A stretch of DNA of 64,000 nt from positions 62,001-126,000 of the forward strand of contig BAAIJX010000045.1 of NCBI GenBank assembly GCA_054600435.1, given 5' to 3'. Of this stretch, positions 1 to 64,000 are shown piece by piece. This DNA comes from Neophaeotheca triangularis (lineage: Eukaryota). Position 1 is the first letter of the stretch; the number at the start of each line of letters is the position of its first letter. The translations under genes were made by a program, and so were the position numbers. Under the pieces are notes generated by a model. That model was given only the letters and a program-made list of their open reading frames with translations, was not told the DNA's origin and did not search any database.

Positions 1-211
1 GAAGATCTTCCGAGGTGCTTTCATCATTCAATTGCCGACGACGAAGTTTAAGCTTTGGTTCCCGACGATGCTGGCAGTGGAGTAGCCGCGAACAGCCTCC
101 TGCACGGTCAAAGTTCCATCTTCTCAGGAGCTATAGCAAACGCTTTGTACAATGTCTACACAACCCAACGCTGCCCCATTGTCTAATCGTGGCTACATCC
201 AGAGAACGCTC

Positions 212-1492
212 CTACTTCTTCGCCAAACCCGCGAAATGGAACTGTTGCAGTGCCGCCGCAGCCATCGGGCAAGGGTATTTGATGGCAATACACTTATTCA
301 CCGCCTCGGTAAGCTTCCTGCACACCTCATCCGCCTCCTTGCATTCGGATAGACTCCAGACATCCTTCTCGAGCATCGCGGGAATGCACTTGGTGAACAT
401 GGCGTTCCACCCGGCGGCCTTGCTGATGATCTCGTACATGATCTTGCTGTCGACGCCGAGTTTCTGGCAGAAGGCCATGCCCTCTACGGACGCCGCGAGG
501 TGGATGCCCGAAAGCAGGTCGACGATGGTGTCCTTACTGATCTGGTGGTTCGAGTTCATGTTGACGTCGGCGTTGGCGCTTTGAGCTACGAGGTCGCCCT
601 GGGATTTGGGGAGGTAGAGTTGCACCAGTTTAGCGTCATCGTCGCGGAGCATGCCCGCTTGCACGCCTTGCCAGTAGCATTGCTCAGCGCAAGCTACCAT
701 TGGGGTGGGGTGTTGGCTCTTCCGAGCCGTGTCTGTCACGATGCAGCAGTCTTTGTGGATGATGCCCAGGGCTGAAAGCGGTGACCAGTCATTCTTGAGC
801 ATGTGCGGCGCTCGGTTCTCGAACATGAAGCTAGCGCCGTCGGACTTGTTCACATGGTCTGTGACTGCTTGTGTGTTGAGGCCGACAGTGGCCGCGAGAC
901 CCAGAGCTTCCGACGCGGTGATGATGTTTGTTGCGGCGAGCAATTGGTGGATAGTCTTGGTCTTGGTGCCTTGGCTGATGCCTCCCATGCGGTATAGGTT
1001 ACCCGACATGCACTCGAGCACTGCCTTTGCGTTGTCGAGGTCTGCATCGGGTCCCGACTCGAAGATTGAAAGTGTGCCATTTCCAGCTCTGATGGTGCCG
1101 CCGGATACCGGGCAATCTAGCAGCTTCACATCTGGTCGCTCAAACTCCTCGTCAAGCTTCAATCGCAGCTCATGCAGCCAGTGCGGTGGGCAGGTCGAGC
1201 AAAGGATAAAGGTCTTGCCCTTTCCAAGACCATGGATTGCCGCGTTTGCTCCTTCAAATAGTAATGCCTCGTTTTGTGCCGCGTTTGCTACCATGGAGAC
1301 TAGAAAGTCTGCTCCCTCTGCTAGCTCTTTCGGCGTCTGTGATCGCTTGCCGCCTGCCTCGACGAAACTGTCCATGAGAGGTTGGTAGACGTCGTAGCCG
1401 GTCACTTGGAAGCCTTCCTTGACCAAATTCTTCGCCATACCGCCGCCCATGGCTCCCAGGCCGGCGAATGCTACTGTCGGCTTACCAGACAT
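212..1492 (-). CDS. 3-hydroxyisobutyrate/6-phosphogluconate dehydrogenase-family oxidoreductase, L-threonate dehydrogenase (LtnD)-like, with a repeated C-terminal helical domain
   Basis: Rossmann motif AFAGLGAMG; DCPVSGG substrate loop; catalytic-Lys segment KTIHQLL. A second helical repeat follows (LSGIHLAASVEGM). First ATG at 1492; the ORF track starts upstream at a non-ATG codon. Confidence 0.85.
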   Translation of the reverse strand: MSGKPTVAFAGLGAMGGGMAKNLVKEGFQVTGYDVYQPLMDSFVEAGGKRSQTPKELAEGADFLVSMVANAAQNEALLFEGANAAIHGLGKGKTFILCSTCPPHWLHELRLKLDEEFERPDVKLLDCPVSGGTIRAGNGTLSIFESGPDADLDNAKAVLECMSGNLYRMGGISQGTKTKTIHQLLAATNIITASEALGLAATVGLNTQAVTDHVNKSDGASFMFENRAPHMLKNDWSPLSALGIIHKDCCIVTDTARKSQHPTPMVACAEQCYWQGVQAGMLRDDDAKLVQLYLPKSQGDLVAQSANADVNMNSNHQISKDTIVDLLSGIHLAASVEGMAFCQKLGVDSKIMYEIISKAAGWNAMFTKCIPAMLEKDVWSLSECKEADEVCRKLTEAVNKCIAIKYPCPMAAAALQQFHFAGLAKK

Positions 1493-2582
1493 GATGCTAA
1501 AAGTTTCGAGTGGGACGTTGGTAGTCAAGGGATGGTGGGAGGGAGGATATGGGATATTGTTGAGGGACGCTTGATTTTGGGAGAGGAATGATTGAGTGGA
1601 AAGAACACGAAAAGGCAGGGCCTACTACTATAGACAACCTTGTCGGGTACTTGTACTAGGTATTGACGCATTTCCCCACGTAAACCCCCAAGGAGATTCA
1701 AATCCACTTGGCTGGGGAAGCGTGGGGGTCACCGGGGGTCAAACACTTAGCAGTGGAACTACTCTGAGAGGCAGCAGCGTCGAATGGACAAGAACATACA
1801 ATGGTGCTTGTGGTAGCGATATTCCTTATGTTGCAACAGCCCGAGTGCACGAAGAATCGCATCACAAGTGAAGTCATCTGATGGTCCCGGCTGTTGGATG
1901 CCCCCGGCAAAGAGTCCAAGACATCTCGCGATTCTTTCCGCTTCGGGACTAGCGCCATCAAGTCTTCGACGACTTCAGCCGCTCAGACCTCGCAAACAAT
2001 CCCAAATCAGCCTAGCCTGCGACAAGTGAAGGATTACAATTCACCGTGCAACACGGGACGGCGGTGCATTCGCAAAGTCGATCGACTGGCAAAATGCACA
2101 AATCTGCGCCTGCAGCTGACCCATCGTAATGCCAGCCGAATGTCGCAATCCTTTTGTGGTGTCGCCTGGCAGCGTGCCGTCTTCGCATTCCTGCCTGTAT
2201 CGAGGATAGACGCTATGATCTGTAACTGCTCAGCCTCGCCGATGCTCGCAGACGTGGTCTCTTTGGGGCTTGACTGCGAAACGACGTCGAGCTTGACCGA
2301 TCACACCTCTCTGTCATCCGACACCAGGCGAGCGCCTTTCCCATAAATGAGTAAATAGCCTCGATGACCTTCATGCAAGTTGTGACTTTTGCACAGCGTC
2401 CAGTGGCTCTTGACCTCCCTTCAGCGTCTTTTCTCCTCCAAACCAGTACCAGCCCAAACGACCAAAAAAAAAAAAAACCTCAAATTCGATATTCTCGCAA
2501 ACCGCAGCAAAGATATCTCCAAACTCGCTAACCTCCCGCACTCCACGCCTACACCCGATTAACCCAGCTCGCCCGCAATACC

Positions 2583-3527
2583 ATGGCCACCCTCCACATT
2601 CTCCCCCGAGCAAATCCCAATGGCAACTGCACCCTCTCAACCTGCGACCCCGTCGAATCCGTCTTCGGCTACCGCCCGCACCTGGGAGAAACCGTCTTCT
2701 TCCTAATCCTCTTCACGCTCAGCGGCCTACTGCACCTCTACCAAGGCCTCCGCACCAAGACCTGGTTCTTCTCAACCGCAATGGTCATCGGCAGCATCGC
2801 CGAAACCCTCGGCTACGCCGCCAAGCTACTCCTCTGGCAAGACCCCTTCTCGCACACAGGCTTCATCATGAACGTCGTACTGCTCACTTTCGCTCCGGCC
2901 TTCTACTCGGCGGGAATCTACTACACCCTCAAGCACATATGCCTGACTTTCGGTTCTCGCTTCAGCCGCTTGCAGCCCTGGCTCTACACCTGGGTCTTCG
3001 TGGGTCTAGACATGGTGGCCATCATCCTGCAAGCAGCCGGAGGTGCCGTGGCCTCGGTGACCGAAACTATGGCCGTCGTGGACCAGGGCACAAACGTCAT
3101 GATTGCCGGGCTCGTCTCGCAAGTCGTCACGCTGTTTGCTTTCGGCGTGCTGGCGGCCGACTACGGTTGCGCTGTCTATCGCAACCGACGCAGTTTGAAC
3201 CCCTCGACTGTCGAGCTACGGAGGAGTGGGGTTTTCAGGGCGTTCTTGGTGGCGTTGACGGTCGCTTACACGGGGGTCTTAATCAGATGTGCGTATCGTG
3301 TTGCCGAGCTTTCTGGTGGATGGGGACCGCAGAACACGATCATGCGAAACCCGTGGTTGTTTTTGGGCTTGGATAGTGTGCCCGTGGCTTTGGCGACTGT
3401 GGTTTTGAATTTGGCACATCCAGGGTGGTGTTTTCCCAAGGAGAGGCAGGACGTTGCTGAAAAGGAAGAGAGGCTTGCTAGGCAGGATGGTGGAGCGAGT
3501 GATGTCGAGAGTGCTGCTAAGGCTTGA
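2583..3527 (+). CDS. RTA1-like 7-TM lipid-translocating exporter family protein
   Basis: Motifs FGYRP, ETLGY, APAFYSAGIY, D..AIILQAAGGA, LIRCAYRVAELSGGW and HPG; about 7 hydrophobic helices; single exon. Confidence 0.9.
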   Translation: MATLHILPRANPNGNCTLSTCDPVESVFGYRPHLGETVFFLILFTLSGLLHLYQGLRTKTWFFSTAMVIGSIAETLGYAAKLLLWQDPFSHTGFIMNVVLLTFAPAFYSAGIYYTLKHICLTFGSRFSRLQPWLYTWVFVGLDMVAIILQAAGGAVASVTETMAVVDQGTNVMIAGLVSQVVTLFAFGVLAADYGCAVYRNRRSLNPSTVELRRSGVFRAFLVALTVAYTGVLIRCAYRVAELSGGWGPQNTIMRNPWLFLGLDSVPVALATVVLNLAHPGWCFPKERQDVAEKEERLARQDGGASDVESAAKA

Positions 3528-3881
3528 GAGTTGGTCGTGGTAGTCTAGGATGGATGTACGGCTATGGAATTGAATCTTGTTCATCTTGCTTTACGATACG
3601 CTAGTGCTAGTGCTATTGCTACTGCTAAAACTTCAACTGCGCTCTCTTATGCTGCAAGGTTTGTCTGCTGAAGCACCCGCAGACAGCACTGACTGGTTCC
3701 GTGCACTGCCCGAGACAAGCGCCGCTAAACCAACCCCCAGCGCTAAGATGCTTGACGGACTAAAAAAATCCCTTTAGATCCTCGCAACGATGCAGCGCCT
3801 TAAAAAGCGGATCATCATGGCTAAGACTACTCTCGATGAGCAGATTTGAGAGGCGAGACATGTGCTATGCTGCAGCTCACC

Positions 3882-5698
3882 TTACAATCCCTTCTTCAGC
3901 TCCTGAATCACGTCGTAAAGCTCAGCGGCATACGGCGGTTTCATCTAGAGTGAGCCACGTCAGTAAACCGGCGTCCATACGAGGGGCACAGAGTGCAGTA
4001 TCCTACCTTCAACTGCAGAAGCTCCAACCCGGTACTCCCCTCAATCGTCCCCATAAGGAAGACATTGCCCCCACTCGGCTTCTCGCCCTGAGGCGTGCCA
4101 AAGGTCAACTCCTTCTTGACAGGAGTATTCAACACGACACGATGGCTGCCCATAGCCCTGAGCAAGAATCTCGCCTTGGGCTTGGCGTCTTCTCCATCTT
4201 CGGTTTTGGGGTTCCGCACGTTGAGCCGCAAGACGCCGAAACCGCGTTCCCGCCACTCCTTCTTCGCCATGCTGGGCTTCTCCTTGCCGTCGTCGTCGGC
4301 CTCTTGCGGTATAGTGGTCCAGGTATACAGCTTGGCGCGGCAGTCGTAGATTTTCTCTTCTTCCTCTTCGCCCGTCTCGACATCTTGCTCGTAGAAGCGT
4401 TCGTCTTTGGGCTCTTCTTCAGTGGCAAGGGGGGATTTGGTGCCCGCGCCCTCTTCTTCATCCTCTTTTCCTGGCTTTTCTCCTTCCTCCTCATCCGCCG
4501 GGGCCCCGAAAGGCTTGGCCGCTTTGAAAGAGGTCGACGTTGTGGGTTTGCCGCTTGCAAAAGAGCTGAGACCGCCTGAGCCGAGGCCTCCAAAGGCACT
4601 ACCTCCAGCGCTCTGGCCTAGCTTGCCGAAGCCTGAGGCGCTACCACCACCGAAAGCGCTGGTTTCAGAAGAAGGGGCTGCAAAGGCTGATTTCTGACCG
4701 AGCGCGCCGCCGAAGGCGCTGCTGGTGCCAGCTGGTGCGTCGTTTTCCTTCTTGTCCAGATCTGGCGGAGAACTCTTTGTGGCAAAGCTACCGCCACTGC
4801 CAAAGCCACCTGATGTCTTGCCGATTGCGCCAAAGCCAGATGTGGAAGCGCTGGAAAGTGCACTAAAACCCGAGGCTGCGAACGCACTTGGTGCTGTCTG
4901 TGGAGGCTCAGCAGTTGGTGGAGGGGACTTTGCAGGTGACCTAGTGCCGCCGAGAGCGCCAAAAGGGGAAGTGGAGGAAGTGTTTGTGAAACCACTGGTT
5001 GGTGGTATTTTGCTCGAGCTGGCCTTGGAAGCCTCCTCGTCCGCATGGTCGTCGACAGCTGTGCTAGTTGCAACATCATCCGTCTTCTTCTCCAAACCAG
5101 GAATCTCAGCGTGAACAGGCTTAGGAGCAGGAGGTGGTCCATCTCCCTTATCGAGAGTCCCATTCCCCTCCGTCGCCGAGTGCAACCGACTCCTCTTAGT
5201 TTTCGGGCTCGCCACGGCTTCAGCCAGATCATCCGTACCTTCACGCTCGGTAGGTGCTGGTGTTGCGGCTCTCTTGCCCTTCCCAGTCGCAAACTCGTCG
5301 CGGTCTACCTCTTCCATCTTCTTGTCAGTCTCTCCGGAACTTTCTCCTGATACTTTCCGCTTACCATTCGGCTCTGTAGATTCGGCAGTACCATCGCGTG
5401 AACGCTTCCTCGTGTGTGTAGTCTTGGTGTCGGTGGTGAGTGTGTCGCCGGGCCCTTGTTGCGTTGTGTCCATGTCTTCGAAGCTCCTCTTCTTCTTCAA
5501 CTGGTCCCGACCTCTATCGTTGGTGTCCTCTGCCTCCTCGGTTGCCGTAGCCTCCTCCTCGGCCGCCTGCGTAGCCTTCACTGCCGCTGCCACCTCCTCG
5601 GCGTTGCCTTGAATTGATGCCTTCTTTAGTTGCTCTCGCGCGTGCTTCTCCCCCTCCGTGTCCTTCTCACCAGCCATGTCTTGGCTTCGTGTCTTCAT
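3882..5698 (-). CDS. RanBP1-domain nuclear pore-associated protein (Yrb2/Nup2-like)
   Basis: Charged N-terminus, FG-like repeats (SGFG, SAFG), then the Ran-binding domain ETGEEEE..YDCRAKLY..EWRERGFGVLRLN..RFLLRA..RVVLN. Intron 3945-4006 (GTAGGA..TAG) gives the last exon MKPPYAAELYDVIQELKKGL*. Confidence 0.85.
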
Positions 5699-6508
5699 CT
5701 GAGCGGTGTACTGGAGCTAGTGAATGGATTCGGTCCAGATTTGTCGGCCTAGAAATCGTGATTGACGCTGGTAATTCAGTTGTGGATGGAGCCTGTGGTT
5801 GCTCCCTTGGCGTGTATTATTTCCTGTCAGGTGCAAAAGGAGCTGTCTCTTCCCAAGCAGCCAAAGAATTTACTCGCGCGTTGTCGCGTCTCCAATGGTG
5901 CTGAAAATGCGGAAATTGAAGGAGTGTAACATGCAGAAGTCACAGTCCAATGACGAGGCGGAGTTGCTCGTGACAACCTTACGTTAGCTCTCCAACCGCA
6001 TGCGGCTGATAGATATTTCTTGGCGGTGGGGGCCGGCTTTGGGGGCCAAAACTACAGCAACGGCACCCAACAACCAAACACATAGGTACGCACGTTACTA
6101 TCTAGATAGCACCAATGTTTTGAAGTGCCACCAGGGAATTTGCTCGGCCGCATACAACAATCAGCTAATCAAGTTCCGGTTCGTCCAGCTGCTAGCAGCC
6201 ATCTTCCTACCGCTGCTACGTAAACTCATGTTGGTGACTTCTCACATGGTTGAGTTCCATGCCTCAGGAGTACCTAATGTAGTGCAGAGAGACTAGAAAA
6301 CCGCAGGAACAAATGGTACCTGACCAGCCAACTCCCCCCGGGCAGTTTCATCACCCCTGTGCGCAAGGCTCCTAGCTCTCGCTCGACAGGTGGTGCAGCT
6401 AATAATGCAAACTTCAACCAGTCATCGCCCCAACGTACAGTCTTCCCACATATTCAGGCTTAGTTTGCTACTATCAACTCGCATTCTAGAGCCTTGATCA
6501 CTATAGCT

Positions 6509-8104
6509 CTAATAACCGCGCTCCACCACCAACCTCCTAGCCAAATCTCTAATCTCCCCAAGCTTCCCCTCAAAATCAAACCGCCTCATCTCATCTCCCA
6601 GACCCTTAGTCTGCGCTTCAAGCCCCTCGACAGCTTTCACAAGCCCCTCATCCGCCAGCCTAACTTCCCCAAAACGCGTATGCGAATACACGGCTTCCAA
6701 CAGAGCCGCCTGATCGGTGGTGGTTTGAGACAGATGTTGCGCCAGAGCCCTATTCATGACTTCGGCTGTGTGCGGAGATATTGGGGTCGTCTCTGCTACT
6801 GTCTTGAGGTATTCGTGCAAGGCTGTGGTGTCTGAAGTGGCATTCTGAGGGATGGAGGGCAATGAAAGGTGTTGTAGTAGTTTTGTGACGGGGTCATGTG
6901 ATGGAGAAGAGGCCGTTCTTTGCAGTAGACGAAGCGGCTTGAGACCTTTCTGTGGTTTCTCGGGTGAGGGAGCTTTTGCATCAATGGCGTTTTGTTGTGG
7001 CTGGGGTTGTGCGACGATTTCCTTGAGGGTCGAAGAGATTTGGCGTAGAGAGTTCGTATAGGCTTGCAGTTGCTGTGCGTGGGAGTCGGTAGCTTCGGCT
7101 TTCGAAGAGATGTGCCGCAGGCTTTCAGATACGTAGCTCTCCCAAAGGCGTTGCTCGTCTCTCGAAGCTGTATTTGAATCGTCAATAGCGTTCATGATGG
7201 GTCGTCGATACTGCTGGTCGACGACTATTGAGACTAGGCCGTCGATCTCATTGCTTAGGTCGTCAAGCTCAGCACGTAAAGTTGCCAGGCGTTCTAAATT
7301 CCCATCGCCGTCGACTTGAGCATCTGTATTCCCCTCGATTGGGCAAGAAAGGTAAGCTTGGTCCACCTTCGCCTTACTCTCCTCGGCCGTGAGCAAGGTG
7401 AGGCGAACACATAGTTCCTCCACCTCTTCCACTTCCGCCCCTGCCTTCTGCTTGCCGGCGGGGGGCAGCTTCGAGCCTAGCCTTTGCAGACCTTCAAGTA
7501 ACCGATCATCCTTCTCTAAAAGCTTGCCGACACCAGTTGAAAGCTTCGCCGTCGTAGCATCAGCCACTTTGACGGACTGTCCCAACCTTAACGTCAGACT
7601 GTCAGAAAGCTGCCGGATCTCAAAATCCAGCTGCGCCTTCTCTCGCCGCAGCACAGACTGTCGGTTGGTCTGAGAACCGGAACTGGATTTGGTGACGTTG
7701 TTCGATTGCCATGTCGATAGAGCCTGTTTCTGCTGCTCAAGAAGGCGACATTGCCGGTCTATGGCGACCGTGCTGGCTTCGATGGAAGATAGTGCATCTT
7801 CGTACTCGGAATCTTCGATGGCTTGGGGCCCTTGTGGAAGTTCTTTGCCTTTTGGCCGTACGTTTGATTGGTGACTCAATTTCTTGTCAGCCCTGTCCTA
7901 ATGCCGGTGGCTCATAGTAACAACTCACAAAGTCAACTCCTCGTTGGTCAACAAGTTCTGAGAACTGAGATACTCGCGCGCCCAATCTTGTACAGGAGCT
8001 TTCGTATGCTCGGCCGCGAATGCCCAAGCCACATCATCGTGGTTGAGTGGGATGTTTCGTTCTTTAAGAGCCTGGAGGAGCTGGTCGAGCTCATTCCGTG
8101 GCAT
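6509..8104 (-). CDS. Coiled-coil protein, probable augmin subunit 3 (HAUS3/Aug3)-like
   Basis: Exon 1 (8104-7929, not in the ORF track) reads MPRNELDQLLQALKERNIPLNHDDVAWAF..VQDWAREYLSSQNLLTNEELT. GTGAGT donor at 7928, spliced to ORF 6509-7879; the exact acceptor is uncertain. The N-terminus resembles the HAUS3 pattern L..ED.DWLF..W....N.LS..EL. Confidence 0.6.
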
Positions 8105-8412
8105 AGTGCGAGTAGTAGAGACTCAATCGAGCCTATTTGGGAGATCAACCGCGAAATGGTTGTCAAATTGCATCCCAGCTCTTGGTATAACTGGCTTGTA
8201 CTTGTTATTTTGACCGTGACTAGAAGTGAAGTTGAAAGCAGCCAATGAGCGAAGGCCGGGAGAAAGCCCGACAAGCTCAAGTTCGCTCCCGACTTCAACT
8301 TTATACGAAGCTTCCTCGACCATTGCACCGCCAGTGACTGCGAACGTTGACCCAAAGATACCTATCTTCAACAAAGCAGACCCAGACAACAAAATACAAC
8401 AACCGCACAACC

Positions 8413-9165
8413 ATGGCAGCCCTCCAGCCCATTTCCAGGACCGCCTTCACGATCCCCTTCGTCTTCCGCGCCGGCCTTCGCCCAGCCTTAAACGCACCAG
8501 CTCTTGCCCTGAACAAAGCAACCACCACCCCTCAAAACCGACACGCAACCTCCTCCTCGCTAGGCAAAACAACCCAACCACCAACTTCTCGCCGCCGCTC
8601 AGTAACCGTGACCAACGACACAGGCGCCGTGCCATGGCACCAACTCAGCACGAGCGAAAAAGCCGCCCGCACAACCCAACAAAGTTTCAACTTCGGGCTC
8701 ATCGTGCTCGGGATCGTCATGACGGGCGGCGTGGCGACAGTGTTGTATCTCGAAGTCTTTAGCACGGACAGCAAGACTGCGATTTTCAACCGCTCGGCGG
8801 ATCAGATTCGAGGTGACGCGGCTTGCAGGAGTTTGCTGTGCGGGGACGAGGGCTTGCATAGGAAACGCGATATCTCGGCCTTTGGCGAGCCGAGCTGGAG
8901 TCGTTGGGCGAGGAACAGGACTGTTGCGAGTAGGGTTGAAAAGGATAGGGTCGGGGTTGAGCATTTGCATATGCATTTTTATGTTGAGGGGACTACAGAT
9001 AGGGGGACTGTGCATGTGGAGATGGCGAGGAGAGGGAATGAGGATTGGGAGTATAGGATGTTGGCGCTAGATGTGACTGGAAAGCAGAGGCATTATGTGA
9101 TTGGAGGTAACGATGTGGGTGGACTCAAGAGCAAAGGGAAGATGTTTGGGGTCAGGTGGAATTAG
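8413..9165 (+). CDS. TIM21: Mitochondrial import inner membrane translocase subunit Tim21
   Basis: Arg/Ala-rich presequence, PWHQLSTSEKAARTTQQSFN, one TM helix, FGEPSWSRWARNR and HLHMHFYVEG. Confidence 0.9.
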   Translation: MAALQPISRTAFTIPFVFRAGLRPALNAPALALNKATTTPQNRHATSSSLGKTTQPPTSRRRSVTVTNDTGAVPWHQLSTSEKAARTTQQSFNFGLIVLGIVMTGGVATVLYLEVFSTDSKTAIFNRSADQIRGDAACRSLLCGDEGLHRKRDISAFGEPSWSRWARNRTVASRVEKDRVGVEHLHMHFYVEGTTDRGTVHVEMARRGNEDWEYRMLALDVTGKQRHYVIGGNDVGGLKSKGKMFGVRWN

Positions 9166-9717
9166 GCTAGATCAAGTATCACTGTATTATATCTCTCGAC
9201 GGAGGTTGCTAGCTCTTTCATTCTCGGTAGCTCCTGTCGATTGTGGAGCCTAGAAAGCTTCATGCAGCTGCCCCTCGTGAGCGCTCGTAGCTACGGTCTA
9301 TGTGGGATACCAGTTTGCTTAGATTCAATCTTCTGGAAGGCCAGAGAGGGACTGGCTGGAAAGAAGATAGTCCGGGTACATTTGATCGAAGCTTTTCCCC
9401 TGCGTCGCTGGCAGCGACTGAAGCACCTGAAGAAGGAACCGCCGCCCTTCCACGGGTGGATTGACCGGCACTGTCCCGGGCATTACCACGCTGTTGCGGC
9501 AGCGTTTAATTAACGTCCAAGGGCCGCCAATCTTATCCAAAGTGAGGGGCAAAACTGACTTGTGGCGCATCAGGCAAGTCGCCAATCGAGCCTTGAGATA
9601 CCCAAACTGCCTCCGCAGCCTGAAAAAAGGAATGCCGGCCTACGACGACTAGCTCGCAAAGCCGGCCCCTCGCACAATGCTGCCAGTCAACACGTTCTTC
9701 CTGCTGTCGATTGCTAT

Positions 9718-11122
9718 TCAGTTAACTCGACGGCGCTTTGCTCCTTGAAGTCGATGCAGTTTGAGTTGTAGCTCAAGCTCCTCCTTCTCGACAGCTAGGA
9801 TTCTCAGCCGTATTCTGACTTCCTCTTCATCCTCATCGCCGGGGCGCTCGGGAGGTCTCATGCTGCTATGATCCGTGCGGCCATTTGCGAAGACCTGACT
9901 GTGACCAAACGATGGTCTTTCTGAACGCGTCGGGCTTTCCACGCTTGTTGACGAAGCAGTTGGAGGCTTTGAGCTGTGGGTGCGTTTGCCCGACTGACGA
10001 GGTAGTGAGGAGGCTGGATTAGTATATGGAGGCCTCCATGCCCAGTGTCGCCCCTCGCGATAGTCTTTATCTTGGCAAGCGAGATTGAGGGCGTTCCATT
10101 CACTTGGTCTCAGTCCACGATTGTTTCGAAAGTCCTTTGCCTCGGCCGCCGATTCATACGGCCTTTTAGCCATCTCCCGGTCAACCATCGCTTCATCAGA
10201 CGTCCATCCTTGGTCAAGGTCCCAGGTATACAAGCTTATCGGAAGAGGCATCTTGCGAGCTTCCTCCAGTGGAATGGCATTGCGCTCAGCATCCGACAGC
10301 TTCCAAATCGAGGCAGGATCGATAGGGTCGTACTTCGGTCGAGGCTGATCGCCGTCCGAACCTTCATCCGAGCTGTAGCTGGGCGCAGCCTGCCGGATAT
10401 CTTGCACGTTGGACATGAGCTGATCAAGCGCGGCAGATCCACTTGTGCTGCTGGTAAAGGTCGGTGGGGCTGGCCTCGAGTGATGGTCTGGCAAGCCATT
10501 AGAGGAAGCAGTTAGTAACAAAATAAAGAAATGACCTACCATGATTCCGCGATCCGCTAGCATCGGCAGCTTGTGCCTGCGAGATGTGCTCCGCAAGACT
10601 CATAGCTGGGCTCGCCTCAGTCCGCGAATACGACGCTCTGGCAGGAAACGTTGCAAAGATTCCAGCCTCGTTCGGGCCGCCTGTCTCACTGGACGGCCAA
10701 CCTCTCGGTGCAAGTACGCACTCAGCTGCTTTACCCTGACGACGGCATCTGGCGCAAGGCAACTCGTCCGGGTTCGTCTGGTCGCCACGCACGCATTTTG
10801 TCTTGCGTTTCTTGCACGGCAAACAAGCTTGGTAAACGCGTTCTTTGCTGGCCTGCGTACGATTGTTCGTCGATGGACCAAGTACCGGGAAGGTGTTTGT
10901 AAAGGCTTGCCCATGCGAAGCCCCAGTCACGGCGGATTGCTTCTCGGCGATGGTCCGTCTTCGCTTCTCGTCGGCCTCAGCCCACGCAGCGGCGTCTACG
11001 AGGCTTTTGACGAACGAGTCGCCCGAAGTCCCATTGATTGGATGTGTGGGCTCGATTTGCACTGCATCACTGTCACGTCTTCTATCCCGTTCGGATCGGT
11101 TGTGTGATTCCTGCTGTTCCAT
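9718..11122 (-). CDS. Zn(II)2Cys6 binuclear-cluster protein with no recognisable middle homology region
   Basis: CLPCKKRKTKC-x12-CARC-x8-C. Intron 10488-10539 (GTAGGT..CTAAC..CAG) joins ORF 10499-11122 in frame to ORF 9718-10596. C-terminal coiled coil. Confidence 0.75.
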
Positions 11123-12830
11123 TTTGGCGTCCGTCGTAGCAAAACAATCGGAAGCAGATCAAGTCGGCCGGGATGCTCAAGAAGGAAAGTATTCCTTGGT
11201 GAAGCTCGGATCCCGCCCTTTTTCGCAAGCGCGCCGCGGTATCGGCTGACCCGCTCCCGATGCCAAGACACCTGAACTTCACTTGCCTTTTCTCCTGTTC
11301 TCGCTCGAAGCAATGTCGTTACTCTCTCTGTGCGGAACCTCAAAACGCGAATACCAATGCTTGATCTGCAGCTCTACCCAAAATATTTGTCTTCTAAACT
11401 TGATGCCGTTGCTTTACCAAGGCGGGGCATTCCAAAGGCTTTGGAGTTGCCAATTTGCCGCTCGTACGAATGAGCTTGAGTTTGTCATGTTGGAATCCGT
11501 TGATAATGCTTGTTGCCACCGTGGAGCTGACTATATCAAGGTGGGAAAATGATCCAAGAATTCCCCCTACAATGGTAGCAAGGCTCATGGGACGCCCTGC
11601 CGGATATGTCGCCTGGACAAAGCATCATTGCACTTGCATCCTTGTGCTTCCATCCTGCCAATTTTGATATGATCTTCTACTGCGGGGGAAGGAAAAGGCT
11701 TGGACAATGATGGAGCACTTGGTATCCTACTTCTGGCTTTGATCTAATGAGCCTCCGAGGTCGACCAATCTCACGGCTCGAGCTCGCCGTCTATCACTAA
11801 GTGGTAACCACTGAGAGGATGAGGCGGCCCAACCAAGAGACTTACGCAAGCAGCTGTTAACCGACTGGTTCTGGTTCTGCGCGAGGAGTGTTTGATGGCA
11901 CGGAGTTGACAGGGTCGCGGCGAATCCTATTTTCGAGATTCGGAAGGAAGACTTATGCAACAAAGGGTGCCCTCGTATGACCGTAGGCTCATCCTGCAGA
12001 TTTCCTTGACAGCAAGATGCGCGCCTGCCTACCCGCGCTGTTGGATACCAGAGAAGCATCCTTGGATAGCACTATCGAACCAAAATCAGCCTGGGATAGC
12101 AGTTGTCTCTTGCAAGTTTGAGCCATCAAGGACCTCGTGGCCCTTTTGACCACTTGTCTTTGCAGCTCAGGACAACGCGAAGACCGATTCTGCGCTAGTA
12201 TCGTGCCTCGCAGATGCTGAAGAGAGCTACAGAGCTTCTCACACGCTTTAGAAAGATTTTGTAAGGTCTGAGGTCGCTGTCGCCAAGCAACGGTCCAGAG
12301 GATACACCTGCAGCAGCGGTAAAGGAAGCTTTGACCACGTGGCACTGTCGCTTTCCTATTGTGATGAAGCCTGTCTGAAATCTCGGGATTTTTGAGTACT
12401 TCTTCACTCTTTCTTACTCCTGCTCTGCACCTGTCATACAGCTCTTATATTGAATCAGATACCTAAGCTAGGACCGTTTCAACGCCCTCAAAACACTCAG
12501 CTGGATTCTTCTCTCGAACCTCGAGCTTGTAAATGCCTGAATCGAGCCATTAAGGACTGCCTCCTGCGAGCACTAGCTTTTCCTTAGCTTCCTCCACTAA
12601 GCGTATCCCTAACTTCACCACACTTTGTGCTCTGCTTTACTAGGGTGGTAAGTTATTCGTCTTTGTTTCCTTCTGCTGAGTTAATTAGTTCACATTGGGT
12701 ACTCGATCGCTGCTAACGGGCGACAACTGACTACTAGTTAAAGTCGTCGAATACTTCACCCCAGCCTACCTCTCCAAGACAATCTGTCACACAAGATCAC
12801 TCTGCATCTCAAATCTACGGCAGTATCAAT

Positions 12831-14222
12831 ATGGTACCTGCTGAGAGCTCCACCGAGGCCTTCGACAAGGGCGCTATGGGCGAGACGAAAGCCAAGTTCA
12901 TACCAGTAGCTGTACGCATGCTTGCGGACTCCGGAATTACAGACATCGACACAAACGCCACGACCACCTTCAATCCATGGTTCCTCCACAGCTACCTCAA
13001 CCCACAAAAGTGTCCTGCGTACACCAACGGATTCTTCATCTTCGGCAACGACTCTCAGTTACCTTCTCAATCTCTAATGACCCTCGACAATGACCTTGAA
13101 CCATTCGGCCCTGATCTTCCTGGAAAGCACGGCGCCAAGATTTCACCAGTGAGCCGCCACACGCCCACGGAAGATGGCTCGCTTCCATCCCCCAGACACA
13201 CCACAGGTTTCCCGCTGTTTGTCCGCGCTCAGAGTGGCAACGGCTATCTATATTTCGGCACATACACAAAAGTTCATGGCAACGATAGACTTGGCTTCGA
13301 CACGAGCGCCTTGCACGTTCCAGACCTGACCAAGCAGTACTGGGCCAAATGTCTCACTTCTGCCAAGCGCCCTGCCTGGATGACCGAAGCTCTCAAGGAG
13401 GCGCTGCTGAATAAGCCTGTGCATGAAGGACCTCTTCCAGGTGGTCCGGCGAACAAGCAGGACATCATGAAGGGATTACAGGACTACGCCGACAAGATGA
13501 AGCATTGGGACAAGCTCGCTTCAGAGAAAGCGGCAATCATCACTGTCGAGGAAGTGTTGCAAGCCATGAACCACCCCACCACGAAAAGCGAAGCAAACAT
13601 CCAATTCTCTTACGAGTACCTCCAATGCGTCGGCTACGACCACGACTTCTACAACAAGCTCGTCACCATGCAAGCTCAGCGGCCCGACAACAGCAGTAGA
13701 ATTCGCCGGGAGATTCTGAACGAACACATCCTGAGCTGTGGCGGCGGCAACCGGATGTACAAAGACGGCATTACCTTCAGAGCAAGCAAGCGCGCGATCC
13801 AAACGCCGCCGAACTCGACTTCCAGCGGCGGGACCATGGCGCGCTACATCAATTCTTTCCTTCCTGGCGCGAAGCTACCGCCCAAGCCGCTGCTTTTGAC
13901 CGCTCAAGCTTCCGCGATCATGTCTTCGTCTACCTCAGATAAGCCGGTGGCGACGAAAGCGGAGGATGTTCCAGCCATTGCCCCCGCCACCACTCCCGTC
14001 CTGAAATCAGGCACCACGCCTTCGGTTCCACTTTCCGCGAAGCCAGAGCATAATCAAATCATCACAACCACAACGACAATCCTCACCCATAAGCAAACGA
14101 AGAGCGTAACCACCGTCGCGGGCGGCATGCCAGTGGCAGCAGAGACCGAGCAAGCTGGCTCATTCTGGGCAAACCCCCCTCCACCAATCATCAAGATCAG
14201 GAAGCCGAGGACGAAGAAGTGA
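12831..14222 (+). CDS. Fungal conserved hypothetical protein (DUF6697-like domain)
   Basis: 463-aa ORF with PLFV..YLYFGTY, TKQYWAK and YEYLQCVGYDHDFY motifs. The start may lie further upstream through an intron. Confidence 0.6.
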   Translation: MVPAESSTEAFDKGAMGETKAKFIPVAVRMLADSGITDIDTNATTTFNPWFLHSYLNPQKCPAYTNGFFIFGNDSQLPSQSLMTLDNDLEPFGPDLPGKHGAKISPVSRHTPTEDGSLPSPRHTTGFPLFVRAQSGNGYLYFGTYTKVHGNDRLGFDTSALHVPDLTKQYWAKCLTSAKRPAWMTEALKEALLNKPVHEGPLPGGPANKQDIMKGLQDYADKMKHWDKLASEKAAIITVEEVLQAMNHPTTKSEANIQFSYEYLQCVGYDHDFYNKLVTMQAQRPDNSSRIRREILNEHILSCGGGNRMYKDGITFRASKRAIQTPPNSTSSGGTMARYINSFLPGAKLPPKPLLLTAQASAIMSSSTSDKPVATKAEDVPAIAPATTPVLKSGTTPSVPLSAKPEHNQIITTTTTILTHKQTKSVTTVAGGMPVAAETEQAGSFWANPPPPIIKIRKPRTKK

Positions 14223-14857
14223 AGTGCGTTGTGGAAGGCGCGCAGAAAGAGCACCGGCACAGCGCCAGGCTTTGGAAGCCCAGATATGCAGGAAGTGAAG
14301 TCGATTTGAATGGAGCCTTTCCCTGTTTTCAGCCACCGGGACCCCTTTGGTCTGCTCTAGCAGGGCTACAGCGCCATGAACGGCAAATGCAACAGCCGTG
14401 TTCACGTGTGATACGCAACGTGCTTCTTACATTTTGAGAGCCGTTCGCGGACTGCGGCAAAGACGGTACATTATACTACAAGGCGATTTCAAAGGGATCT
14501 GTGGTGGCAAGCTGGCTAAAGGCGGGCGATGCTTAGGGGTTGGATGTGGGGAGGTAGCAGGCTTGTTAAGACTTCCGGATGCTCTTAACAATACCTGAGA
14601 TTGGCAGACCGCCAGAGCACTTCCTCGAATTGATGCTCTACCGTAGCAAGATGGCATTACTTTTGATGTACACACACGACATAATTGTTCGTTTCGCTCG
14701 CATGTCTCAGCGCCCACCCGGAACGCCCCAGAACCAAAAAGCACTTCAGAACCCTTCAAATTCACAATACAGGTATCATCTGACCCTCCAAGCGCCAAAG
14801 ACCCGTCTATGCCCAAGCGCGCCTCGATCTGTACTCCCAAAATTTCCTACCTTCTGC

Positions 14858-15831
14858 TCAAGTCCGTCTCGCCCTAGACAATCCCATCCTCCTCGGCCCA
14901 AGGTACAGAATCCCGCCCAACCCCGTCATGCCAACGCCAATCCACCAAAGCCGGTCAGCGTTGATGTGCGTGACAATTTGCCTGCCATCGTTATCGGCAC
15001 GCCAGTGCATGGGGATCTCGTAAGGGTCGTCGGAAAGGCCGCGCTTGGCCATTGCGGTGCGTTTGGCTTTGGGCTCGGATGTGGCGGTCGAGGCGGCGGC
15101 GTCGAGGGTTGTCGTGGGTAGCATTTCCGGAGGTTGGGCGGCGATGTACATGGGCTGCATTGGGGTGCCGTCGTGCTCGTAAAGGTTGAGGCGCGGGACG
15201 TTGTGGTAGGGGTCAGTGATGACTTCGTAGCGCTGGAGGACGGTTGTTAGCTTGCGCAATTATGAGAGTTGTGGCTCCTTCATTGCCAGCGCATCGTCTT
15301 GCTGTAAAATGGCCTTAAAGCAATGTCGGGTAGATACTAAACAACTCACCTCAAACATCTCCGTCTGATTATACCGCGTGTAAATGCCAGTCTTGTACTT
15401 GCACGGCGTGCTCATCAACTGCCTGCCATCCCCAGCAATCGGCGTAAGGGTCAAACTGCCATTTGGCTGCCGTTCCCACGATCCATGCTGCCACTGCATG
15501 ATACCCGACGGGCATTTAGGATCTGTGGGGTTCGCGATGGCGCGGTAGTAGGCTTCCTCGTAGAAGCCGTCGGCGGTAAAGGAGTAGGAGATTCCCGTGC
15601 GCGAGGGCTCGATCAGGGTGTCGTTCTTGGCGTCATAAAAGTCCTGGAGATGATGTTAGCGACCCGGCTTGATCTGGGTGTAGGGTTGGTGATGGTGGTG
15701 CGTACGGGTCCGGTGAGAACTTTGCCGGATTTGGTACTCCATGTTCCCACGATGTCTGAGGGGAGGGATTGCGCGGCAGCGCTGGTGAGTAGCGAGAGGC
15801 CGGCGGCGAGGGTGGTGTAGAGGAGGACCAT
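14858..15831 (-). CDS. ROT1: ER chaperone Rot1
   Basis: Signal peptide, GTWSTKSGKVLTGP, GISYSFTADGFYEEAYY, QWQHG, DGRQL, MLPT and a C-terminal TM. Introns 15644-15705 and 15233-15349. Confidence 0.93.
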
Positions 15832-16165
15832 GGTTACTGGCGCCTCTTCAGATACTATCAGAACGGGAAGGGATGTCGTGGGGTGTCAGGTGGTGGTGGT
15901 GTCAAATATAGAAGATGAGGTCGGTCGGGGCGTTGGTGGTAGGTATTGGCCGTGGTTGGGAGTTTGCGGAGTGTAAGGTAGGAGGCGTAACCACCTGCAT
16001 GCAGGAACAGGGTGCATGAGCCGAGACTCAGGGTCCGGCGCTATTTACATACATGCATAAATAGTACCGGCGTGCACAGGGCTTGGCTTCTAACAACACC
16101 TCCATAGGGACGTTCGACAGTATAGAGAAGCATCACTTTTGAATAAATCACGATATACAATCTAC

Positions 16166-17056
16166 ATGGGAGTACTTCCTCATGCCTGGGGCTATGCTCG
16201 ACCTCTATTGCAAGGTACACGAAACCCACTGAAGCTCGCAGCAGCCTTGTCATTCAGCACGACCAGCAGCGCATCAATGGCAGATTCCACGACAGTCAAG
16301 CATGACAAGAAAGCCTTGCGCGGCGAGATCAAAAACACGTTATCATCTCTGAACTCTGATTTTATCACCCAACAAAGCCAAATCGCCACGGACAGGTTAC
16401 TGTCTCTCCCCGAGTATGTCAAGTCCAAGAGTCTGAGCATCTACCTTTCCATGCCGACTGGCGAGTTGCAGACCACGCAGCTGCTTTCTTCCGCTCTCGA
16501 GGCTGGGAAGAGCGTCTATGTGCCTTATCTGCATAAGCTGGCCTCCCCAGACCCGGTGACAGGCAAGAAACGGGTGATGGAGATGCTCAAGCTGCGATCT
16601 GTCGAGGAGTTTGAGGGGCTTGAGAGGGATTCTTGGGGGATTCCTAGCTTGTCTACTGAGGGGCTGGGGGAGAGGCCGAATGCTATTGGGGGCAAAGGGC
16701 CGGACAGGGAAGGGAGTGCAGATGGTGGCGAGAGGGAAGGCTTGGACATGGTCGTGGTGCCGGCCATGGCCTTTGACGAGAGTATGAGAAGGTTAGGGCA
16801 TGGTGCTGGATTCTACGACGGCTGGATCAAACGGTATCGTGAGAGTCAAGGCAAGAAGCCAATGCTAGGTAGGTTGGATCTGAACCCATGCCGGTTACAT
16901 TCGGTTTTCTCTGACGTATCGCTTTCCTCAGTCGGGCTATGTCTCGCTGAACAACTGCTTCCAACGGACCGCACCATCCCAACGGATGCTTGGGATTGGA
17001 AGATGGATGTCATCGTGACGGGAGAAGGCCGGCTACTAACTCCACAGGATTCGTGA
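16166..17056 (+). CDS. FAU1: 5-formyltetrahydrofolate cyclo-ligase
   Basis: KKALR, SIYLSM..E, WGIP, DMVVVPAMAFD, RLGHGAGFYD, WDWKMD. Intron 16869-16931 is 63 nt and in frame. An alternative start is MADST. Confidence 0.9.
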   Translation: MGVLPHAWGYARPLLQGTRNPLKLAAALSFSTTSSASMADSTTVKHDKKALRGEIKNTLSSLNSDFITQQSQIATDRLLSLPEYVKSKSLSIYLSMPTGELQTTQLLSSALEAGKSVYVPYLHKLASPDPVTGKKRVMEMLKLRSVEEFEGLERDSWGIPSLSTEGLGERPNAIGGKGPDREGSADGGEREGLDMVVVPAMAFDESMRRLGHGAGFYDGWIKRYRESQGKKPMLGRLDLNPCRLHSVFSDVSLSSVGLCLAEQLLPTDRTIPTDAWDWKMDVIVTGEGRLLTPQDS

Positions 17057-17284
17057 TGAGCATGATGCTGCATGTGTGTAGCTGTAAAGAGTACATGGGC
17101 TACTCACATTCTCCCATAGAATCCCTACTCTCAAAACCCATGTCGCAGCCCGTTTTCATGCACCATGACGCCTGACGCCTTCGCCTTTTCGCTCTTTTCA
17201 CTGAGCGTCGCGCAGCATTTTGACACAACCCCCTTTCAAAGTAACAGACTCAATCTTTCGCGCTGTTCTTCACGACCACTCCGC

Positions 17285-17645
17285 TTAAGCCTGCTTCTCA
17301 CTCAGCAGCGCAACATTGTCCCCCTTGAGCAGAATCGTGCCCAACTCCAAGCGCTTGGCCTCTGGGCCACGCGCAGTCGGCGTCCTGATCTCAACGGCAT
17401 TGGCGACCACCAAGTTCATGTACTCGTCAAAACCCTGCGGCTGTCAGTCTTCCCGCACGGTTGAGTCCCTTCCCGTCGGGTCAAGGGGCAAGTCTCACTT
17501 TGATGACGCCCTCGACTTTCATGTCCAATTGGTCCACGAGCCAGATGTTGACGATTGATTGCGAGGTGAGGAGCTTGAAGATGAAGTTGATGGGCATGTA
17601 GAGGACCTTTTGGCCTCCACGGCCTCCACCTGGACGTCCCGACAT
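17285..17645 (-). CDS. SME1: Small nuclear ribonucleoprotein Sm E (98 aa)
   Basis: Not in the ORF track. Exons 17645-17499 and 17434-17285 give [54 protein letters not shown]. Probable 5'UTR intron at 17729-17792. Confidence 0.92.
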
Positions 17646-18883
17646 GTTGGGGGAGTTTGCGCTGGGAGAGTGGGTTGTGAAGGTTCGAGGTGGATGTTTG
17701 CGACTGGCGTGATTTGGGGGTCAGGTTGCTGTCGCGCCGGCGCAATGTTAGTGGGTGGGTCGCGCCTCGAGAGAGAGCAATGCACTATGTACCTTGAAGC
17801 TGGTCACAGGGGTCGGGTACTGGTCTGGTGTGGTGGTAGATTGTTCTAGTCAAGCCGTTCAAAGTCGCAGCGCGCGTGAGAACTTGAAGCTTTGGCTCGC
17901 GGAATCCGTGTCGGCGGCTATACGTCGGGCTTTAGCTTATCGGAAGAATACTAGTATCTGAGCCGGGCTTATCGATGCATGAGCCGTGACGCCACCACAG
18001 CCACTGTACCTACCTACCTACCTACCGTTGACTGTGGCTGGGATCCGAGTTTCAAGTTGAACATCACACACCTCTCTCCAGCTGCTTCCAAGCTTCAACA
18101 CACACCCGTCTTTTGCAGAGGCAAATGCCTTTAGGCTACCTAACCCCTCACTTCATACTAAGCGAACTCGCTTGAACCCTCTAAAGTACTGTATAGCCGG
18201 TCTTGGACAGCGTGGATCTGGGCAAGATGATCAGTGGCGAGCATGGGGCGTTGCGGTGCTGCAGCTACCCGAGACCACCATCACAGGTATGGACTGCGGC
18301 ACCTGCGAGCGAGAGACTTCCATGCTATGGACGGAAGAAAGCGAGGTGGTTCGAAGTGAAGTGTTCCCATATTGAGGAGCAGGAGAAGTACGGTATCATG
18401 CGGCAACGAGGGCTACCGCATTAGCATTGATGTCTTCCATCAGTAAGGTAGGTAGGTAGGTAGGTATAGGTACGGTAGTACGCTCTACGTTAGTATCACC
18501 AGCACCGTTGCCGTCTTTATATGGCTGTAGCACAATCCGCAGCATCTCCCGTCCCTCTCTTGGTGAAGCTTGGTCCACCCCATGGCACATAATTACCAGG
18601 TAGGTGTGGCTATTAAGAGCAAACAAGCTACAACCGCCATATTCCGTCATCCCTGAGAGCACCGTTTGCAACTCTTGCCCTTCCCGTTCCTCCTTTACCA
18701 TCTTTCTCAAAGTGAATGCATCAAATCCGGATCGGGGAGTTTCCGAGAACCTCACTTCACTTCACTTGAAAGGCGAATAACGATAAAGCTGTTTCTTCAC
18801 TTTAAACCTGAACTCTACACCTCTAGAAATCGCAGGAACAACACTCCACAATAGTAACACCGGACAATAGACAGACACCCACG

Positions 18884-20341
18884 ATGGCTTCTTCCAAAAT
18901 TCCCTACACCATGAGCCTCTTCTTCAACTTCTCTACCACACTCTTCCTCATCATCTACGCCAACCTCGCCCTCGCGCAGAACTGTTACTATCCCAACGGC
19001 GACCTTGCGACAGCCGGCGACGCCCCTTGCTCTTCTGGCAGTAACAGCAACTGCTGTCCATATCAGTGGGAGTGTCAATCCAACGGCCTCTGTTACCTCG
19101 AAAATGCAGACATCTACGGACGCTACACTTGCACAGACGAGTCGTGGCAAAGCGGAGAGTGCACTCAACTCTGTACTGGGAGTGAGTGAAGGAAAAGTCC
19201 GGCCTTACGCCCCTCTGACGCTGACATTCTTTTCCAGATGGCACTGCGACAGGGAACGAAGCCGTTAATCAATGCTCAGACGGAAGCTGGTGCTGCAGCG
19301 GAGGTACGTGGTTCTCCAGCGTTAGCTGTTCTGCGACGAACAGTACTGATGGCGGCCTCTTTCAGATCGATCCTTCGACTGCTGCGAAACCGAAGACATG
19401 GACTTCTTCGACCTCCCACAAGGCACCTCGATTGCGTACATCTCCGAGGCTGCGACGCCCAGCACCCCGAGTTCGATCTCCTCTGTCCGCCAAACCGGCA
19501 CGCGAGCCGTCAACTCAGGTATGCAACGTATTCTTCCCGAACAAGTAAGCAGGGGCATACTGACGGCATGGCAGGAGGTGAGTCGGCTGCTCCTACGAGC
19601 CAAAGTGACACGCAGAGCACACCAGCAAGCTCAACTTCTTCGCAAAGCTCAGAGTCAAGTGCAACGAGCGAATCGAGTTCAGAAGACACGTCCGCAACCC
19701 GCACACCCGTCACCATCGCTTCAGCTTCTACAAACTCAGCTGGAGAAGCTTCAACTGTCTTCGTAACTCGCATGCCCGACAACACCATTTCACCGGCTAC
19801 AAGCAACGAACAAAACCAAGACGACAACGATGACAACAACAACAACAACGGCAATGACTCCTCTTCCCCCCTTCCCCTTATCCTGGGCCTCGCGATCGGC
19901 ATCCCCCTCGTCATCCTCCTCGCCGCCATCGTCCTACTCCTCCTCTACCGCCGCAAACGCCGCAACCAAACAGCAAACCCCTTTCCCTCAACCCAAGAGC
20001 CCTACACCGACAACACCAGCAACAACCCCGAGATGCGCTACGCAGTCGGGCACTTCGCACCCTCGGGTCGCGCGCCCGAACTCGACTCGTCCCCCGTAGC
20101 ACCGACCCGCAGCAAGAGCGGCCGCAAGAGCGAACTCATGGGAAGCACGCATATGCCCAGCCCGGCGCTTTCGCAAAACAGCCACGGCAGCGAAAACGGT
20201 TTGCCCGCTTATAGTCCTGGCATGGGTGGCTATAGCCCAGCTGTGGGGACTGTGCAGGAGGAGGAGCGGCATGAACTTTGGGGTGGCTATGTGCCTTACC
20301 GGCCGCCTATGGGTAGTGAGATGGGGACGGGGAGGGAGTAG
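18884..20341 (+). CDS. Single-pass membrane protein with a Cys-rich ectodomain and Ser/Thr stalk (Mid2-like surface sensor architecture)
   Basis: Signal peptide, CYYPNG..C..CC..C.SNGLC..CTD.SW.S..C...C, and a second WCC..CC block after splicing three GT-AG introns. Ser/Thr-rich region, then a TM helix (LILGLAIGIPLVILL..) followed by RRKRR. Confidence 0.8.
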
Positions 20342-20986
20342 GTGGGTTGCTATGGTCATTGTGGTGGGGAACTTTGCTGAGCATGGCGAACGGTGTTATG
20401 GGTTTCCCGGACAGAGAGGAGTCGCAAGATCTGGGGTTTACGATGAATGCCTTGCTCTAGCTTTTTTCGAGCGGTATACAGCACAGTGAGCAGATCCATA
20501 TCGATCGAATTGGTATTAACAAGTCGTCCCGAGCGCGGATCGTTTTATTTCAACGACAGCGTGATCGAGTGCCCTAAGCGACGGCGAATATCGGAATCAA
20601 AGCAATGCATCCCATTCACTCATTCCTAGCCGGCCAGTTAATGAATTCTCAGCTGTGGCGATTCTGTTTCCGAGGCGTCTACTATCAGGAAGCTGCAAAC
20701 CACAACGAGCCAATCAATACATCGGACACAGCTGTCAAATGTTCATAGCTCTTTTCTCAATCAAAGCAGTCTGTCTTATATCGAAGGAGATGCTGCCTCG
20801 AGGTGAAGTTGGTCCCAAAAAGCAAGAAGGCCCGACTCGGCTTTTGAATCGCAACGCTTGGCTCCCTCCACCTGCAGCATCAACTGCAACCAACATCAAT
20901 ACCTGAACACTCGATCAGATAAAACACAAAAACCTACTCAACAGATCCAAATCCCTTTTCCAATAATCGCCCGAACCCAGATCAAA

Positions 20987-22132
20987 ATGATCCTCTACCC
21001 CGGCGTCGCCTTGATCACCGGCGCAGCTTCCGGTACTTCCCATCGCTACAACCCTACCATTTTTAAAACCACATGACATCCAACTAACAACACATCCCAG
21101 GCATCGGCCAAACAACGGCAACATCTTTCGCAAGCGAAGGCTGCACCCGCATCACCATCTGCGACCGCGACGAAAACGGCCTACAAACCACAAAGTCCCG
21201 CATCGAGGCCCAATCCGGCTCGGCTTGCAAAGTCCTCGTCTGCGCGGGCGATATCTCGCAAGAGAGTTTCGTGCAGTCGGTGCTTGCGAAAACCGTGAGC
21301 GAGTTCGGGAGAGTGGATTATGGGGTTAATTGCGCTGGTGAGCATGAAGCCATCTCGAATCGAAAAGTTTACGGACAGGGACGGTTTTTTTGACTAATGT
21401 CTTTTGTTTTTTGGTTGTCTGCTAGGTGTGCTTTCCAACAACAAGGCCTCGCATGAGACGACGCTAGAGGAGTTTGAGCGGATTAATGGGGTCAATTATA
21501 AGGGTTGTTGGCTTTCGTCGCGCGCGGAGATTTCGCAGATGCTGGGACAGGAGCCGCTGCCTACGCATGATGGACGCCCGGGCGAGAGGGGGAGTGTGGT
21601 TAATGTGGCTAGTCAGTTGGGGATTGTTGGGAGGCCTGCTGCGCGTGAGTCGTCTCCCCTTTTTTTTTCCCGTTGGCATTCGTGTTGTGGTTTTCGAGAT
21701 TTCCGTGTGAGCGAAGTGGGTTTGATGGGCTGACTTGTGCGCGTGTGGGTGGGTTTTAGCTGCGTATTGTGGCTCCAAGGCTGCGGTTATTAGTATGACG
21801 AGATGTGATGCTGTTGATGTGAGTGGCTCTTTTCCCAACCCTATACGAAAGTAAGGGGGATATCTTCTACTGCAACATAGGATTCGATGGCTAAACGTTC
21901 CCAGTACTCGAGCAAAAACATCAGAGTCAATTGCGTCTGCCCGGGCGTGATAGAGACGCCCATGACAGCTCCTAATATGGAGGTATTGGGCCCGGCGATT
22001 GAGATCTCGCCGATGAAACGCATGGGTACGGCGCAAGAGGTGGCGGATTGCATTTTGTTTTTGTGTAGTAGTAAGGCGAGCTTTGTTCAGGGGAGCGCTA
22101 TGGTTGTCGATGGCGGGTATGTCGTCAATTGA
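20987..22132 (+). CDS. Classical short-chain dehydrogenase/reductase
   Basis: ITGAASGIG, VNCAG, SVVNVAS, YCGSK, RVNCVCPG and VVDGG. Four introns at about 21033-21100, 21338-21425, 21645-21759 and 21819-21904. Confidence 0.9.
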
Positions 22133-22629
22133 GGGAATGCTTGTTAGAGTGCAGGCTACGAAGTATATTACTGGCATCGATTCTAAAACCCCGAGCGTTT
22201 TAGTGATGTCCGTTTGTATGCAACGATGTTTTCATTTACTCTTCACAGCCAATGCTCAATGAATACAGCGATCCCTGCTTCGGCGTGACTCGGGACGGTC
22301 CCTTGGCTCGCTCGCCCGCGCAGCGTGTGCAGCCCTACGCCCAATGACGAAGGCCTGCCCGTTATTGAACGTTTCTATCAACACCGCCGCAGACCATCTT
22401 CTCTTCACAAAACACTGCCATCCGCACTCTCTTGCTTATTGCGTTATAGGTCGCTTGTGGTGAAGCTCGTACGATGCCCCAGTAGCGCATTATACAACGA
22501 CCGGACACCCTCTTATCGCCTTCCTGAGCTCCCCGGCTTCACCCTTCAGAAGGGAGAGTGATAGCAACATCAAAACACTGGGTACTAACCCTTCCCACAT
22601 GCCTTCTTCCATCTGTATGCGTGCCGGCA

Positions 22630-24558
22630 ATGAACGCCAGCAACAACAATGTGCGCACAGGCTCGACATCAGGCCATTCGTCATCTCTCCGCCCGCGCAA
22701 TCGACGACTCATATCTGGCCTCGATGAACGGGACGATGCCACGGTGACGGATGGCACCGGCCGGACGCCTCGAAGAACGGCATCACCATTGCCCTCGCCA
22801 TACGACAGCAGAGCCGCATCGCCTATCCCACAAGGCCACCTTTCGCGACCAAAGAGGGATGATGCAGAGGCTAGAAGGTACAATGCAGCAAGAAGGACGG
22901 GGAATGAGAGCCCTACATCCTTGGCAGCGCTGTGGGGGAGCTCGTGGAATACGTTGCAGACCATGGCGTCGGATCTGCTAGGCAATGAGGAGCCAAGCGA
23001 GGTCAAAGGGAAGCCTGCCGGAAGGACCAGGAGACCGCTGAGTCGGCTGCAACACCAACAACGTGCCTCGACCAGCGCACCACCTTCGCAATGGGGGCCG
23101 GCTCAGTTGCAGCCCGCTCCCGGTGTTGGTATTGGAGGGGGCACGAGAGAGGAGAGAGAGGCTGCGGTGCGGGCTCAGAAGCGCAAGGAGATTTTGACAG
23201 GTGCTGAGGGCAGTTACGCTGACACATTGGGTCGGTTCAAGCGGCGTACATCTGATGATCGAGCCGCTTCCTCTGCTCCTCCGGGCGATCATGAGGATAG
23301 AAATGCCCTGGCATATTTACACCACGTGTCGAAGAATGATACTCTGGCTGGAATTACGATCAAGTACAACATATCCGCCAATGCGCTGAGAAAGGCCAAC
23401 AGGATGTGGCCGAACGATACAGTGCAAGCGCGAAAGACGCTAATTCTCCCCGTCGATGCGTGCGGCGTCAAGGGTAAGCCAGTCGACGGACCTGAAAGCG
23501 TAGATTTGCTCGGAGAGGAGAGTGCGGCGCTATCCTCTGGCCAAGCAGAAGAGGTACCCTCACTACCGAATGGAGGCCGAGACGGTTCCTCAGATACGCG
23601 CACTCGCACAAACTCCACGTCAACCAACACGACAATACATACAGACAGTTCTGACAGACGCTGGCACCACGACTCCTGGACCCTGCTCCCAGCCGCGACC
23701 CAGCCTACGGAAATCGTCCGCCTCTCCCGCCTCGCCCTCGGCTACTTTCCCCCGGCCCGGCGGAAAAGCAACAGCCACCCCTACTCCGACCTGGACACCC
23801 CCTCCGCCTCTCTAGACCTAACCCGCACCTCCAGCTCCTCCCACAGCAACGCAACCAACAGCCCGCAACGCCCGCGGCGCCGCCCCTCCAACGCCACAAA
23901 TGGATACTACCCATCCTACCTCTCCGGCCCGGGCGGCGTGGGAACCTTCAACCGCAACGTCCGCGCCCCGGGCCCCGCGCAAGACGGGCTGAACAAAATG
24001 TTCGCGCCCCACCTCCCCGATGTCGCGCCCCCACGCAACCAGCAGAACCTCTACCAACCCGAAATGCCTATGTACTCGGATCTCACGCCTTCGGCATCGG
24101 GGACCTCGACCACGACGGCGGGCGCGTTGCAAATGGATCTCACGCACGTGGGGAGCGCGGTAGAGGGCTGGGCGAGGAAGTGGGCCGGCAAGGCGCAGAA
24201 GGGGTTGTTGTCGCCTGGGTCCGTGCACAATAGTTCTGGACGTAGGGGGTTTTCTTCGCCGTTTGTTACTACGCCCGGGAGGGCTGGGACTGCGGGTGGG
24301 AGCGGTGGTGCTGGTGGGAGTGGGGGCAATGGTGGGTCGAAAGCGCTTTGGGGGGATTTACCTGGTGGTGCGAGCGGAGTGGGGGATTTGATCGAGATGA
24401 CGGATGAGTTTGAGATTGGGGAGGATGAGGGTGAAGGGGATCAGGGGAGGGAGAGAGAGGGGAGAGTTCGGCCTGGTGGTAGTAGCGGTAGTAGCGGGGC
24501 GGATTATTTTGGTGGGGAGAGCGCGTTGGTTGGGGGTAAGGGAAGGAAGGGAGACTGA
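22630..24558 (+). CDS. Intracellular LysM-domain protein
   Basis: YLHHVSKNDTLAGITIKYNI..LRKANRMWPNDTVQ..LILP is a LysM repeat. No signal peptide; the rest is low complexity. Confidence 0.82.
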   Translation: MNASNNNVRTGSTSGHSSSLRPRNRRLISGLDERDDATVTDGTGRTPRRTASPLPSPYDSRAASPIPQGHLSRPKRDDAEARRYNAARRTGNESPTSLAALWGSSWNTLQTMASDLLGNEEPSEVKGKPAGRTRRPLSRLQHQQRASTSAPPSQWGPAQLQPAPGVGIGGGTREEREAAVRAQKRKEILTGAEGSYADTLGRFKRRTSDDRAASSAPPGDHEDRNALAYLHHVSKNDTLAGITIKYNISANALRKANRMWPNDTVQARKTLILPVDACGVKGKPVDGPESVDLLGEESAALSSGQAEEVPSLPNGGRDGSSDTRTRTNSTSTNTTIHTDSSDRRWHHDSWTLLPAATQPTEIVRLSRLALGYFPPARRKSNSHPYSDLDTPSASLDLTRTSSSSHSNATNSPQRPRRRPSNATNGYYPSYLSGPGGVGTFNRNVRAPGPAQDGLNKMFAPHLPDVAPPRNQQNLYQPEMPMYSDLTPSASGTSTTTAGALQMDLTHVGSAVEGWARKWAGKAQKGLLSPGSVHNSSGRRGFSSPFVTTPGRAGTAGGSGGAGGSGGNGGSKALWGDLPGGASGVGDLIEMTDEFEIGEDEGEGDQGREREGRVRPGGSSGSSGADYFGGESALVGGKGRKGD

Positions 24559-25381
24559 TCTTGGGATATCCTTTGGGCCATCGGCGTGGTCTTGTTGATG
24601 TGGACGGATGTTTTGAAAGCGATGGATTAGCGATCAAGGGATGCAATCTGGTCCCTTTTCTTAGCACGTGGGTGACAGGGGAGGTTTCCCAAGGTTCCAA
24701 CGGAAACCAAGTCTTCCCAGAAAAAGGGACACTTTTGAAACTCCTAGTTTTTCCCTACCGGGCTTGTTCGTCTCTCGGACAACAGTGTGTTTCTGTCTGG
24801 ACGTCGAGATCTTAAGGAAACTGGTCAAGCATGCTTTTGAGCTAGCGGTAGGCTGTATTTTCAGCTCATATAGATGGGAGGTGGGAGATGGAGCTAGCGG
24901 CTGGCTGCAAAAGCGTTGTCTGCGGGGGCTTTCATCATATATAGCCAGGTACAGCTTCCATCGAGTTGGCTCGAGGGAGATCAGAGTGAATTCTCGAGCT
25001 TTTATTCTTCCGTGCCGGATATCCATGGATGGATGTGGGCGTCTATGATTCAAATAAATGCCGTCGTCCTCAAAATGCATCGTAATAATTGGAAGTATTT
25101 TCTGGTCGAGAGGCGTGTCCGACCCGACAATTGCCCCTCTTCCCAGCCTCTTCTGAGTCCCCCACCACCACCACTTTCAACGTCGGGCTAGTTAGAGGCT
25201 GCCCGCTGCCCACTGGGTATCATCATAGGCCAAGTACATTGAACTTTTGGCGCCTCTCTTCTCCTTATCTCCATTTCCTCTCCAACCCGCGCGCGGAACA
25301 ACAGCACAGCTTATCGCCACCACCACCACCAACACCAACATCACCTTCACCACCAACCCCCCCTCCCGCTTCCTCCCAAAA

Positions 25382-26182
25382 ATGCCTTCCCTAACCCACC
25401 ACCTAATAAACCACGACACGGCCTCCCTCTCCCGCACAATCCACCACCCCTTCCTCAAAGCCGCCGCCACAGCCTCCCTCCCCCTCTCCACCATCAAAAC
25501 CTGGCTCGCCCAAGACAGACTCTACGCCCTAACCTACCTAAACTTCGGCGGCTCACTGCTCTCCAACCTCCCGATCCCCACGACCAGCGACCGCGAAGAA
25601 ACCTGGGAATGGCGCTGCGCGGACCTCCTAATCGACTGCCTGGCCAACGTGCGCCGCGAAGTGCGCATGTTCGAGGACACGGCGGCGAGCGAGGGCTGGC
25701 TGGGGGAGATAAGCGACGGGGTGGCGGCGACGGTGCAGACGCGGGCGTATTCGGATTTGTTCGCGGGCGCGACGGCGCAGGGCAGGCCGTTGATTGTCGG
25801 CATGGTTGTCTTGTGGGCGACTGAGGAGTGTTATTTGCGTTCTTGGAAGTTCGCGGCTAGTCGCATGGATCAGGGGTTGAGGGCCCGGGAGAAGGATGTG
25901 ATGCAGAGGGTTTTTATCCCCAATTGGAGTTGTGCTGAGTTTGAGGCGTTGGTTCGGAGGTTGGGGGCTTGTGTTAATAAGATGGCGAATGAGATGGGCG
26001 TTGTTGAGGGGACTAGGGAGTGGGATATGTGTGAGGAGGCTTGGAGGCAGGTTGTTTGGGCTGAGAGGAATTTTTGGCCGGATGTGGATGAGAGTGGGAG
26101 TGGGAAGGGGGGGAGTGGGGAGAGAAAGGAGGGTGCGGAGAGGAAGGAGGGTGCGGAGAAGAAGGAGGGTGCGGCGAAGTGA
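25382..26182 (+). CDS. TENA/THI-4/PQQC family (heme-oxygenase-like fold) protein
   Basis: HHPFL..A, WLAQDRLY, LWATEECYLRSW, FIPNWS and E.NFWP. An 18-nt tandem repeat (ERKEGA-like, x3) lies at the 3' end. Confidence 0.85.
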   Translation: MPSLTHHLINHDTASLSRTIHHPFLKAAATASLPLSTIKTWLAQDRLYALTYLNFGGSLLSNLPIPTTSDREETWEWRCADLLIDCLANVRREVRMFEDTAASEGWLGEISDGVAATVQTRAYSDLFAGATAQGRPLIVGMVVLWATEECYLRSWKFAASRMDQGLRAREKDVMQRVFIPNWSCAEFEALVRRLGACVNKMANEMGVVEGTREWDMCEEAWRQVVWAERNFWPDVDESGSGKGGSGERKEGAERKEGAEKKEGAAK

Positions 26183-26696
26183 TTGGTGGAGTGGGAGGTT
26201 ACGCACGGGTGAATGGTAATATCAAAAGACTTGTTAGTGGTAACGATTCAACAATTTTCACCAAAAGCGCGCCCTACGCTACGCTATGCCAGCAAAAACT
26301 GCATCAAAAAGTCGTACCGACCACGCCTGCCTGCCTACCCTTTCCCGACATTCCGCCACTGACGCTCGTCACCATCCCGCTGCTCTCCCGCTTCCCCCAA
26401 AATCCCCCCTTTCCTCTCCATCTCCCCACCTCAATCCCACCTCCAAACTAATACAGCACACCAGAACAAAAAAAACACCACTCTAACCCTTCCACCCCTC
26501 CCACCACTCAACCGCGCACCGAACCCAACCCCCCTCAAGCCCAGCCACGTTACCGCCCCGAGCCCACACCCCAGCCCACCTCCTCCCTCAAATTCCCCAC
26601 GCGAGCTATCAAGGCTCTCGCAGTCAAAAAGCGCGGTGTACACAGCCATCGACGCAAACGACCGACACCGGGGCTCAGCGCCGCAAAGCAGTCAGT

Positions 26697-26945
26697 CTAG
26701 GAAGCGCTCCCGTCGCTCGCGCCGCTAGTTCCCGCGACAGCCGCGGGTTCTGGGAGTTGGGTCGGTGCGGGCTGGGCTGGGGGCCCAAGGATGAAGGGCG
26801 GGATCGAGGAGTCTGGGCATAGAGGTGCGGGGTCTTGGGTTCGGGTTGGGGTCGGGGGTGGGGTTGGGGGTGGAGTGAAGTGGGTTGCGGAGGGGAGGGG
26901 GGAGAGGGGGGTGCAGGCGGTGGGGGTGGGGGTGGGGGTAGTCAT
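26697..26945 (-). CDS. Possible small proline-rich protein (82 aa), unknown function
   Basis: ATG in a good context (CACAATG) after a C/A-rich leader, with a gene-like C-to-G skew switch. No recognisable domain. Confidence 0.3.
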   Translation of the reverse strand: MTTPTPTPTACTPLSPLPSATHFTPPPTPPPTPTRTQDPAPLCPDSSIPPFILGPPAQPAPTQLPEPAAVAGTSGASDGSAS

Positions 26946-27388
26946 TGTGGGGTTTTGTTGTCGCGTTTTGGTTTGGAGGTCGAGGTGGAGAGGCGTGGAT
27001 TTTCGGCGGTGTGGGATTCTCGGTGGGTTGTATGGGTTTAGCTTCGAAGGGGGTGATTGTGTTTTGAGCCAACCTAGCGGTTTTGCGTCGATGTGGTGGT
27101 TGCGTGTGTTTTTTGGGTGGTGTATACCGGGGAGGATGGAAGAGAGTGCAGAAGAAGAGAAATAAGATGCCCGGTCCCTGGCGATGTCTTCATGACCTAC
27201 CTCGATGTCCTCGTCGGGTCGACAGCCAGGAGTGAGGACATGATTAGTAGCAGCGCCACCCGACGTCGGTACTTGGAAAACTAATAAGCAAAGCCAGGGA
27301 CGATTTGCTATAGGATGTCAGCGTTTCCGTACAGTCGTTTACTTTTCACGAAATCCAAAATTGGTCGTAATGTAAAAACTTCCCATCC

Positions 27389-28465
27389 TCAAACATCCAA
27401 CCCACCCCCAATCTCCCTAACCCCACTCGCCTCCCCCTTGGACCTAGTAAGCTCCCTCCTCAACACCTCCGCATCCCCCATTCCCTCACTCAACCACCCA
27501 ACCCCACCCTCTCGCCCACTCGCAAATTCCACTCTCTCCAACCCCCTCAAAGCCAACAAACAAGTAACCCCATCAACCATCCAAAGCGGCGCCCGCTCCG
27601 ACAACAGCTTGGGCCGCTTCAACCTCACAACCACCGACCTCAGCCGCTCACAAGCTCCCAAAAGCGCAAAAGCTATCGCGTCCTCACGATGGCCGCACAC
27701 GACGTCCACGTGCTGCAGTTCGCTGCGGCCGGCTGAGCCGATGTGGCGGAGGAAGAGGTAGAGGACTTTGGTGCTGTTGAATTGGTGCGTTGTTTGCGAG
27801 TATAGCAAGGGTAGGGCTTCGGCGTGAATGAGGCGGCAGGTGGCGAGGAGGTTTGTGTGGGTTGTGTCTAACGGGCCGGTTTTGGTTTGCGCGGTTAGGG
27901 TTGTGGGTAGAGCCGAGTCGCGGTTGCGTTGGACGATTTCGTTGAAAGGAGGGAGGGAGGGGAGGAGGTAGGTGTAGATTTGGAGGCGGAGTTCGGGGGG
28001 GAGGGTGAATAGGGGGTGGGATGGGGGGGTGGGGTTGGGTTTTTGGGAGGGGTTCGTGGAAGGGAGGGTTGAGGGTGGTTGGAGGCGGGATTCCCAGTTC
28101 TGGCGGAGTTGGTGGACGCGGAGACCGCCGTGCAGGCCTGGGATGATGGCTTGGGGGTCTAGGGGCATGCGAACTTGGTGGTGTAGACAGCCTGGGTGGT
28201 GGAAGGAGAGTTTGCGTAGGTTGGAGGTGTAGGAGTGCGAGTTGATGACACTGCCTTGGAGGGCTTGGATGGAATCGGCTTTGGGGGCAAAGGCTGCGCA
28301 GCTGATGCAGCGAGAGCCTTCTTGGAGAGATTCGAGAGGTGGTCGATCAGAGACATGGCCGATGGCGGCGAGTTGGAGCGCAGTTGGCCATTCATCTTCC
28401 CAGAGGCCTTGGAAGGTGGTGAGGCGTTGATTGACTGTGAGAGAGGCAGCGTCGGAGTCAGACAT
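27389..28465 (-). CDS. Protein with an N-terminal C3HC/BIR-like zinc module and an F-box-like motif
   Basis: RLTTF..W..LAAIG..RCISC-x32-H-x3-C, then HPLFTLPPELRLQIYTYLL and LLATCRLIHAEALPLLYS. ATG at 28465. Confidence 0.7.
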   Translation of the reverse strand: MSDSDAASLTVNQRLTTFQGLWEDEWPTALQLAAIGHVSDRPPLESLQEGSRCISCAAFAPKADSIQALQGSVINSHSYTSNLRKLSFHHPGCLHHQVRMPLDPQAIIPGLHGGLRVHQLRQNWESRLQPPSTLPSTNPSQKPNPTPPSHPLFTLPPELRLQIYTYLLPSLPPFNEIVQRNRDSALPTTLTAQTKTGPLDTTHTNLLATCRLIHAEALPLLYSQTTHQFNSTKVLYLFLRHIGSAGRSELQHVDVVCGHREDAIAFALLGACERLRSVVVRLKRPKLLSERAPLWMVDGVTCLLALRGLERVEFASGREGGVGWLSEGMGDAEVLRRELTRSKGEASGVREIGGGLDV

Positions 28466-28766
28466 AAGAATAAGAATAAGAATATAATGTATAAAATATA
28501 ATATAACATAATATAACAATAAAGTGAGTAGTGTTATAGTTGTTGGTGATGTTGCTGGTACATAGAGCCGTTTATCTTTGCGGACCGAGCCAGCTCCCTC
28601 CCCTCCATCCACGCCGAGCCTCTCCATCACCACTACCAACTACCACCAACTTTCAAAGCTTCACCCCTTCACTTTTACAGTACCTTCACTTTCACCTCAG
28701 CTGCATTGTTGTTATTATATTCCTTGTCTTACCAACTCCTTGAAATTCACAATAAATCACGATATC

Positions 28767-29824
28767 ATGGATTCTGTCAATCCAATCGACCCTTGGGCAG
28801 CTCCTACCACCAAACTCTTCGCCCTCATCGGCGTCGTTTGGTTGTCGTTGAAAATATTCAGCTTCTGGCGCTTGATAGCTTCTCTGCTGATCATCCCAGG
28901 CACAAAGGTATGTACTGTATATACATCCCTCTTCCCACTACCCACCATCCTAACACTCTCCTCCCCCAGCTCTCCAAATTCGGCCCCAAAGGCAGCTGGG
29001 CTGTCATCACCGGTGCCTCAGACGGCATAGGCAAAGAATACGCTCTCCAACTCGCCCAGCGCGGCTTCAACGTTTTCCTCATCTCGCGCACGCAATCCAA
29101 ACTCGACGACCTCGCCACGACCATCCAAAACACCCACAATGTGCAGACCCGCACCCACGCCCTCGACTACGCCTCGGCCGACCAATCCTCCTTCACTGCC
29201 CTCAAAACCGCCCTCGCCAACCTCGACATCGCCATTCTAATCAACAACGTCGGCCTTTCCCACTCCATTCCCGTCCCCTTTGTCGAAACTTCCGACCAGG
29301 AAATGCGCGACATCATCCACATCAACTGCACTGGCACCCTGCGCACCACCGCTCTCATCGCCCCAGGCATGGTGACGCGCAACCGCGGCCTCATCCTCAC
29401 AATGGCTAGCTTCGGCGGCCTAATGCCCACCCCACTGCTCGCAACCTACAGCGGTAGCAAAGCCTTCCTGCAACAATGGAGCACCGCCCTATCCGCCGAG
29501 CTCGCCCCCCACAACGTCCAAGTCCAACTCGTGCAATCCTACCTCGTCACCTCGGCCATGTCCAAGATCCGGAAGAGCTCGGCTATGGTCCCGAACCCGA
29601 AGACTTTCGTCAAAGCCGCCTTGAGCAGGTTGGGCAGGAGTGGCGGCGCCCAGGGAATTGCTGCCACGAGTACGCCGTATTGGGCTCATGGGGTCATGCA
29701 TTGGGGGATTGCGAGTTTTGTTGGTACCATGGGCGGGTTAGTGCTGGGAATCAATAAGAGCATGCATGTCGATATTCGGAAGAGGGCATTGAGGAAGGCC
29801 GAGAGGGAAGGGAAGAAGCAGTAA
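28767..29824 (+). CDS. IFA38: Very-long-chain 3-oxoacyl-CoA reductase
   Basis: [50 protein letters not shown] and TPYW.H. Intron 28908-28969. Confidence 0.93.
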
Positions 29825-31713
29825 GGCTTTATGTGCGGATTGGAAAACCCTCGCGCAGAGTGTGTGGCATGACGAGTTTACGACAAAGGTGTATAGGCTC
29901 TCAGAAAAGCGACTGGCTTCTAGATCCTCTGACAGCTTTCCGCTATTCACCCTTCTACGTATTGGACGCATTTGACTGCAGTCCACTCTGCGGCAAGCCA
30001 TCCCAGCGCGTCCCAGACCCTCCTTTGACTCTGTAGCACCCACGCCTCCCTTCCACTCCCCATAGCGCCTCGATACCGTGCGCATCAATCCGCCGAACAA
30101 GGCCTAGGACGCAGCTTTGGTTCGAGATTGCGCACGCGAGTTCGCGGGAGACGTGTGGGATAGCGGGCACGTGAACGAGTCAACGAGTGGTAGAGGACAA
30201 GGTAGGAATTGCGGTTGTGGCAATAAAGGGTCTTGGAAAGCACTTCCCCACTAGACACCTTTTGCGAATCTTTCTCGCGGCCCGGATGATAGGGTCAGAG
30301 TTGACAAGATTAAGCTCCTCCTCTATTCCACCGAGTCGCATTCTGGCTGCTTTACATACCCGCTCGAACCCTACAAGCGCTCGCTCGGCTTAGAGCCATC
30401 GCCGACTACAAAAGACCCAAACTCTCGCCTAGCTGATTTTCACTTGATGCCCAGACGAGCGAGTTCTAGCCACAGCCGACCTCACCAACGACGACGACGG
30501 GGGTCACGAATCCAAGCTCCCAACCGAGCTAATCGTCCCCCCAGAAAACCCCCCTTCCACAGCCGCACAGCGAACAATCCCGTCAGCGACCGTCGTGTGG
30601 AAACTTCGCGCTCGCGTAATCACTCAAGGGGCGGACGGTCACGACTAGAAATATAACAAGGCCAGAGACCGACTCTAGCCCGGGCGTCAAAGCCATCTAT
30701 CTGGCTCTTTTTTTTTTTTTTTCTTGCATTCTATAGTCCTAGAAGTCTCGACACGAGGGCAGACGACCGGACTGCCGCGTGTCCGTCGCCGGGTGGGAGC
30801 TCGTCGCGCACGCGAGCCAGGCATGGGGTGAGATACTTTCTTCCTTCCGGGAAGCCCGACGGCCATGTTGCGTTGAACAGCGGTGGTTGTTGACACCGAC
30901 TCGGTTCCAAAACCCCCCTCTCAAGTCCCGACCGTCCTGGCGATCTGTACAAGCCCCGGACTCGCCCGTGGACGAGAAGACAAATCCCCCTTCAGCAGGA
31001 GATTATTGTCGGAAGTTGCGGTTCCGGCGAGTTTCGGAGAATTAATTGTTGGGTTTCATGAGGAAGCTTGGGAAGAGCGAGCGAGCGAGCGGGTTGATAG
31101 TTTTCCTTCCTCCTCGACAATAGCGGCCGGCCGGGCGGAACGGCGTGGGCTTTTTTGGGAGCTCGGTTTAGGGGTCGCGGAGGCTTTTTCTGTGGGAAGG
31201 AGGGGAGATCATCTATCCGTACGTGATAGCGCGTGTCGCGTGCGCTTCGAAAAAGCCGCGAGGTCAAATATGAATATTGACGGTCAACCGACCTCAATCG
31301 AGGACACAGACCATAGGCAAAGGAGAACATTCAAAAAGACTAGGAAAAACGGGTAAGACTTGGTAGGGATCGTGAAGAAATGATTTCAGCAAAAGCTTTT
31401 GAAAACAATGTACGTAGACGGCATCCGTTCGTCGGTTGCATCACTATCCACCCCAAAACGAGAGCTTTCAGCCTCTCTGCCCTCTGTTGCGGGGCTTCCC
31501 GCAGTAGTGAAGAACTAATATACAGCGCCATTCCGCGCGCGTTTCTGGCCTTCAGGTTCCGTCCTTGCTTGGACCTTTCCTTTCCACCGCAAAATCATAG
31601 TGATATTTTCTCCTTGCAAGCAAATTCGGACCCATGCCTTATTTACCCCATCGTATAGTGCAGACGCCCGACGCCGCGCTTTGAATGCCCCTCCCGCTGT
31701 CGTAATGATAACT

Positions 31714-34659
31714 TTAATGAGAAGAAGTAGTGGTTGCAGCAGCAGCAGCAGCAGCAGCAGGCTTATCCTCGCCATTCGTGCCCGAGATTTCGTCTTCCAC
31801 CGCCTGGCTGGTGACGCTAGCAGCGCCCTCGCTGCCGTCCCTGCTCCTGTTCAAAAGCGGTACCGCGAGACCGCTTGCGGAAGCGGGGGAAGAATCGCGA
31901 ATGGTGTGGGGGCCGCTAGCGCCGTCATGGGTGTGATCTTTGGCTTTGCTGCGCTTGGTGTAGTCGCTTAGGCTCAGCTTCTTGCGCGCGGGGCTGGGGT
32001 TGACGGCTGCTGTGACGGATGGGGAGAAGACTGGAGGCGCGGTGGAGGTGGATATTGAGAGTGGAGCTGGAGATTGCACTACGGCCGAGCTTGAGGTTGA
32101 GGAGGCCTGGTGATTTAGTGTTGGTGGCGCAAATGGGTTTGCCGACGGTGGTGGCATTGGCATGTGTAGCTGCGTGTGCGCTGACGAAGAGGGCGCTGGG
32201 TGAGAGACTGGCATCGAGAGCTGTGCGTGCTGCCATGGCGGATGCGGTAGGGGCGGGTCGCTCGGTTGCTGCGATGAGACGGAAGTGTTGACGGTCGGAC
32301 TCCCATGCCTGGAGCTGTTTGTAGGCTCTGGAAGAGTAGATCGTTCAGGTTCATCAGCGTCCATCATGTTGACATCCTGGTCGAAGTTGGCGGTCTTGTG
32401 AAGTTCAGCACTCTGTCGGAACTCGCCACCAGCTGGAGAGTTGGCAGAGGAGCGCTCCTTCGCAGCGAGCTCTTTCTCCTTTGCGTCAGCTATTCTCTTT
32501 ATCTTCGCCTTCGCTTCCTTCGCAGCAGCCCTCCGCTTGGAAATGTTCCGTGCGCATTTGTCAAGCAATCGCTGTGTAGTAGACACAAATCTTCTGGCTG
32601 GTACTGCTGATGCCTTGCGCGCTTCGAGCTCGTCTTGATCCATGTCACACTGTGTCTCGGCATTCACGTAAACGGGATTCGGGCCCTTCAGAACTCGGGG
32701 CGCAGGCTTCGCGGAATCCCTTGGTGTAACTGACGACGTCTTTGAACGCTTGCCGCTGACAGATTTGGAACTTGGAAGACTAGGATGCTTCGAGGGCGCT
32801 TGCTCTGAGTATCTCGACGAACCGACGCCGTTGACGCCGGCATGATGTTTTGATGGAGCCGTAGTCGGTGTGTTGAGATTCGAACCACCACTGTGACGCT
32901 TCTTCTTCGCTTGTTTATCTTTCTTCTCCTCCTCTTGCTTTCGGAATATCTCTTCTTCGCGGGCGAGCTTCTTGCGCTCACGCTCGGACATTTCAGGCAG
33001 AGTAGCCGACCCGTTAGCGGAATAGTGCGTATTGGGGGTATTGTCTCGGCTAGTGGAGCCCCGGCCTGCGGATCCCGAAGCAGATCGCGAGTCGGTCGGC
33101 TCGTCTTCTGGTTCAACTTTGCGCGCCTCGCTGCCAGAACGACTGTTGTTGGCGTAGCCGGTGTTGGGCGGTGATATCTGCTCTGCCATCTTCCTTTTCT
33201 TCTTCTTGGGGCCCTTCGCGGTAAGAGCTTCTTCGTACTCTATTGAAGCGCCTCGTCGGTCGAACTGGGCCATCAAGCAATCAGGCCCCTGGCATGCGCA
33301 AGGTCCGCAATTGGCGAGAACCGTCGACACCCATGTTTGAAGTGCCATGATATCGCTCGGCGTTAAATTCTCCCGGCCGGCAGGGTCACCCATGGCCCAT
33401 TGTATTACCGTCTCAGGCGGGCCGTCCGCGACATCCCAGCTGATAGTGATTTCCTCTCCAGGTTCAATGGCATGTTTGGCGATGAACGAGAAGTGGCAGT
33501 CGGTTTGTCCAGTCACCATAACAGTCAACGAGGCATTCGGTCTGCAGCTGCGCCGTACGTATCGAAGTTCTGTTCCCTCGGTACGCGCATCGATGTAGAC
33601 TGGCAGCACTGGGTGGAAAAAGACGAACGGTTCCGGATGCCGGATTTCTTGCCATCTATTCGAAACATCCTCGTAGTATTCATCTTTCATGCCGACATGG
33701 CCTGTGAGCTCACCAATAAAGGCACCGGCAGGTAGTGGCTCCTTGACAGTCAGCCATTTCCAGGAAGGATGGCTTCCGTTGATGTCGACATTGTCGTCTC
33801 GGACCTCTCTGACATCCAGTTCGCCTTGTCCTGGTATCTCGTGCATTTCGCCATTCCAGCGGTTGAATATTTCTTCTCTTGCTACGCCTTTTGTGTGACG
33901 ACGGAACTCGGGGTCAGGTTCTGTAATGCAGTCGTTGAGGACGTTTGTAACGCGGATGCCATCCCAGACGTTGGTGTCGGTATGTTCCCAGTGGTCTTCT
34001 GCGTAACAGCGAAGGAAAGCATCCGAGTACACAGGGATCGAAGTTTCGGGTGACCGCGACAAACTACGCCTGTGATTCAGAGCAGAACCATTCCGTTTAC
34101 GACTCAGCGCCGGAGCAGTAGAGTTTGACGTGCGATGGCTCGTCTTTGGTCGTTTTGCCGGTGGCGGAAGATCACGTGGACTAGCACTATTTCTGTCGTG
34201 CCTGCTTTTGTCCAATGGCCATCCATTTGTGTGGGGAGGATTGAGCGGTTCCTTGACCTTCTTCTTGTGGCTCTTCGCTGGCTGGCGCTTGACACCGTTG
34301 TAGAGTGAATGCCGATGCGCTCTGGTGTCCTCTTGCCTCGTGCGCGCAGACTGGGTGTCGATATGCCGAGGGCGACACTCTGTGCAAAAATGCTGCAAAT
34401 CGTCGGGGAGGTGTTCGGCAAATTGCGGGTAGTAGCATACAATGTGTTGCCAGCGGTTGCAGATATCGCATGCAACTGTACTGCCATCGTCGTCAGCGAA
34501 GCCGCAGATGCAGCTTATCTGCCCGTCGTCCTCGTGCGTTCCGTCCAGCATTGAAGGAGCATGACCGTGCGGGTGATGTGATGGGTGTGTCGCGGGGACT
34601 CTAGCGGTCGAATGTCCGTGACCGGTAATAGCCGTGACCGGGTGTGAGGTATCTGTCAT
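31714..34659 (-). CDS. SET3: PHD finger and SET domain protein (Set3/Set4-like)
   Basis: PHD CICGFADDDGSTVACDICNRWQHIVC..CTEC. SET domain IDAR..RYVRRSCRPNA..GEEITISW has RRS in place of NHS, typical of the Set3 class. First in-frame ATG at 34659. Confidence 0.9.
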   Translation of the reverse strand: MTDTSHPVTAITGHGHSTARVPATHPSHHPHGHAPSMLDGTHEDDGQISCICGFADDDGSTVACDICNRWQHIVCYYPQFAEHLPDDLQHFCTECRPRHIDTQSARTRQEDTRAHRHSLYNGVKRQPAKSHKKKVKEPLNPPHTNGWPLDKSRHDRNSASPRDLPPPAKRPKTSHRTSNSTAPALSRKRNGSALNHRRSLSRSPETSIPVYSDAFLRCYAEDHWEHTDTNVWDGIRVTNVLNDCITEPDPEFRRHTKGVAREEIFNRWNGEMHEIPGQGELDVREVRDDNVDINGSHPSWKWLTVKEPLPAGAFIGELTGHVGMKDEYYEDVSNRWQEIRHPEPFVFFHPVLPVYIDARTEGTELRYVRRSCRPNASLTVMVTGQTDCHFSFIAKHAIEPGEEITISWDVADGPPETVIQWAMGDPAGRENLTPSDIMALQTWVSTVLANCGPCACQGPDCLMAQFDRRGASIEYEEALTAKGPKKKKRKMAEQISPPNTGYANNSRSGSEARKVEPEDEPTDSRSASGSAGRGSTSRDNTPNTHYSANGSATLPEMSERERKKLAREEEIFRKQEEEKKDKQAKKKRHSGGSNLNTPTTAPSKHHAGVNGVGSSRYSEQAPSKHPSLPSSKSVSGKRSKTSSVTPRDSAKPAPRVLKGPNPVYVNAETQCDMDQDELEARKASAVPARRFVSTTQRLLDKCARNISKRRAAAKEAKAKIKRIADAKEKELAAKERSSANSPAGGEFRQSAELHKTANFDQDVNMMDADEPERSTLPEPTNSSRHGSPTVNTSVSSQQPSDPPLPHPPWQHAQLSMPVSHPAPSSSAHTQLHMPMPPPSANPFAPPTLNHQASSTSSSAVVQSPAPLSISTSTAPPVFSPSVTAAVNPSPARKKLSLSDYTKRSKAKDHTHDGASGPHTIRDSSPASASGLAVPLLNRSRDGSEGAASVTSQAVEDEISGTNGEDKPAAAAAAAATTTSSH

Positions 34660-35174
34660 GCTATCACGACGAAACGGATACGCTTCGTAAGGAATGGACT
34701 TAGGTGACAGGGTCGACTCCGGGCCTGCGTCGCATGACTGGTGTGCCACGTATAGTGACGCTCGGCTGTCTGCTGCCGACCCTATACTGCCGTTTGTGGG
34801 ATTGCGCGTGTTCTGGCAAATCCTTTGCTACCGTCGACCTAACAAAGCAGGCTCTGCATAGCGTGTCAGAAGCGGTTTTACAGAGCGCCCAGTTGTGTTC
34901 CGCGTCCAATCGCGACACGTAACGAGTCCTGGACGGTCGTGGAGGCTATTGCGATGCGTACCGATGCAGCATAGACACCGTGAGGGGGTCGGGAGTGTCT
35001 GAAGGGTGGGCCAAGGTCGCGACCAAGTCGGAGGAGGAACGGCGGCGGTAGCGGTAGGAGTGTGGTTCCTGCACGAATTAGTGGTGCGAGAGTACGCGCA
35101 AAGTAAGATGTAGTACGGCAGAATGAAGTGGAAGAGAAGTTGGAGAATAGAATCGGTCGGGAGGGGACATGTGT

Positions 35175-35180
<6 letters not shown>

Positions 35181-35218
<38 letters not shown>
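35181..35218. repeat. (AG)19 microsatellite upstream of SET3
   Basis: Directly visible. Confidence 0.95.
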
Positions 35219-35220
<2 letters not shown>

Positions 35221-38200
35221 GCCGGAGAGAGTGGCCCAAGGAAAGGTGTGTATGAATGAGAGAAAGAGGGAGAACTGGCTTGGGAGAGAGAAGTGGGCCG
35301 TGCGTCAAGGTGAGGGCGTCACGTGACGGGCGCCCGCAGCTGTGAGTTTTGGTTGATGACTGATGATACTCGAGGAATTTCCCTACCGTGATGGAAGGCG
35401 AGGCAGGGGGTGGGAAGGTCGAGTCGTTGGTTGGCGGCAGCCAGTTCAGAATGAATGTTGATACGAAGAAGTCGTCTTGAGCGCGGAGTCAGGGGGTTTG
35501 TTTGTTCTTTACGGGCCACGGTCGACGGCGACAACAAAACATTGGAACAACGACAGCAGCAGCCCAGCAGCAGAAATGAATAATAATGAATGATGAATAA
35601 AGTCCCGTCTGGGAAGGGAAGGGGACGGGAGTTGCATGGAATTGTGAGATAAGAAGCGGGGTGCTCCCGCGCTTTGTCAAACGGCCTAGCTGTTTGTGGT
35701 ATCGCGGCATGCGCCCGATCGCGCTTTGCTGCCGGCCATCTGCCGTCGAGGCCAGTAGACGCAGACGATTGGCTGGATGCCTTGGGCTTGTGTGCCAGCT
35801 TGCTTTCGGGTCCCGTCGGCTTGCCGTGCCTCACTACTACTACTACTACTTAGTACTACTACTGCCTACCTCTAACCTACCTTACCTTACTTACCATCAA
35901 TCACCAAGATTCTTCCCGTCTCTTACCTTACCTACCTTACGTCTTCTTCCACCTGCACCAGTATCACCTCCCCTCCATCGCCTTCTTCTCTCAACAATAC
36001 TTAAAAGGGCGGAACGGCATACCCTGCTTAGATTTTGAGGAACACAGGTAGACTCCCGGGACAAGGCCGCAAGACCAGGCTACCCACACCGCAATCGCCG
36101 TACCGCTGCCCCTCTTTTGAATTCGCACTTTGCTTCGGCCGCGAGACGTGGTATTGGGACGGGAACTACTGTTACCATCTCGAGCAACGATCGCTATTAT
36201 TGAAACTTCGGTCCCTATGTTGCCTCTATGGCCACATGAGTTTTGGAGTGGGTTGGCGACCTACTGCCTTATTCATCGCCCCTCTGGCACAGTCAATTCT
36301 TGAGGATCCAGCGCTGACACTCAGTGACGAATATCCCCACGCTCGCGTAACCGCGTCCCGTCCTTGAACGGCTTCATAGTGTCGATACAGAGCCACAGAT
36401 TGCTTCCGTCAGCTGCTCCGAACAGTCGCCCGTCAGACAGGTAGGTGTTTTTGGGGCAATGCAGGGTATGACGCCGAGTAGCTTCATGGTTTTGCTCTTT
36501 CAAGCAGTGTGAGTATCAGCGTTATTATATCGACCCTGTTGCCTCCAAGTCTCGGCCAGGCTCTGGAATCCTCTCGCGTACCACAGTCTCCTTCACGAGA
36601 CTAGTACATGAACAGCGGCCACTCCACCGGGAACCATCCAACTGCATATAAGGAGCTGCTTTCGGCGCTACAAATCTTGCCTCGCCTACCCGTCTGTTGA
36701 TGTCGCTATGCTTGGTCTTTCGTAGCTCAATTTCTCCCCACAGCGGAGCCTCTACGCCCGCTCGCCATTCCTGACACAAGAGCAACGAGAAAAGAAATTT
36801 GAGGAGATGCCACACCCATTTCTGAGCCCACCCTCTGGCATTTTCTAGAGCATAGCTGCTTCATGGCCTTGGAGACGAAGGGGATTGGTCACGGTCCTTT
36901 GGGTTCGTGTTTAGGCGAGAACCGGTGGGTTAGCTAGGTTTGCTAATATGTAGGCAGAGCGAGTAGAGCAGTTGATCTCGCTTTCTTTTGAACGATAGGT
37001 TATTGGGACTTGCCGGAATGTTGACTGCACTGCTTCATGGAAGATGAGAGGATAATGCTTCGAGGGGATGAGGCAAAGAATGAAGTAGGGGAGCCGCGGC
37101 GAAGTGCAGCTGAGACATGGAGGCCTCCCTTGATTTCGAAAGCTCGCCCCGGTGCCCGAGTTTCTGCTGCAACAGCAGCATACCTGCGATATGACGGCAG
37201 CAGCACCTAAGAGGCTTCGATCAGAGGTTTCTCAATACCTTACGGTTCTGATCTACCTAGTGTCGAGCTCCTTGGCCATCTGTTGGATGTTCGAATCGTA
37301 GATTTCAGGCGATGGAGAAGTTTAAAAGGGTAAGATCAAAGCAGGAGAGGCGATGAGGACCGATCGTCCCCTTACCAGGGAGCTCTAAGTGCTCAACACT
37401 GCGTAGCGCTGGCCAGATCATACGTGGCCACATTTCAAGGGCGCTATGTGCTTGCTTGAAAGCTTTGCGTCTTGGTCAAGCAGTACTTAATGGCAAGCCT
37501 CGTGGCTGACACTCCGTGCCAACCATGTCGCGCGTACAGCGACTTCGAGCCGCTCAGTGTCTTAAGGTGATAACCAACTTACTGCAACATGCACTACGCC
37601 TGCGCAGCTACGCTTCCACCAGGACAGCCCAACAGTAAAAGTTCAATGGCATGCGGTACAACCCGCGCAGTAGGTATCGAGGTAGCTGGTTTACGTAGAC
37701 ATTCAACGGCGGCCTGCCGATTCACGAGGCGGTTGCTGTCGGGTTGAAGCTTTTTCCTGCACGCTGCGCCGGGGAGCTCGACACTGCTCCGCTATAGGTA
37801 CAAGTTGCTCGAATCGCCAGGCACAACTACGCTTAGGTGCAGGGAAGGGCCTTATATGCGTTAGATCATCCCGCGGGTTCCGCTGCGGATTCAATGGGGG
37901 TTTGGACGGCTTGATTGACTGACTGACTGACTGATTGCTCGTTCGTTGAAGCTTTCCTGTTGATGCCTGATAGAAGATGGCCAGCGGCGGCGAATGCTAT
38001 GCTGTTGCTAGAGCGAGGCGAAGAATGGCTTGCGCCTCAGAGGAGAGAACATTCTCCGCGCGTTTTGGCTTTGTCGCTACCTATACGTTCTCACCGGTGG
38101 AGGCCATGTGTAACCCTGTGAGAGGCCACTTCTCTGCTGCCGTGCCCAACATGCTTTTGACAGCTCATCGGGTGATGTGGAATTGATGTAGAATACCAGA

Positions 38201-38925
38201 AGAGGTAGAATGCTAAGAATGCAGACGGCGCTACAAAACCCTGTGCCCCACCACTTCTCCAGCCCCCCAGACGACACCTCGACAGTCAACATCCCGTACA
38301 AAATCAATTGTTCCCGATTTCTTTGTATACGATCAGATCCTTCTTCACTGCTGCACTCGGAATCACACAGCGTTCAGCACCAGCACCTGCGGGAAGCCGA
38401 TAACTGCGAGTTTTCAAAAGTAGGCTTGTCAAACGGAGACACGACACGACCCGTGCTTCTTTAATGCTCGTGCACCCGACATCTGGCGTTCGCACACCGC
38501 TCGCTTCGATGAGACGGATCCAATCGCTCACCGACAGCACACGCCGTTGTCCGAGGAGCGAGTTTCCCCGTCCAGATCATCAACAAGAGTTGGCAGCCAA
38601 CAACTTAGGCAGACACCGGACGTAGCAAGACAAAGCCAGCCTTCTCCCTCCATTCTTGACGCGCGGGAACACAAAACCTCCGCCATTGCCTGTCGAGACG
38701 CGATTGCATTTGACACTCTCCGCATGATCAACCTCCCATCAATGGCCACTTGCATCCGATGTAGCACAGTCCACTCCGTCGTGCCACCGCCCCCTCGATA
38801 ACGCTCACTTCGAACTACCAACACATTTGGCTGCGCGACCAGGCTGCATGAGCTTCACTCAAGCACTACTTAGGCAGCCTTGTACCGCCCGCGCTGAGCT
38901 GTGAATGGCCCGTATCTGACCACCG

Positions 38926-41853
38926 ATGCCAAATTGTTTCCTGCCCTCAAACCACGCTTCCGAGTCGCCGCAAGAGATGGTGGGTCAGGAAGACTCCGTG
39001 TTGAGGGAGGCTTCGCCGCCCAAACGGCGAGCGAGTCTGATGGGGAGGCTTGGGGGTCTACTAAGGAGGCATCATGGCGAGCAGCAGGCGGAAGCTGACG
39101 TGGGCAGCGGTGGGGTGTTGCAGGAGCACGTTGCCGCGTCTGGACCGTCTGAGCTCGACGTCGATGCCATGTTCCCGGTGGTCAAGAAGGAAAGTTCGTC
39201 CACGCGGTCGACCAAGGCGGTTCCCTCGCTACCTCGGCCCCAGACTTTCCGGCGACAGCAGTCTGAGAAGAGGGATAGGTTGTTGGAAATACCTCCGGAA
39301 AGAAGGGCTGTGAGCCTCGACCGTCGGCAGAGAGGTTTCAGTGCAAGTGCTGCCAGAAGACCTCTGTCGCCGAAGCCGTTGCACATTTCTGCGTTGTCCG
39401 CGCCCGACATTGGAAACGCTGATGAGCAACCTTCGCTTTCGCCTGTCAGAGAGTTTTTCCAGGAGGCGAATGACGCTGTCGGTGGCGACCTCGATCGACA
39501 TCATGGCTGCTCCGGTTCCAATGATGTGCCGTACAATCTCGACGACCAGCAGCAACTCTTCAACGACGACTTCGAGCCTCATCCCGATCATGAAACGTTC
39601 CACCACGAATACGAAAATCGCTGGATACTGAACCTGAGCATGCACTTCCGTGACAAGTCCAATAGGGAGAAATTCTTCGTCACCTATGCTGAAACAGCAA
39701 ACACATGGCGCCGGGTAACAGTGTCTCTCGACTATCGAGACGCCCTTCCGGGCTCGCTTGAAGAGGACATGAGCACTTTGCACTACCAGCGTGATAAGAG
39801 CTTTCGCATCTACGAAGCCATCCACGAGTCTCTGCCAGACATCCAATATTACAACACGGTGACCAATCTCAAGCTCACGACTGAGAGAGAAGATGGCCAG
39901 CTGCATATCCATGTTCGAGAAGATGCCAATGAGACTATCAAATTCCCTCCTGATTCCTTATTCAAGCACGTCCGCTGCAAACGCTTTCGGGAGAAGGAAC
40001 TTGAATTCGACTCGCACATCTCTGGCTTCGTTTACAGGGTGCATGTCGACAACCAACTTCTCGTCAAGAAGGAGATTCCTGGCCCAGATACGATCGACGA
40101 ATTCTTCTACGAAGTAAATGCTCTCGATTCGCTTCTCGGTTGCGAAAGCGTCACCCAACTAAGGGGCCTTGTCACCGATGACTCTGGCAATTTGGTTAAA
40201 GGGCTCCTCATCTCGTATGCGTCGCAAGGCGCTCTGGTTGATATGCTCTACGACTACGCCGGTACACCCGACCTTCACTGGCCGCGTCGCGAAAAATGGG
40301 CGCGGCAAATCGTTCAGGGGCTATCGAAAATCCACGAAGCGGGTTTCGTCCAAGGAGACTTCACGCTCTCCAACATCGTCATCGATGACCGAGACAATGC
40401 TCAAATCATCGACATCAATCGCAGAGGTTGCCCAGTAGGCTGGGAGCCTGCCGAGCTCGGCAGACTCATCGACAGCGGCCAGCGTATCGGCATGCATATT
40501 GGTGTTAAGACCGACCTGTTCCAAATGGGCATGGTGCTATGGGCACTAGCAGAAGAAGTCGATGAGCCCGAGCGTGAGGAGAGACCGCTTCCGCGTTTAC
40601 GCAACAGCATCCCTAGATACTTCCACGACATTGTCGAGAAGTGCCTCTGCGACCAACCCCAAGGTCGCTGGAGCGCTGCTCGTCTGCTTCCACTGTTCCC
40701 TCGCAACGCAGGGTACGAGACCGAGATGAAGCTTCTGGAAAACTCACACTCACAGCTCAAGACCTCCGATCACAGCATCTCGACCCACCGCTCGGATAAA
40801 GAGTACATCGATCCCGCTATGGCCGTAACAATCGACGAAGTCGCAGAGCAGCGGCGCAGAAGAGCCGACACCAACCAGTCGCACTTCACCTCCGGGCAGG
40901 TCACGTACGTAGATCCTCCCTCGGGGCGTGAGTCTACCAGCTACCGTTTCGAAAGTAATGGGTCTTGGGTCATTGGGAGACGAGGTCGGAGTCCGGTTAG
41001 CAGTCGGAGGAGGCGGAGCTCGCCTTTCGGTCGTGCTGTGGCGTCGAGTGCTACTAGTCTGTCTTCGAGGTCGAGGTCAAGATCGAGGTCGAGATCGAAA
41101 GTGAGGTCTGAGTCCCCTGTTAGAGGGCGTGCTGTTAAGGAGCAAAATCCCTTGAGTGAGCTTTCTGGTCCAGCAGCGGCGCGTGGCGACGGTCGTACAG
41201 TAGATTCAGTGGGGCTTGAGCTCCACTGCCCTGCGGTAGAGCTCGAGAATGGACAGCCTACCGATGACGACCATATCGAGCAGGCACGAGCGCAAGGATT
41301 TGCCTGGGCGAGGAACACTCCAGGAGCGCAAGGAAGCGATCTAACCCTTAACGCACCTCCACACCAAGACTCGGGTTTCGACGAGAAGATGATCGAATCG
41401 CTGGAACTCGCCAACCCCTTCGAGTCCACCTACTACGAAGCGCCCGCTGTCCACGAGATGCCCGTAGTAGACGAAGCGTTGACTAGCACGCCAGCTCAGC
41501 CGGAGAAAACTCGTCCCTTCCAGCAGAGCTTCTCCACGCAGATCGAATTCAAAGACACCCGCACCTCAGACGGAACACCAGAGGCAATCGGCGAGACACC
41601 AGCCCCGCCTGCTGCGCTTACAGGACGCTTTCCAGCGGAGAAACCAGCACCTAGCCGCGAGCCCCCAGCCTCGCGCGAGTCGGGTACGCTACCATCTCTT
41701 GCTCCAGCAGCTGGGAAAGGAAGCTTCCAGCAAGAACCAACCCCGGAGACACCGGACACGACCATCAGCCACGATAACTCTTCTACGGAAAAGGACCGAA
41801 ATGATGAAGCCCACGAATCACGACCAGCTGGCGAAAGCATTGGGGCATCTTGA
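38926..41853 (+). CDS. Atypical fungal protein kinase-like protein with an SR-rich tail
   Basis: 975-aa ORF with LVKKEI, FVQGDFTLSNIV, IIDIN, GWEPAE and KTDLFQMGMVLW. Confidence 0.85.
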   Translation: MPNCFLPSNHASESPQEMVGQEDSVLREASPPKRRASLMGRLGGLLRRHHGEQQAEADVGSGGVLQEHVAASGPSELDVDAMFPVVKKESSSTRSTKAVPSLPRPQTFRRQQSEKRDRLLEIPPERRAVSLDRRQRGFSASAARRPLSPKPLHISALSAPDIGNADEQPSLSPVREFFQEANDAVGGDLDRHHGCSGSNDVPYNLDDQQQLFNDDFEPHPDHETFHHEYENRWILNLSMHFRDKSNREKFFVTYAETANTWRRVTVSLDYRDALPGSLEEDMSTLHYQRDKSFRIYEAIHESLPDIQYYNTVTNLKLTTEREDGQLHIHVREDANETIKFPPDSLFKHVRCKRFREKELEFDSHISGFVYRVHVDNQLLVKKEIPGPDTIDEFFYEVNALDSLLGCESVTQLRGLVTDDSGNLVKGLLISYASQGALVDMLYDYAGTPDLHWPRREKWARQIVQGLSKIHEAGFVQGDFTLSNIVIDDRDNAQIIDINRRGCPVGWEPAELGRLIDSGQRIGMHIGVKTDLFQMGMVLWALAEEVDEPEREERPLPRLRNSIPRYFHDIVEKCLCDQPQGRWSAARLLPLFPRNAGYETEMKLLENSHSQLKTSDHSISTHRSDKEYIDPAMAVTIDEVAEQRRRRADTNQSHFTSGQVTYVDPPSGRESTSYRFESNGSWVIGRRGRSPVSSRRRRSSPFGRAVASSATSLSSRSRSRSRSRSKVRSESPVRGRAVKEQNPLSELSGPAAARGDGRTVDSVGLELHCPAVELENGQPTDDDHIEQARAQGFAWARNTPGAQGSDLTLNAPPHQDSGFDEKMIESLELANPFESTYYEAPAVHEMPVVDEALTSTPAQPEKTRPFQQSFSTQIEFKDTRTSDGTPEAIGETPAPPAALTGRFPAEKPAPSREPPASRESGTLPSLAPAAGKGSFQQEPTPETPDTTISHDNSSTEKDRNDEAHESRPAGESIGAS

Positions 41854-42348
41854 CAGGTACACGAGGGATACTGGTCTCAATCGGCGGTGAAAAGCTAAAA
41901 GCAGGTTTCGGTATCGGCGCTTGGAACGGCATTTATTGGGAGCGGGAGGATACGGACCCAAGCCGGGCTTTGTTGTGACCTTGCGGCTTGCGATGTAACT
42001 ATTAGTTACCTTTTCGGTGTCACCCTTTGGGTGGCGGTACGTACGAATCTGGGCTTAGACTGACTTTTTTTGGCTGCCTGGTTTGAAAGCATTGCTTCCC
42101 TTCTTCTGGCCCTGATTGGGGCTTGGTGAGAAGGCTTTGGCATTCGGGTTGGTATTTTGCAGTGAGCGAGCGAGCAGCGACCACGTTACAACGCGCCTGG
42201 CCATTGATGACCTCTCTGATGGTATTGATAATTAAAGAGAGCTGTGAAACAAGCAGAGTAATGAGCTGGGCCGTCTTAGGTATGTCTCCCCCGCCAGCGA
42301 AAAGAAATGCTCCATCATCCGCGCGAGAGAAAACCAATGCTGATGCCC

Positions 42349-43060
42349 ATCAGTGCAAATTCCACCCTCTTCGGCGGCCCTCTTGCATCTCTGCGTTCTT
42401 CGTTGCCCTCTGTCGTTGACTACGGTGATGGCTGTGTTCGCCTTTCAGCCTCGCATCGCTCTCACAGACCCAGTGAGGGCCTGCGGCTGGTTTGGTCAGA
42501 CGTTTCAGCTCGCCGAGGTTAACTTCACCTGTCGGACCTCAATTGCTTCTTTCTGCCTTTGTGGTGCGATTAGCCATGATTTGTCAGTCTTGGGTGGTCA
42601 GCGGTATCTTACCCGTCCTTGCAGCGTCGAAACCCCTTTGCTCATCCATCCTCCGCTAATCCCACACAGTCTCTCCAGGCGCGCGTGTTGGAGGCTACAG
42701 AATAGTTGCTCGCACGACCTCTGGCTCCTCGGCGTCGAGGTCCTCCTCCTCCGGCTCCTTCCCCTCCTGTGGCTCCTCTTCCTCGGAGGGTGTCTCGGTC
42801 CTTTGCCTCTTCGCGGGCTGGCCTTCTGGTTAGTAATCAGACCCGGAATCGTTCTTGGCTTTGATCCTGTGCAACCGCTTCTTCTTCTTCTTCTTCTTCT
42901 TCTTCTTCTTCTTCTTCTTCTTCTCTTCTCTTTGCGCCTTGGCAGTGTGGTCATGGGTCTGGATATGAGTAGAGCTGGCTCGCCACCATCAAGACGGCTA
43001 CGACCTCTTGGGGCTCTACCCTTCGGCCCAGACGCCCGGTGCCGTACCCTGCTCCGGCAT
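42349..43060 (-). pseudogene. Decayed orphan gene A (paralog of B)
   Basis: Charged reading frame interrupted by TAA 42830, TAG 42695 and TAG 42656. GTAAGA donor near 42612. DNA at 42431-42520 aligns by eye to 45084-45178. Boundaries are approximate. Confidence 0.6.
42878..42922. repeat. (CTT)15 microsatellite (poly-Lys in the pseudogene A frame)
   Basis: Directly visible. Confidence 0.95.
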
Positions 43061-43727
43061 CGGCTGTCAACAGTTAAAACACTATTGGGAAAGTGAGATA
43101 TAAGCATCTGCTGAGTGGTTACTAAAGGAGGTCACGCTGTGCGAGAATGAGCTCGCGGGTCTGCTTCTCGACTTCCTTGCGTGAATGTGCGCGCGTTGCC
43201 GAAGCTGGCGATTTTTGCTGTCCACATTTAAAACGGTAATTGTGGGCTTGCTGTTGTTTCCTGGTTCTTGATGTGTTGAAGATGCACGTGATATTGCTGA
43301 AATGTTTGAGTGAGAGATTGGCGCCGAGAGCGCAACCATGTAGGTGAAAGTGAAAGTTAAAGTGAAAGTTAACGACCGACTTTAGGAAAACTTGGCGCCT
43401 CCATTGCTACACTGCCTCATGTACTTGTAAAAGAATCGTACCCGCGCTTACTATGCACAGGTTTCAAGGCTTATGGCTTGCCTCGTCATGCCTTTTCCGT
43501 TCCTCTCAGGGGTCTACATAAATGAACAGCCATATCCCCCTGCTTCTTGTAACCTTGCCTGGTTCCATCAGTGCCGGGATGATCTGCGGACTGCTCACAG
43601 GCAACCGAACTCGCCGCGATCTCCATCTGAGTTTCAATGCCTCGATCTCAAACGCCTTCCGTCGCCTATACCGCTGCCCCGGTAAGTGACTCCGCATATG
43701 CTAGAACATCAGTGCCCGACAGGAAAC

Positions 43728-44636
43728 TCACCGACAAGTCCCTCTCTCCTTGCCCTCTCGCTCCGTCCTCTGAAATACATCGTATTGAGGTGTGCCCGGA
43801 TATTGCTCGTCAGAATCCTCCTCGTCTCCACCCTCGCTTTCGCGGCGGCCTTCGTCTTCTTGAAACCCTCGATCTCCGTCTGTGAAGCCGTCAACTTCAT
43901 CCGTGGCGTTCCTGTTGTCTTCAGAATCGCTTCCAAGCTCTGGAGACGATATCGTGATCCTGCTCATCTTCGCGAGACTGGCAACCGGCTGCAATTCACC
44001 ATCTGAACCAGAGTTGCTGCGGCTTTGGCGTCTACGCTTTCTCCTTGCCACGAGGTCCCCGGCCAACGCAGCAGCAGCAGCAGCAGGATCGCCTTGAGAT
44101 GGGCGAAGAGGTGACGTTCTCTGCTCTTCTGTGGAAGCTCCTGCCTCTTCGGCAATGCCACCTGCAGTAGCACTTATCGGGGAGCTCGCCACAGTGGGTT
44201 GAGCTGCTCCCACTCCAAATACTTTCGACACCCTCCTGGCCACTCCGAGACATTGCTGGACGAAAGTGCTATCGTGCTTGCTGCTGGCCTCGAAGCCAGC
44301 AGCGTGTTGAAGAGCATCGAAACCACTACAAGCGGACGTTTGAGGATGGGCCGAACAAGTAGAATAGCTGGTACTAGCCAGGGATGGAGCTAGCGGATGG
44401 AACGAAGATGATGAGCCCACCCTTTTTTCAACTTCCAGTTGTTGCTGGATCTGGATTAGCCACTGCATTCCGAATCTGGTCATCGTTCTACAGCGGGAAA
44501 ATACCCTCAGGAGCGTAGCCTCGCTGAATTGACGCTCAGCCCTGATTAGCTGCACCCGCAACGCTACCACCTCTTCGTCCGCCTTGCGCTCTTGAGAGCG
44601 GAGACGCTCCAACTCCTGGTCCGCTTGATTGGCCAT
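43728..44636 (-). CDS. Orphan protein C with an N-terminal coiled coil and acidic region; possibly decayed
   Basis: 302-aa ATG-started ORF ending at a GTGAGT donor-like site. The downstream exon is not cleanly in frame. Confidence 0.45.
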   Translation of the reverse strand: MANQADQELERLRSQERKADEEVVALRVQLIRAERQFSEATLLRVFSRCRTMTRFGMQWLIQIQQQLEVEKRVGSSSSFHPLAPSLASTSYSTCSAHPQTSACSGFDALQHAAGFEASSKHDSTFVQQCLGVARRVSKVFGVGAAQPTVASSPISATAGGIAEEAGASTEEQRTSPLRPSQGDPAAAAAALAGDLVARRKRRRQSRSNSGSDGELQPVASLAKMSRITISSPELGSDSEDNRNATDEVDGFTDGDRGFQEDEGRRESEGGDEEDSDEQYPGTPQYDVFQRTEREGKERGTCR

Positions 44637-45052
44637 GGTTGATCGTTTTGATCGTTTGGGGTGCCATCTGCGGTTTGGCGCCTTGTCCGTTCAAACTTGG
44701 AGTAAAGGGGTTCGTGAAGCCTGGTCTGGAAATTAGAGTCACATTGTTCCTGGATAACACACTCTAGCCAACGCCTGCTCGGACGTCTTCGTGTTGTATC
44801 GTATTGAATCTCCCAATGTGAAGGATGAGTTTCACGAGCTATGGGTACTGTAGGGCGGTAATGTAGTGTTGTCAAAAGCAAAGCGGAAGGTATTGTATAG
44901 TGAAACAGTAAGGTTGTTAATACATACGCATGCTGCTAGAAGGTCGTGGACAAAGCATTCAAGCGAGTAAAGAAACCGCCGATAGTGATCATTGCATCTC
45001 TTTGACATCGCCCTAGAATCGAACGGAATCCCCCTTCGTTCATCTCCTTGCC

Positions 45053-45984
45053 TCTTTAGGGCTTCCCACAGCGGTGTCGATACGGCTGTTCGCGTTTCAG
45101 CCTCGCATATGCTCTCACAAGACCATAAAACGAGGCCCTGCGGCTGTGTTTAATGAGGCGTTTCAGCTCGTCGAGGTTTTTGCCCGCTCTCATATCTTTT
45201 TGCGTGGCCTCATCAACCTATTCCCCACCCTTGTGTATTTCATTCAGTCCCTGGCTCGTGCCTTCAGTAGCACATTCAATCGAGGGATATCTTACCGTTC
45301 ACTGCGGCGGCGACACCCTCATCCACGGCTCTCGCCCTCTGATTCCACTCCGTTTCCGCCGGCCTTCGGCTCTCAGGCCGCGATACAGCTACCGATACAA
45401 TCTACGGCTCACTGTCGCCCTGATCGACAGTCTCCTCCTCCCTCGCCGCCTTGGATGCGTGTCCGGTCTTTCGCCTCTTGGGCGAGCGCTTATCTGGGAC
45501 GAAATCAGCATCCTTCTCGTCCTCCGTAGCCTTTTTCTTGCGGCCTTTTCCCTTCGCGGAAGTGAGTTGGTCGTATTTGGCGCTAGTACCGCCACCACCA
45601 AGGGGCCCGGGACCATTGGGGCTTTTCTTCCCCTTCTTTAGCCGCATGTCTTCAATGTTCGCTTGGAGGAGGTGTCAATAATGTGTAGAACAGACGGAGG
45701 TTGGAGCTACTGCTTGCGGGTTGCTGAGATGCACTCGCCGGCAGCAGCTATCTGCTTCGCAATATTGCGGAAACCTTACGCCAGAGTTGCGCGCCCTTCG
45801 CCGTTCGAAGCTCCCGAGGTGTCTTCGCTACTGCTAGTCTGCTCTGCTTCGGCAGAGACGCCCTCGATCTGTCTGGCTCCGAAAGTCCCCCGCTTTCTCC
45901 AGGTTCATAATCGCCATCGCCTCTGTCGCCGCTTTCGCTCTTTTGGTTTTCTTGAACATTATCGTGGCCATCCAAAGAATTCAC
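45053..45984 (-). pseudogene. Decayed orphan gene B (paralog of A)
   Basis: ORF 45402-45647 continues past TAG as IVSVAVSRPESRRPAETEWNQR..AAAVN|GTAAGA, collinear with A. The last exon reads NLDELKRLIK..YARLKRE. Boundaries are approximate. Confidence 0.55.
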
Positions 45985-46695
45985 CGTTTTCGCTGCGGTA
46001 TGTCGGCGCCGCTTCGAGGGACGGGCCGGTGCCTGACGATCGGAAGAGGGAGCGCCAGGATCTGCGGAGACTGGGTCGGCGTGCTGTGTAGCCGTGCTAG
46101 GCCGGACGATATCGTTGCTGTGCGCGCGGCAAAGGCTCCTCCTGTATACAGTGCAGTCCCGTTTCCGTCGCTTCCGTCTGAGATAAAGAGCGTGCTCTGG
46201 CCACGGCGAGAGCGCAGGCTATGCCCACGTACGAGTATCGTTGGCGGGTCACTGCTCAGTCGAGAAGAAGGAGGTATATGGCATCGTGGAGGTGCTAGGT
46301 TGTCTAGCAACAGCTGTGGTCCTTGTGCTGAAGCGTTTGTGTCGTCCTATAGTGGCGGCATCCATAGCGATACATATTGCTTTATCGGTCCTCGGGCCAG
46401 GCCATAGTAGAGGGCTCGGACAAAAGCGTTAGCGTCTGCAAGGTGGAGTGGAAGATCATCGGGCAAGTCTTAGAGGACCGGAATTCGCTGGGTTATCACT
46501 GCAATGAAGGCTGAATACATTCTCTCGACCGTAGCAGACGGCGTTCAGGCGGTCAATGTTCGTCCTACTTCATGAAAGGCTTCCCATTCTTGACTGCCTG
46601 TACATATCTTGAGAACAAGAGAGCAAAATTTTCACTTGTCCTTGGCCCGTCCACTTCTTCCTGGCCTTTTGACTTCCTCAGCTTCACACGCAGTA

Positions 46696-47689
46696 TCAAC
46701 GCTTTGACCTGGTCATCCTCGCTGGCGAATTGTAAGTAAAAACACGGATCAGTACTCCCAGAGCAGTGCACTTACTCAATCCGCTTGCGGCCGAGTGGGC
46801 AATGATCTTCCTGTACGCTCTCGCTTCGGTCATGGGACCATCGTCACTCGAGCTGGCCGCGCTGAACAGTGCCCTCAGATCACCACCACCAAAACCACTA
46901 CCATTGTCCTCCTGCTCCTTATCACCCTCAATACTATTGTTCGCTTCCCTTTGCTCCTCACCAGAACGCGAAGCCTCCCGGGCATCAGAGTCCCGGCCAC
47001 TGCTTTCGCTCGATACGAAGAGGTCACTCCGTGGGAATGCCGAGCGCAGAGCGTCAATCGTGAGTGGTCCGGAGCCCCCTTTTTCGGTGATGGTGCCACG
47101 TCGAGTGCGCACAAACGGTGGGTCGGTGTCCTCACCGGAAGTCGCTTCGTCGGCGTCTTCGTTCGCAGTGTGCACAGCGTCGTCCTGTTGACCCACAGCG
47201 CCCTTGCGAGCGGCCGTGGGAGTGGGTTCGGCTTCCTCGGAATGGTCGGCATAGTAACGCGGTGTTCCGTCGTCTACAGGGCCCGCAGTGTCTTTCTCGG
47301 ACGAAGCTGGGAGACTGTCCGAATCCCGGGACCTGGTATATTCGGCGCGAGCGCGGCTTCCACTATGGCGGGTGGCTCGGCGACGTGCAATATTGTGTGC
47401 TGCGATCGCAATGCTCTTCCAAGCGTCAATATTGTGTCGACGCGCCTTTGCGGGCTTTACTTACTTTGTCGAGCCTCCTACGGCGTACGTCCGACAACCT
47501 GGCTTCGAGTCGGCGCTGCTTCTCGTTGAGGGTTCGTAATCTGCGGGTATCTCGCGCAACATCCTGGAGGAGGGCCTCTCGAGCGTCGTTGACCTCTGTA
47601 CGACGACGACGCAACTTTTCTTCTTGGTCCATCAAACGCCGCTCCTTGTCCGCAAGTTGTTGGTCGCTTTGGCCCAGAAGTCGTGGCAT
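46696..47689 (-). CDS. Orphan protein D with an N-terminal coiled coil and acidic region
   Basis: Intron 47416-47464 (GTAAGT..TTGAC..AAG) joins ORF 47426-47689 in frame to ORF 46696-47196. A second intron-like segment lies at 46722-46775, and the 3' end may be frameshifted. Confidence 0.5.
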
Positions 47690-48842
47690 GTTGAAAATTG
47701 GACGATGTTGACGAGTCCCGAATGCTGCATGTGTTCACAAGTGCAAAGCGTTCGAGAAGTGTAGCTTGAGTGCCCAAGGTGGTCGGACCTCTTGGCATTG
47801 CCTAAGCGGAAAAGCTTCAAGCGAAGTGAATGCCTGAACAAGTGTCGTGTTCCGGCATGCTTGTGCTTTCCGGGCCTCACGACATCTTCTCTCAAATGAT
47901 TCGGGCCCTTTGGCAATGTCGGCCGAGAGCTGGCTTGGTCGATCGATGTGGCCAGGATCGTCGAACAGTATTTGGCTGTCGTTCGGCTCAAAACGATCGC
48001 AAAGCTCCAATCGTCCAGATCCGGGTTGCCCGGGGTCAAGTGGATCTGGATGTATTCGAGTGTGGACCTCATAACGCTTTTCGCGCTTGGGGTCATCGAC
48101 GGGCGCCTCGGTATTCATCAAGCTATCGAAAGCCTTGATCTCCTCAGCGAGGTCTTGAACGCGGTCGAGCCATTCTGCGACGCTAGACATCGCTATGCTT
48201 TTGCGAGACTTGGCCACTTCGCTCTGCGCCATCTTGTCGTCGTATCTTGTCTCGAGAAGCTGATATCATGAGAGCGGAACCTGCCCCTCATTGCGAATGT
48301 GTCGCTCTCCCCAAGTCGCTCGGCCTGGGTGGAAGCAACATCCTGTCCATATCTTTGCGAACGCATACATGAACACCCCATCAGCGGGGTTTGTTAAGAC
48401 GTAGCGTATACGAATTCAAGAAATTATGATATAGGTTGTGTGCACAGAAGGGCATTGGGAAAGGAGAAGATGAGAAGTTCTGTAATGGCAAGATCAAGTT
48501 GATTTCAAAGCCTTACACCAGGACCTTGACGGAGAAGTACTTATCTACTGACATGACAAGAAGAGCACTGCTGCAACATTCTTTCGGGGAATTTCCTATG
48601 ATGTCTCCGACGTTGTATAGTTGTTAGAGGCGTTGGGTCAAAGGCTGATGAAGGAAGACGAAAGAGGAGGTGAGGTCTGTCCTAGAAAGCACGGTCCAGC
48701 AAATGCTGATTGGCTGTCGAGCATTCGCACGGGCTTGCTCTCTTGCATCTCTCTACACCCTTTGTTCGATAATAGAAAATAAAACATTCTTCACAATATT
48801 CCGATGCTCGAGGGACAGTAGGCTGGCGAACTCACGGCGACA

Positions 48843-49992
48843 ATGCCGATCTGTATTGAGTGTCGCTATCCGGTCAGCACGCTCTACACCACCTACAGCA
48901 AGGCCGACGACAAAGCCCTAGGCAAAGGCGTTCGGCTCACTCAATGCCCGCGGTGCAAAAGATTCGCAGACAAGTATGTTGAGCATGACTTTGTTGTGCT
49001 CTTCATAGACCTTGTCTTGATCAAGCCTCAAGTACGTTTACCCATCATGTGATGATCAACTATCGATGAGATTCGACCCTGTGAACGGGGCTGGAACTAG
49101 AGCGGTAGCTGAGAAGACCACAACACTGACGATCAGACAGGTGTATCGCCATGTATTATTCAATCGGCTGGGCAGTGACGGCGACAAACTCGACGTACGT
49201 CCAACATACCCCCTTACGCGCTCAACACTTGAACTAACGCAGGCATACAGACCTCCATCATCCGTCTAAGCATTCTCCTCACACTCTTCGACGTCTACTT
49301 GACTTGGGCACGCATAGAGAAAGCGACACCCGACTCGCCAGCTCTCCCTCGGAACCCACCCCCACCACTTCCTCCTTACACCTCGTCCAATCCCGCTGGC
49401 GACTTCATCAGCAACGCCACCCTTGAGGCCTCGACAGTACCAACCCACTACTTGACGACCCAGCCACTACTGCTCCAATACCTCTTCTTCCTAGCTCTAT
49501 GCACGCTCGAGACATTCTCGTTCCACCTGCCCATCCGCACGCTGCTGTCGACAAGGCCGCCTCCGTGGCTGCGTAACATCATTCCCTACTACCCTCACCC
49601 TTCGCTCATCAGCACCGCGCTGTTGGTCAGCAGCTTTACGAAACTCTTCCCGCTGCTGCTTCTGATTTGGAATTATGATTTGCCAAGCTCAGCAAGCGCA
49701 GTCAGCTGGGCCGTCATCATCAACAACGTCGCTGCGTTGGAAATTCTTCTCGATTGCGGGTATGTGAGAGCAGCAGGACTGTGTACTGTGGGCGCGGTTT
49801 GCAGAGCCGCCGTAGGCTGGGTGAGTCTTCGCTTTCGAACCGAGGTTTCTTCGCGCGATCACTGCTAACTATGCGCAGGGTATCCTTCGGGCCGTAGGCG
49901 TGGGAGGCGGAGTGGCAGCTGCTGGAGTAGTAGAGACCGGAGACTTGATTGATTGGTGGCGACGGCTGACAGAGAGTATAGGATTTCCATAG
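48843..49992 (+). CDS. ARV1: Sterol/lipid homeostasis protein Arv1
   Basis: MPICIEC..LTQCPRCKRFADKYVEHD..IDLVLIKPQVYRHVLFN. Exons 48843-49031, 49141-49194, 49251-49820 and 49879-49992 join in frame. Confidence 0.95.
49049..49112 (+). ncRNA. Candidate intronic box C/D snoRNA in ARV1 intron 1
   Basis: C box GTGATGA at 49049-55 and D box CTGA at 49109-12, just upstream of the branch point in a 109-nt intron. No terminal stem or target was identified. Confidence 0.3.
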
Positions 49993-50330
49993 GTATTGCT
50001 TGTTCTGCTGCTGGTTTGAGCTGTCATGGCTCGCTATTTACCTGCGTGGACTCTGAGTGAATACGAGCCTTTGGCACTGCGTGTCGGCACGAGGGATGTC
50101 TGTCTGCGCATTTGGCCTTGAAGCATACAAGTACGTAGCTTGCGGTAGACAGACGCTTAAACCCTACTATCAGCTCATCGGCAGCCTCTGCAAATCGCTC
50201 TTATCTATACACTCCCTATACTCACAAAGTATAACTCCCCTACTCTTTTTCCGTCGAAAATCGCTTCGCCCAAACACAAGCTCCCATCAAACGCCATGTA
50301 AACGCCCAGCCTTCCGCTCCACTCCCGTCC

Positions 50331-50705
50331 TCACATGAAGTTCCCTCCCTTCGCCGGCCCATTGTTATACTCAGGTCGCAGATCGGCCCGCTCGGGCACG
50401 ATGAGCGGGTGCCATTGCGCTAGGAAGGTTATGACTATAAACCCGGGTTAGCGAATCCCTGGTGCATGCCTTTCGAGAGGATGATGGGGGCAAAGACGTA
50501 CCCCACATGAGCCAGCAGCTCCAGGCCGAGAGGATGAGGGTCGAGCGCCAGATCCTGCAAGGGTTGTTAGTATTTGACCGGGCTGGTTGGGGGTTGGCAG
50601 GTTGTAGTACGTTTGTGTGTCGCCCTTGGGGCTCAGAAACCAGGATGCCGCGCTGAAGACGACAATGAAGATGATGCTAACGAGGAGGGACCAGCCGTTT
50701 GCCAT
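50331..50705 (-). CDS. VMA9: V-type ATPase subunit e
   Basis: Three exons give MANGWSLL..WFLSPKGDTQT-IWRSTLILSAWSCWLMW-VITFLAQWHPLIVPERADLR. Confidence 0.93.
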
Positions 50706-52061
50706 GTTTGCGAAGATCGAGTTGTTCTCCTTGGGCTTCTGGTGGGTGGATCGGGCTGGGCGCGGTGATATTGGTTGCTTTGCAATTGTTGTTGTGTCTC
50801 GTGCCTCGAAGCTTGGAGGTGGTGGTGATGATGGAAGTCAGGGCTCGGAAGAAGCCGAGGGCTTTGCGCTGGAGCTTGGACTTGGGCTTGAAAAGTCTCG
50901 CTTTCCCTTCAAGGCCCGGTTTTCCTTGTGTCCCAGATTGAAATCATAGGCACTATGCCACGGTTTCACAGCAATACATAAAGGTTTGTCAGATGCTCGT
51001 TGCAACTCGGCTACAAAGTATCAACGAACTGCGCCTACGGGAAGGCAATAGGCGCCAACATCCCGCCTCAATACCTCTGCCTTTTTCCCTTCTCCCTCCC
51101 TTTCCAATTTTCCCTTTTCTCCAGTGATATACGCTTGGAGCAAGAGGCTGATGGAACTCTAGGCACACTTTAACGATGCAGGTCCTTCAGACCGTAATAA
51201 TTAGCATCGAAGCTTTTGTAGGGCTAGTCGACCTTGGGATCACCAATGGGTCTTCACGTCAAGCTCCAGATAGATTCGGAACGATGTTGTTTTACGATTG
51301 AATGTTACCTAGGTAACATCGAAACGTTATCCTTTCACCCTGATACCATGGTTCGCAGCTCTCAACTGGAGTATGCGCAACAGCGCAACACGGGGCATCT
51401 GTGCTGGGACAGTCCAAGGCGCATCGGCCGACAGAACGCCTTGTTGCATGAAGCCCTTCATGATCGGTCATGTTACAGTCAGGTGTAATGAGTTCCATGG
51501 CTTGGCGGTTGAGGTGGAGCAGTGGCAGCACAAGTTTAATGCCAGTATCTCAATCCTGGAAGACTTCATGCTGGCCCCCGTCGGCTCGTACCCTTCAGAG
51601 AGATGTAAGTCGGTCACTAGATCAACATGGAACGTAAGTTATGCGTCCCGCTAGATTGGTTCTATCTCCGGATGTAATCATCTGTACTGGAGCTGTTGAA
51701 AGCGAAGCAAGCTAAACGAAGATTCTAGATGTGTTCCTACTTGTTAGCTCAAAGGTGACCACGAAGCACTTCTCTTTTTTTTATATCACTCGCACGATCC
51801 AGCCCAGGTATTCTCCGTGGATGGATTCAAAGAGGTTATCCGAACAGCTCTCGACTCTCGGTCCTCAGTAACCCGACTCCACAGAACTTACTAGTACCCC
51901 CACGGCCTTCAAAGTGCCCCACCGGCAACTCAAAAACGGCAACCCGCAAGTCAACCCCTCGCACCCCACGGCCATTCGAGAGACGCGAGCGAGATCACGT
52001 TGCCGAGAGACACGTACCGGACTAGAAACATTTATTAGCCACTCAACAAAAAGAGGCCACG

Positions 52062-52322
52062 ATGTCTTCTAACAAGCCCATCCATATCTCTTCAAAGCTC
52101 GACATCGAAGCCGAATCACTCCACGAGACTATTCGCAACCCAGCTACAGGCGAGACCAAACACATTGACACAGACAAACCCCACGAGACTACCATTTCTG
52201 AGACCCTCACTACCAACCCCGTCAAGTACGAAACCAAAGGAACGTCGGGTCCTCGAGTAACCGAAGGCAAGACCATCCAAGAAGTCTCCGAAACCACCGG
52301 CGACGACACCAGCCAGCTCTAA
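52062..52322 (+). CDS. Small hydrophilic Thr/Glu-rich protein (86 aa) immediately upstream of rpiB
   Basis: ATG in a good context and gene-like C-ending codon usage. It stops 47 nt before the rpiB ATG. Confidence 0.5.
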
Positions 52323-52341
52323 GCCCACCGCAACCACAGCT

Positions 52342-52366
52342 ACACACACACACACACACACACACA
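52342..52366. repeat. (AC)n microsatellite in the spacer before rpiB
   Basis: Directly visible. Confidence 0.95.
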
Positions 52367-52369
52367 GCC

Positions 52370-52843
52370 ATGTCTTCGGGCCTCCGCATCGCCATGGGCG
52401 CCGACGACGCCGGCTGCACCTACAAGAACAAGATCAAGGCCGACCTCGAGGCGGACCCGCGCGTCGCCAAAGTCCTCGACGTCGGCGTCAACAGCCCAGA
52501 CGACAAAACCGCCTACCCGCACTCCGCCGTCTCGGCCGCGCAGCTGGTGCAAAAGGGCGAAGCCGACCGCGCTCTCATAATCTGTGGCACGGGGCTCGGC
52601 GTCGCCATCGCCGCTAACAAGGTCCCTGGTATCCGGGCTGTAACTGCACACGACAGCTTTAGCGTTGAGAGGGCTGTACTGAGCAATGATGCTCAGGTGC
52701 TGTGTATGGGCGAGAGGGTTGTGGGGATTGAGCTTGCTAGGAGGTTGGCCAAAGAGTGGATCGGGTACAAGTTTGACCCGCAGAGCGCAAGTGCTAAAAA
52801 GGTTGATGCTATTATGGAGCATGAGAAGAAGAACTTTGCGTAG
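52370..52843 (+). CDS. rpiB: RpiB/LacA/LacB family sugar-phosphate isomerase
   Basis: [28 protein letters not shown] and [15 protein letters not shown]. Intronless. Confidence 0.93.
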
Positions 52844-53293
52844 GGGAAAGGTGGTCAGGATGCTTGGATCTGTAAGGCTTGGTAACCTGGATAGATATGG
52901 TATTTAGCGTATGTTGGAATGAACGTTTGAAGGTACCTCAACATCATGTGGTCCAGACAATACCCCTCGACTTAAGAATGTGCTCTCTGTCGTTACTAAG
53001 TAGAGTCTTGTTACGCGGTCTGTCAAATTGGTCGTTGTCCACGCCCTTCTTTTCAGGCCAAGGTAGTTGGAATATCAGTGGTTAGACAAGCTAACAGTCG
53101 CTGTACACACTGTCGCATCCAGAGTGTCCATAGAGCTTGTTGATCTACCGTGGCAATGATCGCAAAAGTAAAATTGGGAAACTGCGACGAACAAATTGAT
53201 GATGTTACAATGTATCCTTCTTTCTATACATTCAGTAAATTGTACACCACTGGCCCCCTATACACCTCCTCTTCGATGCCACTTCCGATTGCT

Positions 53294-54118
53294 CTACCAA
53301 CCCTGCGCCTTCATGTCCTGCACTCTTTTCACAATCTTCTTGAATCCTGCCTTGAAGCGTCTCCTCCAGCGCTCGCTCTTTAGCCTCTTGCGCTTCAATC
53401 CCGGCCTCTCATGAAACCTTTGCAAACGCTCATGCTTGCGCACCTGGTTACGGTTGATAGCCATGTCCAGCGATCTGAAAGCTTTTCCGACGTCCATACC
53501 CTTTGAGCTGTCCACAGTGACAGTACGCCCAACGCTCGCGTTGAGTTTGATGCTAGGCACCTCGGAGACGGAGGGCGGTTGGTTGCTGCCCCTAGCCTTG
53601 GCGGGTTGGGTCGGGTTGTTCAGTGGATTAAGTAAGCTGCTGATGTCGTTGGAAGAGGAATAATCGTTTGTGACGTTGTGGCGGTTCGGGGAGCGCGATG
53701 GCTGGGCTCGTGGTCTGGCCATGGCTGCTTCGAACATGTCATTGGCGCTGTTCTGGGCTATGCCACGAGTAGGCGGGTTCTGAGTCTGCGCCGCCGGGGA
53801 CTTGAACTTGCTCGTGCGTGACGTTGAGGTTGTCGGGGTGCCTTTCTTGAGATCGAGGGTGTCGTCGAGCATGGAAGCCATTTCGGAGTCAAGAGAGGGC
53901 CCTGTTTGCGGTTTGCCCTGCCTGCTGTTCGCGGAGTCATCTTGTCGCCGTCCGGACGTTGTTGCAAAGGTTCGTTTAGTCTGGCTTTGCAGTTGCGCTG
54001 CCCTAGGGGTGTAGGCTCTTGATGTGATTGCTGTTCTTCTCGCCTGAGGTGCCAGGAAGGATAGAATGGGGTGCTGTTGAGAGCGCAGCACGCTCTCTCC
54101 CACCCGCAAGAACTCCAT
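53294..54118 (-). CDS. MRP21: Mitochondrial small ribosomal subunit protein bS21m
   Basis: C-terminal GRTV..AFRSL..NQV..QRFHERPGLKRKRLKSERWRRRFK..GW. Probable start is MEFLR at 54118. Confidence 0.9.
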   Translation of the reverse strand: MEFLRVGESVLRSQQHPILSFLAPQARRTAITSRAYTPRAAQLQSQTKRTFATTSGRRQDDSANSRQGKPQTGPSLDSEMASMLDDTLDLKKGTPTTSTSRTSKFKSPAAQTQNPPTRGIAQNSANDMFEAAMARPRAQPSRSPNRHNVTNDYSSSNDISSLLNPLNNPTQPAKARGSNQPPSVSEVPSIKLNASVGRTVTVDSSKGMDVGKAFRSLDMAINRNQVRKHERLQRFHERPGLKRKRLKSERWRRRFKAGFKKIVKRVQDMKAQGW

Positions 54119-54502
54119 GACCGGTGTCGCCAGCCGGTTCGTACTGATCATGGGAGAGTGTTGGTATTCAAGCCATATTGTACGTGATAGCAAGTTTTGA
54201 CTATGAAGCATCCACACTACATACACTGTACTTCTGGCATGGCCCAGTCTCGTATACTTTCTCCCGGGGAAGGCGCGCGGAGGTCGGCAGCTCTTCGGCT
54301 CCCGGGTACAGCCGGCGCTAGCGGCGGCCGCAGAAAGTTGAACGACAGCTCTGGAGCTTCACAAGGAACACCTCACTCTCCCTCTTTCACACCCACGCGA
54401 CAGCACACTTCGCTTCACGTCCACGCCGCCTCCTTTCCACTGCTTGTCCATCACCGAAGCACACTCTTTGTCACTCACATTCACGCGCGCGTACCCCCAG
54501 CC

Positions 54503-57180
54503 ATGAGGTAACTGACATAGCGGCGAACAACCTCTAACCTCATCATCTATAACGACAATTATATTGACATTTACGCGAAAGTTACGCTTGGGGAGCCGGA
54601 CGTGTGCCCACAGCACCACGAGGACACAACACATATGCGCGCGGTCCGCAACCTCCACACAGAACACGTCCACGAAACCGCAACTACACAATGAATCAGC
54701 AACCGTACCCAGGGCAGTACAACAATTATGGAGGCTACGCTCCAAGCATGGGCGGTCCGCCAGGCATGGGTGGACCTCTAGGTATGGGTGGGCCTCCAGG
54801 CATGGGTGCCCTTCCTGGCATGAACGCACCTCCAGGCATGAGCGGTTCCCCCAGCATAAGTGGCCCTCCCGGCATGAGCGGCCCTCCCGGCATGAGCGGT
54901 CCACCAGGTATGCGCGGACCGCCAGGCATGCCCTCCGCTTCGCCAGCTCCCGGCACGAACAACGCGCAGACCGTTCCGACCATCCCAGGCATCGATTGGA
55001 GTGCATCAACGCTTCGCTTCAATGTAGGAGGTGCTGACAAGGCGGATGAAGCTGGAACGGCAGATCGTACTGCAGGAGGTGCAGAAAGGCGTGGTGGGGA
55101 CAGAGACCAAGGACCTGGCAGGGGTAGGGCAGGAGCAGAAGGAGGCAGGGGCATGGATCGCATACCTCGCGAGACGTTACAGCCACCTGGAAGAGCTGAA
55201 ATTGCGAGGACTGTTTTCATCGGTGGCCTTAGTGCTGACATGCCCAACGACGAGCAGCTTGAGGAGGTTCTGAGATGCGTTGGCAGGTTGCGTGCCTGGT
55301 ATAGGGTCACAGACACGAACAGCAGGCCACAGGATTTCGGATTCGCGGAGTTTGAGGACGTAGAGAGCTTAGAGGCAGCCAGCAGAGTGCTACCAGATAT
55401 CGAGCTTCCAGTGGTCAAGGGCAAGCACACTCTCACGACCACGGAAGACGGCGACGCAAAGTCAAGCTACAAGAAGATCAAGGTGGTTGTGGATCCCGCA
55501 AGCGAAGCTTACATTGAGGAGTGGAAGCCTGGTCGCCACGAGAGCGATGATGCCCGTGAGTTCCGACTGAATGCCGTTCGCGAGGAAGTTCTGCAAGCCA
55601 CCTCCAAGCTTGCCAACGGAGTGGCTCATGCCGCCAACACCAACGGCGTCGAGCCAGATGCTCAGGACACCAACGGAGACGTTCAGATGCAAGAGGTGGA
55701 TGAAGAAGGTCAAGGCGAGGATGGAGCTGCTGTGATCAATATCAACATTAAACTTGAAGATGAGTTGTCAGATATCCCAGCAGACCAGCGCGCCGGCGTT
55801 GCGGAGGAGATTAAAAACTTCCGCACCGCTTCACTCAGACAGGACGTGGCGCGCGCCAGACAGGAAGAGGCGCGCGAGGAAGCAGAGCGTCGTCGTCATG
55901 ATCAAGAGTCGCGCTTCGGCGGAATTGACGCACTTGCGGGACCCGCAGGCGCGAATGGCGTTCCGATGGGACCACGCAGCAGCACAATCGGTATGCACGG
56001 TGCGCCCTCTGGGCCGAAAGGATTCCGCCAAAACGATCAATCGGCTGCGAACCATGTTAACAACGGTGTAGTTTGGCTCAACATTGGTGCAGGTAGCGAG
56101 CCTGTGCGTGTTGACTTGCGCGCAGACGACGATGCCGACGAGTCCGATGGAGAGCTCGGGCGACAGCGTGAGAGCAAGCAGCAAGACGAGCTGGTGCAAC
56201 AGTACCTCGAACAGGAGCGACGCTGGATCGCTCGTGAGAAAGCTCGTCGTTCTGCCAAAGAGCGCAACCGCGAGGGAGAGGACCGTCTGCAATCCGAGAC
56301 CAAATCACGTAAGGAGAACATGGCCGAGTCCCTTCTCAACCACGATGACAAGAGAGAGGAGGAGAAGGCGCTGCGTGGAAAGCGCGACGCAGAATTGTAC
56401 TTCGCTGACCCCGCCGCCTGGACCCGCGAACGCGCTGTTTTCCGCTCCCGGGAGGCGAAGGAAGACGATCGCGACCGTGCCCAAGAGGAGCGCGAGCGCG
56501 ACCAAGAGCGTCGTGCAGCTGAGGCCGCTAGCAAAGAGGCAGCGGAAAGAGAGGCAGCCAAGCCTGCCCCTATGCAGTTTTCGATGAAACTGGGAGGAAA
56601 CAAGAACGCCGCCGCCGCTGCAGCAGCCGCGGCCAAGCCCGCTCCTGCTCGCATCAACCCCCTGAACCGCTCTGCTGGGGACCTCCTCGACGACGAGGAC
56701 GACGAGCGCGGCGCCCGCAAGCTCCGCCGCCTACCCGCGAACCTCGATGCTGCCACTTACGTCGCCCCCCGCTTCGATGGCGACGCCGCAGTCACTGAAG
56801 ACCCCGTGGAGAAAGAACGCCGCATCGCTGCCCGCACTCTGCTGGCTCAGGAAATCCCCTCGACGGCCCCTGCGTCTCTCCCCGAGCTCTTCGCCTATGA
56901 TATCCCCTGGCGTTTCCTCACCGGCGCCATTGTCGATGAGAAGATCACCCCTTACGTCAAGAAAAACGTCTTGGCCACCATCGGCTTCGAAGACGATTTC
57001 ATCGTCGACCTTGTCATCAACAAAGTCAAGGGCGGTATCAAGGCTGGTGGTCTGGAGGTCAAGACGATATTGGATCCCGTCAAGGAGGTTCTGGAGGATG
57101 AGGCTGAGGCCTTTGTCGGCAAGATCTGGCGTCTGGTCGCTTTCATGGCGGAGGCGGAGAGGAAGAACATCTCCGACTAG
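54503..57180 (+). CDS. SNU71: U1 snRNP component Snu71 / RBM25-like (RRM + PWI)
   Basis: RTVFIGGL..FGFAEF RRM, R/E coiled coil, and C-terminal PWI (IP..ELFAYDIPW..VLEDEAEAFVGKIWR). The start is either the micro-exon ATGAG at 54503 (intron 54508-54581, in frame) or the ATG at 54691. Confidence 0.88.
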
Positions 57181-58941
57181 GTGATGGTCTCGGTGGATGG
57201 TGTGCTGAGAGAGGTTGCCAGGAGGGTGGTTGTTAGGAGGATGGCTATGAGGAGAGTCCGTGGATGCGGTAGCATGTGAAGAAAGAGCATGGGAGAGAGC
57301 ATTGGGGGGAGCTTGTGGTTGCCTGTTGTATAAGAATACCTAGTATCGCAGCAGGAGTGCTTGGTCTGTATAACTCCATAGGCAGACTCGATGACGGAAA
57401 AGATTGACAATGCGCTTGCTTTTGCCTTTGTTGCTGAAATGCATGGGTCCTAGATCCCAGACTGGTAGTACTAACTACCAAAGCCGGAATCTACTTTCTC
57501 AAGGGCCGGGCAGAAATGTCCTCGAAGGGAGTAGAGGTAAGGCTGTTAAGCTATGCACGAAATATTCGACCACCGATCTAATATTAAAGATTGTTTTCTT
57601 AACTTTGATATTGTATGAAATCAGACCCGAGTCACCAACGGGCGGACATCACTCTGAGCTCCCTGGACATGGAACCTCTCGCCATCGCCCAAACCTCACG
57701 CCCTGCCTTCCCGCCAGTTCTTCCCTTAGACCGTTCCGGCGCGTAAAGTTGGCCGCGCTGTTGAGTAACTTCGATCTTTTCATCCAAATCAGTGGAAGAA
57801 TCTCGCGCCGGGAAAGTAGCCAGCTTCTTCGGTGACTGGTAACACTGTCGAACAAGGTGTCGTCGAAAACTTATTCATGCGGTTCAGACACCGCTTCATC
57901 GGCCAACGTCATGTGGGAGGTGACGAGCGATTTTCATCGCCACAATATAGCAATGGGGTGGAATGAAGAGGGCGTTATGATTCACCCTTTGAGCAAGTTT
58001 GACCCTGACACGATCTGGTCGAAACCCCATCGTTACATGCACAGCCAATCTTCAGCATCTACAAAACCACGAAGAGACCAGCGACCAATCCAACAACAAG
58101 CACCGCAGCGGAACTCAGCAGTCTTCGCTGTGGGAGCAACCCCCTCTTCCGCCACAACCAAACAACCTCCCTCATCATCCTCGCCTTCGATGATCTGACG
58201 AACTTTGATGATCTGACGAACTCGAATGCTCCTGACGCCAAACGGCAGCTCATGACACTGCTGGTCGATCTCATCGCAATTCCTTCACTGAAAGTACGGA
58301 AGCTTGTCGGGTTGCTCGCAGTCCTCGACATCATAGAGGATGAAAGCCAACTGGCTCGCATCCTACTCCTCGCCATCCTTACAAAATCATACTCCAGCCG
58401 GCGAGGGCTGTGCACACGGAGACCAAGGATTCCGAGCTATCTGCTTGCTCGCTTCGGGTGAGGATGATTTGAGTCATTTGCTACAGGTTCTCCGCTATGA
58501 TAAAGTATCAGGCGGCGGTTACACTATCCGATCCCATATCCTTGGGAAAACATGTTTCCAGCAGCCAAGGAGTAGTAAGAAGTAGTCCAGCAAGCAAGGA
58601 GTCGAGTCTTGCACTTAAGAGCTAGAGGTGATGTCCCGGGATCTGAGATCGTTGATCCGTAGTCAAGTGAACTATAAAGAGAACTTCAGGAAGACAAAAA
58701 GCCTCATCCAAAACTTCGAGCTCCCATCTCATGTTCTCGCGACCCAATCAGTCCAACCGACAAGGCCGCTTTTATGCTGCACATCGTGATGAGAACGGAA
58801 GTTGCCCAAACCCCAACCCGCATCAACCTCCTAAGCGAACCCGCGCACAGACTCTATCAAAATGCGCACGTCCCCCCCAGCGCCGAATTCCCCCCATACT
58901 AGACACGGCAAAATAAAAATAAAAATCACCACCAACGAAGC

Positions 58942-58953
58942 AAAAAAGCAAAA
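58942..58953 (-). terminator. Pol III T-run terminator of the 5S gene
   Basis: TTTTGCTTTTTT at and directly after the 5S 3' end on the minus strand. Confidence 0.75.
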
Positions 58954-59326
58954 GATACAACAGGTGGGATTCCCACGTGGTCACCCACCGTAGTACTAAT
59001 CACCCGCTTCAGTGCTTGAATATGGCAGAGTAACCGGAAATCTTATTGCGGTATTATCGATAAGAGGCAATTTTCTTATGCTACAGTAGGTAGACAATAA
59101 TATGAATGAAAGAAGTGGAAGGCACTAGAGCAAATACGTGTGACGTGTCTAGTAGGTACCTGAGTACCTGTAGTAGGTACCTATCCCGAAGATGTTCCAT
59201 CTACCGATGTTCCGAGCTTACGGTCCGTGCAAATCCAATGCAAAACGACGGGGATACGAGCGGCTGCGCCGTCGTCTCCCCGTCATTTTGCGGATGCCTT
59301 AGATTCACTGAGCTGTGGTCGTATCT
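58953..59326 (-). pseudogene. Dispersed 5S rRNA gene interrupted by an insertion (5' part 59326-59291, 3' part 59030-58953)
   Basis: 5' part AGATACGACCACAGCTCAGTGAATCTAAGGCATCC; 3' part CTCTGCCATATTCAAGCACTGAAGCGGGTGATTAGTACTACGGTGGGTGACCACGTGGGAATCCCACCTGTTGTATCT. Helices I, II and III pair across the two halves. Confidence 0.92.
59031..59291. mobile_element. ~260-bp non-coding insertion in 5S rDNA with a terminal 52-nt hairpin (putative non-autonomous element or relic)
   Basis: Separates the two 5S halves. An inverted repeat at 59240-59291 abuts the junction, and short internal repeats are present. No meaningful ORF. Confidence 0.6.
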
Positions 59327-59348
59327 GGAAGGTGCAGTTGTATTTGCG

Positions 59349-59356
59349 TTTATATA
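59349..59356 (-). promoter_or_regulatory. TATA element at about -30 to -23 of the 5S gene
   Basis: TATATAAA on the minus strand, at the position typical for dispersed filamentous-fungal 5S genes. Confidence 0.65.
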
Positions 59357-60327
59357 CAACTTAAATAAGAAGGTGCGATGAGGAGATGGCTAACAGCGTG
59401 GACATGTATCAACTAACTTAGCTCAAACTCGCACTCGAGCACTTAGAAGTACCCTTCAGCTGGCTAGCGACCTACGCTCGAAGCACAAATTCCCGCCAAC
59501 CCACAAGCTCTAGCTCGCCGTCAAATAGCCCCTATAATGCAACTCCCCGGACCGTGTGGAAATGCGTTGGCACCTCTTAGCGACCGCTTTCGCCTATGGT
59601 CGAGAGCTTGAAGGCTCGGCTACGGATTGGTTGTCTCCAATTGACGCTCGGATCTGAGAAGGAAGAATGTACAATAAAATATACAGTAAAAACAATACAA
59701 GCATAGCAAAAAAATCCGCTTCGGCTAGCAGCAGCCTACAGCAGCCGGGCAACAACTATTTGCGTTTGACAGCGAGGCGAGGGTACTGCCTAGGAGCAGA
59801 AGCGAGCAGCAGGACCGGCCAGCAGTTCAGCCTCCCAAAACGAACCAAGGCATAAACTCCAAAACTCACCGCACGCACACAACAAGACGAGACACTACCG
59901 AGCAGCCCGCGGTGTCAACTCAACAGCAATACCGAGAGCCAAGTTAGCTCTCTCGAATCAACACACTTCCCTATGGTATATAACGCCACGCCCACGACCT
60001 CGCCGCCCGAGAAAAGGCCCCGACGGTGACTCCAGCCTTAGCTCAGCACGCTCGTCCCTCCCTCCCACCATCATCGAGAACTCATAATCAGCAAGAGAAC
60101 ATCTACAATTCCTCCCTTGGCGGCTCGTAAGTAATCCGTCCTTGGTCTACAGACATCAAGAATTCTTTATTTAGTCTCGGAAACAAGCCACATCCATATG
60201 GCGCTTCTCCTAGAGCCTCGAGAGCGGTTTCCATCGCTCATAAGACATCGTCGTTCGCCCTCCTGTCGTGTAGCATACCCGCTGTCGAACCGTAGCCGTC
60301 GCGCCGTGTTCAGGCGTCCATGGATCT

Positions 60328-63300
60328 TCAACCATACCCGCCATTCAGCCCATTCATATCGCCATTCGGGATACCGAAGAACTATCATTAAAAATATGTT
60401 AGCAACCCACATGCCCCTAAAGCACAGCTCATTCAATCTCAGAAAAAAACTCACCTCAAACCAATCCCCCACATTCAGAGTCGTAGGGACAATAGGCCCA
60501 CCGGTGCTGCCGCTGTGATTACTCCACGCGTCGTCGGGGCGCTGGCCCCCTTGCTGGTGTTGCTGCTGCGCTTGCTGCTGCATTGCTTGCATTTGCGCCC
60601 AAGCTTGCGGGTCCTGTTGGTAGTTCATTTGCGGTTGCGAGGGTTCGTTGGGCATGGCCATGTGTTGTTGGGACATGTTGAAGATGGGTTGTTGCTGCTG
60701 CTGTTGCTGTGGCTGTGGCTGTGAGGGCTGTTGCATGGTGGGGCCGCTGTTGCGGAGGGCCGGGTCGACCATTTGGGAGTTGGGCGATTGGAGGGGAAAG
60801 AGGGTGTTGGCTTCGGGTGGGAAGAGCTGGTCTGGGGCGTAGTTTTGCCAGAGGTCCTGGGAGATGTTGGGGGAGTTGCGGGTGTGAAGGAAGAGGTCTG
60901 GTGGGGTGCCGGGGTAGGAAAAGTTGTTGAAGGGGGTTGTGGGACGGGTGTTGCTGCGAGAGACGCCCATGAAAGCGTCTGTGCTTTGTCGCATAGGCGG
61001 GCTGGAGGTTGAGATATGTGTTGGCAGCTGCTGCTGTTGATGCTGCTGTTGCTGTTGCGCGGCGTGCTCGTTGATGGCGGGAGATTGTGGGCGAGAGCGC
61101 TCGTAAGACATTTGTGGTGCCGGCGGGCCATTGGTGTAGCCCATCTCCATATCGTCAAACTTGCGCTTCTGGGCTTCCGTCGGTTCCATGGGAGTAGAAG
61201 ACTTGTGCTTGTTTCCCGCAGAGTTACCGTTCTGTTTAGTCTTGACGTGGCGTTTGCCGGCAGCCTTTTGAAGTCTCTCCTCGAGGACCTTGTTCCCAAG
61301 AATGGACTCGAAGAGAGTATGCACCATCTTTGCAACGAGCCAAACTCTGCTGACATCCTTCAACGCATTCATACAGGTGGTGAGCCGCTGTTGGGTAGCC
61401 GACACAATCGATTGATTGGACGAGCGCATCTGGTAGACGTGCATAATGAGAGCGGAGAACAAAGAGTACACACTGCGAAAGCCGTTAGTATACCGTCACA
61501 TCTATGCCTTTTGTATTCAACGAAAATGTACTCACATAAACGCCGGGGTGTACCGCAGCTGATCGTGCGTTTGCAACGCCTCGATGATGGAAGTAATCAT
61601 CGCTGCTGCTTGGTAGGCGATAGTCCGTGACGGGTATGCAGTCTCTTCGGGCAAGCCGTTTGCTAGACGTGAGTCTGGAGATCCCGCTGGCGGCATATGG
61701 GCTCGATGGAGAAGACAGAGGGTGGTGCTAGAAATTGTTAGTACCCGCCGGAAGCGCAGGAGGCCGTGAGGACCTACTAGTAGTTCGCGTGCAACAGGGC
61801 AGACCAGAAATGGTGCCGATCCTTCTCCCACATCACCTCCATTGGGCAATTGTTGAGCCAATCAGCCAGCGCCATATCACTATGCGTCAGATCGATGGCG
61901 TTGTTTCGTCGTGATTTGGAAGCGACAGAGTATTGCTGTGATAAGACCAGGCCCATGATTTCGCAAAGCTTCACGTAATGAATGAAAAACTGGACATGGA
62001 TCGGGTCCGCAGGGTACTCGCTCGGCTTGTCGCTCTCGTCGTCCACAAAGTCGTCTTCCGAAACCATTTCGACGTCCGAGTCTTCGATGTTGATGGAAAC
62101 TGGCCTCCCCAGTGCCACGGCCACTGATCGATCCCGCGTGAAGAGTGTCCACCAGATCCGCTTCCACAATCGCTTATCCGCCTTGCTGAGCTGTGAGCCT
62201 TCGACACTGTAAGTTTTCTTAGCAGCTTTCCAATCCTCAATGCATAACCCATACAGCCGGACTAGGGCTCCAAACTCACCTCCTGTGCATGCCAGACCCT
62301 TGCGCAACTATCACAGCCACCCTACTCCAGTAGAATACGTTTTTAGTCACGTCTGCCGCAATGTCAGACCGTGCTTGTGGCGCGAGGTCCAGTCTTTGTG
62401 CATTCTTACCCTCAGGCCCCTCCCAGTACCATCCCATGAGAATCAGAGCCTGGACGATTGTCACCCTGTCGTCTTCGTAATTCGCGTCGTAGAGCGCTTT
62501 GGCACGCTTATAAAAAGTCATGGCAGCCGGTGTCGTGGAGCCGTTGGCGTCCATGAGCTGTGGATTGCTGCAGACTCTGGAGCCGGCGAGCAGTATGGCT
62601 TGCAAAAGAAGCAACGACGGAGGGTTCTTAGAGTCTCGATATCGTCGCATGAATTTGCTGCGGTTGATGACAGGGACAACTGGGGCAATCCATTGGAAAT
62701 AGGCATCTACCAGCTCATCACACAACGCTCGCGGAGGTAGCAGAAACGCTCCTCTTTGGTGCAGAATGTCGATTTCAACGTTGTCGAGCTCGTTGACACG
62801 CGCACGTGCCCCTCTCACATTCTCCGGCAGCGGATAATGCACCACATCAGTAGTACCATGCCTGTCCTGAACCAAGAGCGACAAATTCGAAGATTCACCC
62901 AGATAAGCGACTCGTCCGGCCTCTTTTATAGGAGCACGTGCAAATTTGGGCTTCATGAACTGCGCCCACGTTCCATTTGTAACCTGTTGCTGTGAGGTGT
63001 ACTGATCCGACATGGCAGTCTTGGGCATACCAGCTGGGGAGTTGGCCCCAATCTTCTCTGGAAAGTCACGAGGCATGACGAGGTCCCGTAGAGCGCCCGC
63101 ATCCTTGGAATATGTGTCGCTGCGAACTCCGGGAGAGCGATCCGAGTCTGCATAGTCGGTGCCGCCCCTCTGGCTCTCGGTGTCCTTGTCCTTGTTCTTC
63201 GCGTGTTTCTTCCTCTTGGGCGTGGGGATTTTGCACTCAATGGAAAAGGCAACGCAGTTGGTGCAGGGCACACCAAGGCTTGCGGCATCGCAGCGTACTT

Positions 63301-63567
63301 TACGCGCGTGACACGTCTGTAAGGCGTGTTAGCAAGCCATGTCCATGTATTCTCTCGTCTTTCCTTGTATGCTCAAGGCTTTGGACATACCTCGCACGCT
63401 CTACTGGCTCTCTGCCTCCTAAAGCTGGGATGGCCGGGAATCTGATTGCTCGGCGCGCCGGTGCCAGGAGCAGCTGCCATGTTGCTGTTGTTGCCGTTTC
63501 CGTTGCCAGTCGTTGGCGGAGTCGGGTCGCCAGAGCTCATGGCAGCGATCGGACGTTGGTCGGCCAT
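60328..63567 (-). CDS. farA: Zn2Cys6 transcription factor, cutinase transcription factor 1-alpha / FarA
   Basis: GHPSFRRQRASRACE|TCHARKVRCDAASLGVPCTNCVAFSIEC; RVAYLGESSNL; Fungal_trans region RLWKRIWWTLFTRDRSVAVALGRP; C-terminal LNVGDWFE|FFG. About 6 introns. Confidence 0.92.
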
Positions 63568-64000
63568 GTCCAGCCAGCGCGACGCAGGAATCCCCCGAAC
63601 AACTAACCTACCTACCGCAGGACAACGTCAGACAGGCAGGCTGCCCGGAGCGTGAGTCGGGCTTGGAAGGCAGGTAGTAGCGACAGAGCGTGACGTGCGC
63701 TCGACTCTTTGCAGATGGCTCCAGCCAATGGCCGCCCGGCAGTTTCGTCCTGACGCTTGCTCTCACTATTCTCGCGACTGCGGGGCCCTGTCTGCAACAC
63801 CCGGGCGAAGTTGGGTGAGGTCGAGGGCAGTGACGGGTCCGCGTCGTAACTTTCGGACAGATCACGTACGTCCGAGTGCAAGTTGTGAAGGCTGCGGTGC
63901 GGGTAGCTGGCGTGGGTCTACTGGGGGCGGTAGCGGTAGAAGCCGTTGCGCAATTATGAAGAAGCCAAAATGGAAGCAATTCCAGTTGCGCGCGATGCCC

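Follow-up and report, generated by a model that had tools for sequence, protein, structure and literature searches.

The 5S rRNA genes of fungi form a birth-and-death family, and Aspergillus nidulans carries pseudogenes of the 5S gene in which a 5′ half is followed by a conserved block. Repaired double-strand breaks may contain filler DNA or a templated insertion with a fold-back palindrome, and tyrosine recombinases cut their target at positions 6–8 bp apart.

The Starship literature describes insertion of these fungal elements into 5S genes at at least five distinct internal sites, with 23% of 222 curated insertion sites located in 5S (PMC11162782). The insertion site of Voyager lies 20 bp from the 5S start (PMC9156397). 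A 65-kb element of Lasallia pustulata, laspus2_s07456, has cggacgggatgcccagt at both boundaries, which corresponds to 5S helix III and loop C (PMC11162782 table S7), and a Starship boundary in loop C is thereby on record for this species. In two Aspergillus elements, loop C letters are part of an automatically called terminal repeat (PMC11162782), and the direct repeat CCCGTC is listed for two Fusarium elements (PMC11162782 table S1). In Aspergillus fumigatus, direct repeats of more than 6 bp go together with 5S targeting (bioRxiv 10.1101/2024.06.28.601215). Hephaestus, after which the target motif TTAC(N7)A is typed, was reported to excise without a footprint, and an engineered mini-Hephaestus was mobile with the captain supplied in trans (PMC10104507).

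Here we describe a 5S rRNA gene that is split in loop C by an insert of 261 nt. The gene lies in a 64-kb stretch of DNA, all of which was analysed and which is referred to as the window; all coordinates are positions in this window. A preliminary description of the locus had related the insert to mobile elements that target 5S genes.

Materials and Methods

Contigs of three sequencing runs from one study (X1, X2 and X3) were aligned to positions 58400–59900, and all copy counts are based on these alignments. The sampled-word content was 0.95 for X1, 0.46 for X2 and 0.00 for X3. X1 is probably the sample from which the window was derived and X2 belongs to the same study, so the support from the two runs is not fully independent. 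The contigs are short (unitigs, k = 31), and the flanks of related copies lie outside their view. For the direct-repeat test, the insert end was aligned in anchored form to 5S nt 1–41, and the result was compared with random places in the window.

Results

Structure of the interrupted 5S gene

Direct reading placed a 5S rRNA gene on the minus strand in two parts, with nt 1–35 at 59326–59292 and nt 42–119 at 59030–58953. The two parts are separated by 261 nt (59291–59031 in minus-strand order). The 5′ half (35 nt) comprises the 5′ strand of helix I, loop A, the 5′ strands of helices II and III and the first bases of loop C, and ends with ...AAGGCATCC. The 3′ half (78 nt) starts with CTCTGCC and extends from the 3′ strand of helix III onward, including the internal promoter region. 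A TATA-like box (TATATAAA) was read directly on the minus strand at 59349–59356, which is −30 to −23 from the 5S start, and a T-run terminator (TTT GC TTTTTT after ...ATCT) was read on the same strand at 58942–58952. Both are intact, and the initial view of the locus as a single 5S gene split in loop C, with its TATA box and T-run preserved, was confirmed.

When the two halves were joined by a script, they folded into the 5S three-way junction (−39.4 kcal/mol), in which the 5′ half pairs with the 3′ half to give helices I, II and III. The inverted arms of helix III, GGCA/TGCC, flank two break points that are 6 bp apart, as read directly.

The 3′ part alone scored 37.7 bits against the Rfam 5S_rRNA model (RF00001; gathering score 38), as a 5′-truncated match to model positions 43–120. 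A search at the gathering score returned no Rfam match in the 64-kb window. With an E-value cut-off, one 5S match was obtained at 58953–59064 (35.1 bits, gathering score 38), in which insert bases were taken as a poor 5′ half; the window contained no other 5S matches and no tRNA genes. Membership of RF00001 requires at least 38 bits across an uninterrupted gene of approximately 119 nt, and this locus scored below that. The stretch 59031–59064 was considered as a decayed 5′ half and ruled out, because the 3′ part scored higher alone (37.7 vs. 35.1 bits) and the anchored alignment was not significant. As an interrupted 5S gene, the locus is a pseudogene, one dead copy of a minor 5S variant, and belongs to the known class of fungal 5S pseudogenes.

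The neighbourhood consists of housekeeping genes, with a gene for a PWI/RRM protein upstream and one for a Zn2Cys6 factor downstream. The PWI/RRM protein has relatives in Dothideomycetes at 31–39% identity and one further match at 74%; the host is probably a Dothideomycete. The PWI/RRM gene is separated from the 5S locus by approximately 1.7 kb (57200–58900), in which only ORFs of 120–150 aa without Pfam matches were present. An A-rich low-complexity run was located at 58910–58950.

Intact form of the gene and reality of the junctions

In two X2 contigs, position 59030 was joined to 59292 by CGGACG alone (plus strand). This gives GGCATCC-CGTCCG-CTCTGCC as the sequence of the intact variant, so that in the window 261 nt stand in place of 6 nt of loop C. 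The same joint is direct proof that both halves belong to one gene, a relationship that had been proposed from pairing between the halves and that agrees with the three-way junction of the joined fold. It also fixes the loss from loop C, previously put at 5–6 nt, at 6 nt (CGTCCG). The loop C letters were identical in two further 5S variants, represented by joints from 59017 to 59304 and from 59017 to 59310.

The clean joint between 59030 and 59292 was found in X2 only and was absent from X1. One X1 contig at depth 520 (approximately four copies) joins 59030 to 59288 and may represent either the intact variant or another junction form. Intact copies of the 5S variant are present in the contigs and may stem from this locus or from others. 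Loose contig ends at 59030 and 59290/59292 were considered as recurrent break points and rejected, as the X2 consensus begins there with CGGACGG, which is intact loop C. Since any intact 5S copy must diverge from the window reference exactly at the insert edges, such loose ends are uninformative.

The interrupted form was recovered from two of the runs. One X1 contig spanned 59003–59208 with no differences at a depth of 124, compared with approximately 130 in the single-copy flanks. Unbroken X2 contigs spanned 59190–59326 (8 differences in 137 nt) and 59186–59324 (19 differences and 3 gaps in 139 nt). These junction-spanning contigs demonstrate that the split is real and that it occurs in a second sample, and they exclude misassembly. 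X3 contributed one contig, which covered the conserved 5S core only. The minus-strand junction with the 3′ half had been read as GGTTAC|TCTGCC; the correct reading is GGTTA|CTCTGCC, in which the C is 5S nt 42.

Metagenomes were scanned with a 22-nt pattern from the 5S 5′ half, which returned no stretches, and for a SNU71-like C-terminus, for which none of the 598 pattern matches was confirmed. No locus of a relative was found in these scans.

Composition of the insert

The insert looks composite rather than like a single element. Abutting the 5′ half is a 52-nt imperfect palindrome (59240–59291) with arms of 20 nt that are 90% complementary; it was present at approximately 1.2x depth in X1 and in three diverged versions in X2. 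Folded as DNA, this hairpin had an energy of −25.3 kcal/mol (z = −7.16), and none of 200 shuffles was as good. The remaining parts of the insert were not unusually structured: one had z = −1.73, with 11 of 200 shuffles folding equally well, and the other z = −1.31, with 28 of 200. The term hairpin-ended, which had been applied to the insert as a whole, is therefore appropriate for the end beside the 5′ half and not for the remainder.

The adjacent segment (59182–59239, minus strand, approximately 3x depth) consists of a spacer and the stretch GATGGAACATCTTCGGGATA, which by eye resembles a decayed 5′ part of another 5S variant. The sequence GATGGAACATCTTCGGGAT likewise resembles the 5′ parts of other 5S variants, again as judged by eye. 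In addition, an X2 contig in which 59029 is joined to 59182 reads ...CTTCGGGATA-TCCGCT-TCTGCC... on the minus strand, so that 59182–59201 is followed by a remnant of loop C and then by a 3′ half. Based on this contig and the resemblance of GATGGAACATCTTCGGGAT, 59182–59222 may represent a decayed 5′ piece of another 5S variant. The evidence for this ancestry is one contig and a by-eye alignment, and local alignment of the insert to the reconstructed 5S gene did not exceed the shuffles: the observed score was equalled or surpassed by 486 of 500 shuffles for the same strand and by 412 of 500 for the reverse strand.

The block at 59140–59181 is low-copy and contains two copies of TAGTAGGTACCT (AGGTACCT palindromes); a variant with a 5-nt deletion at 59158 occurred in both X1 and X2. 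The remaining part, 59031–59139, is AT-rich (36% GC). It was present at single-copy depth (124 vs. approximately 130) and was missing or replaced in related contig forms, as seen from the joints of 59030 to 59140, 59033 to 59186 and 59060 to 59161.

Compared with the window, the insert matched nothing except its own palindrome. Its sole terminal feature besides the hairpin was an 11-nt direct repeat with 82% identity (59041–59051 and 59283–59293). An Rfam search of 59160–59345 returned only sub-threshold microRNA-like hairpins (12–20 bits, gathering scores 45–100); the genuine 35-nt 5′ half was also missed, and the search is thus without power for fragments of this kind. The right arm of the hairpin (ATCCCCGTCG) was considered as the missing loop C. 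This was unsupported, with the X2 copies reading A at the last G (59246 C>T) and a local alignment that was not significant.

Copy number and related forms

The insert was not wholly single-copy. With a single copy at approximately 130, the summed X1 contig depth was 124 at 59063–59113 (1x), 179 at 59114–59164 (1.4x), 416 at 59165–59215 (3x), 420 at position 59221 (3x) and 160 at the hairpin (59246–59270; 1.2x), which places approximately 59140–59235 at roughly 3x.

In four other contig forms, the 5S 3′ half is connected to positions inside the insert, with varying lengths between them. The X1 form joins 59030 to 59140 (depth 139) and has the 5-nt deletion at 59158. In X2, 59029 is joined to 59182 with AGCGGA between (depth 88), 59033 to 59186 across 31 nt similar to the GGTACC block (depth 61.5), and 59060 to 59161 (depth 85). 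The second of these X2 forms is a contig of 1634 nt that holds a shorter split gene and matches the window only over 59186–59324, which hints at a different upstream flank and hence a separate locus. The related forms have the filler middle in common and differ in their indels. The locus in the window appears to be one of a small set of related 5S loci broken in loop C, with at least two in the source genome and several contig forms in the second sample. The preliminary description had named two outcomes that would refute it, a single-copy insert whose ends match no other 5S break point and a misassembly. Neither applies, given the threefold middle, the four contig forms and the junction-spanning contigs.

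The upstream flank of the gene was repeated as well. The X1 depth decreased from approximately 2,560 (59318–59368) to 215 (59624–59674) and was 130 from 59675 onward. The flank at 59326–59670 is thus present in approximately 20 copies beside the gene and at 1.6x approximately 340 nt away, whereas the downstream flank is single-copy. These depths indicate that the paralogs of this 5S variant have only their upstream sequence in common. Consequently, the extra insert copies can equally be paralogous duplicates of the broken gene. In X2, the flanks were represented by pairs of contigs at approximately 50–58x each, with approximately 1–2% and 6–8% differences from the window, which suggests two haplotypes or a mix of two strains. 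Some of the related forms in X2 may be alleles rather than paralogs.

The 5S sequence itself was far more abundant. The 3′ core (58961–59011) had an X1 depth of about 25,800 (about 200x) and was at approximately 200x in X2 also, and the bin with the 5′ half (59267–59317) had an X1 depth of about 6,800 (about 52x). The approximately fourfold excess of the 3′ core suggests many 5S variants or 3′ fragments in the genome. In a further X1 contig, the T-run of another 5S end is followed immediately by a 3′ half that starts at the same base, nt 42 (59030 joined to 58950, with AAAAAA between), which is a tandem truncated 5S copy elsewhere in the genome.

Search for mobile element and intron hallmarks

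Terminal inverted repeats (TIRs) and a clear target site duplication (TSD) were absent from the insert, in agreement with the preliminary description, and the insert thus lacks the features of class II transposons and miniature inverted-repeat transposable elements. None of the 145 ORFs of at least 120 aa in the 64-kb window encoded a captain (DUF3435), transposase, integrase or reverse transcriptase, and the insert, with 261 bp, is too short to encode a DUF3435 captain. A 5S-derived direct repeat at the insert end was not significant, either by identity (p = 0.19, 0.52 and 0.63) or with half credit for transitions (p = 0.064, 0.22 and 0.43), and the 5′-half side of the locus is entirely without CGTCCG. 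The motif TTAC(N7)A is not present at the junction: the minus strand reads TTAC-TCTGCCA-T, with a T after the N7, and the C of TTAC is 5S nt 42.

Helitron-like elements have a 5′ TC and a 3′ CTRR preceded by a hairpin, and insert between A and T. The insert has no TC or CTRR termini, and its hairpin reaches the very end (TTTTGC). Group I, group II and other intron families were not detected by Rfam at E ≤ 10 in 58500–59800. As had been stated before, the insert has no GT-AG ends. On the 5S strand it has the ends GC...TA, and its removal leaves loop C 6 nt short.

Discussion

The best explanation, to which we assign an even chance, is that this 5S pseudogene and the small set of related loci broken in loop C arose via break repair or ectopic recombination between dispersed 5S genes. 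The most likely origin would be a double-strand break in loop C of a 5S gene. End joining may have mended the break, or the repair may have involved ectopic recombination with template switching to dispersed 5S copies elsewhere. Such a repair would have left a patchwork filler consisting of the junction palindrome, the decayed 5′-like 5S piece, the block with the GGTACC motif and the AT-rich single-copy piece. The broken structure may then have spread, or may have been received, via the process, duplication or gene conversion, by which 5S genes and their upstream flanks are disseminated.

We infer this origin from the anatomy of the locus. A 6-nt deletion combined with a 261-nt insertion and no target duplication is typical of error-prone repair, and a palindrome located exactly at one junction is as expected of fold-back repair. 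Together with the patchwork of segments in unequal copy number and the related loci that differ by indels, these features favour repair over a transposon. The repeated upstream flank shows that 5S paralogs share flanks, which fits copying of whole loci, and the lack of a mobile-element gene among the 145 ORFs, of TIRs, of a significant 5S-like direct repeat and of overall 5S similarity of the insert was also counted for repair. Several points weigh against it. The short unitigs leave room for independent insertions into different 5S genes, and the 1634-nt X2 contig hints at a separate locus. Furthermore, the break points have a spacing of exactly 6 bp and coincide with the two edges of CGTCCG inside the inverted arms of helix III, a geometry that also fits a site-specific recombinase. 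The non-significant 5S similarity of 59182–59222 and the incomplete independence of X1 and X2 count against it as well.

The preliminary description had proposed a collapsed or miniature derivative of a Starship, or a non-autonomous family that targets 5S genes. The partly multi-copy insert and the Lasallia boundary in loop C are in line with this proposal, and the lack of a captain, a retained repeat, TIRs and TTAC(N7)A is at odds with it. Its two forms differ in the evidence that bears on them.

A miniature non-autonomous element with 5S loop C as its target, mobilised in trans by a recombinase whose gene lies elsewhere, appears unlikely. Such an element would have a variable interior, and its core would be approximately 59140–59291 or the ends of 59031–59291. 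Several contig forms do keep the junction with the 3′ half (59029–59033) and the right part of the insert (from 59182/59186 onward) and differ inside, and at least two loci were present at single-copy depth in X1 (124 and 139). One X2 contig, with GGGATA-TCCGCT-TCTGCC, looks like an unfilled site, and the engineered mini-Hephaestus provides a precedent for movement in trans. On the other hand, there are no TIRs, no TSD and no direct repeat that matches the target. The hairpin end is at only approximately 1.2x in X1, the copy number is only 2–3, and the copies differ by 6–15%. Since the upstream flank is repeated too, duplication of the locus explains the copies. In addition, the loss of 6 nt from the target is not caused by conservative site-specific recombination.

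Alternatively, the insert could be a scar of a tyrosine recombinase of the Starship type at loop C, which we judge quite improbable. The scar would be either a collapsed element that has lost its interior, or the result of repair with filler after cleavage had been aborted on either side of a 6-bp crossover, CGTCCG. In favour of this reading are the range of 5S sites used by Starships, the boundary repeat of laspus2_s07456, whose edge is the same phosphodiester as the 59030|59031 junction in the window, the Fusarium repeat CCCGTC, and the 6-bp distance of the break points between the GGCA/TGCC arms. Against it stand the lack of a captain in the window, the lack of a direct repeat on either side, the unmatched TTAC(N7)A motif and the excision of Hephaestus without a footprint. 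A related reading would make 5S loop C in this fungus the core site of a tyrosine recombinase, with CGTCCG as the 6-bp crossover between the GGCA/TGCC arms. The window would then contain either a tiny hairpin-bearing non-autonomous passenger or the repair scar left when a double cleavage took out precisely the crossover. We regard this as quite improbable; if true, Starship-type 5S targeting would have a natural form, miniature or abortive, that is not known to have been described before.

A unique one-off capture without relatives, or an assembly artefact, is highly improbable: 59031–59139 at single-copy depth and the hairpin at approximately 1.2x in X1 would fit a one-off capture, but the junction-spanning contigs in X1 and X2, the related forms and the threefold middle have already largely refuted it.

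At present, the locus adds one broken copy to the large, dispersed family of fungal 5S genes and is mainly of value for annotation; standard Rfam thresholds miss the split 5S copy. If the shared module were found in several unrelated 5S genes or beside a captain, it would be the first natural case in which 5S-targeting Starship activity took a miniature or scar form, and the cleavage positions of the recombinase would be pinned to both edges of CGTCCG in loop C.

The closest mobile elements are the Starships in 5S rDNA (Voyager, Osiris and laspus2_s07456), which likewise split a dispersed fungal 5S gene internally. These elements are 27–700 kb in size, encode a DUF3435 captain and have 6–17-bp direct repeats of 5S sequence, whereas the insert described here is 261 bp, contains no gene and no retained repeat, and is accompanied by the loss of 6 nt of the target. 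In bacteria, integrative elements in tRNA genes also involve a recombinase that targets a conserved small RNA gene, and they leave partial gene duplicates at their ends. A second 5′-like 5S fragment inside the insert would fit this pattern, but the partial duplicate is putative here; moreover, these elements belong to a different kingdom, and the locus has no integrase. Filler DNA or templated insertions at repaired breaks resemble the locus in the 6-nt deletion, the absence of a target duplication, the composite insert, parts of which are copies of sequence at other genomic sites, and the palindrome at the junction. For this comparison, the mechanism is drawn from the anatomy of the locus alone. 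Finally, the pseudogenes of fungal 5S families likewise belong to dispersed families with several variants, in which copies broken in mid-gene adjoin low-copy non-5S sequence. The locus described here differs from these pseudogenes in that both halves of the gene have stayed at one locus, with filler between them.
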